DNA of 62,343 nt, counting the filler, from Dirinaria sp. TL-2023a (lineage: Eukaryota), in NCBI GenBank assembly GCA_051941275.1. It is 7 parts of 7 records of this genome, joined end to end, with 100 filler letters (N's around TTAATTAATTAA, not from the genome) between each part and the next. Parts side by side here need not be neighbours in the genome. Positions count along the whole stretch, not along the records: positions 35,749 to 44,562 come from JAVEBF010001138.1; 6 more parts are not named here. One strand, written 5' to 3'. The position numbers were made by a program, and so were the translations under genes. The notes below the pieces were generated by a model that was not told the origin of the DNA, ran no database searches, and was given only the letters and a program-made list of their open reading frames with translations. This document shows, piece after piece, positions 1 through 62,343 of this stretch. Each line of letters opens with the position of its first letter. The first letter of the stretch is position 1.

Positions 1-1179
1 CAGCTAGCCTCAAGAAGGCAGTCATCTTCATGAAAGGGACAGAGCTCCTAGGCCAATTTGGGGAGTCAAAAATAGAAGAGAACGATAGAGAATGCGGTGT
101 ATAAGCGCCTAGTGCATTGGATCGGCAACTTGTTGCCACAGCATCAAATAAGAGGTAGGTTCAGAGGCGAAAGTGCCGGATGAAACCGCCTCAAAAGGAA
201 AGCAATAATATAGGAAAGCAAATCGCCAGCAGGACTGCGCGACTGCAGGATGCACAGCTTCATTTTTGATGGAGCAGGTGTAGAGGTGCAAGGGTGGCGC
301 GTTCTGATTGGCTAGGTATAGTATGACTAATGGCCGCATAGCTAGTCTTGATAGGACGGGCTGCGAGCGCCTAATGAATTAATCAATCAATCAACTTCAA
401 ATCCGCCCCATCCTATCTTATTTATTGTTTACCACCGAGGTGTTGGATTGATCCGGTCCAAGGTTCTATATACCAGAATCGACTTCGACAGTGTTCCCAA
501 GCTTCGCCACGATCCAGTGCTTATGTGAAAGAACATCTAGTTGTAACACTCTATTGCTGTAAATTGACAGTGGCCCAAGCTCTCAGATTCCAAAATGAAA
601 AATGAAAAAGTCCAAAATTTTGCTTTCAGAAGCCATCGCGTAGGAACCGCTAAAGATGATATATTGCGTCCTGATATTATGCCGTGGAACCGTCAATTGA
701 AACCCCAAATCTGGCAGTGTGCCACAGCAAGAGTTTGGTCAAACGTTCTGGTCTCATTTCAAAATATGCTACACTCCATCATTGTGTTTCTCGGATCCGG
801 TAGCCGTTGTCTGGATACTCTACTTCAGACGACGTCTCACCCCCGCGGCCTGCGTTGAAGGAGGGACAGCTTTAGATATCCTTGGCCGAGTCCTCTGGAA
901 ATTGTCAAGCGGTACCATGCTGTCGGGTCAATGTTTGTCTCCTGTACGGGGGCTGAGTGATGGATATGATTTGCACTATGTGTGTCCCCAGAATGAGGCT
1001 CGAGTATATATTGAGTCTGACTTACCCAGAGCAACTGCTCTCATCATCACATTTCGTACGATAAGTCTTCTCAGTACTATCTCTTTCTTCATACCATTCG
1101 GCTATCCTTCAAGACCAGCCGTCAATTTTTAGTTAACTATTTTCACACCTCTGTCATTATCCATCAAATCCTCAATAGA

Positions 1180-2766
1180 ATGTATTTGAGTCGTGTACTA
1201 TGGCAATTGGGAGCTCTGACTCTTGCATTCCCCGAGATCTGGCGCTCTGGCGCTTTCGCTTCGCCAACGACAGCGGACAAGGTCATGGCTTTGAAGCCGA
1301 TCGACGTTACAGATTTCGAGTCAGCTTTTGACATCCAGCAACGTGCGGCTGAAGACTTCTCTAGCCTACATCTTAAGACACAAGAGCACCTTATCTATGG
1401 CCGGCCAGGAAAGCAGGGTCAACTACTTTACGCCAACATGACCCTCTATGCCCCTCATGGACTACAGATCGTCCTAATGGAACGCTTCCAGGGTCTTATC
1501 AGAGCTGTTGACTGCAAAGGTGATGATGCCTCCATGTCTCTCACTTTCAAGTCTACGGCGGCCTTCCATTACGCTTCGAAAACATGGGACTTCATCAATC
1601 AATCGAAAGAGAAGAAATTTCTACTCATTACCAACAAGGATGGTTGTGGACCTAGTGACGAGAGACAATCATATCTCATCACCAACATTCGGGAGGATGC
1701 CCAAGCAATGACCATTCACTTAACGGTGCAGGTATCCCATTTGTCTAAAGCCATCCCCCACTGGGACCTCGATCTTGGCCAGGTGTCTATGAACGCATCT
1801 AGCAGGCACAGCCGCCGCAGCAAATTCCATCATCTGGGAGACGGCGTCAAAGGAGGTTTACATGATTTGGGAGATGGCCTCAAAGCAGATTTCGACAAGA
1901 CTATACCCAAGATCTTTGATGTAAACATGGGCACACCAGAAAAGCAAATCAAACTAAGTAATCAATCAGACTTCCAGCTGTCCTGTGACAGTTGCTTCAT
2001 TAAAGGCAGCTTCAACTTGACAGGTCATATTTCGGTGAGATCATTCAAAGTGAAAGAGCTCACGCTCAACGTCTCGCCAAAGGACCTTGCAGCAACCCTC
2101 GCACTCGGCACTACCATTACTGACACTAAGTCTCCCCAGAAGCTGCCTATAGACAGAGAGCTATTTTCTGCACCCATTCCGGATGCTGGCTTTGAAATCT
2201 CGAAATTATTCAAGTTAGGGACAACAATCTCGTACGACATTGGAGGGAGCGTTTCTTTCTCCGGCAGCGCCAGTGCGCAATTTGGCCTGATAGTCAAAGT
2301 CCCTGACACGGCACAAATTACTGCAGACCTGCATGATTACTCCCACAGTTCTGCAATAGGTTTTGACGGCGGCGATATCCATCACACATTCAATGTTACG
2401 GACGTGTCAGCAGGTGTAACACTAAATGCCTACTCGCAGCCGAAACTGTCCTTTGGCGTTGAAGTTCATAAAATCGCTAATTACGACGTTGATGTGACAA
2501 TGAAGCTCCCCACATTCGATGCGCAGCTCTCGGGCGCTTACAAAAAAGGCGGTCTCTGCGCACCTGGCAAGGCTACTACGGGCGCCAAGCTGTCCAGTAA
2601 AATTGGAGTGGAAGTCGATCTCAATATCGAAGCCCGTGCTGGCTCCCACGAAGACACTTCTCCTCCGAATTACAATAAAAACCTCTTCAACAAGTCCAAG
2701 CCGCTCTACTCCCACTGCTTCCCGCTCCAAATTCCCGGGCTCGGCCCGAAGAGCCCAACGCACTAG
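1180..2766 (+). CDS. Secreted protein, 528 aa, DUF7029/DUF7223-like fungal family; single exon
   Basis: Uninterrupted ORF with N-terminal hydrophobic signal-like segment. Motifs ANMTL..IVLMERF.GLI..VDC, FLLITNKDGCG..DERQ and SCDSCFIKG resemble this family (recalled, not searched). Confidence 0.6.
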   Translation: MYLSRVLWQLGALTLAFPEIWRSGAFASPTTADKVMALKPIDVTDFESAFDIQQRAAEDFSSLHLKTQEHLIYGRPGKQGQLLYANMTLYAPHGLQIVLMERFQGLIRAVDCKGDDASMSLTFKSTAAFHYASKTWDFINQSKEKKFLLITNKDGCGPSDERQSYLITNIREDAQAMTIHLTVQVSHLSKAIPHWDLDLGQVSMNASSRHSRRSKFHHLGDGVKGGLHDLGDGLKADFDKTIPKIFDVNMGTPEKQIKLSNQSDFQLSCDSCFIKGSFNLTGHISVRSFKVKELTLNVSPKDLAATLALGTTITDTKSPQKLPIDRELFSAPIPDAGFEISKLFKLGTTISYDIGGSVSFSGSASAQFGLIVKVPDTAQITADLHDYSHSSAIGFDGGDIHHTFNVTDVSAGVTLNAYSQPKLSFGVEVHKIANYDVDVTMKLPTFDAQLSGAYKKGGLCAPGKATTGAKLSSKIGVEVDLNIEARAGSHEDTSPPNYNKNLFNKSKPLYSHCFPLQIPGLGPKSPTH

Positions 2767-5700
2767 GTTTCAATGCCTTCAGGGACCGCTCCCTCTTCAC
2801 CTGCTATGCATGCTCACAGCAATGGTACCGGGGCCTAGAGGCAAAGATTCAGGCCCGCCTCATAACTGAGTTTGCGTAGCCTTGCCCTGATGGACGGTTA
2901 CTTCTCTTCTTTTTTCATTTTGTTCAGTGAGGTTGGCGGTAAGGTGAACTGACTACTATTCACGGAGGGAAAGTATTGAGCGGAGGTTTACGGCTCCTGC
3001 TAGTTCCAGACTTTCCGAGAACAGCATGGTCGAGACGCTGAAGAGAGCGATGTTCTGAATATTTCCTTTGGGCAATTCTTTTCTTCAAGTCCTTCTTTAC
3101 ACATAACATTTATGGTTCTCTCTATGTTTCTCGCTGATTTAATATTTTGGACAAATAGTGTCCCGACTTCTAGTACTTTGCTTTGAGTAACCCATCTTTA
3201 CTTCTAGTCGCTCCTTTCAGAGTCTGTTGTCAGCGCAAGGAATATCGGGCCGATGGCTGCTTCCACCGTCTCTTCTGCTGCAAGAGCAAATCTGTATTAG
3301 TATGCTGTTTCGAGAGACGCAATGTACTCGTACCTTTAGATAAGACCTACATCTTTTTGCTCTTTCGAACCTTCCTCTTTGTCTTTGACTATTCTGGCTT
3401 GATGATCAAGGTAAGATATCTTCCACACCGTTCCATCAATGCATCCACATCGTGAATCGTGAACAAATTCGGAAAAATGATTTGATCGCTTCAATGAAAC
3501 GATGGGTAAAGCTGAACTGAGGACTAAGAAATGATCATGGAGACTCCCTTGTCCAAGACAAAAAAAGGGTTTCGCTTGTGGGGAGCGAAAAGATGTCAGA
3601 CAACGCAGAACAGCTACTAGCGCAAGTGCATCACCTATGTTCTACACGAGGCGTCAAGTCCCATTGTGCAAGGGCAGGGCAACAGTGTAGGATATGTACA
3701 AAACTGATTGCTGGCTGAGGGAGGTGCGGAGGAAGAAGGCACGAGCCCCCTTAATTACGGGGTCTTTATAGCGTCCGCCGAGAGTGTGGCAAGTAGTAAT
3801 AGATGCACTTAAAACTCAATAATATGCCGCTCTCCCCTAGTATGAATTGGACCTGATTTCAACTACTAATTTCTTTGTAACACGCATTTTTATGACCTTG
3901 TGGCCTTTGTGCTGAATTAGCAGTCCTCAGCGGCATTTGAGCGTAAACTTCTGAGACGAAGTCTCCACCGAGTCGCTGCAATCTCTAGTATACTTCTTCA
4001 TTTTTAAGAGTCTCGATGAAGTAAAGAGAAGTTTTTGACTTCAATGGTCGATGTGAGGTTCGGCATATGAGCGTGAACTAGCGATTGATGATTGTTGGAT
4101 GATGGCTTTTACTTGATGCATGATGCGAGGCGAGTTGAAGCGTTGTACGGTCTAGCTCAACAGTATCTTCACTCTTAACTAGGGGAGTTGAATGGCACGT
4201 TGTGAAGGCCGATAGAAGTATCGCTACTAGAGTGACGATTCTCACAATTTCCAGTTGCGTTCGAAGAAGTTTGGAAAAGACAAGGGTGTCCCCTGAAAGA
4301 CCGTAAGACCATTGAGAATTTGGAGTCCAGGTCAGCAATGTGAGAACTTTGACCCGGGGACTGGCCAGTGTCTGATAGTTAATAGAATTAGTAGGTTGCT
4401 GATATTCTATTTGTGGTATTGCGCTTAGTACGAAGATTCTGTCAGGAATATTTGTAAGATGGAGTGTGTGATAGCTCTGAAGCCATAGAAAACAGAACGA
4501 CAGTAGGCTCATTGAGGATTTGAATATATATAGTACCTGCGCTTTGATTTTAGGAGGTTGTAGATGCTGCATGGTAGTGAGACAGGATACCATAGTAATG
4601 GAAGTGATTGCAGACACTAGTCATTTAATGACTTCTTGAGGGCTCATCAGCTGTTTACCATACAAGTGTTTACTGCTTCAATATCTCATCCATCGAAAGA
4701 GAGTATCAATAGTGAGAATCTCGACTTAGAGAAAGAATAAAAACAGCGGAAGCAACATCTGTTGAACCCCTTAATGGAACTGAGAATGCAAGGCAAGTAT
4801 ACACGAGACGATCGACAACGCTAAACCGGAAATATTCAGCACCCGCGATTAGCTCAAAACACGACTTTTACTGACCTCTGCCACTTCTTCCTCCCCTCCT
4901 CACTCCCTCCTCTTTGTCTATATGTAGGATATAAAAGGCTTGAGATGTCTCATGCTGTGCACTCAATATATTGCTTATATCTTGCCGCAGCCCTATCTTC
5001 AGCCATGCAGAGTCCCGAGAAATCTTTTGGATCTGGGAGCTATGCAGCATCAGACAGCTGTAATAGTTGGAAAGTTGGTGCCAGGCTGCCAGTGAGAAGG
5101 GTCGTCCGTTACTGCAGATGGCCTGGAACTGGAAAGAGAAAGCTGCCAACACTGCTAGTCGAATGCTAGCAACGTATTTCCATGGCTGTGGCGAGCACCT
5201 TCGAATTCCTCCCATACTATATACTTGCAATTCCCAAGGACGGAGCCTGTACGCAGTGGCTGCCAGTCTCTGGCACTGCTCGTTCTTGTTTCTCCTTGGC
5301 GCTTCACCCAGGTCTCTTGATATACTGATATATAATAGGACGGGTAGGTGCATTTCAGTTTTAGGGCCCTTTGTTCTCTCCCCATGATTGTCTTTGAGTC
5401 TGTAGTCAGATTCTATAGTCCCACTTCCTGAGGAATGTGTTCTTCTCTGCTTCGGCCATTCTTACATTGGCCGGATTCCAGTCAGTGGTCGCTGGTAGAC
5501 CTAGAGCTTCAGGATGAAGACACAAGCTCCTGGATGTTTCTATCAGAGTCTTCGTCTTGGAGCATATCAATCCTCTCACTGTGATGCCCTTGCGTTGGGC
5601 TTAACGAGATTCAACCCGGGCATCCGGCATCTGCAAATGCGCGGAGACTCTTGTGGGGTCGAGGAAGTTGCAGTTATTCTCTGATCATGCTCGTGGGCAT

Positions 5701-6396
5701 CATAGAAATGTTTCGTTGTACGGCACACAAGGAGGCGGCAGGGATGTGTCTGGCTGCGACTGCTGTGCTGTATGCGCTGCGTTAGCGATGATGGCTTCTC
5801 AGCGCAGAGCCCATCATGGATACTCAATAAGAGCTGCGATAGCTTTCGTATCTCGATGCATGCTGCGCTTCTAGTGTTGATACTGTATCTGCTCTTCAGG
5901 CTACGAAACTTGATGTGAACGTCGCTAATATTGAGGACAGGGTTTTTCAACACGATGAGAGTGATGAAGCGCAAGAAGGCTTGAAAGCCGGAGAGCGTGA
6001 ATGCTCGAGACTATTGTGAGTCCCTCTCAATCTCTTCGATGAATAGGAAAGAGGTCTACTGGCAATGCTTGTCTAAGCATAATGCATTGTGCTGGCGGGT
6101 AGAACCATATCACCCTAGGCTGAAAGGGGATGTAGCCCCACAAATCTCTTTCGGCTACAAAGCATTTGTTGTGATCTTCTGAGCTTCAACATACCAACCT
6201 TTGCAACTCTGGCGTCTACGAATTTGAGCTTTCCATCTACTTTCCTAAGCCGAATACGTCGAGACCTAACCAGAGCTTTTATTACAAGTCCAGGCAGATT
6301 CGTTGACCCGCACCTATAAATCGCTCGATCATCAGCTCTCCCTAGAGCTGTACTGGTTAACTCACCTCATTTACCTTGTGATCAAGACCCTCCAAC

Positions 6397-8384
6397 ATGG
6401 CAGCCACTCCTACCGCAACGATGATCATGGGCCACACCAAGTGGGACCCAAACGTGTGCGGTAATACAACCGACAATGGAAGGCAGAACTGTGGCAACAA
6501 GACCAAAATGCTCTGCGGTGGATGCAAACTCCTCGGAGTAAGTTGAAAAGCTCTTAAAGTATCAGGTTGGAGCTGGCTGACGCTCTCTCTCTCAGTACTG
6601 CTCTCAAGAATGCCAGAAAAGCCACTGGTCCGTACACGAGAAGGACTGCAAGGCTGATCTCCGTACCGAAGACGCTTTACCAGACTTCTGTTGGGATGGT
6701 GGTGCACCCACCGACTACATCTTTCCTGGCGCTAAACATATTGACTATCCGCAACTATGGGGCACGAGTCGAGCGGTGGACGTGTTGAAGCTGCAGGATA
6801 ACGAAGGGCAACAGTTCAGTGAAGATTTGATGGTATTCTTCGCAAGTAAGTGGTTCTGAAACATTTTCTGAGCTTATTCTAAAGAAAACATAGGCTGCAA
6901 TGACCGTGATGTGCTGAAGACGGTGAACTCATTGTCTGCCAATTATCAGGGCACTTTGACCTGCCTAATCAACCACGAATCGTCAGACGTAGCCTTGAGA
7001 AATCTTTTAATACTTCTTGTAGCGACTACGCAAGACTCGGCGCTTGCAGCGGAAGTTATTGTACACTTGTGGTACTCGGTGTTCTTGACCCGCTCAATGA
7101 TCGACGCTATGAAGACCAGCATCTTGCCTCTTCTGGACGCCAACCTTGATTTTGTTTCAAGAGAATTCTCGGAAGCCCACCGCTCCGCAGGGAACTACTA
7201 TACCAAGTGGCACTGGCAACGTCCTGCCGGGGTGAATTGCGACATAAAGTTCGGGCTTCCCTGGGATGACTTGACGAGGCTAAAGAAGCTCTTGACAACT
7301 GAGCTGAACAAGGCCGATGCGGTAAATCGTCGAGCTGACATGATCTTCCACCCTGAGATTCATGACGCTAAGCAGCTATGCTTTCACAACCAGCAACCGG
7401 ACTGGCGATCAAGTGTGGAGAGATATGAATACATTGGTGTCTTGTCCCCGTTTGGAGCATGCGTCAAGGCCTTCGACGTGGTCAATCCGTAAGTGAACAC
7501 AAGGTATTCGAAATCGTCTTGTAGCTAATCTTCAGTACAGGATGATGTTTCGTCCTCTAGACACATCATTCATTTACAACCAGGACGGCTTTGCGGCTCC
7601 TTTAGATGGCTGGAGCATCCAAGATCTCATGGCGTTCCCCAGCGGCGGTCCGCGACACGATCTACATGGACAACTATACTTCTTCTTGCGAGCAGAAGTT
7701 GAGAAGTTCTGCGCCCGCATAAAGCAAGGCCCCAAGATAGAATTCATTGTGACACGTACTGGCGCTTGCGACCCCCATTTCACCCATAAAGTAGTGGGGG
7801 CGTGTTACGACCGTATTTACATATCCAAATGGGCCATGGAACCGTATCACCCCGCTAACTGGTCAGCGCCGAGAAGCTGGGGCCTCCCCAGGATGCTGGA
7901 TGAGTACGGCCAACTTCTCAAGCCCCGGAGCGTCAACCCCCATGCCACCCTCATCGCCACGTTCGAACAGTACCACGAGAAAGAGCGCAAAACCGCCCTG
8001 ACGAAGCGTGAGCGTCAGCAGATCATGCCGAAGCTGAGATCATACGACTATGTCAGACCCGCTTCCCTGGAGACCCCACAGGGCCTCGCTTTCAAGACAG
8101 CGATCTACTTCGCAGGCCTTCTCCTCGCCCCCTTCGACGAGCTGTTCGATGAGTATAACGCGAAGCATCATTTCGAGGCCGAGGCCGCCTTCAGAGGCCT
8201 GGAGATGAAGCAGCAGAACACCATCGTGGACAAATGGCCCGCTCGATTCACCAAAGCCCCGGGTGAGGAAGGTGCGAAGAAGGTGTTTAGGCAGAAATTG
8301 GCGGAAAATGCGAAGTATGAAGAGCGCGTCGTGGAGTTTAAGAGAAGCGACCCGACAACTGGGCCCCAGCGGAGGAGTATCTAG
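6397..8384 (+). CDS. zf-MYND + DUF4470 domain protein (4 exons)
   Basis: Exon 1 (6397-6537, ..CGNKTKMLCGGCKLLG) spliced to 6596 (YCSQECQKSHWSVHEKDC) gives a MYND finger. It is followed by LWGTSRAVDVLKLQDNEG, VALRNLLILL, IVHLWYS, APLDGW, DLHGQLYFFL and NPHATLI, typical of DUF4470 proteins. Further introns ~6846-6893 and ~7489-7541. Confidence 0.85.
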
Positions 8385-8845
8385 CTTTTTTTCTTTTCTT
8401 TTTTTCTCTTTGCTTGTTTTATAGCATACATAGTTGTATGCGGACACAAATTCGTCGATGATTTTACATTCGAAATCTTTTCTTTCAACTTCTAAACCTT
8501 ACATGACCACCACCATCATCAACATTCTTAAACGATCGAGTACCCTACACACATAAACAAACAATCATACGATCATATACTGCAAAGACCGGGCACGCTA
8601 CCTATCTCTCTCTCTCCCTCACTCACTCCCCACATCAAATCAATCCCTATTCCCGATACTTATAGCGCATACGAGGCTACGAGTTCAGCATCCCATATTT
8701 TAACCCCTTCCCTCCTTCCTTAAACCCGTTTTATATCTCCAACTAGTCTAAAGAATGAGAAAGACTTTCTTGCTTCTTCTCGAAACGAAAAAAAGGAGAA
8801 TGGGATGGAAGAAGGGGTTGGGTTGAATGTGTGGGTCCGGCGGAG

Positions 8846-8945
8846 NNNNNNNNNNNNNNNNNNNNNNNNNNNNNNNNNNNNNNNNNNNNTTAATTAATTA
8901 ANNNNNNNNNNNNNNNNNNNNNNNNNNNNNNNNNNNNNNNNNNNN
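8846..8945. other. Artificial contig linker N44-TTAATTAATTAA-N44
   Basis: Six-frame stop 12-mer inside N runs; six identical copies in the window. Confidence 0.97.
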
Positions 8946-10976
8946 TGATTGGATTTGGGGGAGGGCAAGCGGTTGGAAGGGTGGGGAGGCAGATCGGTAG
9001 TCACCAAACCCCCCCCCTGTGCGGCATCATCTTAGCACGAGTGCTGCTGCTTAGCCTTCAAGTCCTTCCGTTGTTCCTGCATGATCTCCGACTCGCTCCA
9101 TTTTTAGCCCCTTTAGCACTCGGTACTCTCATACTCTATCCTGAAGATCCTCGAGCATGTTATGTCTCCGTACCTTGCCGATGGCAGATCGTAATAATCG
9201 TCTGAAGAACCGAGTAGCGGAAGCGGAGGGAAGGATCTCAAACTTTTGATATCCCGACCAAAGTCCAGAGGAATCCCGGTTGTGATCGCATCAGGGTAAG
9301 GATTAATTTGAAAGCTTAAGGATTTCTGTTTTTAAAGGGACAGCTTGTACACAATTGAAGGTACCGTACCTTGAGGTACCTTACCTCCTTATCTACAGGT
9401 ACTTGTACCTTACCCATATTAGGGTTGCCGAGCCTAGTATAGACTTGTATATCGAGTCCCTCGGTCTGCTTGCGTAGACCACTGGTCCGCTCGGAGCTAT
9501 CCTATGTCAGTGGTAATATTACCTTCATACGATTGAGCGTCCGATCTCTTGGTGGAAGCACTGATTACCTTAATATTGTTGGAACAATTCAAGAGCTTCG
9601 CCACGAGAATTCCTACATGCGCCACAGAAGGAGTTTTTCGGGAAGATTTCCAGACATGTTGGATTTGGTGGAAGGGAAATGTTTGATCCATCGACTGACC
9701 CGGATTCGTCGAATCCTTCCCATTCCATGACACGTCAAAAGTTTGTTCGCAAGCAGACTCGTGCAACATCTTTCCATTAGACTTTTTGATATCTGCAAAG
9801 GGAAAAGTCCATCGGATACGATCTCGAACATGTTATGCCCGCCTATGCCTCTGGCTACGTACAAGGTTTCGATCGGTTTTACCATAGATAAAAGCTAAAG
9901 AAAAAAGCTATCAGCAGGTCCCATGAGGACGGGAGACCAAATTCGTTCAATCTAGCAAACCTACTCACTTTTCCGTAGAAATCGTACAGACATGGAATTT
10001 CTTCATCTCGCCTCGCTTGTCCACCGACATTATCTTTCTCCAGAAGTGCTGTCAATCCGCAACGCCCGAATTCCTAATACTTGATGACCTGGATCAGGCG
10101 CTTAAAACCGCTCAAGGCGCCGATTCAAAACTCTTTACAAATACTTCTAATATCTACCTCTAGTACTCTCCTATGCGCTCTTCAAGAGCCTTTTTCGAAT
10201 AAGAAATTCCCCGAGCTCCTTAAAAAATCGTCGAAAATCATCCGATACCTCACCAGCAATGCCGTAGCAACAACAACAACGACAGACATCCCAAAAGAGC
10301 AAAGAACTTTGTAAGCTTTGTAATGGTGAGTGAGTAGACCGTCTTTACCCAAATTCAAAAAGCGATATAGCATCTAATCCCCCCCCTCATCTGGCCCAAG
10401 AGGGCGGAAGCGGCATCCTTTGGTGCAGTGGAACCCATACTGTTCGAAACGTGTAGATGACCTGCGTCAGATCGGTGCTAGTTGGTTGCAGTGAGGTAGA
10501 TGGAAGGTATGTGCAGTGACAATGATTGGGTTGGGATGGTCACGTAGTAAGGTACAGAGTGGGATGGGTGCGGTGAGGATTGTGGGAGTGGCTGTGGTGG
10601 CTAAGGCAGCTACTCGGACTCGCACGGGTGCCCGGGAGTAAGCCAGATGTGCACTGTCCCGAAGCAACTCCGTGCCCCTATGAACTACATAACTTCCGGC
10701 ATATGTTTTATTTGAGAGCAGGGAAAAGGCCAGGGAACAAAGAAATTGGATTTCACGAGCAAGACACGCGCGACGGATATGATGAGACGCATAATTAATC
10801 ATAGAAAATTTACCCCAGTGTTTGGCTGTAAGTGATTTATTAATTTGCTACGTACATATTTAATGCATGGATAATCCTCGCTGGCTATGCATTACACAAA
10901 TTTCCCCAACTCCCTACAGATGCAGATGAGTATTAGTGTAGTGTACAAGCTCTCTCCGACCTAAAGACCAAACTTT

Positions 10977-11708
10977 CTATTCAATCGTAATCTTCTTCTC
11001 CGCCCTGACAGCTTTCGGCACGATGACGGAGAGAATGCCATTCTTGAGGCTGGCCTTGACAGATTCCTGGTCGACCCGGCCTGGGAATTCGAAGCGACGC
11101 TGGAATTCACCGACTGATCGTTCGCTGACCCAATACTTGTAATCTGGCTCGGCGGACTTCGGCGCCACGGAAGGTTCTGATGCTGAGGCGACCTGAGCGG
11201 TAGCGGTGGTAGGAGGGTTCGGTTCTTCAGAACCTTTAGCTGCTTCGCCAGCATCGACGTAGTCGTCTTCGACCGATGGCTTCTGGTAGGAAGAAGCGGA
11301 CTTCTCCGAGGCGTCGTCAGCGGTAGCAGGCTCAGAGGCTGCTGGCTGTTCAAGGGGTTTCGTTTCTTGGTTGGATGAGCTCTTGTGGGTCTCGGTCTTG
11401 CCCCGGATGACTAGAGTGTTGGCATCCACAAACTCGATATCGATGTCCTCTTGTTTGATGCCTGGTAGTTCGCCGTGGAGTTCGTAGTTGGATCCAACCT
11501 CCCTGACATCAAAGCGCGGAACGAAGCTTCTTGGTTGAGAGCGCTGCAGAACAAATGGGTCTGCGGCATCTAGGAGGCGGAAGAATGGCGCGAAGTCATT
11601 AGAGGGAAAGCGAGGGAAAAAGCTGGTCATTGCGCGGACTGGCACCGAGGAGAGATTTGCTGGTCGGCACACAGCGCGAGGTAGACAAGTGGCTGTCCGA
11701 TAAGACAT
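10977..11708 (-). CDS. Small heat-shock protein (HSP20/alpha-crystallin, Hsp30-like)
   Basis: FVPRFDVRE..YELHGELPGI, ERSVGEFQRRFEFP and ASLKNGILSVIVPK. Second in-frame ATG at 11630 (MTSFFPRF). Confidence 0.95.
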   Translation of the reverse strand: MSYRTATCLPRAVCRPANLSSVPVRAMTSFFPRFPSNDFAPFFRLLDAADPFVLQRSQPRSFVPRFDVREVGSNYELHGELPGIKQEDIDIEFVDANTLVIRGKTETHKSSSNQETKPLEQPAASEPATADDASEKSASSYQKPSVEDDYVDAGEAAKGSEEPNPPTTATAQVASASEPSVAPKSAEPDYKYWVSERSVGEFQRRFEFPGRVDQESVKASLKNGILSVIVPKAVRAEKKITIE

Positions 11709-11882
11709 GGCTGACTTTGGATCTGTAAAGATGGTTTCGTCTGTTAAGAGCGTAGTGTGTGTTTGTTGAGAAGATGTGAGTAAGTTCTTTTTGAGAGAGA
11801 GTTGATATCGTGTGGAGCAGGTATTGTACTCGAGGTTGTTTCTTTTGAATGATGGAGAAGCAAGTGAGGAAGTTCAAGGAGA

Positions 11883-11890
11883 TATTTATA
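11883..11890 (-). promoter_or_regulatory. TATA box of the small HSP gene
   Basis: TATAAATA on the minus strand ~175 nt upstream of ATG 11708. Confidence 0.65.
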
Positions 11891-11977
11891 CTAGAGCTCG
11901 ACACAGACGAGAGGAGTCTCGCACTTTCCAGAGCTTAGGAATACAGGTGTCTTCGTAATCCTTGGAATTGCTCCCTA

Positions 11978-12046
11978 GCAGTTTCTAGGGCTTTCTCGCC
12001 ACCTCCGGTTAGTGCTAGAAGCTACGGCAAGCTTCTAGATCCTTCC
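11978..12046. promoter_or_regulatory. Degenerate heat-shock element array
   Basis: GAA-gc-TAC-gg-CAA-gc-TTC-ta-GAT-cc-TTC at 12018-12045. TTC also at 11983 and 11993 in the same 10-bp phase. Lies upstream of an HSP20 gene. Confidence 0.6.
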
Positions 12047-12723
12047 GCGCAGAAACTCATCAACATTGGTGGCAACGATGTTAGTAAAGGTTTGGAAATT
12101 TGCATGAGAATGAGAAGACTCGCTCTAATATGAGCAGCACATATGTGATGGAAAGCGATACGTATTTGATGCGCGATTGTAACGAAAGTAGTTGAATGGT
12201 GGTGGTCCAGGTGGCCTGGGTTCAGCAAACAACGAGATGATAATACTTCAAACCTACCGGAGCTGTCTCGGGGAAGTTTCCCTGCTGAGATTGCGTGCTG
12301 GCCATAGTTGAGGTTCTATTCTATTCTTCCTAAAGCGCTTCGTGGTACCAGGCATACTCGGAATTAGGAGTGTATAGAAGAAGAACAGTTGACGAACCTC
12401 GCGAGACTACTAAGTAATGTAGACTACGAGGCTACCAAGCTTGCCAAGCGAGCCAAGCTACCAATTACCCGAAGATTTCCCACCGCTCCGCACATTGAGC
12501 ACGCTAGGAGGCTAGCTAGCGGACCGAGAGCCTCTACTGCCGCTGATTGGCGCTTCACCAAGCCGTGCCCGAAAAGTTTCACTCAATTGATGTCAATGCT
12601 CAGATCTCGCCCACTCAAGCCCAAGGTCTTCCAGTTCCAGAATACATACGGTACCTATAGAAAATTTTCTGGAGTTATACCACTACTCCCCATGCAGCTC
12701 CAAATCCCTTTCCGCCTTCCACT

Positions 12724-15700
12724 ATGTCGATCATACGACTCAAAGTGAAAGTCTTGCCTTGGCGAAATCCAATCACGTCAATTGGGAGCGCGTCGCGTCA
12801 AGAAGACATCAAAACCTGGATTGAACCCTGTGCGGAGGATGTCACGATCTCAGCGCTTCATGAGCGCATTCTCGATAGCTTCGCTGATCTTCACGGGGGC
12901 AAGGGGTGCGTATCTGAGCCTTGGCTTGGACTGACTGACTGCTAAGGGGTTCCCGTGCGACAGTGAACTTTGTATTAAATGGCTTGAGGATGACGATGGG
13001 AACGCTCTGCGAGGCCACCTGAGAGTTGGCGAAGCTTTCAGAGAGTCGCGCGAAATTTCTGATAGGACTGTCAAAGTCGTTCGCTTGCCACCGACCGAGA
13101 AAGATTTAAGCAACCCGGAACGATTCGCGTCCATCGCACCCGAATCGACCGCTCGCCCACAAAAGCGCACACAATTTCAGGAGCAAATTGTACGCAATAG
13201 CCTGCTTGACCTTGTCAGCGCGGAGGATTGGTCTGTACGTGCGCCTCGGGATGGCTATGAACGCCCGTACAAGCGGCAAAGAACAGGTGAAGTTGGTTCA
13301 GGAGGTAACCACGACCGTGATCAGCCGTTACCGTCAAGCGAAGGGGTAGACGAAGTCATCTATCAAAGATCTGGACTGCGGAATAGCCAACGTGCGCCTG
13401 TCCATCAAGTTGATGACTCCCAACGATCACCGGCAAGGAAACGTTTGTACTCCTTTGGTGTCTTGAGACTGAGCTAACCTGACACAGAGCATAATCCGTA
13501 TGGCACCCCCACTTCTCTCACCGTTTACAGTCCTCTGAACCCAGTCTCCTCCAGTCAGCCCCAAATAATTCCAGAGTCGCCAGAGCAAAGGGGGCTCAAC
13601 CACAATGTAGAGCCCACAACTGGAATCTTCGTTTACGATAGACCCAAATCCGAATCTCCCGAGTTGGTACCCTCTGTCCATGAATTTCCGTCTTCTAGCG
13701 CAGTCACTGGGACGAGCGTGACAAGCACACAGCAACGCACTGAGCAAGATCCTACTGCACGTTCTATAGTACAAGACGCCGCACGGGAGAATAATGCAGA
13801 TACGTTAAGCGGAGAGCGCATAGAAAAGGCTGGGCCGGTGGACCTACAAGGGCCCAAAGCTCCATCCGTGGAACTTCGACAGTCCCCTTTTGCTGGGCAT
13901 TCTTCATCCAAACAAGGACCCCTTGGCAATGAAAAGACTCTAACGGAGTTGCGAAGACGAATCTCGAACCCACCTGATCCCATAGAAAGCGACGCAGACG
14001 TTCCGCAGGAGCATCAGCACGCTCGCAATGACGAGCAACCCCAAGTTCCTCAACCGCCCGTACGTATTGCAGTATCCGGGATAATCTTGTCGCCTTCACA
14101 CTCTAATAGCCCTATACGCGATGATGTCTTAGGCGGAACGTCATTATCAGAGATTGGGGACAAGCCGTCACAAGGCCCACAACTATTAAATGGGGGCGAC
14201 AAAAGCGCTTCAGCCATTAAACCCTTGCACTCTTATTCAAGTGCCGCTGGTACAAAGCCGGAATCTACCATAGTTACTCCAAGCGTCACAAATGTGCAGC
14301 CGGCGTCACAAGAATCTAACGTCGTCGACCTTGAAGAGGATATCGAGGAGCAGAGTGACATTATCTTGAGCTGTGGTAGTATGGCAAAGCAAGAACGTCA
14401 GCCTCATAGGAGTGAGCCAGCTCATGGATTCTCAGCAGTCAATACAGACAGTACCGCGCCTAATGAAGCCGACACTGAACGGCTTCAGCAGAGCTCTGAA
14501 GGAAATCATCCGCTGACTCAACTGGCATCTACTGTACAGGAGGAGAATACACTGTCGCAAGAGCAGAGGAAGGCTCATTCAGGAGTCTCAAGTGCAAAGA
14601 CGTTGGAGCGCGAGAGAAGCTTGGAAGCACGTACAGACAGGAAACGTAAAGCTCTAACAGAGCCCACCAAGTCAGACCTCAAACCGTCACCAGAGGAGTC
14701 ATCGAATATGAAACATCCCTCAAGTCGCGACGATAATTACCTGGCTAATGAAGAAGAACTTGCTGTAACAAGTAGGTCGGCTGGGGCAACTCGGGAGCCG
14801 AAGGATAGCGAGCTAGATGCTTTCAACGTCCCAGACTCAGAGCCGGATGCTAATCCTCCAAAGTCAAAATTGACCAAGCGCGCTGTTAGCAAGAAAGTCG
14901 AAAAGTCGGTAGCACAGTCAAAATCGGAAGCTGATCGGCAAACGCTCGAGCAGGAAAAGCGAGATCTAAAGAATGCTCGGGCAAGGCAGCGCAGAGCTGA
15001 GAAGAAGGCTCAATTGGCGAAAAGCACCGACCTCGAGAAACGTAACACTGCCGAGGTCGTTGATGACCAGCCAGACGATGAAATCCGAGAGACGTCGACG
15101 AGAAGTACTACCAAGAAGAGAAGAGTCACTGAATCGGAGGCTGTAGAGGAACCGAGCAATAAAAGCAGCAGGCTATCCAGAGGAACAGCTGGTCGAAAAG
15201 CAATTGCCGGTAAGACGGCTAGTCAACCAGAGTCTGTGGAAAGTCAGTCAGACCAGGAAATTCATGAGCTATCAAAGAGAGATAGTACGAAGAAGAAACG
15301 AGTCGCTGATACGCAGGCTGCACAAGAAACGAAAAATGGTGGCAAGAACCTATCTGAAGGAAAACCCGGTCGAAAAGCGATAGCCGGTAAAGCGGCTAAC
15401 CAACAAGCCGAGGGGACGACGGATGAAGCTGAGACAATCGCTTTGGGATTGAGTAGTGGCCAGCGACATGGTTCCAAAACCCCAGCCAGGACAGGGCTCC
15501 AATTGAAGGCAGGCGCTGGTTCAGCAAGTGGAGCCGTGCAAAAGATCCGCGAGTCCGCCGACACTGAAAGTACACGATCCTCGTCACACAGTAATCGCCA
15601 TAAGGCCTCTGCTACAAGAAGATCTATGACCCCGATGTTCCCAGCATCATCGGCGGCGAAGCCAATCAAGAGCGCTTTGCGCACGAGCGAGAGCGGCAAC

Positions 15701-17296
15701 CGTCGCTCCGTTTCCTTCAATGATGAAGCGATTATTGCGCCGGATGCTCTTGTCGGTGTTACTTCGAAGGCATCGAAACCGGCCAAGAACTCGGATATGT
15801 CTAAACCAAGTGTGGCCAATAAAGCTACTAAAACAGCAAGCAGCTCCACGGGTAGTAATGGGAAAATAGCTCCTTCAACCTCCAAAGAATCCCAGGAAAG
15901 ACGCAAGGTTGACTCGCTAAGCAACGCTCAAGCGCTTCGAATTGGTCCTCGCAAATCCGAAACACCTTCAAAAGGCACCGAATCAAATCCAAAAGTCCAG
16001 ACGAAACTGAATGTGACAAGAGACGTCAAGCTGAAGGGGCGTGCAATCGATCCTCCTTCGCTGCCACGGAAAACGAGCACGCAAGCGAAAAGTGAAGAAA
16101 TCGTCATTTCATCCGAGAGCGAGCGATCAGCCTCGACTTACTATTCGGATGAAGAAGACCGAGTCAGGGAACCCAAAGCAGGTCCGAGTCAACGAAAGAA
16201 CTCACACTCGTCACTGGAAACAAGTAACAAACCCAACCGCTCGAACGTGGGAATACCAACCAAGTCGCCCGATCCGCCAAAAAGCAGCGATAAGCCGAAA
16301 GTGAATATTAAGAGAGAGATCTCCGCAACCCCGCCACCCCGCCATCCCTCGCCCGAGCGATCGCGGGCGATGTCGAAATCCCGTTCCCCGGCCCAATACA
16401 TGTCGCGAGCGGGGGGCTCGATCAGCTCACGCTCCGGATCCGAAGAAGCAGCGTCTTCTTCTTCTCGCACTGCCTCAGCCTCAGGAGACGATTCCACATC
16501 TCACTCCGACGGATCAGACAGTAGTGGATCCTCGTCCGAAGATGAAACCGCATCTGAAGACGAGCCAGGCGATCATGAACTATCCCCCCAAGAAGCAGAC
16601 GAAACAAGGAAAAGAAAAAACTCGCACAGCAAAACCAGGCACAACGGAAACACGAAGCAGACCCGCCTCTCGCCGACGACGCAGCAGCAGCAGCAAAAAG
16701 AACCCTCACCACCACCGCAACTAAGCTCCGAAGGCGCCTCCTCATCGCAAAGCTCCAGCTCTAGCTCCAGCTCAGAAGAGGAAGAAGAAGAAGATCTCGC
16801 AGGCCAACAACTCCACCGCGAATCGCACCAATCTCTCCAACTCAACCCCACTCCCCAGCAGCCCAAAAAAAAGAGAAACGAAGATCCTCCTCCCCTCCCA
16901 ACATCAACATCAACAACCACCTCCAAATCACGTTTCCCGACCCTGAGCACGCTAAGAGAACAAGGTCGCGCCCCGCAAAATAATAATAATACCCCTTTAA
17001 CCTCGCACCGCACTCCTATCATCCCGGATGGCGATTCTTATTCTTCCTCCTCCGACGATGATGACGATGATAGTACCAGTACTAGCGAAAGCGAAAGCGA
17101 TATCAACAACGAAGACAAAGCCCAATCGAAGAAGGGTGGTGGTGTTATGAAAGGGTTGAGGGGCGTTATTAAATGTGTGTCTTTTTTATCCCCTTTCTCC
17201 TTCTTTCTTTCTCCGTTGGTATCTATCTACATGTAATCATTACTGATTTGTTCGGGGATAGTGGGGACCCAGCTGAGGCATCAGAATCAAGCGTGA
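12724..17296 (+). CDS. Dnt1/Net1-like nucleolar protein (N-terminal folded domain plus long disordered S/K/E-rich tail)
   Basis: MSIIRLKVKVLP..VTISAL..IKWLEDDDG..LRVGEAF..RFASIAPESTARPQKR resembles the Dnt1-like N-terminus. The 1190-aa ORF has KSALR..RRSVSF and poly-S/D tracts. Introns ~12907-12963, ~13443-13487 and ~17176-17261. Confidence 0.6.
15074..15427 (+). repeat. Diverged in-frame tandem duplication, 177 nt (59 aa) x2
   Basis: DDEIRE..TTKKRRV..GRKAIAGK versus DQEIHE..TKKKRV..GRKAIAGK. GGTCGAAAAGC occurs at 15191 and 15368. Confidence 0.8.
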
Positions 17297-17785
17297 ATGC
17301 TTGAGACTTCTTTTGTAGGCGAGAGAGAGGAGGTATGTAAGGTATGTAAGTACCTTATGTATGTGAGGCCACAAAAAAAAGGGGAAAAAGGGGCCAGACG
17401 AGCTGGAAAAGCGTACCTTACCCTGCTCTCATCCTTACATATGTAGCCGGGTTAACCATTTCAATGATGCCCCAAGCTGAAGCAGGTCCGTGTATAAAGT
17501 AAGGAGAGATACCTTACATATCCCAGCCCTGGCTAGCATCATAAGTGAGGATTTCGTAATCTACCTTACCTTATCTACATGTACATATTCGCAGCCCAAA
17601 ACTCCTCTCTGATCTGATCTGATTTCCTTCCCCGCCGGGGCGCCCCGGGCCCCTTTTTCGAAAAAAAGTGATCCTCACCGCAAAATCACGAACGCACGCG
17701 AGAATAAAGCAACGAGGCAATCAATAAAATCATCTTAAAAAAATACAATTTTTGGATGCGGTGAATGTTGAAAAGACTGCATTAC

Positions 17786-17885
17786 NNNNNNNNNNNNNNN
17801 NNNNNNNNNNNNNNNNNNNNNNNNNNNNNTTAATTAATTAANNNNNNNNNNNNNNNNNNNNNNNNNNNNNNNNNNNNNNNNNNNN
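17786..17885. other. Artificial contig linker
   Basis: N44-TTAATTAATTAA-N44. Confidence 0.97.
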
Positions 17886-18170
17886 TTCGGGGATAGATTG
17901 AATGATGGTTTTTTTTTTTTTTTTTATGAGGGGGGAGAGTGGTACGCAATTTGAAAATTTAAGGGAGGGGAGGGGAAAAAGGCGGAAAGGTGGAGACTAG
18001 GTATATAAGAGTAAGATTATACATACATACACATAGGTCGGGATGATGGGGGGGCTGGCTACCTTAATTTGCTTTATTGCTACTTATCTATCCTTATCGA
18101 AGTAATAATAATATTAACACACGAAACGAAGAGAAAAAGATACTCTGCGGTCCTCACTACTACTACCAGC

Positions 18171-19535
18171 TCACTCCTTCCTCCTCAAACTCCCGATCCT
18201 GCGCCTGATGCTCCCGCCTACTCCCTTCGTCCCACTCCCACTCCCACTCTCACTCCTCCTCAGCCCAGCTTCCCACTCGCTATACCTCTGTCCATCACTC
18301 AGCGGTCTGCTGCCCGACTCCGCACTGCGCCGCCTCTGGCTGCCCGCATCTGACCCGTCGATCGAGTCCCTGTAGCGGGGGAAACGAGGGGAGTGATGGT
18401 GGGGAGTGGGAGTGCGTGGCGAGGTCTGCATCTCGATGGATCCGGGGCCTACTTCTTCTTCGGTGGTGTGGATGGGCGCGGATACGTTCCGTCGGTGTGA
18501 GGAAGAAGAGGAGTGGTGTTTGTGTTGTTTGAGGGCTTTTTCGATGGAGTAGGAGGGCTCGCCTTTGCCTTTTAGGTCTTCGGGGAGGTAGGTCTGGATT
18601 TTTATTTTAGCTTGGAGTTTTGGATATGGTGAGGCGAGGATATTAGGGAATTTACATACCACACCAGGCCATCGCTTATAGTTTCCCCCGTTCTCAATCA
18701 TCAGATCCGTCCCTTCTTCGTAATTGTACACCCGCCCTTCCCGGTCTGGCATCCCCGGTGGCACAGCGGCTGTTCCGTCGAGCGGCATGTGCTTGCGCAG
18801 ACTGTCCTGGATCTTCTCGTCGGGTGTTGCTCTTAGGGCCTCCCAATTAGTGCCTCTCACAGCTTCGACCGGACTGTTTTTGTAGTTCGTATTTCGCGCC
18901 AGCAGAGTCGCATCGTAGGGACCTTCGTGGTGGTAGCCTCCACCCACGGTGTCCAGTGTGTCGATACTGTCCGGGCCAGGGAGATGTTTCTTGCGCAGAT
19001 GCGGAGAGCGGTACGCGAGCTTCGTGTCTCGCCGGACAAAATCCAAGGGTCCAGCGGCGGGGTCAAGCGGACGATTACGAGAAGGCAGGGAATTGTTCCT
19101 GTGGCGCCCCCCACCTGCGGTCCCGTTGGTTGAAGTGGGGACCTGAGTGGATCCTCCGCTGAAGCGGTTCGAGGTCGAAGGTTCTGAGAACTGCGATTGG
19201 CGCGGCCCTGCCGAGTGAGGAGGCGTGTGGTAGGGGTTACGGCTTGTACTTGTGCCGGTTTCTTTCACACTGACTGCAGCTCCGCCCTTGTCGGGCACAT
19301 GGGCGGGCGATGTGGGTGAATTCGTGGAGGCAGAAGCGTATGGGTTTGTGGGGCTGAAGGTTGAGTTGTAGTGCGTTCCAGGACCGGTTTCTTGACTTGG
19401 TTCCGGGGCGGTGAGTGGGTCCAGGAGGTATTTGGAAGCCTGAGACATGTCAATTGTGGTCTTTTAAACGAATAGACGGTGTAAGGAGGTCTGCTGGACA
19501 GCACTGACCCATTGCTTATCTTCTCCAGCATCCAT
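18171..19535 (-). CDS. pal1: Pal1 cell morphology/endocytosis protein (3 exons)
   Basis: DSIDTLD..GGYHHEGPYDATLLARN, MPLDGTA.VPPG and DLKGKGEPSYSIE. Short exon 1 MDAGEDKQW (ATG 19535, donor GTCAGT) joins ASKYLLDPL. Confidence 0.88.
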
Positions 19536-19971
19536 GACGGCGGGACTGGGGTTTTGTGAGGATGATGTTCCCTCACGGATTAACTGTAGGATTGGAGATC
19601 AATGATCAATAGGAATGGAGGTATTGTGGTATTGTATAAAAGGAAAAGTGGTTGAGAGCAGGAGATTATATTATTATTATTATTTGGATAAAGAAATTGC
19701 TTTCTTTTCTTCCTACCGACCATCCGGGCCACGCGGTCTGACCATGTCTTCCTACCTTACGTCACTGGGCCGTCTTGCCTTCCGGGCTACGAGGCATGCA
19801 GTCGAGGGAGTCTCATAATTCGCCCGGGTCCGAACGGCTCGCCGGCTTGGCAGGGGTTTCATCATCCACGGAATTATGTCAGACACTACCTTAAGGTACC
19901 TTAGTCCGTACCTAAGATATCCCCGTCCCCCGTATTCTGCGCCGTACCTTGCTGGGCTTATCATCATCACC

Positions 19972-21095
19972 ATGCCGCTGGTGGATTACTCAGACTCCGA
20001 AGCTTCGGGTGCAGAGCCGGACAATAATATCGTCCAGTCCGGCAAAGACCCCCATGCCCCATCGCGCAAGAGAAAACGTGACCAAGAAAGATCCCCAGCT
20101 TTACCACCCTTACCGGGCTCTTTTCACGACCTCTACGCCTCGACCGTGAGGTCCAGCAATCAAGATGATCCAAGCTTGCACAACGGGCGGCAGAGGCAGA
20201 CGCCGCATATCGAGGGCCATTGGCCTACGCACGTGTACATAGAGTGTAAGTTTCCACACCTGTGGCCTCCAGCGATCCGTTGCATAATAAGTTCCGCAGC
20301 TGATAGGGAAGGGAGGGCATCCTTCAAAGGCAGAATCCGCTCGTATCAGGCAGATCCTTGACCGTGTCGATGATCCAGCCTGCCTACCAGAAAAGGCGTG
20401 CGTGCACAGTCTGCTGAAGAATGATCTCGGCACCGAGTTGCCTCTGCATATCAGCCTGTCGCGGTCCCTCTCTTTACTCACGGACCAACGTCAGCGGTTC
20501 ATCGATACGGTGACAAAGAATACATCTCGCTCAGGGGCTCGCCCGTAAGTTCCTTTCAGTTCCGTGGAAATGAGATAAGAGTAGCTTGAGTGACCCTCCT
20601 GACAGGTTCGAAGTCTCGATCAAGGGCCTGAGCTGGGTTGCCAACTATGAAGGCAACCGCTGGTTCTTGGTCATGCAGCTCGCGAAGCCCGTGGAGGACG
20701 GTTTGAACAAATTGCTACAGGTGTCGAACTGGTCCGCTCAAGCTTTCAATCAACCGTGGCTATACTCGGAAGCGAAAAGTATCTCCGTCGAGCCGTGTCT
20801 GAAGAAATCGATGCAACGTGGAAGCCGATCTGGTTCTGGGAAACAGCGAACAGTAGCGCTTGAGAGTGATTGCGCGGAGCAAGCAGATATGTCCTCAAAT
20901 TTTCACATCAGTATTGGGTGGTCTCTCGCGAAGCCCACGGAGGACGCGGTTCGACGGCTGGATGAGGTGGCAGACGAGGAGCTTTCCGGGATAAAACTAG
21001 ATGTCAACTGCATTAAGATCAAGATAGGCAACGCCGTCACAGCAGTCCCCTTGAAATCGGGATCAGAACGTGCGAATGGCATTTTTCAAATCTGA
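19972..21095 (+). CDS. USB1: U6 snRNA phosphodiesterase Usb1/Mpn1 (3 exons)
   Basis: [38 protein letters not shown], and two 2H motifs (PLHISLSRS, FHISIGWS). Confidence 0.92.
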
Positions 21096-22199
21096 AAACC
21101 TGATGATCAATTGGGGTGAAGTAAATGCTTGTGCCGATGGTATTACCGGTGGATCATTGACAAGTACCGTATCATTTCATCGATATGAGCAGCAGACAGT
21201 ACAAAGTACTTCAGTAAAGAAGACAAAAGTACGTAAGTAATCAGTAACAGGTTTTTTTATTCACCTCCGGGATGCAAATTGGTTTCTTACAAGGCTGAAA
21301 TCATCAATTTTCAACTTCCTTATGTGAAAAAGAATATACTGTATCGAAGAAAACGAACATTATCCGCAGCAGCGTAGCGAAACACTAGTTGACGGGGTGT
21401 GGGAGAGATAGATATATGCCCGCTCGTCGAGAGACAAAATTCTCGAAGCTCAGAGTTGGATCTTCTCTCGCCATCGAATTCGCCGTAGATCCCACGTTCT
21501 TGATCTGAACACGCTGTTTAGTAGGAGACTTTGGAGCCTAGATATTGCTCGAGAGTACTCGGTAGTAGGTTATTTAATCCTAGAGACTAGGCTCATTCCC
21601 CCATTTACAGGTGTCTATCGAAAAGGATTTCATGCTTCTCCGGCTCCATTGCGGCGACCTGCTGTACCGGTTTGTGAGTATGTCGAGCAACGACTTCGCT
21701 CCGCTATGGATCATCACCTCTGATCGAGCCTACCGGGCCGGAAGAGGACACTCGTTGCGGAGGTGAATTGGGCGGTAAATAGCTTTGGAGGCACACACGT
21801 TGTGTGACTTGTCCAGCGAAGTTCGTACATGATCAAATATGTCTCCCGGTTTTGGGAGTAGCTTCTTGTGGAAGAGGTTTTTGGGTGTATTGGTAATTCA
21901 TTGGAACTATCGCCATGGCTCTGGCGAAAATTGCCCCGGTCGAGTGCGCCAGGGACGCAAAGAAGCCTGATACGTCGGGGTCCTTTCAGCCTTTCGTCAG
22001 GCTCTCAGCAGTGCTGCTTTGTCCTCAACACAGTATAGTCGAGGCCATGAACCACTCTTGCATGTGGTTTAGCTTGTTGGTGGTGTGGTCAGAGGCGAGC
22101 AGCCCAAGGCAAACGCTTTGCCCTCTTCACCTTGCTGGTCAGTGTCCTTGGCAAGGCATCTCACCCATTCAATCCAAGACGCACGTTGTGTCATGTGGG

Positions 22200-24238
22200 T
22201 TAATTTGGGTGCGCGCCGTTCCTTTCTCTCTCCACCTCCTCCACGATGATCTTTCTTAAGCCGTCTAACCCGTTCCTCTTTTGTACAGATGTACATCTTC
22301 TAGGAAGATCTTCCAATCCGACAAATTGTGGCGGCAGGACATCCTTGAATAGGAAACCCTTATCCTCTCTCAGCGCCAATTCGACAGCATGACTAAACTT
22401 AGCTGGATGTGCCGTTGCCAAGGCTACGTTGTGCACATTCGGCGCCGCCTTTGCTGAGCGCAGCGCTGCAGCGACACCAACAGCAGAATGCGGATCTAGT
22501 ATGTAACCTTTAGAGTCTGAAGTATTGCGTCCTCTGTAGGCATCGCGAATTGTGGTGACCGTCTCGACATTCGAAACCCGCTCGGGTACAAAATGTGCCT
22601 TGGCTGCGTTCAGCACTTTCTCCTCGACGCTGAACCCTCCCTTCGTCTTCAAGCTGGTTTGCCACTCTTTGACCTTAAAACCCGCTACTTGTCTTTTCTC
22701 CTGTACGTTCGTTGCATCGGATCCGTAGACTTCATATGCCAAAAACCACAACAGCCGCTCAAAATTGCTACTCACAAGGATATCCATCGCGGGGGATAAG
22801 GTCTCCTTTACGCCTTCGGGATGCGCCTTGGCCCCATCTTCCACCAAACCCTCCTCTGCGGCAGTACCATGAGTAGTGTGCTTCTCGTAAGCGCCAGTCT
22901 GCCAGAAGCGGTAAAGAATGTCGTTTTCATTTGTGGCGATGACAAGTTTCGACACAGGGAGCCCCATTCGCTTCGCGAAATATCCGGCCAGAATATCACC
23001 GAAATTCCCTGGGGAGAATTCAGGATTAGCATTCTTCTTCAATTTTAGTTGATCCAGGCAATAAGGGAGATCCTAGGGGATCGTTTTTCCGAAATATGCT
23101 ATAAAGCGCTGGAACCTCAAGGAAGTAGAAACGGAGGCCGAGGTATTTGCTTACCTGTTGGAACGACGAAACGGATTTTATCAATCGCCGGATTGAATGT
23201 GCCAGAACGGATGAGCGAGAAATAGGATGCGAAATAATACGTTATTTGAGCTAAGATTCTCGCCCAATTGATTGAATTTACAGCCCCCAGTCTCTGGGTT
23301 TTATTTATCGAAGGATCGGCGAACAGGGCTTTTACAAAGTCCTATCATCTCACGTCAACCTAGTTTCAAGGAGGAAGAAGGCTAGCGTACTTGACAATCG
23401 TCAAACGTCCCATCGACGCTTAAACAATGCACTTAGACAAGGCCGTTAGCAGAGCTCAAAATCTATGTTCACATACAACGAAGCATAATCGGAACGTCAA
23501 GACAATATCAGAGACATACCATTTTCGTCCGTCACAGTTGTCATTTGAGCCTCTTGTACCGGGCTAACCTTCCCAGTCGGATACATGATGAACACAGAAA
23601 CATCCTTTTTGCTTCTCAAGCCGTATATTGCGGCAGATCCAGTATCTCCACTTGTAGCTCCAATGACTGTCAAGTGCTCCCGATCTTTGCCGGTCTTACC
23701 CTTATTCCTTTTAACGAGGAAGAATTCAAAGAAATTACCTAAGGCTTGCAACGCTACATCTTTGAAAGCACTATATAGCATTCCGGCATTAGCGTCATCG
23801 GCCTGTGGAACTTCAGGATGAGTAGCTGATAGACTTACAAAGTTGGCCCATGGAACAGCTCCAGCAGATGGATTTTCCTATCGCCGTCCAATGTCACGGT
23901 GGGCGTTACGTTGGGAACTCTGAAAGTTGAATATGATCTATGTATTATGTCCTTGAGGGCGGCGGGCGGTATCTCAGCAGGCGAGATGTATAGGCTGAAG
24001 ATTTGGAAAGCGAGCTCTTCAAACGACAGATTGAGCCAATCACTCTGCCAATTTTGCGGTAAAGGAGGAATCTCTTCAGGGATGAATAGTCCATTGTCAG
24101 ACGCAAGTCCTTTGAGGATGACTTCCTCGAACGAGAGCTGCCCTTTTCAGCATTTGCAATCAAATTGAACGGTGGTCATACGCTATAGGAGCCTCCACGA
24201 GTGCTGAGATATCTTTGTGATGCGGTATGTGAAGCCAT
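22200..24238 (-). CDS. THR4: Threonine synthase (multi-exon)
   Basis: QRYLSTRG, GLASDNGLFIP, ELFHGPTFAFKDVALQ (PLP lysine), GATSGDTGSAA, GAVNSINWARILAQ, VPTGNFGDI and ATAHPAKF. Confidence 0.97.
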
Positions 24239-24680
24239 TGGACTTGTGCGATTCAGGGATGATTAAAATTGAAGAATATTTGAGTGTAGATCCAAGGAAG
24301 TTGATCATCGGCAATCTAATGAATACATGATGCACAAATTTCCTACGTGAAGTACGTTATTGAGAGCCAGAGGCTATTCAAGGTCAATAGCTCCACGACC
24401 CGCACAATGGTATGAGGAATACAGTTAAAGGTACTATGTACTTCAGTATGAAATCTGAAAAATTTGTGGTCAGCGCTTTTCTAGGTTTAGAGGCTTGGCA
24501 GAATTTTGGCAAAATCCGTCTTTAAGTCCGTACTTGGACCCCAACGCATTTTTATACCCCTTGGTTCAGAGGTTCAATTCAGCATGAAGTGCGATATCAC
24601 TAGTCAAATTATTCGCTATTTGCAATTCTAATCCCATGATACAATAACAATCCTCAAGTTGGACGAATTGCCCCGGTACA

Positions 24681-26347
24681 ATGGCTAGAAAAGGTACGTG
24701 CAGACTTCTACTTTAATACCTTCAAAGTGCAAATCTACCTCTGTTAGACCAGAGGAAACGCTGACGGGCAATTAGCTACTGCAGCCCATGAATGCGTCTC
24801 AGAAGATGCCCTCATTCACCTCAAATCCTACAAATACTCGAGCGTCGACAGATCGCTGATCTCGCATTACATCCTGAGGCACTACGTACGTTTGACCATG
24901 CTCGATCTGATACACTGGGAAGAAGAGACCAATACTTGCATAGTGGAACGCTGCGGTTGAATTGCTCCCCCGATGGCTTGCGCCCAACATGGTCACCCTT
25001 CTGGGATTCTTCTGCGTGCTAGCCAACGTTGCGTGCCTTGAGATTTTTATGCCAGACTTGATCGGACCAGTAGGGCAACAATACCTTCCTTCCACAGCTC
25101 CCAGGCCTAGGTGCATGATATCAAGGATGCTAAACCTAACCTAGGGTCCCTCATGGTTGTACTACAGCTTTGCATTGGGGCTCTGGATGTGAGCAACCTG
25201 CATATATAAATACGCGGCTCTTCAGCACTTGGGCTGATTTTACCGCTTCATATAGGTACTCGACCATGGATAATATCGATGGAAAGCAAGCCAGAAGGAC
25301 AGGCCAATCCAGTGGCTTAGGAGAGCTTTTCGAGTATGGGCTTTTGATCAATCTCTCAATGCATCATTCTTACTGGAATTTAGTCATGGTATCGACTCAC
25401 TAAATTGCACTCTTGCAAGCTTGTGTGAGACAGCAGCCATGGGCTTAGGGCCATCAAAGAAAGGAGTCTTTACGGCGCTTGTTCCGTGTTTACCGATGTT
25501 CTTCTCAACTTGGGAAACATACCACACGCACACCCTTTACCTGGGCTACTTCAATGGCCCAACAGGTACGTGAATTCTTCCGGAACCACCACATGGGTGC
25601 TAACGGCGCCGCACAGAGGGTCTCATCCTAGCATGCACATTCATGATAATATCTGGCTACTATGGCCCGCAGATCTGGACCCAGCCTATCACGGACCTGA
25701 TCGATCGCCCAGACATTTTCGGCACTACTTCGGTGGTCGATATATGGATCCCCATCATCTTGGTGACATTCTTCACCGCTCACCTTCCGGCGTGCATTTA
25801 CAATGTCGCCAAAGCTCGGCGTGCGCAGAATCTTCCCTTGGCACCAGTGTTCCTCGAATGGACACCCATGGCCGTATACACCAGCGCAGCCGGTGCTTGG
25901 TTGTATTCCCCCTATTCTACCTTGATGCGAGAGAACAGACTGGTTCTATTTTGTCTGACCATGTCCTTCGTCTTCGGGCGAATGACGACGAAAATCATCC
26001 TGGCACACCTCACAAGGCAGCCCTTCCCGTACTGGACGGTAATGCTCGTACCGCTCGTTGGTGGCGCGATCCTGGGCAACCTGCCACGCCTGGGCTTACC
26101 AGCCGTGACAACTGCAGTCGAGCTGTGGTACCTGCGGTCGTATTTCGTCTTCGCGCTGATCGTGTACTTCCGGTGGGCGTTCCTTGTGATTGGCAGTATA
26201 TGCTCGTATCTGGAGATCAACTGCTTGACTATCACGGAGAAGAGGCAGAAACCTGCATCTGAAGGCGACTCATCCGACCTGTTCAAGGACGAGCCAACGA
26301 TCGGAAAACGTGTAGCCAATGGAAGCCTTCGCAGAAAAGGCGACTAG
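24681..26347 (+). CDS. sn-1,2-diacylglycerol choline/ethanolamine phosphotransferase (CPT1/EPT1 family; multi-exon)
   Basis: LKSYKYSSVDRS, WLAPNMVTLLG, CDP-alcohol phosphatidyltransferase motif [27 protein letters not shown], and STWETYHTHTLYLGYFNGPTEG. Confidence 0.93.
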
Positions 26348-26718
26348 AGGATGAAAAGTAGGGAGCAGGAATCTTATACTGCGTGCGGAACGGGAACAAC
26401 AATAATAATAACCCTCTTCAACGCTAGCCGCAATACATATAGAGGTTATCTCTTAACGTTGGGTCATCCTTCGCCCACCACTTCAAACCCCCCCCAAAAA
26501 AAAGTTTCAGGAAAAAAACACCAACTCGAACCGTTTCTCAAAAATCCTTAGATAGAGAGCAGAGACTTTTTCCCCCTCAAAAGTTTGAAAGCGGGTCTTA
26601 GCATTAAATGAAAGCAACGGTTAATGGTGTTTCACTGCCTTTTATGGAGTCATGAAGTTCATTATGCCTTCCTCTCCAAAATCCCCCAACCCTTTTCTCT
26701 CTCTATATATATATTCAG

Positions 26719-26818
26719 NNNNNNNNNNNNNNNNNNNNNNNNNNNNNNNNNNNNNNNNNNNNTTAATTAATTAANNNNNNNNNNNNNNNNNNNNNNNNNN
26801 NNNNNNNNNNNNNNNNNN
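26719..26818. other. Artificial contig linker
   Basis: N44-TTAATTAATTAA-N44. Confidence 0.97.
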
Positions 26819-38071: not shown

Positions 38072-39844
38072 TTATTCATACATTGTCGAGCTCAACGTCA
38101 CAACCACATATTTTGTCGCCCCATCTTCGTCCTTACATGGGGTCCAGTGCGTGAAGAACTTATCGTCGCCGCGTCGAGCGAGCGATCGAAGGGTGAAGAG
38201 CTGGATGCTGGCAGAAATTGCCAAGCCATGCTTCAACGCATCCTTGACCTTGGATTTGTATTCCCGGGGCAGAGAGGTGGTATGCTGGGCTAGGAATTTG
38301 AAGATGTTGTTGCCGACGAACTCTTGGCTGGCGGAATTGGTGATACCGAGGACGTCAGAAATCCCAATGGAATAGAACTGGATCGTGAAATCCGAGTATC
38401 TAATGACGAGATACTGCGCAGCATTAACAAGCTACCTCGGTGCAAATAGATATGTATGTACCTTTGAGTATGCGGTGTAAAAAGCTTCCATCTGTGTCCG
38501 GAAATTCATCTTCTCGATTTTCTTGAGTAGTCCTTGCTCCATTCCCGCCTCTCGACCAACCTCTACCTTTTTCGTACTGGTCGGCATTGATGGTGTGGTC
38601 TCTTTCTTGGTGAATCCGAAGAAGCTTCTTTTGGAAGATTTAGGACCAGAGGTTGATGGTGAGCCGTCTTTTTCATCATCTGCATCGTCGGACGCAGACA
38701 GTATACGGAGAACATCTGTATTGCTTCGAATTGTCGTTGAACAATTGATCTGTCCGCCAATATAGAACGCCAACCGACCTGTGGCGTCCAGTAGTGGTGC
38801 TACGACAAATCAGCCATGCAGTGGGGGGGTATTGTAGCTCTTGATTTGAGAACTCACCAACGTAAAGCAGATTCCAGAAGGGCTCTCCGTTCTTTTTGTA
38901 GTTCAAGAGCAGCTCCACTGTTTCTTCCCTTGCTTCGATGGAGGCTTTTAGCCGTTTGGTAGCAGTTCGGTCTGTGTAGCTCCCTTGCAAGAAACGACAG
39001 TTGCGCGGTACGACCTCGCTCCTTGAGTAGCCAGTAACATTCACAAACCCGTCAGAAGCGTATACGATGGGGTTATCTGCTTTTCTAGCCAATCATCAGC
39101 TTTGTCATAGTTCCGAAGCGCATAATGCGCAGGTCCCCTTACGCAGGATCAGTTAGGCAGAAGCAGTCCCCAAGGCCCTGGTACCTGCTGCGATCGGACG
39201 AAAGTGCCTTAGATGCACTGTTCGTCATCTGATACTTGACGAACCGGGGATAGATGGAAGACCTTAGAATATTTTCGACACCCTCTTGAGCTTCTGCAAA
39301 GATCGATTCCATCGCAGGCAAGGTTGATGTGGTGCTTGCTTTTATATCCGCGTTGATTCTCTTGAGCATATTGGTCGAAATACCTAGCTGCTGCGGACTT
39401 TCCGTCGATGTGTATGAGCGATTGATGTCGGTCATAATGGTCATCAGTTCATCTAAGAGCGCACTGTAGCGGTCTACCTGTAAATTTGTATATTGGTCAG
39501 TGGTCATATCAGGGCATGAAGCCTGAGAGCGCTGCTCGTACTTTCTCCAGGAATTCCATGTTTTCGCCGCACATTCGAGCCTGACAGAACTTGGCCAATC
39601 GATGCGCAGTGGTAGGATTGTGGAGGACGATCTGAAAGACCTCGGAGCTGAAGAAGTCGGCGAGTCCATTGGGCGTTCGATCTAGCCCGGCTTGATGCTT
39701 GGGACTGGAGAATGAGGAGGGAGGTGGATTGTAGTTGCGCGAGACATCACCATTGGCGTACTGGCCATACCCGTTGGCATTTTCCAGAGCCTGGCCATTG
39801 CGATTCTCCGCATTGCGAACCACGAGTGACATGTCGCCGTTCAT
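38072..39844 (-). CDS. RGS-LOV blue-light photoreceptor (BcLOV4-like: RGS, LOV, C-terminal PAS-like/DUF)
   Basis: RGS-like FCQARMCGENMEFLEKV..IYPRFVK. LOV motifs GLGDCFCLTDP, NPIVYASDGF, PRNCRFLQG, LLNYKKNGEPFWNLL and FYIGGQIN. Polybasic KRSFFGFTKK. Last exon ends ..STMYE*. Confidence 0.9.
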
Positions 39845-40758
39845 CCTTTGGTGGCGAGAAGGCCGTCTCGCATTATTGACGGGGTGGTAGAGAAGAAAGG
39901 GGACAACAGATCAACGACAAGCGATGGTCGTACGCTGGACGCGTGCTACCTACACGGAACAGGTAGTCATTGAGTAGAGAGTGCACTAAATTGCCAGTCT
40001 ACCCGTAACTGGATCTGCAGGTTGGGTGATTTCGCATCTGGATGCCGTCCCGGCAGAAATTCCCTGTCGAGCGTGTCTAGCCTTGGATGTTGACGGACAT
40101 AACTCCTGGGAGCCAATCACCGAACTTCATAGGCTCGCGAATCTTAGAGGCATACGCACGATACGATGATGATCGGAGATGATGGCACGATGCGTCCTGC
40201 CCTTCTAGCGACGTTGCTAAGTAGCTAGACCCCGCCATGGTGCCGCGCAAGATCTGCCACTTGCTCATTACGGGCTCGTCAGCGTCGCCCGGTCTTGTTC
40301 CATGGCGCTCTTCAGAGCTCGAATCCGCTGCTACCACGGCACAGGGAAAAAAAATCTAATCGTAAACGACCCAAACTCAGAGTACCTTAGATTTCGCCTG
40401 TCCATGTTTACTCTCTCTACCCTACTCTACTTTCAACCCCGACCATACTTTGTCACTTTCATTTCCATTCTTGACTACGCCCTTGAAGGTATCCCCAACT
40501 CCATGCACAGCGTAGACTTTTCGCCTACTTTCTCTGGCCCTTCCACCACGGCGTTAGTTCATTCGATGTATCCCACACTTTAGACTCCCTCTTCTCAGAC
40601 TTCTGATTCTTTCTACCTTTCGGGCCTTCCTTGTATTTTCCGGCTTTTGCCTTCTCACTGATTTATGAGCTCCCGTTGCTACGTTCAGCAATCTCAAGTT
40701 GTCTGAAATCCTAGCCTTTGGCTCATCTTCTGTGTGCTTGGATATACAATCGTTGAGG

Positions 40759-43613
40759 ATGGCTGAAGAATCTAGCGTGCAGAGCATTGATGATGCTCGA
40801 GTGAAGGAAGTCGAAGACGCTTATGGGGACGAGTTTAACATGGGAAGCGACGACGGCTCGTCCTCCACTGACTCCGTACCTTCCAAAGACATCTACTATA
40901 GCCCTCATCCACGGACTGCACAATCTGGATTCGTCGTAAAACTAGACGCGTGGGTCCTCCTTTTCTTTTCTCGATCCTCTATGCTCATTGCTATGAACAA
41001 ATGCTCATTGCGGAGATTGCATTGCAGGCATCATGCCGTGGACAGCACCCCACCTGTCCAGCCAATAACACCAGCGTCCGAACCACACAAAACCGAACCA
41101 TACGAGACCGAACCATACGAGACCGAACCATTCAAGACCGAACCCTACGAGACCGAACCATACAAGACTGAACCATACGAGACCGAGCCATACAAGACTG
41201 AAAAATACGAGACCGAACCCTATGAAACCGAACCATACGGAACCGAAGAGCCGCCTCCACTGTCCCCAATCGAAGAATTAGATGATGATTTGCTCCATCA
41301 GCCAAAACCGCGACCCCGGTCTGGGGCGGCAGCCTCGATCGCTTCGGTCAGAGAAGAGTCTCAAGAGGGTGTCTCCCTTGAGCAGCAATCAGAGCTACTT
41401 TTTTCCCGCCAACACCTAGAACTCATACTTACCGACCCGCAATTGTCCTCGCGTTTTACCAGCTTTTTACGGACCTACCGTCCTGATTCAGTACCGATCC
41501 TGGTCTATCTGCTGGACGCCGTCAAGGCACTCAAAGCTATCAAATATGCGGAGGCAATCATTAGTGGCCTCGAACCGGTAGCTGGGTACGATTTCACCAA
41601 AGAGGTAACAGGCGCAACAATGAGTTGGGTAATTGATGACAAAGCCGAAAGGGCGATGGAGGTCCTTGCGAAAGACGACCTTCCGGCATTCATCGCTTAC
41701 GTCTACGTGCGAACTGTCGACCTGGCCTTGGTAGATAGGGTAACAAGGCGAGACTATCATGATCATTGCAATTTTGCAGACGGCTTAGCCGAGGTTTTTG
41801 TTCTCTCGGACCCTGCGCAGGAAGATAATCCGATCGTTTTCGCTTCTGAAGGTGTGACACTGCAAACTCTCATTCTAGATGTGAGGATCTGACGCCTGCT
41901 AGAGTTCCACGAGATGACCCAATACCCTCGGAGTTATGCCCTTGGCCGCAATTGCCGCTTCTTGGGAGGACCTAGGACAGATTTGTGTGGGATAACGCGA
42001 TTCCGAGCATCGTTGGATGCCGAGCGCGAGCACTGCGAGGTGCTGTTGAACTAGTAAGCATTCTCGTTCTCTTACAGATTCTCCTGATATTTGACTAAAA
42101 CCCGCGATAGCCGCAGGGACGGTACACCATTCATCAACCTCATTATGTGCGTGCCTTTGAGGGACCAGTATGGTAGAGTGAGGTACTTCCTTGGAGCTCA
42201 GCTTGATATCACCGAGCTGGTGAGAAACTGCACGGAGCTCGAGTCACTGCGAAAACTAGTAGAACAACGAAGAAAACAACTGGAAAAGTCTGAGGGCGGT
42301 AACGTTCCACTAGAGATGCCGCAAACTGACGCATTTGAACAACTCGGTGAAACCTTTAACTCACGCGAGCTTGAAGTACTTTTGAATTTAAGACTTCGGC
42401 TCAATCCAGACCCAGCAAAGAAAAAGGGTTCTGAATTCAACATCGGATCTGAGCGGTTTCCAATGCCACCCAAAAAATCATCATCAAACCTAAATAATAT
42501 CTTCCAGCTCAATGGGCAAGGCAGCGCTCCTCCATTGGGATTTTATCAGAACGTTGGTTAATTGAATTGCCTAACGTCGTTCATTTTGCTGACATCTTAT
42601 AGTATTTGCTAGTTAGACCGCATCCATCTCTTCGTATTTTGTTCGCCTCTCCTGACTTGCGAGTCCCCGGAATATTGCAAGCTCCACTCTTGAGTCAACT
42701 TGGTGGCAGTCAAAGGGTCCGCGAAGATCTTGAACAAGCTCTTGAGGTTGGCAGGAAGGTCACTGCGAAAGTACAATGGCTGTCCAAATCGGCACAGACT
42801 GCCCCGTCGAAATGGATTCACTGCACTCCACTGCTCGGAATTAATGGGCTTATTGCGGTATGGATGGTCATTCTTGTGGATGATGTCCAAGTAGAAGAAA
42901 AACAGCGAGCTCCAGTACCGGTTAAACAGCATCTCCCCAATGAGATGGGTGCCCGGACAACGGAAGCACTACCTTGGGATAAGGCAGCTGCACCAGGTCT
43001 ATCAGGCACGATAACCAACGGGTTTGGAGAGGGTTCTGGCTCGTCCAACACAAGCCAGGCTGCGCCATCACGCGAAGGCTCCAGGAAATTGAATGATCCT
43101 ACACCTCCAATACCGGAGCGGAATCGCTTAAGGAAGGAACCGCAAACCAGCGCGCGACGACCATCAGATGGTACCAAAAACGCCACAGTCACACCCTTTT
43201 CAACAAAGATGGACTCGCGCTATAGAGTCAAGGTCTGGAGTGGAGCTGAAGGTGAGAAAGAAGTACAAACCACGGAAGAAAATGCAAGATCTAGGGCTTG
43301 GCAACCAAGATTCGGACAGCCGCCGGATATTGCTGGTACTGCAGTCAGACCTGGCCCAAGGATTAACGGCAGAACATATTCTTTCAACTCAAACAGCGAA
43401 CATGGCATCTCAGTAGATGACGAACACACAAACGGATCTATCGGCAGCGACAGACCAACAAGCCAAGGCAGTTCTATTGCGCCATCCCGAGGCACTGGGA
43501 GTATTACGCCGGGAAGTATAACTTCGAAGTTGCAGAACGGAGCTGACGGTAGGCCGTTTACCCGGAGGACATACAAGTCTTTGTCGCCATACGGAATGCT
43601 GTTCGAGGATTAG
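40759..43613 (+). CDS. Second RGS-LOV-PAS protein (different subfamily), multi-exon
   Basis: LLFSRQHLELIL..FTSFL..DAVKALKAIKYA (RGS-like). LOV motifs GLAEVFVLSDP..DNPIVFASE, GRNCRFLGGP, NYRRDGTPFINL and YFLGAQLDIT. Then YLLVRPHPSLRILFASP..WIHCTPL and C-terminal RRTYKSLSPYGMLF. Confidence 0.85.
41080..41244 (+). repeat. Coding minisatellite, 11 x 15 nt (EPY[E/K]T)
   Basis: GAACCATACGAGACC variants encoding EPHKT EPYET EPYET EPFKT EPYET EPYKT EPYET EPYKT EKYET EPYET EPYGT. Confidence 0.95.
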
Positions 43614-44082
43614 CTCACGGCTGATATTTAACATCTTGCCTTTTATCTGCTCAAGTCTAAGCTCTGCATCGAAATCAACGGCGTCATGTGTTTTGCCAGC
43701 AAGGATACCCGCATTTTGCTGTTTTTATTTTTGCATACTTTGTCGAAGTATTGGTCTATTGTACACACAAAATTTAACGAATGATGAATTGAAAACTTTA
43801 TAATCTCCTTGTCAAACGAGGCCGCATGTATCAGATTGAAATAACGCAAAGAACTCAAGTACGCAAGTACTCGTAGCACCAGAGAGCTTTGAGAAGTTCA
43901 GCGTCCAGCAACAACGATGACGAAAGCCCGAAAAGGTCCTCAATTACTGCAATCCCGGTCAAAGGGACCAGGCCGACCAACCCAGGTCTTTGTAACTCAC
44001 ATCACATTCTCATTATTTTCCAAGGTAAATGGCATGATAGTAGAGAAAGATGGGAAAAGGCATAGACTCAATATGTAGCCAG

Positions 44083-44219
44083 TACTCTTATTCACCTACT
44101 TTCTTGGTAGTTTTAGGGTTAAACCACTAAGAACTCCATAACCCTAAGTAGGGTAGGGTTGGAAGAACTCTGGTGGTGGGTAACCCTAACCCTACCAAGA
44201 AAGTAGGTGAATACGAGTA
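44083..44219. mobile_element. Putative Tc1/mariner-type MITE/foldback element, 137 bp including flanking TA
   Basis: 44083-44110 (TACTCTTATTCACCTACTTTCTTGGTAG) matches the reverse complement of 44192-44219 at 27/28. TA at both ends; no ORF. Confidence 0.7.
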
Positions 44220-44562
44220 GATTAAAAGGAAGAGGAGGTTTGACACGAATACCTTAAGATACTGTTGATTACTGCTGCAAAATACCTATCACCACACCAA
44301 CTTATTCTAAGATCTAGTATTCATTGATTGTGTCAAACTCTTATATATTTTATAATTGAGGAGAAGATTGGCACATTCGGCCATAGGCAACTGAAAAATG
44401 AGGATCCCGTCCGCTTTCCACCCATAACCAGTTGACCGGTCAATTAGTAGTTGGGTCGGTGACGACCAGCGAATCCTGGCTGCTGAATGTATGGTTTTCT
44501 TGTTTTTTTTTTTTAATTTTTGAATTTTTTGGGGATTAGAAGGCTTTTTAAAGAGATGGAGC

Positions 44563-44662
44563 NNNNNNNNNNNNNNNNNNNNNNNNNNNNNNNNNNNNNN
44601 NNNNNNTTAATTAATTAANNNNNNNNNNNNNNNNNNNNNNNNNNNNNNNNNNNNNNNNNNNN
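44563..44662. other. Artificial contig linker
   Basis: N44-TTAATTAATTAA-N44. Confidence 0.97.
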
Positions 44663-45226
44663 GGATTTTCAAGGGCCCCGCCCGGTGTGGTCGAGGGGAA
44701 GGAATACCCGTGGTTCTGAGAGAAAGGGGAGTGGAATGGCAAGGGGAAAAGAGGGTTGCGAGCGGAATGGGAGAAGGAGAGTAAAGACGGTGTTTTGGAG
44801 CGAGCTGTACGGTCGTGCCAGCGAGACGGCCCGCCACTCTCACTCACTCCTCCGCTCTCTAAGCGAACAGGACCTGGCCACAGTTTGGCTCCGATCTCAC
44901 GGCTGGAGAAGCTCGGACGCTTTGCCGTCGTTACCTCCTCACGTGTGGTGAGTAGGGGTAGTGATTAAGGCACTTGAATATCTTCGGGCGAGATGATGGA
45001 TTGGCATCGCTGCATGAGTAGGTATTCACTGAGGGAGTCGAATTACGAAACTGGAGCAGGAAAAAATAGGCGCGGATTTGGGGGTATCTATAAACTCGAC
45101 TGCTCTCCGACAAAACCCAGCGATCCAGCGCTGATTCATGGATCTCATGCACTCATAGCCTGTTCTCGACCTGCAATGAGGATTTTTTCCAAACCTCTCG
45201 TCATCCTGCATTTCTAACCAGATCCC

Positions 45227-46554
45227 TCATAGCATAACCGCGGATACAGCCAACAAAACTAGGATGGCCTTGAGCCATGCTGGTTCTTCGGCGGCTGTGG
45301 AACCTGCATTGCGTGACCTAATGAATGTGACGTTTTGCAGCTCCGCCAGCACCTGCGGCGGCACAGCGCCCGTAGCGGCCAGCTGTCGGAGTTCGTTTCC
45401 CAAGGTATTCAGGATATTGGAGGAGCGGCCGGAAGGGCAGAAGACGACTTCGAAGCCGCCGCCGGAGGGAATAATGAAGGTTGATGTCTGGTCATCGAAC
45501 GCTAGGAAGAGCAAAAAATGCATTGTCAGTGAGGGTCTTATCCTGATGGATAATTTCAATGTGAAAAAGAACGGGCTTTACCATAACTATACGCATCAGG
45601 ACAAACTTTCTTGGCCTGGCTGCTGTATTCGCTCGGCTTGCACACGCTTGGATTGTCGTAATGCCCCACACAACAGTCGCTATCCTTGTGATTTTTGGCG
45701 CACGCGGAATAGCAGGGGTCGAAAAGGGGTCGCTGAATTGTGTCATCCGGGTAAGGGTAGACGCCATCACCTGGCTTGCTCGGTGCATCAAGCTGTAAAT
45801 CCCAAGGGCACCAGCTCTGCACAAAATCGTTGCTCACGCTTTCCTCCAGCGGGATTGGAAAAGAGCTATTGGTGCCAAGGTTAGCGTCCGAGGTGTCGCC
45901 TTTGGCTGCCAGCAGCGCGGCGGTGCCGATGCAGATGGGGTTGGTCAGATTGGGTGGGATTTCCGTTAGGGATTTGTTCCCACTTTCGGGATATAGGGAG
46001 ACGATGCCGATCGGAATATTGTAGCCGTCGACGAGGGAGATGTCGTAGAAGGTTTGACCGCTGGACGTGGCGAGAGTGAACTCCGCCAGGGTCGCTGGCG
46101 GTGCGCCTGCGACTTGACATTCGACGACGCCAAAACAGTCGCCGGTGCTGCAGGCGCTGCCACCACCGTTGTTTCCACCCGTGTTGCTCGGCCCCGTCCC
46201 GTCGAAGTTGAAGCTGCAGTTCGTCCGTCCCCACACCCGTCCCTGCCAATCGTGCCCCACCGTCAGATTGCGACTTGAGCCTGGGCTCAGCCCGAATCCT
46301 CGCGTGCCGGGACTCGTCCCAGACTGGGTGGCTATCCCCGGGTAGATTGTTTCCTTGCACTGGTTTGATATCACCAAGGGAACCGTATTGGCGCGTGGGG
46401 CCACCCAGGCGATAGGATCGCGTTTCATGTGGTGCAGAGCGCTTGTCTGAGGGAGGAGGGAAAGTAGGAAGACGAAGTATAGTATTCTTGCTGCAAACCC
46501 AGCTCTTCCGGCGCAAGGGCTTTTTGCGGGGTGGTATAGGGATGCCATAGCCAT
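45227..46554 (-). CDS. Thaumatin-like (PR-5/osmotin) protein with hydrophobic C-terminal anchor, 2 exons
   Basis: WQGRVWGRTNCSF, CSTGDC, PATLAEFTL, FYDISLVDGYN and KVCPDAYSYAFDDQTSTF. Start at 46554 or 46548. Confidence 0.93.
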
Positions 46555-48121
46555 GAGGTAGCGTATTTGTGACCGGTGGAGGAGATATCTGTATTGGACG
46601 TGATGTAGTAGCTTGACTTGATCGTCGGCTTGCAATTGAAGGATCGCGAGAGTGTCGTAAGGTCATGAAGTTTCCAAAGAGGTGTATCCAGGTTGAAACT
46701 TGCCAGGGATACTCAGGCGCGTACTCGTACAAAGAGGATGAACCAGCATCACTTTCCGATGTCCCGATTGAGGCAGAGAGCAGTGAATAGCGATACAGAG
46801 GAAGGGAAAGTCAGAAGCGACAAAAAGAGAGGTTGACAAAGAGAGTGTAAGCAATAGAGCCGCTCTGAAGCATTGCAGTGATTGATACTTGATCCATAAT
46901 AAATATCCAGTTCATGAAGTGGAAGTATAAGGGATTACTACTTCAGGTAAAGCGTTCCATATTTGGTTAAGCTTGCCAAGCATCAAATGAGGTGCCTTAT
47001 CGACATCGAGTACCAGGAAATCCTTAATCCGATTCCCACTCCTTACCTGGAAGCCAACGAAACTTCGAAAGAACCAATTTTCAATGTCAACTCCATATCA
47101 GGCCTGTACTTGCATCAAGAGTATTCTGGGAGGTCTCGCTAGACTGGCGTTCCGAACCGTTTCAGATCAAACTTATGACCTTAGCTACCTGCACACCGTT
47201 GAGTAAATAATATCCGATGATCATGTGCAAGATCATGTCTTGGCTTTGACTGTAGGTGAGATGATCAGCAAGCTCTCTCCTGTGTATAGTATTAGGCTGT
47301 TGGTGCCTGCGCAGGCAATCTCAATGTTGGCTCGAACATGGTTTTTCCGCGGACTGCTGAGTTGGCTTTGCGTCGTAAAGAGCCTATTATTACGCTTGAA
47401 TTGGTCACCGACAGGAGAAAAAGCAAATGAAGAGAGTTCAAAGCTCATCTCATTTAGTCCAAGGCGCCAGCGCTTCAATTTATCTGCATAGCTCATTTGC
47501 CCATAGTTGTCAAAGGACTGCTCCAGCGTCCAGCTCCTCGAAGTGTGGAGTCGATGGATCCCCAAGGGCCAACGACCAATATTAAGTTCTCTGCTGTCGC
47601 TGTCCTTGTCTCTCCTCGTCTGTCCCGTTGAACTAGTGCTCTTTCGGATGCAGGTTTCCAGCTTGATGCCGCTCTTTCCTGCGCAGTTGAGGGCGAGGCT
47701 CCTTGGACGGGATCGCCATCTTCGAGCCACTGTTCACAGATAGCATCAGCACTAGCGCTACGTAAAATTTGGTTCACCACCTGACCGCGTGTGATGGTGT
47801 GCCGCTCAATTTGCTCAAACTTCGAAAGGACTCTAATGTGCGCTAGTTGCCACCGCTAGCAACGCAGGGTCTGAGCTCATATGCATTCCCAGATGCAGCC
47901 TTGGTAAATTTGATATTTATTTTACATACCTATGTATCATCTAGCACCAACATCGAAGTCCTTTCGCTCTTGTACTTGAAGTATTTACTATTTTCATTAT
48001 TGCTGGTTTCTTCACTCGTCGTCGTTGCCGCCGTCTAGAAGTCGTTCCTTTTCGCCATACTACTCAGTCAATCTCCCAAAGTTGATCTTTTCTTCTTACA
48101 AGCCTCGAAAGAACAGCAGTC

Positions 48122-48491
48122 ATGAAGCTCTTCGCTGCTAGCTTTGCTCTTGTTGCCGCCGCTGCTGTCAACGCGCAGGTGAGACCAACGCACCCCCAAT
48201 TGCTTCAGACAGCTGGTTTACAGTATATAGTCCTCGACCGTTCTCGCTGCTTGCGGAACCGCCTGCGCCTCAGGTCCAGCTCCCGATGTGACTGTCACGC
48301 GAAGCAACCCATCAATGTCCGAAGGCACTCCTTGCCCGTCTTTGATCGTCAGCAGCATAGGCACGAATGGATCCAACCCCTCAGCGACAGGTGTCAGCCC
48401 GCCAATTCCCTCTTTCACCGGTGCTGCCGACCGCGTTTCAGGCACTGTCGGTGTAGCAATCGCATTCGCGGTTGCTGCCCTGGCTTTCTAA
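48122..48491 (+). CDS. Small secreted, probably GPI-anchored protein (~105 aa, 2 exons)
   Basis: Signal MKLFAASFALVAAAAVNA. Intron 48179-48230 joins to an S/T/P-rich body ending FTGAADRVSGTVGVAIAFAVAALAF*. Confidence 0.8.
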
Positions 48492-49565
48492 GGGAACAGA
48501 TCCCACAATCTGGGTGTGTGAGATCTGTTGGATGGTATTTTCTCAGCTGCGCGCTGGACGTGGGACGTTTCAGAGATTCCGCGCGTTCTCGACGCGAGCT
48601 CGCTACCACTATGATACCCTTCTCTCAGTTGGTGAATCTGGTCAACATACCAACTCGTGTACTCGTATGGGCCGCTTAATGGATGGGGTCATCTCCAATA
48701 TCTACCAGGTTCTTTGGCGCAAATGTATATATGGATGACAAGTACATAATGCTACAAGGTACTTTGGTGTCACAACTTTCTTCGTCTCTACACACAGCCA
48801 ACTGTACAGTAGACAAAGGCGCTCCTATGAACAATTGGACTCCGCGCTCCGAGCTACTCCTGAAACCCACAGCTCCTTCGCTACTGCAGGTCGTTCATTC
48901 CAATACCGGTCTACATGTAATTTACTCATCTTAAACCCGCGCTTTGCTCTGCAACGGCCCCGAATGCGCTCCAATCCTAGGATTGTCTCAAATTTGGTGT
49001 GGGCGACTTGGAATGCATCGCATGCATTAGCTCTGGGATTCGGCACCTGAATCCGCCGCTCTTTACCCAATCCAAGCTGAGACAGGACGGAAGTGGCTTG
49101 ATCCGGTCTGGAGAAGCCCGGAAAAGGAAATTTACATCTCCCCAAGAGGCTTAGCGGGGACCTTAATGATGAGCTTTCTTGTGCCGTGCACCCCAATAGG
49201 TCTAGTCGATATCCTCGTCTTTTCATCTCCTCATTTAACAAGCTGCATTCCTGGTTGCAGCAGTGCAGACAAGTGTTTACGTAGGAACGCGCCTCGAACT
49301 ATGGGATTCTGGATCTGCAGAGGAGAAGCTTGCTAGTACGGATAGCTCACCATGTGGGGAATTGGGGATGGACTTCTCCGACGCCCTGTCTCTCCATCTC
49401 ATTCTCCCTTTTGTTTAGGCCTCTTCCACATTCTTATTGTTTTCGCCATTTTCTTTTGCTCTTCACGCGCAAGTCCTTCTCCTCCATCGCCCCTCAAGAT
49501 TGTCTTGCAACCTTTCTCTTACCAGTATACTTTGTTGTAATACAATTCAACTCTCCTTTGCAACC

Positions 49566-50754
49566 ATGAAGACTGCTCTCTTCGCCGCTGTGGCTTTGGC
49601 TGCCGGTGTTTCTGCTGCTCCGTACAAGTAAATCTACCTCATTCTTGATCCTCGTACGGTTCAGTGCGTCTAATACTTGTTTCCAGCGCGCTCACCGCAC
49701 GTCAAGCAGCAGCCAATGGCCCCACTGATGCTCAAATTTTGAACTATGCTTTGACTTTAGGTATGTCAATCCGGCAGCAACATTCACACATATGCGATAG
49801 TGCTAATCCACCGCCAGAACATCTCGAGGACAAGTTCTACCGTGAAGCTCTTGCCAACTTCTCCGTGTCGGACTTCACTGCTGCTGGCTTCGATGCCTCC
49901 GTGCGCACCAACATTGTGGAAGTCTCTTCGGACGAGAGCACCCATGTCTCGTTCCTCACTTCTGCGCTCACGAAGGCTGGCGCTACCCCAGTAAAGGAGT
50001 GCACCTACAACTTTGGCGTCACGGATGTCAAATCCTTCTTGATGACCGCCTCGGTGCTGGAAGGTGTTGGTGTTAGCGCATACCTTGGCGCAGCTGCCGA
50101 CATCATGAGCAAAAATTACCTCACCGCCGCTGGAAGTATCTTGACCGTCGAGTCAAGGCACTCAGCCTACATCCGCAACGCGGTTGGCGAAAGCCCATTC
50201 CCAACTCCGTTCGATGTCCCTCTCGACTTCGACGAGGTGTACACGTTGGCCGCTCCTTTCATCGTCTCGTGCCCAAGCGACAATCCAGCACTGCCAGTCA
50301 AGGCCTTCCCAACGCTGACTGCTTCCCCTAAAAACCCGAAAAACATCACTACGGGCACTGAGATCACCCTCTTGACTCCCACCTACACGGTCAAGGCGTC
50401 AGATGGCAGCAGCCCTATCTACGCTGCTTTCATTACTGTCACCGGACCAGTCTTCGCTGAGTAGGTTTCCTTATCTAAAGTACTGCATGTAGGGTCCCGC
50501 TGATCTCTTCTGCAGAGCCACTCCCGTTACTGGAGGGTTCACTGTCAAGGTGCCAGCGGCGCCCGAGGGTACTGCACCCATTGCTGGCCAAAGCTACGTT
50601 GTGCTTACCGGCTGCAACACCACAGTCAGCGATGACACTGTCGCCGCTGGGCCAGCTATTGTTGAGGTATGACACTAATTTCTTCTGCGCTATAATATCT
50701 TCAAGCTCGCTAACGAACTTTGGTTAGATCACCAACGCTGCTGGTATGCTATAG
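49566..50754 (+). CDS. rds1: Rds1-like secreted ferritin-fold (Ferritin_2) stress protein, 5 exons
   Basis: Signal peptide, then ILNYALTLEHLE, DESTHVSFL, LEGVGVSAYLGAA, SILTVESRH, GQSYVVL and AGPAIVE. Confidence 0.88.
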
Positions 50755-51431
50755 GAGAGAAGTTGGATCTCTATATCCAGAGGGGTATGTTATTACTATC
50801 GACTGATGTCGCTCGAAATGTACATAGCCGCTGGCGGTGGAGGAATTGAGGGGGGTTTTTCAGGGCATGGCGGATTTAAGGAATGGCACAGATTGCACTT
50901 ATTATACCCTCGTCTTAGCAAGGTATATTGTTCTAATTTGAATTGACCTGCACGCGCTTCTCAAGTGACTCGTGATTTCGGAGACTTTTGGGCCCACTGA
51001 ATGATCCTGCTCTTAATTTCATGTTTATAATGTCGGTATGGACTACAACTATGCACGTTAGGATGGTGAGACTGTTTTCTCCATGTGCAGTGTTCAAGTT
51101 CCCTTATCTTCTTATCTTCCAATGCCCTTTAACGTTTTCATCTTTAATAACGAGCCTCCTACATTCTGTGTTTTCGTGTCCGGTGCGTGTTCTATCATAG
51201 AGTCGAAGGTATCATCTAAGGTACAGTATTGTACCTTGGGTGTGGAGTTCAGTTGGAGTTGGATCCTCGGACCGAGCAAAGAGACAACATAGGGTCTGAT
51301 CAGGGTTCGATGTCCTGGAATGTCGGCGGATCTAAACCCCGTTATCGCCAATAATATCCGTAGCGTAAGCGTTCATTGGATTGCTTTAAGATGCTGACGA
51401 CTTGCATCTTCTTTCCTCGTTTGCTGTCGGA

Positions 51432-53318
51432 ATGTCACGAACGATGCCTCTTAGTCTTCTCACTCTGCCACAGGAAGTACTCCATAACGTCTTGGTCCGA
51501 GTAGATCCGCAGGATGTAGCCAGGCTACCTTCCTGTTGTCGAATGCTGAACGACTTCATCAAGAACAATCGATTGTTGTTCAAGGAGTTGTACTTAAGTC
51601 ATTTCGTCAGTCGATTGCACGAGCCTAGATGTGCTGTGTTGCAATAGAATCTCTGACATCTGGACTAGGACAAACCTAGAGAGAAGTCCGACAATGCTGA
51701 GCTGGCTTGGTTGGTTCAGCTTCCCAAGCTTATCAGAACTCAGAAAATCCTCGAGTCCGATAGCGTAGATGTCAAGGCAGGTGCTCTCAATATTGTCATT
51801 TATTATATAGATTAACTCTCCCTCAAGCGTGGTTCATTGGAAGATGTTGTCCAATCCGTCTTTCATCTCATCGACACTGCAGCTGTGGGCTCTATTCCAT
51901 CTCGGAACATCCCTTATCTCACTCGGCTATTCGCAGAGCAATCAAACATGGAAACCATCTTGTGCGGTTCGTTCCTCTATGATTGGGCAAAATCAGAGAC
52001 TTGGATGAAACGCCGGACCTCGTCCGATCCAGTCTTCGAGCAGGAACGGCCAGCTACTGCAGATACGGCTTCCGAGCCAGCTACCAACGAGGGTGGCTTA
52101 CGACCGTTTGTACTACGTCAATTGTTCCTGAGCGGCATTTCCGCCCGCTCTGCCAGCGCAGATCGCCCTACCATACCCAATACCAGACCGCCCGCAGAGG
52201 AAGCGCGTATGCGCCAACTGAGCGCGAAGCTTCATTGCCTTTATGGTGTTCCTATCGTCAATGCTCGCAATGATAAAAACAGCACTCACGGCTACAAGCT
52301 CCGCAGCGATACCACCCCCATCCATCCCTTTGCTCGATCGCTCGTCTACGACCTCCGGCAGCGCGATGATGCCAACTTCTGGGGCCCATTCATGGATGAC
52401 GGCTCTCAGGATGCAGATTGGGAGAAGCTCGAGGCTATCATGATCATCCTCCACCACAACACCAGCAGATACGCTGCCACTTTCGAAAGGCACGAGCGCC
52501 TGATCCCAGATCTGCGAATCCCTTTCGTGGGCGCAACACCCTACAGCTTTGTATCCCCTGCCTCACACGTCCCACGGGAGCCGAAGCTACCGCTGGAAGC
52601 CCAGGACCCGTACAATATCACCGGGACGTGGATGCGCGTGGTGTGTTTCCTGGACTACACGGAGCTGTTCAGCTTCAATTTTTCATCCCAGCAAGCCGAC
52701 GACCAGCCCCGACCGCCGCTCGATACGGAAGAAGCGTTCCGGTTGATAGTGTGTAAGCTGACGGTGAAGAAGGTCGAGCCACCGGGGGAGGAAGATGGGA
52801 AGTCATTGCCGGTAGTGTGGTTTGACGGGAAGAGCTGCAGTCTGCGACCGACATGGGATCCGAATGCCAATTCGAAGATCAGAGGTATTTTTTTGTATTT
52901 GAAGTCTGGTCAAGAGTAGAGGTTGATGCTGATCAAGTGCGAGGTTGTGTGCGGCTCACGCCCGAAGGCGAGGTCCGATGGACAACCTGGTCAATATTCC
53001 ATGGGTACGTCGTTTCCTGGGGAAGAACCATCAAGCTTTTGAGGTAGCAACGCTAATGCGAGGCTTAAAGCGAGGAACGCTGGCGCAGCGAAGGTATTCA
53101 AATTGGGGGCGTGCAGTCCGCTCGAGGTGTCCTGGGTACATGGTTTGACAAGTATATCTCTCTCTCCCGTCCCCCCTTCTCATACTAGTCTGGCATGGTC
53201 ATCACTAAAGAATATAAACAGGGACTACGACGAGCACGGCCCCGCAGGCCCTACATGCTTCTGGAAGCACAGCGACGGGTTCGAATTGTGCAAGGAGAAG
53301 CCCGCAGATGCTGCATGA
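51432..53318 (+). CDS. F-box domain protein (fungal family with C-terminal RWTTWS..ERWRSEG..GPAGPT domain), 6 exons
   Basis: N-terminal LLTLPQEVLHNVL, then ARSLVYDLR, WGPFMDDGS, DWEKLEAIM, DPYNITGTWMRVVCFLDY and HGPAGPTCFWK. Confidence 0.85.
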
Positions 53319-53454
53319 AGGCCGTTCATCCAAGCGTGTCGAATGGAGACGCTCCTCTGTAAGCGATTAGATTCAAAGTAGTTCAAAACGAAAGGAAATG
53401 ATAATGCACGACCAAAAATGAGGCAATGACTTCCATCACCAAACAAATGAATAT

Positions 53455-53554
53455 NNNNNNNNNNNNNNNNNNNNNNNNNNNNNNNNNNNNNNNNNNNNTT
53501 AATTAATTAANNNNNNNNNNNNNNNNNNNNNNNNNNNNNNNNNNNNNNNNNNNN
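53455..53554. other. Artificial contig linker
   Basis: N44-TTAATTAATTAA-N44. Confidence 0.97.
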
Positions 53555-53705
53555 GTAATCTAAGTGTAATCGGTGAGGTGGTTCGCCCAGCAAAACCTAC
53601 CGAAAATTTTGTCTAAACCGCGCTCTTGCACCAAAAATGCAAAGACATGCTGTAAATGCCCCGTTCGGTAATCCAGCTCCATAAAAAGGAGGCCAGCCAA
53701 CAATT

Positions 53706-55645
53706 TCAATCCTCTCTATCCAGCCATCTTGATCCCGACTCAAATCCCCACTTGTCACGGATGCGATCCAAAACCCGCCGGATCCAATTCGCCTCTCCGC
53801 TGCCGGGCTGGAATTGGCGAAGCACCACGTTCAACGGGAACATTAACAGATAAGCTCCGCTGAACCCGTTGACTTCGAACAAGAGGTGATAAGGGACCGC
53901 TCGGCACACATTGATCGCGGCCTGACGGCGTGTCTTGATGACCATGCTGGCACGTGCGTTTGGGTGGGGGTTTTCAGGTGACAGAGGAAGAAGCGATTTG
54001 AGGAAGTCCGTCGACAACTTTCGAGAAGGATCGGCGAGCTGGTAATGATGGGCTAGACCCAGAAGGAGGAACAGGTTGGTGTTGTAGACCGTGTATTCAT
54101 TTGCGCGAAGGGCGTCTGGAAAGTTGAGTGGCGAGCCGAATAACTCGTAAGGGAGGTCATCGCGTGATGTCAGAAGGTATGACGAAGGTGGCGACGACTG
54201 CGCGGCGGAAGGGTTCGCGGCGTTCCAAGACTGCTTCCATACTTGCAATACGTGCAGCTGCGCTTCGACTTCATCAAAACGTTTGTTGATTTGCGTACCA
54301 TGGCGTTTTGTGAAAGCTGAGATAGCGCTGCCGGACTGCCAGGGGGAGAAGCCTAGAGCTTTCTGCTTCTCAAGGAGACCAGGAATGACGCAGAAGATAT
54401 CGATGAGATGGTCAAGCCGGGATTTCTGGCTTGGGTCAGCAGCCCATGGTATAGTTCTCCATTCACGCTCCTCTAGAAAAGTCCGCTTGCTGTTTGCTAT
54501 CGCTCTGGCAGCCTATGTATCAATTTTAGCAACAGTTTCAACAAGGAAGGACCATGCAACATAGATAGTCAATGGCAATATGGGAATTCAGAGAAGAAAT
54601 TGGAACATACGATGATAGGCCTCGCGACTTCAAACAGGCGTTGTTCTTGGCTTGAACATGAAACGTTAGCTTAGAAGCACAAATAGTACAGGGTCAATGT
54701 TCCTAGCTCCGCCGCATCGGCTTGCTTTGGAAGATGACTGAGCGAGGGATTGAAAGATTAGAGCTTACAAAGACTGATGGCGCCAAGGCGTTCGCGATTC
54801 TATAAGCCGGGACACACCTCCGGCATGGTGAATCCATCCGTTGATTTCGGTGGAAGCAACGATCTGTCCATGATCAGGAATATGCTCTGAAACTTGAATT
54901 GCGTAGTCTGTAAAACACAGATGTGCAGAGATGAAATTCGAGCATTGGGAGTCGTGGAAAATGGGAGACAAACCTCGTAAATAGCCAGCGCGATGACGGA
55001 GAGCAAGGTCGATACTGACCAGACGGTGTCATTGTTGTTCAAGTCCTGCGCAAGCTTTGCCAGAGCTTGACCGTACAGGACAGCGCCTTCTTGCGAGACC
55101 CTTTGCTGATGTTGAACACGGCCGTAGAAAGCTGCTGCCAGGGCACCCACGGAGTCTGCAGTGGTCAAAGACCTATTCTCCCAGGCCGGCAAAAAGCATC
55201 CGCGGCCAATTTGAATGTGCTTGAGAAAGTTTTCTACGAGATAGCTGTGGTAAATGTTGCCGTGTAGCGAGGAGAAATCTAGCTGAGCGGGCAAAGAAAG
55301 TCCTTGCAACGATTGTTGTCGAACAAGGATACCTTGATAGTCGCCAGCCGGGGATAGCTCGCCCGATCCGCTCGAGCCGCTCGATCGACTGCCGGGTGCT
55401 TCGAGAGTAGTGTCCTCCTCATCTCCAGGTTGCGAGGACGATTTATCGAAAACGATACGCAAGCCTGATGGGTAGCCTTCGCACTCATAGCCCGCATTGA
55501 TACATCGTCGACAGGTCGGCCGCTCTTCGTCTGTCGGAGTCTTCAGACAAAAGTCACAGAAAAGTCATCATCATAACCTACCGCATTTTACCTTCCTTCT
55601 TCGACATGTTCGACAACCCTTGCTACGACCTGCAACGTTGACCAT
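53706..55645 (-). CDS. Zn(II)2Cys6 transcription factor, 5 exons
   Basis: [64 protein letters not shown] and AINVCRAVPYHL..LMFPL. Confidence 0.9.
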
Positions 55646-58600
55646 CTTCAATGGCAGTCCAAAGAATATGTTTGTGAAGTCGCAAAAGTGATTTTGAAGC
55701 CGACAACCTCTTATTCAGATATGGATGGGGAGAGCAGTAGGAGTCAATGAAAGAAATAAATCGCAACTGAAAAGCAGATGAATGTCTGTAATGAGCAACC
55801 TGTTGTACTTACTCGTTTGCTGTGGACGTACGTCTTGAATTTAAAGCTGCTGGCAATGGGGTAGCTACAAGTGTTGAATATCACGCGACCAGGGATATAA
55901 AATTGGGACTCGGTCATCATCGAGGACAGTATACAACATTATTGCCTTTTGGGCTGAAAGTTTTCAGAGGAGGTTTGAATCATCAGCTCTCACCCTTCGA
56001 TAGCCAATTGACCATCGTCGGAGGTCGACGGGCAACACGCGCCGACAGCCTGTCGATCCGAGGCTGAAGATAGAACGGTCAGGAAGACCCATAGTGGACT
56101 AAAGAGCGACTATAGAGCGAGGGACCGAAGGGGACAAGATACCATTGAAGTCCAGATGAGACTCCAGACTGGCTTCCAATGAATGCGGGGGCTCCACATC
56201 GTCAGTTGCGTTGTGGATGTTTGATGAGAAGAGACTGTTATTCTGGTGCATGTCTGTCCATGTCTGGGTGTGAAGTCGAGAAGGGAATTTTGCGTTGCTC
56301 GGGTGTGACAGAAGCTGTCCGGACTTGCCCTTACCCCTGACGCTATTCCGCCTTAAACTAGCGTTGCGAGAAGCGAACGGATGATCGGCAAAGGCCGGGG
56401 CCACAGGGTGTGCAAGGCTCGCACTGCCTTCGCCTTGCTTGGACCGTAGGGGGAAAATGCCAGACCAAAACAATTTGGCATCGCCGCATTTGTCTGGTTC
56501 TGCTGACTGGTCTCTCAGAGCTCGAAGAATTTGGGTTCCCCGAAACCATGGTTACCCCAGCAGACTCACCCCTGGCACGCCTAGCTGATGCTTGCTCGAG
56601 CCTGTCAACAAACCGTGAATGTGAGATATCGAAGCTCTATTGGACAATCTTTGCACGGCGTCGATTTCTATATTTTCTCAAGATCGACAATCTGGCCGCT
56701 GAGCCACAGTGTGCTCGTGGTTCTGCGATTGTTTCATCTGTCTCAAGCAGTCGAGCTCCGGATCTAAAAGGTAGCTTATCTGATTAAAGTTCCCCTGTCT
56801 GAGATCCTAGACTCTGCCGCAAATCCGCAATCCGTAATGGCCATCTACTGTAGTCCTCGAATCCCAATCTCTCTGAAGAACAAAAATAGGACCAGAATTG
56901 CAGAGCAGAGACGAAGATGCAGTCTGACACCGTCACCGCCCGAATCCTGTTGAAGATGATGGTCAGACCACGTGGTTGACCGTGCCAATGGAATGGTTCT
57001 CGAGACGATCAGGCAAGTACAATCGAACAGGCCAATAACTTGTTCGTCCCGGCATGTCGGTGGCCGTAGCCGAAAACTCCACGTGGTAGCATTCGGGCCG
57101 ACTCTCTCGCCACTCGCGTTAAAGTGCGGCTTGGAAGTGTGGCGGAAACCAATTATGATTGCAAATTCCTGTGCAAGCAAATTTTCTTCTGTTGTAAATC
57201 GCGCCAGGCAGGTCGGCGATTCCATCTACCCAATAGAGTGAAAATGAAGATTGCTCCTTGATGTACGAATCCAGCAGCTAATTGATTATTTCGAGGCCTG
57301 GCGCCATCAAAGTGCCATGCGCGCTCCCGAGCTGTGGCGCAAAATCCCGAGGACCTGGGACAATTCTCCGTAGAACAGTCGACCGGCCTGCACATCAGTG
57401 TGGAGTCTCCGGTTTCCGACCAGTCCTCTGCCGACCATACCTAGTAGACCGCACATCGATGTTGCAATTCTCTATACGATCTCATATCGAGATCGGTCTA
57501 CGCACCCATGTCCATGGTTCATTGGAGAGTGAGGACCAATACCATTTGTTTGAGGAGATGCCGAAAATATTCATCCCTTCCTCCTAAACCCAGTCTCTCC
57601 ACTAGCCAGCATATCTCGCCTGGAGCATACCTTAGCTTGATGTTGATCGGCAGATTCCAATAGCGTGCATGATGCTGCTGGAACCAAAAGCCAGGGTTGA
57701 GTTCTAGTCAGCGAAGACCCCATAAGGAAATATCCAAAGTGTGGGGTATGGAGTATGCTACTTTTAATGGAAGGTGGGTCCACGGACTAAGCCGGCGCTA
57801 AACCGTGTTGACGAGTGCCTCCTACCTTATGTGGAGGGGATTTGTAACACTGATCGCTTCGGTGATAGCTTCAAGCAATGAAAGCGAGTCCAACCAATGC
57901 TCGCTTATACCAGTAGCTCCTTTCGTCCTGTCAACTCGCTTGGTCCACCTCAAGATCCTTTCCGTTCCCCCACACATTCATCCTTCCATCCTTCTCCCGC
58001 AGGAAGAAATTTTTTTTTTTTTTTCAACTGGTGCTCTTGTCACTATCGCCATCTCCGTGATCAGCGAATTCTCAAAGAATTTCATGAGCTTGGTGGCTGG
58101 ATTGGCTCCAGTGTCTATCTCCGTGTTCGAGGCTGCAGCCCTATCAAACAGCATTTTCATCTATGTTGCCACTGGCACAAATTTCATCGCCTTGTCACTT
58201 TCAGCTCGTATGTGCTAGTGTAAGGTGTCCCAGGTCGTAAGGCCAGGGGTCGCAATACGGTCAACGCAGCTACTGACCTAGTCCCATTCCGTCAGCAACT
58301 GGATGAAGCGCCGAATTCACGACGACGGCCGAAAGAATGTAGATCGGCGTCCAAGCAATTTTGAACGTCGCATCAGTTTGTTCTCCTTCGTTTGTTCTCC
58401 TTCACTGCAACGTAGTTGTCGTCCCATTACAAATCAAACAACACCTCGAAGAGTATAATCTCCGAGACCAAAACGTAGCAGACTTGGTGATCGCAGCTGC
58501 TAGACTGACAGTTGGCCGAGTCAGGAGTGATAGAAGAATCAATGTCATACAGTGACAAAACCCAGCCATTATTGTACTCCATAAGCGCCAAAGCTGACAA

Positions 58601-61433
58601 TAACATAATTACCACGCCCAGAAGTAATCCGCCAACCCAAGGCTGGCTTTTTCGAGAGGCTTGTACGTAGAGCATGGGGACTGGACTGAGAAGAAAACTG
58701 AACGACAGCGCGGCCATGTTGATATCCCTTTGAAGATACCCAGACCAAATGCTCATGGATCGGGGTGCCAAGAGTAATAAGACGGAGGATACTTGTAGTA
58801 GCCATTATTTCTCACCTATTCCATCATAAATCATCTTCAAGCCAAGCCTGATGGACGACCAAACTCTTTCACAGCGAACAGAGTGAAAAGGGAGGCCTGA
58901 ACTGAGTCTGTCTCGGCTCGTCTCCAGGGGTATGGCGTTCAATTTGTCATAGAAACGTTCTATGCCAGAGATACTTACTGTGAAATAAAATTTTCGGCAT
59001 TGTCGATAATTTTGCTAAAAGAATAAGATGCTTGAGAGATGAATGTAATAAATCACTCTAGCCAAGAAGCGGCTCAGGTGCCCTGCGCTGGTTCCTCGTG
59101 ATAACTTTGCCCCGAACAGTCCAGTCTTGTGTAACAATGGGTGCCATCCAGCTTTCACCATCATGCTCTCAAGAGGCGTCTCAATCGGGCCATGTGGCGC
59201 AAACAGACTGCACTGAAAGTGCAAGCGCGAGATTAAGTGCGCAACTAAAGCTGGCTATGATTGAATTCTCTTACACAGTGGTTCAAAAAGCATGAAGAAT
59301 GTTGCTTAAATAAGGCGCAATCCACTCAAGATGAAACGATCTGAGGATGGTTGACGGGTTTAAAAACTCGCGAATGAAGCACGATTGGATGCATAGATTT
59401 GGGGGATGAGATGAGGAGGGCATAAAGCTGCTGGGAAAGCTAATATCAATCATACAACTAAATTCTTATGCTGTTAGATAGACTTATCAGGTGGATCAGA
59501 TCCTTACAAGCCATCCCTTTATAGGTGCTGGCTTCTGTGCTTTCTGAGCCGACTTTTGATTGTTGAATTTTGGTTTCCATTCCCCATTCTGCAGCTGCCT
59601 TCTGTCTCTCCTCTGGGCCGAGTATTGTGCCAAGACTGGTAAAGCAGGACGATCCGCAACTGCAGCTCTTATGACGAATCTCCAGGCAAGCGTAGGGCTC
59701 ATTTGATAACCATAATTGTTTCGGCAATGGCGTTTACAGAAAGGTTGGAATGGTACGAAAACCAGCCTCCATACCCGCTAGCTGCTCGGTAGATTTTCCT
59801 ACAATGGCGTTCAGCTCTCGCAGTGCAGCAATTCGAGACAGTGACTGACATCGCCGCTACCAGGCTGTTATAGTTAGTTCTTTTCTTTCCTTTCGCTTTT
59901 CGTTGCCTGTTGAACACGACATCCTCTGCTCTTCGACGCCTGAGCTTTGGAGGAGGTCGCTCTTTGATTCGAAACGGCAGAAAGTGTCTCTCCTTTGAGA
60001 TAGAAAAAGAACATGTAGACTTGTAGTTGTACATTAACGAGAGCATTGATGTGACAGTTTTTGAAGTATCTGCGTTGGTAGTAGGCAAACAAATTGATCG
60101 ACGTTCACCCACATAAGTAAGCTCGATATTCAAGACTATGTGGAAGATTTTGGGTTTAAATAAACTTCCATTGCGAGATTTGAGGATAATGCAAAGGCGA
60201 GACGTTACTAAGACCTAGATGAGCAACTATCAAAGGTTGCTTGTACGACCTCGTTCACTGGCTGCAATGTCCTCATACTTCCTACTTTTAACGTGTCCTC
60301 AAGCCGCGAATAGGTGTCCATCGCTCAGACGACATCCAAACCAGGAGCTATCTCAACTTGAAAACCCGAGGCTGGTAAAGATTGGTTCCTTAGCCGGGCA
60401 CCTACTCAACAACGTGTCGAGCCTTAGAGACGCTCATGAATCTCGGAAAGTGATATGCACGATAAACATTTCAGCGTCTGCCAATGAAAATGATCATTGA
60501 TTCCTTCCCCGAGTGGCTAGCTTTGAGGAAGTGCTTTCTATGCTATGCGCTGGTAGGAATGTGTGTTAACATTCTCGTCTGACCTATTGGGGTATCGCTT
60601 GAGGTTCGTGATCGCTGTTTTGATGCTCTTCTTGTGGCTAGTACACCTTTAACAGTTTGTCGAATTGACGATGGCTCCTCGGCAGTATACTGACCCTCTG
60701 TCGTTTGGCTGGTTCAATTTTGTCTTGACGTGCTGGTGTGCTTGAACTAAGCGCTCTGCCATTTCATGGCATAGTGCGACTAGAAGGGTCGTCATCTCGA
60801 ATTGAAGTCCGCAAGCCATCGTGTTTAGGCTACTCCTCTGATCCCCAGCCGAAAGTCACCGGAAGGACTACCCGGGACTCCTTCACACTTCAGTTTGCTG
60901 TCAAAGGCTCGCCTGATACACTCGAAGCGCACCTAGACGGTCCGGTCTCGAGGCTGTTGCGCCAAGGAAAAGGGGAATAGACCACGTGAAGCATGGATCT
61001 TGGCAGAAACTGAGAGCCAATTGACTTGTAGGGGAAAGGGAGGATGTCCATTGTTGTAATGATATAGAAGACTTGAAAACCCCCGAGCTAGCGGGAAAGA
61101 CCGACAGATGAGGCGGAAGGATGAAAATCAATTGTCCGTGGCGTAGCTAGCGAGATGGGAGACAAGCTGTGATTGGCTCTCACCTCCCGAGGGCGGAAAG
61201 TAGTTGAAAGCATCGCGGCGCGAAACTGGGGCTCCTAAAGTAAAGATGGCACCGGGACCTAAGTAAGGTACGGTTTAACTTCAATTTCACCCCGTCGCTG
61301 CCACGCTTAATCGAACCCTAACGGGACCTCGGACAATCACCCAAATTCCGCTCGGAGGGCTATAATAACCCGCCGCAGCAGCAACCATCCTTCTAAAAAC
61401 AATGGCATCTGGTCTGCCACCATTTAGCACAAA

Positions 61434-62343
61434 ATGCTCTCATCTCCTCACCCCGCGGTGTCTCCATCCCCGAAATTCAGATTCTCCCAGCCGGTCGTCC
61501 TCGCCAGCGCCAGCCTCGCAGCCGGTCTCGCTTTCTACGCTACCTCAGCCTACCTCCGCCGCGCCCAACGCCTGGACGACGCGATGCCTCCGCGCACCTT
61601 CACAGGAAAGATCGGGTTCCAGAGCCTGACGCTCGAGAGTAGCGAGCAGGTCAGCCATAACGTAAAGCGCTTGCGCTTTTCCCTCCCCTCGAAAGAGGCT
61701 GTGAGCGGGCTTACTCTAAACTGTACGCTTCAAACCTCCTTGGTCCCCAAGGACTAGGCAAAATGTTGTGTTGTTTCACGACTAAAAGCTCTCTGCTCTT
61801 CCCGAACAGCGGCACTCCTCACTCTTTCCACCCCGGGCGGGTCATGGCTCCCTGTGCTACGCCCATACTCGCCCATAAGCGACCTGAACGCGAAAGGCCA
61901 CGTCGATCTCCTCGTCAAACGCTACCCAGACGGGAAACAAAGCACGCACCTACACTCCCTCAAACCTGGCGACTCGCTCTCCTTCCGAGGTCCCATGACG
62001 CATTATAACTGGTCTCCCAACGCATTCTCCCAGATCGCGCTCATCGCCGGTGGAGCAGGCATCACCCCTTGCTTCCAGCTCATAAACGGGATCTTGAAGA
62101 ACCCCGAGGACAAAACGCGGATGACGCTCGTGTTCGCGAATCAGACGCCCGAGGACGTACTTTTGAAGCCGGAGCTCGATGAACTGGAGAGAACGTACCC
62201 GGGCAGACTGAGGACTGTGTATACCGTTTCGAAAGGTGGGGAGGGGTCGAAGGACGGGTTGAGAAGGGGGGGTATCACCAAGGAGTTACTGGGCGAGGTT
62301 TTGCCGCGGGGTGACGGGGCGAAGGAGGGTATGAAGGTCTTTG
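61434..62343 (+). CDS. MCR1: NADH-cytochrome b5 reductase (Mcr1-like), 3'-truncated by the window end
   Basis: SHNVKRLRFSLP, LRPYSPIS, LLVKRYPDGKQS, FRGP, LIAGGAGITP and LVFAN. N-terminal hydrophobic anchor; intron ~61723-61809. Start codon is uncertain. Confidence 0.85.

Follow-up and report, generated by a model that had tools for sequence, protein, structure and literature searches.

An RGS-LOV gene and a lichen-lineage LOV paralog in head-to-head arrangement in Dirinaria sp. and other lichen-forming fungi

Do two LOV photoreceptor genes that start back to back in a lichen fungus work together, or are they merely neighbors by descent? The locus lies in a 62,343-nucleotide stretch of Dirinaria sp. 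TL-2023a DNA (the window: seven parts of assembly GCA_051941275.1 joined with filler) and, judged by best matches, comes from a lichen-forming ascomycete of the Lecanoromycetes, near Caliciales. A preliminary description had placed two divergent genes here, with ATGs at 39844 (minus) and 40759 (plus), about 0.9 kb of shared spacer, NCRFLQ in one (gene A) and NCRFLG in the other (gene B). The coordinates proved exact, the spacer measures 914 bp from ATG to ATG, and both motifs are present (Table 1). The explanation we favor, and consider somewhat better than even, is that the locus is a conserved divergent blue-light photoreceptor pair with a compact bidirectional promoter, in which gene B would act as a second light input or modulator beside gene A.

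Table 1. Positions of genes, domains and spacer elements, counted along the window
Feature	Position	Strand	Remarks
Gene A, putative RGS-LOV-DUF/TSD photoreceptor (BcLOV4 ortholog)	38072..39844	-	5 exons, 514 aa
Gene A exons	39844-39542, 39477-39143, 39084-38858, 38799-38462, 38413-38072	-	ATG 39844, stop codon end 38072
Gene A RGS domain, aa 61-200	39181..39664	-	split by intron 39478-39541
Gene A LOV domain, aa 202-309	38738..39177	-	two introns; NCRFLQ at 38985-39002
Gene A polybasic aromatic stretch SKRSFFGFTKK	38603..38635	-	aligns with SFFKSFKKY helix region of Botrytis-type homologs
Gene A C-terminal DUF/TSD, PAS-like	38087..38413	-	exon 5; weak PAS_9 match, E 0.028
Divergent spacer, ATG to ATG	39845..40758	.	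914 bp
Third conserved intergenic island	40022..40056	.	invariant columns against L043/L046
Conserved island with CCAATCA (40113-40119)	40094..40119	.	candidate CCAAT box; 22 invariant columns against L043/L046
GAT/GATC-rich repeat GATACGATGATGATCGGAGATGATGG	40163..40187	.	weak candidate GATA-factor (white-collar-type) site
Gene B, lichen-specific "B2" paralog of the LovA/BcLOV3-type LOV family	40759..43613	+	5 exons, 872 aa
Gene B exons	40759-40949, 41028-41851, 41903-42053, 42111-42552, 42603-43613	+	ATG 40759, stop codon end 43613
Gene B 15-nt tandem repeat (TEPYE units, 11.3 copies)	41078..41247	+	TRF; disordered N-terminus
Gene B helical N-domain, aa 180-307	41374..41757	+	RGS-like from the model alone
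Gene B LOV domain, aa 316-423	41782..42213	+	two introns; NCRFLG at 41950-41967
Gene B predicted C-terminal PAS domain, aa 537-630	42603..42884	+	AF2 model and Foldseek
Gene B B2-specific terminal motif YKSLSPYGMLFED	43572..43610	+	conserved end of B2 proteins

Structure and domain content of the two genes

Genes A and B are both intact, spliced and transcribed, and the earlier claim of two distinct LOV photoreceptor genes diverging from a short spacer is supported. All introns (four in each gene) are of the GT..AG type and spliced RNA contigs span 8/8 of them; the contigs come from one lichen metatranscriptome sample, from a relative 95-97% identical to the window, and indicate presence of transcripts rather than expression levels. 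End-to-end alignments were obtained for gene A with P0125 (96%) and P0121 (93%), and for gene B with P0001. The TEPYE repeat region of gene B differs in length by 60 nt in the relative's RNA.

Gene A is an ortholog of the BcLOV4-type RGS-LOV-DUF/TSD photoreceptors. Exon 2 matches the Pfam RGS family (PF00615, E 5.3e-8) and exon 3 matches PAS_9 (E 1.9e-11); the LOV domain contains PRNCRFLQG with the flavin-binding cysteine, and the motif columns are invariant in 24 aligned sequences. In the family alignment, NCRFLQ, NY..G.PFWN and GGQ are invariant, as are FYTAYSKY and H.TP.K in the C-terminal domain. Homologs from Botryotinia, Sclerotinia and Mollisia align with gene A over their full length, through both the FF..F.KK linker and the C-domain, and precomputed annotation assigns PF00615 and PF13426 to gene A homologs. 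When the gene A linker (KRSFFGFTKK) is set against SFFKSFKKY of P0237, the basic and aromatic residues are kept, but the exact FFK/FKK motifs are not. By homology, blue light would generate a flavin-cysteine adduct in the gene A LOV domain, the adduct would end the inhibition that the RGS domain exerts on the polybasic aromatic linker helix, and the helix would then carry the protein to anionic membranes, where the RGS domain could meet G-alpha subunits.

The earlier view that both genes are RGS-LOV genes stands for gene A and is not supported for gene B. Exon 2 of gene B matched no Pfam family, and 0/29 members of the gene B family matched PF00615 at E<=1, so the RGS label for gene B comes down to weak fold resemblance. 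We regard it as very unlikely that gene B is a genuine second RGS-LOV gene whose RGS domain functions and binds G-alpha. Its N-domain does occupy the position that RGS has in gene A, N-terminal to LOV; 38/44 of the Foldseek matches listed for the model are RGS or RGS-homology chains; and its first helix resembles the first RGS helix of gene A (hhalign E 0.013). Against this, in addition to the Pfam result, (i) no RGS chain occurs in the best 60 of 154 PDB matches (E<=1) to the gene B family profile; (ii) the gene B N-domain and the gene A RGS domain, compared by themselves, gave an hhalign probability of 3%; (iii) all structural scores fall within the range common for helical models and (iv) the RGS segment GENMEFL of gene A aligns with PDSVPIL in gene B.

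The family LOV profile of gene B matched phototropin and aureochrome LOV chains in PDB at about 1e-39. Of the adduct-forming and flavin-contact residues, gene B has the cysteine, the arginine, the two asparagines and the strand glutamine, but glycine in place of the motif glutamine. The C-terminal domain is predicted to adopt a PAS fold, a five-stranded sheet with intervening helices: in the AF2 model (pLDDT 77) the strands are E3-7, E10-15, E53-59, E69-78 and E84-93, with three helices after the second, and Foldseek matched it to LOV and PAS chains (E 5e-4, probability 1.00). PAS had been proposed as a feature of gene B only; the model agrees as far as gene B is concerned, but gene A also ends in a PAS-like domain, and the two C-domains are related (hhalign E 8e-5 over 91 columns, versus 0.11 and 0.45 in cross-domain controls). 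Given that gene A also has a PAS-like C-domain, the order of the three domains (helical N-domain or RGS, LOV, PAS-like) is identical in A and B, as first described.

Gene B as a lichen-lineage paralog

From the end of the N-domain through LOV, genes A and B are 36% identical in 171 aligned aa (BLASTP E 8e-33); they are thus old paralogs rather than the product of a recent duplication, in line with the original assessment. A phase-0 intron before Y-L-[LV] is common to both. The gene B family comprises 133 relatives in five ascomycete classes, and the N-domain exon by itself matches Fusarium, Monilinia, Pyricularia and Exophiala proteins at E 1e-28 to 1e-43. On these matches gene B appears to belong to the LovA/BcLOV3-type family, the published names being tied to it by description alone. 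The clade in which it falls (B2) has an SH-aLRT support of 97 and a stem 0.6 long, and Lecanora helva has two copies, P0003, linked to the gene A ortholog, and P0026, on another contig. Gene B is thus a fast-evolving, lichen-specific paralog, with the canonical copy elsewhere in at least one genome.

B2 sequences are set apart at two sites. The LOV motif reads NCRxLGG in 18/18 readable B2 proteins, 6/6 B2 loci and the window (25/25 in all), the residue at the phenylalanine position being variable (F, L, T, I, V, S), while NCRFLQG occurs in 86 of the other 98 family proteins, a variant ending in QG in 2, and in 10 the segment was not found. B2 proteins also have a tail of about 240 aa with a terminal SPYG.LF motif; an end of the SPY[GAE].[LI]F type is present in 22/22 B2 proteins and 6/6 B2 loci, the fuller pattern K[SK]LSPY[GA].L[FL] in 18/22 of the proteins, and this type of end is absent from loci L033, L073 and L075. 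In the scheme we favor, B2 retained the photoactive cysteine, exchanged the ribityl/phosphate-contacting glutamine of NCRFLQ for glycine and relaxed the neighboring phenylalanine, and it also lost any Pfam-detectable RGS signature and gained the long tail with its conserved end.

The glycine raises the question of whether B2 is still a photoreceptor. The motif glutamine is described as one of the conserved ribityl/phosphate contacts (PMC3836802, in the part of that source available). With this conserved contact lost, the affinity of B2 for flavin may be low, which counts against a second light input. Loss of the glutamine together with relaxed constraint could have turned the B2 LOV domain into a light-blind PAS scaffold, a new role being taken on by the C-terminal tail; the glycine in every readable sequence, the variable phenylalanine position and the long branch of B2 in the tree are all compatible with this. 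We think this unlikely, as the adduct-forming cysteine is present in 25/25 B2 sequences, the asparagines of NY..DG.PF.N and the glutamine of GAQ[LV]D persist wherever readable, and the intact gene gives rise to spliced transcripts.

Conservation of the linkage and of the spacer

The preliminary description had made linkage of the orthologs in related genomes its test; the outcome is favorable within Lecanoromycetes but not in the other fungi examined. Of the 7 Lecanoromycete species present in both the A and B match lists, 6 have the two genes under successive locus tags of one contig. Lichen-type metagenomic loci whose upstream flank measures at least 4 kb number 20, and in 15 of these B stands upstream of A in head-to-head orientation. 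The linked loci form 8 sequence groups with an A-B gap of 758-1412 bp. In contrast, A and B are on different contigs in 3/3 named Leotiomycete genomes, and the linked pair was found in 0/13 non-lichen-type loci (best match to a Leotiomycete or Chaetothyriales protein). That many lichen-forming fungi have kept the pairing hints at joint working of the two sensors.

RNA contigs of gene A extend to 39951-39997 and another RNA contig covers 40287-40678; the center of the spacer, about 40000-40290, is RNA-poor, with depth near zero only at 40101-40291. Five upstream ATGs lie on the second contig, which may be a separate upstream transcript, a point that weighs against a shared promoter. TGATTGG occurs in 6/8 spacers, the window included, at a relative position of 0.6-0.8, and in these six GATC/CGATC clusters lie 13-95 nt from the CCAAT box; the GAT-rich element of the window loosely resembles a light-response element. 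Taken over the full set of 8 spacers, sequence conservation is weak: none of the 8-mers recurs in 5 or more of them, and four 7-mers occur in at least 6, compared with 0.93 expected and a shuffle maximum of also 4. We infer that the compact spacer, with its central islands and candidate CCAAT box, places A and B2 under common control.

A less probable scenario, although one to be taken seriously, is that the adjacency is a passive relic of an old inverted duplication or of chance juxtaposition in a Lecanoromycete ancestor, and that the genes act and are regulated independently. In other fungi there is no linkage between the two families, and their light responses differ: bclov3/lovA is induced via a white-collar protein and bclov4/lovB is not, according to the portions of PMC10218500 and PMC10056346 available for Botrytis and Fusarium. 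The lack of a strong spacer motif common to all lineages also fits a relic and goes against the paired reading, as do two related lineages in which A and B are still linked but differently arranged, L075-L078 in tandem and L073 with 5.7 kb between the genes. L071, where there is no B within 10 kb of A, likewise speaks against the paired reading. Moreover, synteny in the L017-L066 group extends to the gene downstream of A, so conservation of the linkage may partly be ordinary microsynteny. What a passive relic explains poorly is that the pair persists with both flanks replaced, no flanking genes being shared between window/L046, L017-L066 and L033; that orientation and a gap of 0.76-1.4 kb are retained in all 8 metagenomic groups and the window; that conserved islands sit in the RNA-poor spacer center; and that, of the linked and unlinked copies, it is the linked one that acquired new conserved features. 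We therefore continue to favor a conserved pair in which B2 would be a specialized second light input or modulator adjoining the RGS-LOV sensor. Should regulation of A and B2 turn out to be independent, what is left is a lineage-specific paralog and a piece of conserved microsynteny.

Comparison with known light-sensing systems

Optogenetics makes wide use of BcLOV4-type proteins; knock-outs show little phenotype, no partner is known and the natural role is unclear, as far as the available text of PMC6099885 goes. B2, beside the RGS-LOV gene across a class of lichen fungi, is a concrete candidate partner for this sensor, in hosts whose biology depends on light reaching the photobiont. In its LOV domain, B2 also offers a naturally occurring departure from the near-invariant NCRFLQ motif that leaves the cysteine in place; flavin affinity or photocycle kinetics may be unusual and of practical interest. 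A bolder and quite doubtful extension is that, in early Lecanoromycetes, a LovA/BcLOV3-type copy became locked head-to-head to the RGS-LOV gene and evolved into a dedicated partner (NCRxLGG pocket, pseudo-RGS, C-terminal docking or phosphorylation motif), both being made in fixed proportion from one bidirectional promoter to form a heteromeric light- (perhaps temperature-) gated G-protein switch. If true, two components would here do the work that BcLOV4 does singly, perhaps in connection with life alongside a photosynthetic partner.

Gene A matches the order of BcLOV4 and the other RGS-LOV-DUF proteins (RGS-LOV-TSD, MoRGS5, Fusarium LovB, Verticillium rgs-lov), that is, a disordered N-terminus, RGS, a single LOV (NCRFLQ), a basic aromatic linker and a PAS-like C-domain. 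The family has been described along with the BcLOV4 AH1 helix and its FFK/FKK pattern (PMC6099885), from which KRSFFGFTKK in gene A departs, and again in PMC12667789, each as far as available. Unlike the BcLOV4 system, gene A in lichens lies head-to-head with a LOV paralog; we found no mention of this arrangement in the literature searched.

LovA (Fusarium), BcLOV3 (Botrytis) and lov-u (Verticillium) have been described as LOV proteins without recognizable regulatory (effector) domains, and LovA, at 674 aa in the available part of PMC10056346, is similar in length to the gene B family. The N-domain, LOV and C-domain of gene B are 44-52% identical to Fusarium, Monilinia, Pyricularia and Exophiala members. 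Unlike LovA and BcLOV3, with which the family is equated by description, gene B is part of a sister lineage confined to lichens and marked by NCRxLGG, the long tail and the SPYG.LF end.

There is precedent for a sensor-plus-modulator LOV pair in WC-1 and VIVID of Neurospora, two LOV proteins of which one modulates the other by LOV-LOV contact, although their genes are not neighbors, VIVID is short, and a contact between A and B2 is hypothetical. Fungal divergent pairs on bidirectional promoters that serve one pathway include GAL1-GAL10 and niiA-niaD. Joint regulation is proven for these and proposed for A and B2; like them, A and B are arranged head-to-head across a spacer of less than 1.5 kb with conserved central elements.

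Two divergent, transcribed photoreceptor genes

Two divergent genes of a filamentous ascomycete, each with introns, lie in the region. Both models were assembled manually, using stop-to-stop frames and GT..AG borders, and the ATGs, stop codons and NCRFLQ and NCRFLG motifs of the preliminary description were all found again in place, with 914 bp between the two ATGs. Neither gene is touched by the paired 44-base N runs (8846-8945, 17786-17885, 26719-26818, 35649-35748, 44563-44662 and 53455-53554), which are spaced at about 8.9 kb and resemble masking rather than assembly gaps.

Coordinates of the two genes, of conserved elements and of flanking genes in the window
Feature	Position	Strand	Remark
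Gene A	39844-39542, 39477-39143, 39084-38858, 38799-38462, 38413-38072	minus	514 aa
Gene B	40759-40949, 41028-41851, 41903-42053, 42111-42552, 42603-43613	plus	872 aa
Conserved spacer island	40022-40056		L043/L046 comparison
Conserved spacer island, CCAATCA plus 19 nt	40094-40119		L043/L046 comparison
Conserved spacer island	40172-40183		L043/L046 comparison
PGPRI.G..YSF motif	43347-43391	plus	B2 lineage only
Terminal motif YKSLSPYG.LF[DE]	43572-43610	plus	B2 lineage only
RTA1-like membrane protein gene	33953-35170	plus	
Thaumatin-family protein gene	45559-46662	minus	
Ferritin-like domain protein gene	49649-50461	plus	

The public runs found were four RNA runs, from a single lichen metatranscriptome sample, and one DNA run. 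The RNA runs contain about 19% of sampled words, a level at which depth cannot rank genes and coverage gaps carry no meaning. In all four, RNA contigs on 38000-43700 were 95-97% identical to the window, which indicates that their source is a close relative and not the same strain. Assembled contigs from one sample allow presence and splicing to be read, but give no information on expression level, strand or transcript end. The contigs bridged every intron, four in A and four in B, and the first intron of B (78 nt, in-frame) was decided solely by them. Both genes are transcribed and spliced in this sample of the relative.

In gene A, Pfam places RGS in exon 2 (E 5.3e-8) and PAS_9 in exon 3 (E 1.9e-11), and exon 5 has a weak PAS_9 match (E 0.028). 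With exon 2 as the query, 154 relatives were retrieved, almost all with PF00615 and PF13426, at identities of up to 99-100% in lichen fungi and 47-56% in Mollisia, Sclerotinia and Botryotinia; the spliced model aligned end to end with the database homologues P0125 (96%) and P0121 (93%). Invariant columns in a 24-sequence alignment include the RGS helices, NCRFLQ, NY..G.PFWN, GGQ, FYTAYSKY and H.TP.K, and in the same alignment KRSFFGFTKK stands opposite SFFKSFKKY of the Botrytis-group protein. This class has been named RGS-LOV-DUF (Glantz et al., PMC6099885), and its DUF was renamed a temperature-sensing domain in a 2025 preprint (PMC12667789). Judged by the sequence criteria of that class, gene A is a further member of an already known group. 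By analogy with BcLOV4, its product would bind membranes in a light-switched manner, with blue light leading to membrane recruitment.

Gene B was also called RGS-LOV in the preliminary description. Pfam gives no support for this label: its RGS model had no match in any B exon or in any of 29 B-family members at E<=1; PAS_9 matched 28 of the 29. A search with B exon 2 (274 aa) returned 133 relatives of 481-2000 aa from Lecanoromycetes, Leotiomycetes, Sordariomycetes, Dothideomycetes and Eurotiomycetes, under database names that include 'PAC domain-containing protein', 'white collar' and 'phototropin-2'. According to a review on photoreceptors in Fusarium (PMC10056346), fungi possess two further LOV types, one with an RGS domain (LovB, MoRGS5) and one without a recognisable regulatory domain (LovA, 674 aa, and BcLov3). 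Gene B fits the LovA/BcLov3 type, matched on description rather than by accession.

The family profile matched phototropin and aureochrome LOV chains in the PDB at about 1e-39, with nothing beyond LOV/PAS chains among the 60 matches listed. The C-terminal exon was modelled as a PAS domain (pLDDT 77, strand-strand-helices-strand-strand-strand), for which Foldseek returned LOV and PAS chains (E 5e-4, probability 1.00). The N-domain (41368-41850, 161 aa, 43-row alignment) forms confident helices, with pLDDT above 90 at residues 10-120. Foldseek gave no match to this model at E<=1e-3; RGS and RGS-homology domains made up 38 of the 44 listed rows (best E 0.25, probability 0.89-0.92). Compared alone with the RGS region of A by hhalign, the N-domain aligned over the first helix only (E 0.013, probability 3%), and a protein atlas search yielded no usable match. 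Taking the Pfam, Foldseek and profile-comparison results together, we consider that the modelled N-domain is probably a degenerate RGS-homology domain.

The two genes also resemble one another: (i) BLASTP aligned 171 aa at 36% identity, a stretch that begins in the last N-domain helices and continues through LOV; (ii) hhalign with full alignments gave a collinear match that starts with the RGS region and runs to the LOV end; (iii) the C-domains, compared on their own, matched over 91 columns with E 8e-5, and the two cross-domain controls gave 0.11 and 0.45; and (iv) in both genes a phase-0 intron directly precedes the Y-L-[LV] at the start of the C-domain. On these sequence comparisons, A and B are ancient paralogues.

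Separately, the disordered N-terminus of B contains a 15-nt tandem repeat (41078-41247, 11.3 copies, TEPYE-type units) that is 60 nt (4 units) shorter in the RNA contigs of the close relative and absent from the nearest database protein, P0001. These differences between relatives point to rapid expansion and contraction of the array.

Linkage of the pair in lichen fungi

Two related, expressed photoreceptor genes have been kept head-to-head across a fungal class. Unlinked orthologues in related genomes would have counted against the preliminary description; the genes were unlinked in the Leotiomycetes and non-lichen loci sampled, and linked in most of the Lecanoromycete genomes and lichen-type loci sampled. 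Seven Lecanoromycete species appear in both the A and B match lists, and six of them (Lecanora helva, Heterodermia aff. obscurata, cf. Caloplaca sp. 2, Loekoesia sp. 1, Variospora fuerteventurae and Letrouitia subvulpina) have consecutive A/B locus tags on contigs of equal length. For the seventh, Letrouitia sp. 1, the contigs that carry the genes measure 3.2 and 2.0 kb and are uninformative. By contrast, A and B are on contigs of unequal length in all three Leotiomycetes on both lists (Cadophora sp., Hyphodiscus hymeniophilus and Diplocarpon rosae), with the caveat that some clusters are multi-member and the listed contig may be another member's.

Scanning metagenomes with the A alignment yielded 79 loci, flanked by up to 10 kb, and these were queried with A proteins (7) and B proteins (10). 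In 27 of these loci the best match of A was a Lecanoromycete protein (lichen-type), and 20 of the 27 extend at least 4 kb upstream. An opposite-strand B lies upstream of A in 15 of the 20, the gap being 758-1412 bp in 14 and 5.7 kb in L073. Three others, together with L077, carry a same-strand B about 1.8 kb downstream of A; L079, another member of this tandem group, has just 820 bp of downstream sequence. Grouped at >=97% nucleotide identity, the arrangements comprise eight head-to-head groups, one wide-gap group and one tandem group. The remaining 52 loci have A best matches among Leotiomycete, Chaetothyriales or other non-lichen proteins; B was found upstream of A in none of the 13 with at least 4 kb upstream, and on neither side in any of the 8 whose two flanks each reach at least 4 kb.

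Comparison of L073:4085-9790 with L033:8466-9877 places about 4.3 kb of inserted sequence between B and A in one lineage. L071 shares its >=97% group with L073 and lacks a B within 10 kb, and together these loci indicate structural variation of the pair there. In L075-L078 (about 9965-15200), the same-strand downstream B is sister to a Lasallia pustulata protein (P0083 for L075).

As a synteny control, window ORFs from 24-58 kb were searched in the metagenomic loci. The only common flank was a small cysteine-rich gene (36229-37410), shared only with the nearest group, L043/L046; it lies on the minus strand directly downstream of A, and has a hydrophobic leader-like N-terminus and no Pfam match. 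The thaumatin-family, ferritin-like and RTA1-like genes were not kept beside the pair in any other locus. All-against-all comparison of the loci gave a within-group common gene downstream of A in L017/L028/L058/L063/L066, B-side flank genes common to close pairs only, L033/L073 flanks that match each other only and L075 flanks that match none. Since flank genes are not common across groups, the pair outlasts its surroundings; part of the within-group conservation could be plain microsynteny.

A lichen-lineage form of gene B

Lecanoromycetes have the B family in two forms. The canonical form, B1 (for example Pseudocyphellaria P0023, Lecanora helva P0026, Psora P0035 and Teloschistes P0045), is 55-65% identical to non-lichen proteins, carries NCRFLQG and ends shortly after the PAS domain. 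The second form, B2 (P0001-P0022 and the window's gene), is a clade with SH-aLRT 97 and a stem of 0.6 substitutions per site in a quick IQ-TREE run of 54 rows without bootstrap; the base of this tree is not settled, and its root on the long A outgroup may be affected by long-branch attraction. The close head-to-head loci L017, L028, L043, L058, L063 and L066 carry B2, and L033/L073 and L075 carry NCRFLQG forms that branch separately at this unsettled base. Lecanora helva has both B2 (ACLMJK_004174) and, on a different contig, B1 (ACLMJK_006669), which makes B2 a paralogue and not a fast-evolving orthologue.

The linked B copy has evolved distinctive, conserved features. All 18 B2 proteins with the segment have NCRxLGG, as do 6 of 6 metagenomic loci and the window (four gene models lack the segment), the phenylalanine position varying among F, L, T, I, V and S; among the other 98 B-family proteins, 86 have NCRFLQG, two have other variants still ending in QG, and the segment was not found in 10. 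The B2 tail of about 240 aa includes the PGPRI.G..YSF motif and ends in SPY[GAE].[LI]F type sequence in 22 of 22 proteins and 6 of 6 loci, with the fuller K[SK]LSPY[GA].L[FL] in 18 of the 22. The conserved Ser-Pro hints at a site for phosphorylation or docking. In NCRFLQ, the glutamine belongs to the conserved residues listed as contacts of the FMN ribityl chain and phosphate (PMC3836802). With its cysteine and four further flavin contacts preserved, B2 would retain a photocycle, and its handling of flavin may be altered.

The spacer and known LOV systems

Between the window spacer and its nearest counterparts (L043, L046), most sequence was unalignable, three islands excepted. RNA contigs of A extend to 39951-39997, the main B contig begins near 40673, a separate contig covers 40287-40678, and cover is almost lacking only in 40101-40291. 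All three islands lie in or beside this RNA-poor centre, and the spacer thus fits a compact bidirectional promoter. The separate contig, upstream of the B ATG, contains five upstream ATGs, none in the B frame, one of which opens a uORF of 93 codons starting at 40302; this RNA could be a long leader under regulation or, alternatively, an upstream transcript of its own.

Among eight spacers, no 8-mer was found in five or more and no word of k>=8 was common to all. Four 7-mers occurred in at least six of the eight (0.93 expected), a number that shuffles also reached. One word, TGATTGG (a CCAAT box read towards B), is present in six of eight spacers at relative position 0.6-0.8, and GATC/CGATC clusters precede it by 13-95 nt in six spacers. 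We take the former to be a candidate site for the CCAAT-binding complex, and the GAT repeats are presumably candidate sites for GATA-type (white-collar) factors; the canonical GATCGA word is absent from the window spacer.

We favor the possibility that the common spacer couples expression of A and B2 and that B2 modulates or complements A. Counting against coupling, Botrytis bclov3 is light-induced via BcWCL1 and bclov4 is not (PMC10218500), and Fusarium lovA is induced via WcoA with lovB hardly affected (PMC10056346). The adjacency of A and B2 might instead be a neutral relic, a reading that we judge less likely; this separate regulation speaks for it, and the persistence of the pair among changing flanks speaks against it. 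In the available main text of a lichen light-pulse RNA-seq paper (PMC12212987) the A and B genes are not mentioned.

The full-text literature searched, which mostly leaves out subscription journals and supplements, holds no description of the A/B linkage, a lichen-specific LOV paralogue or NCRxLG variants, and an earlier description of the pair or of B2 is possible. In that literature the two LOV families are described separately; against this background, the conserved pair and the B2 lineage would count as a variant within known LOV families.
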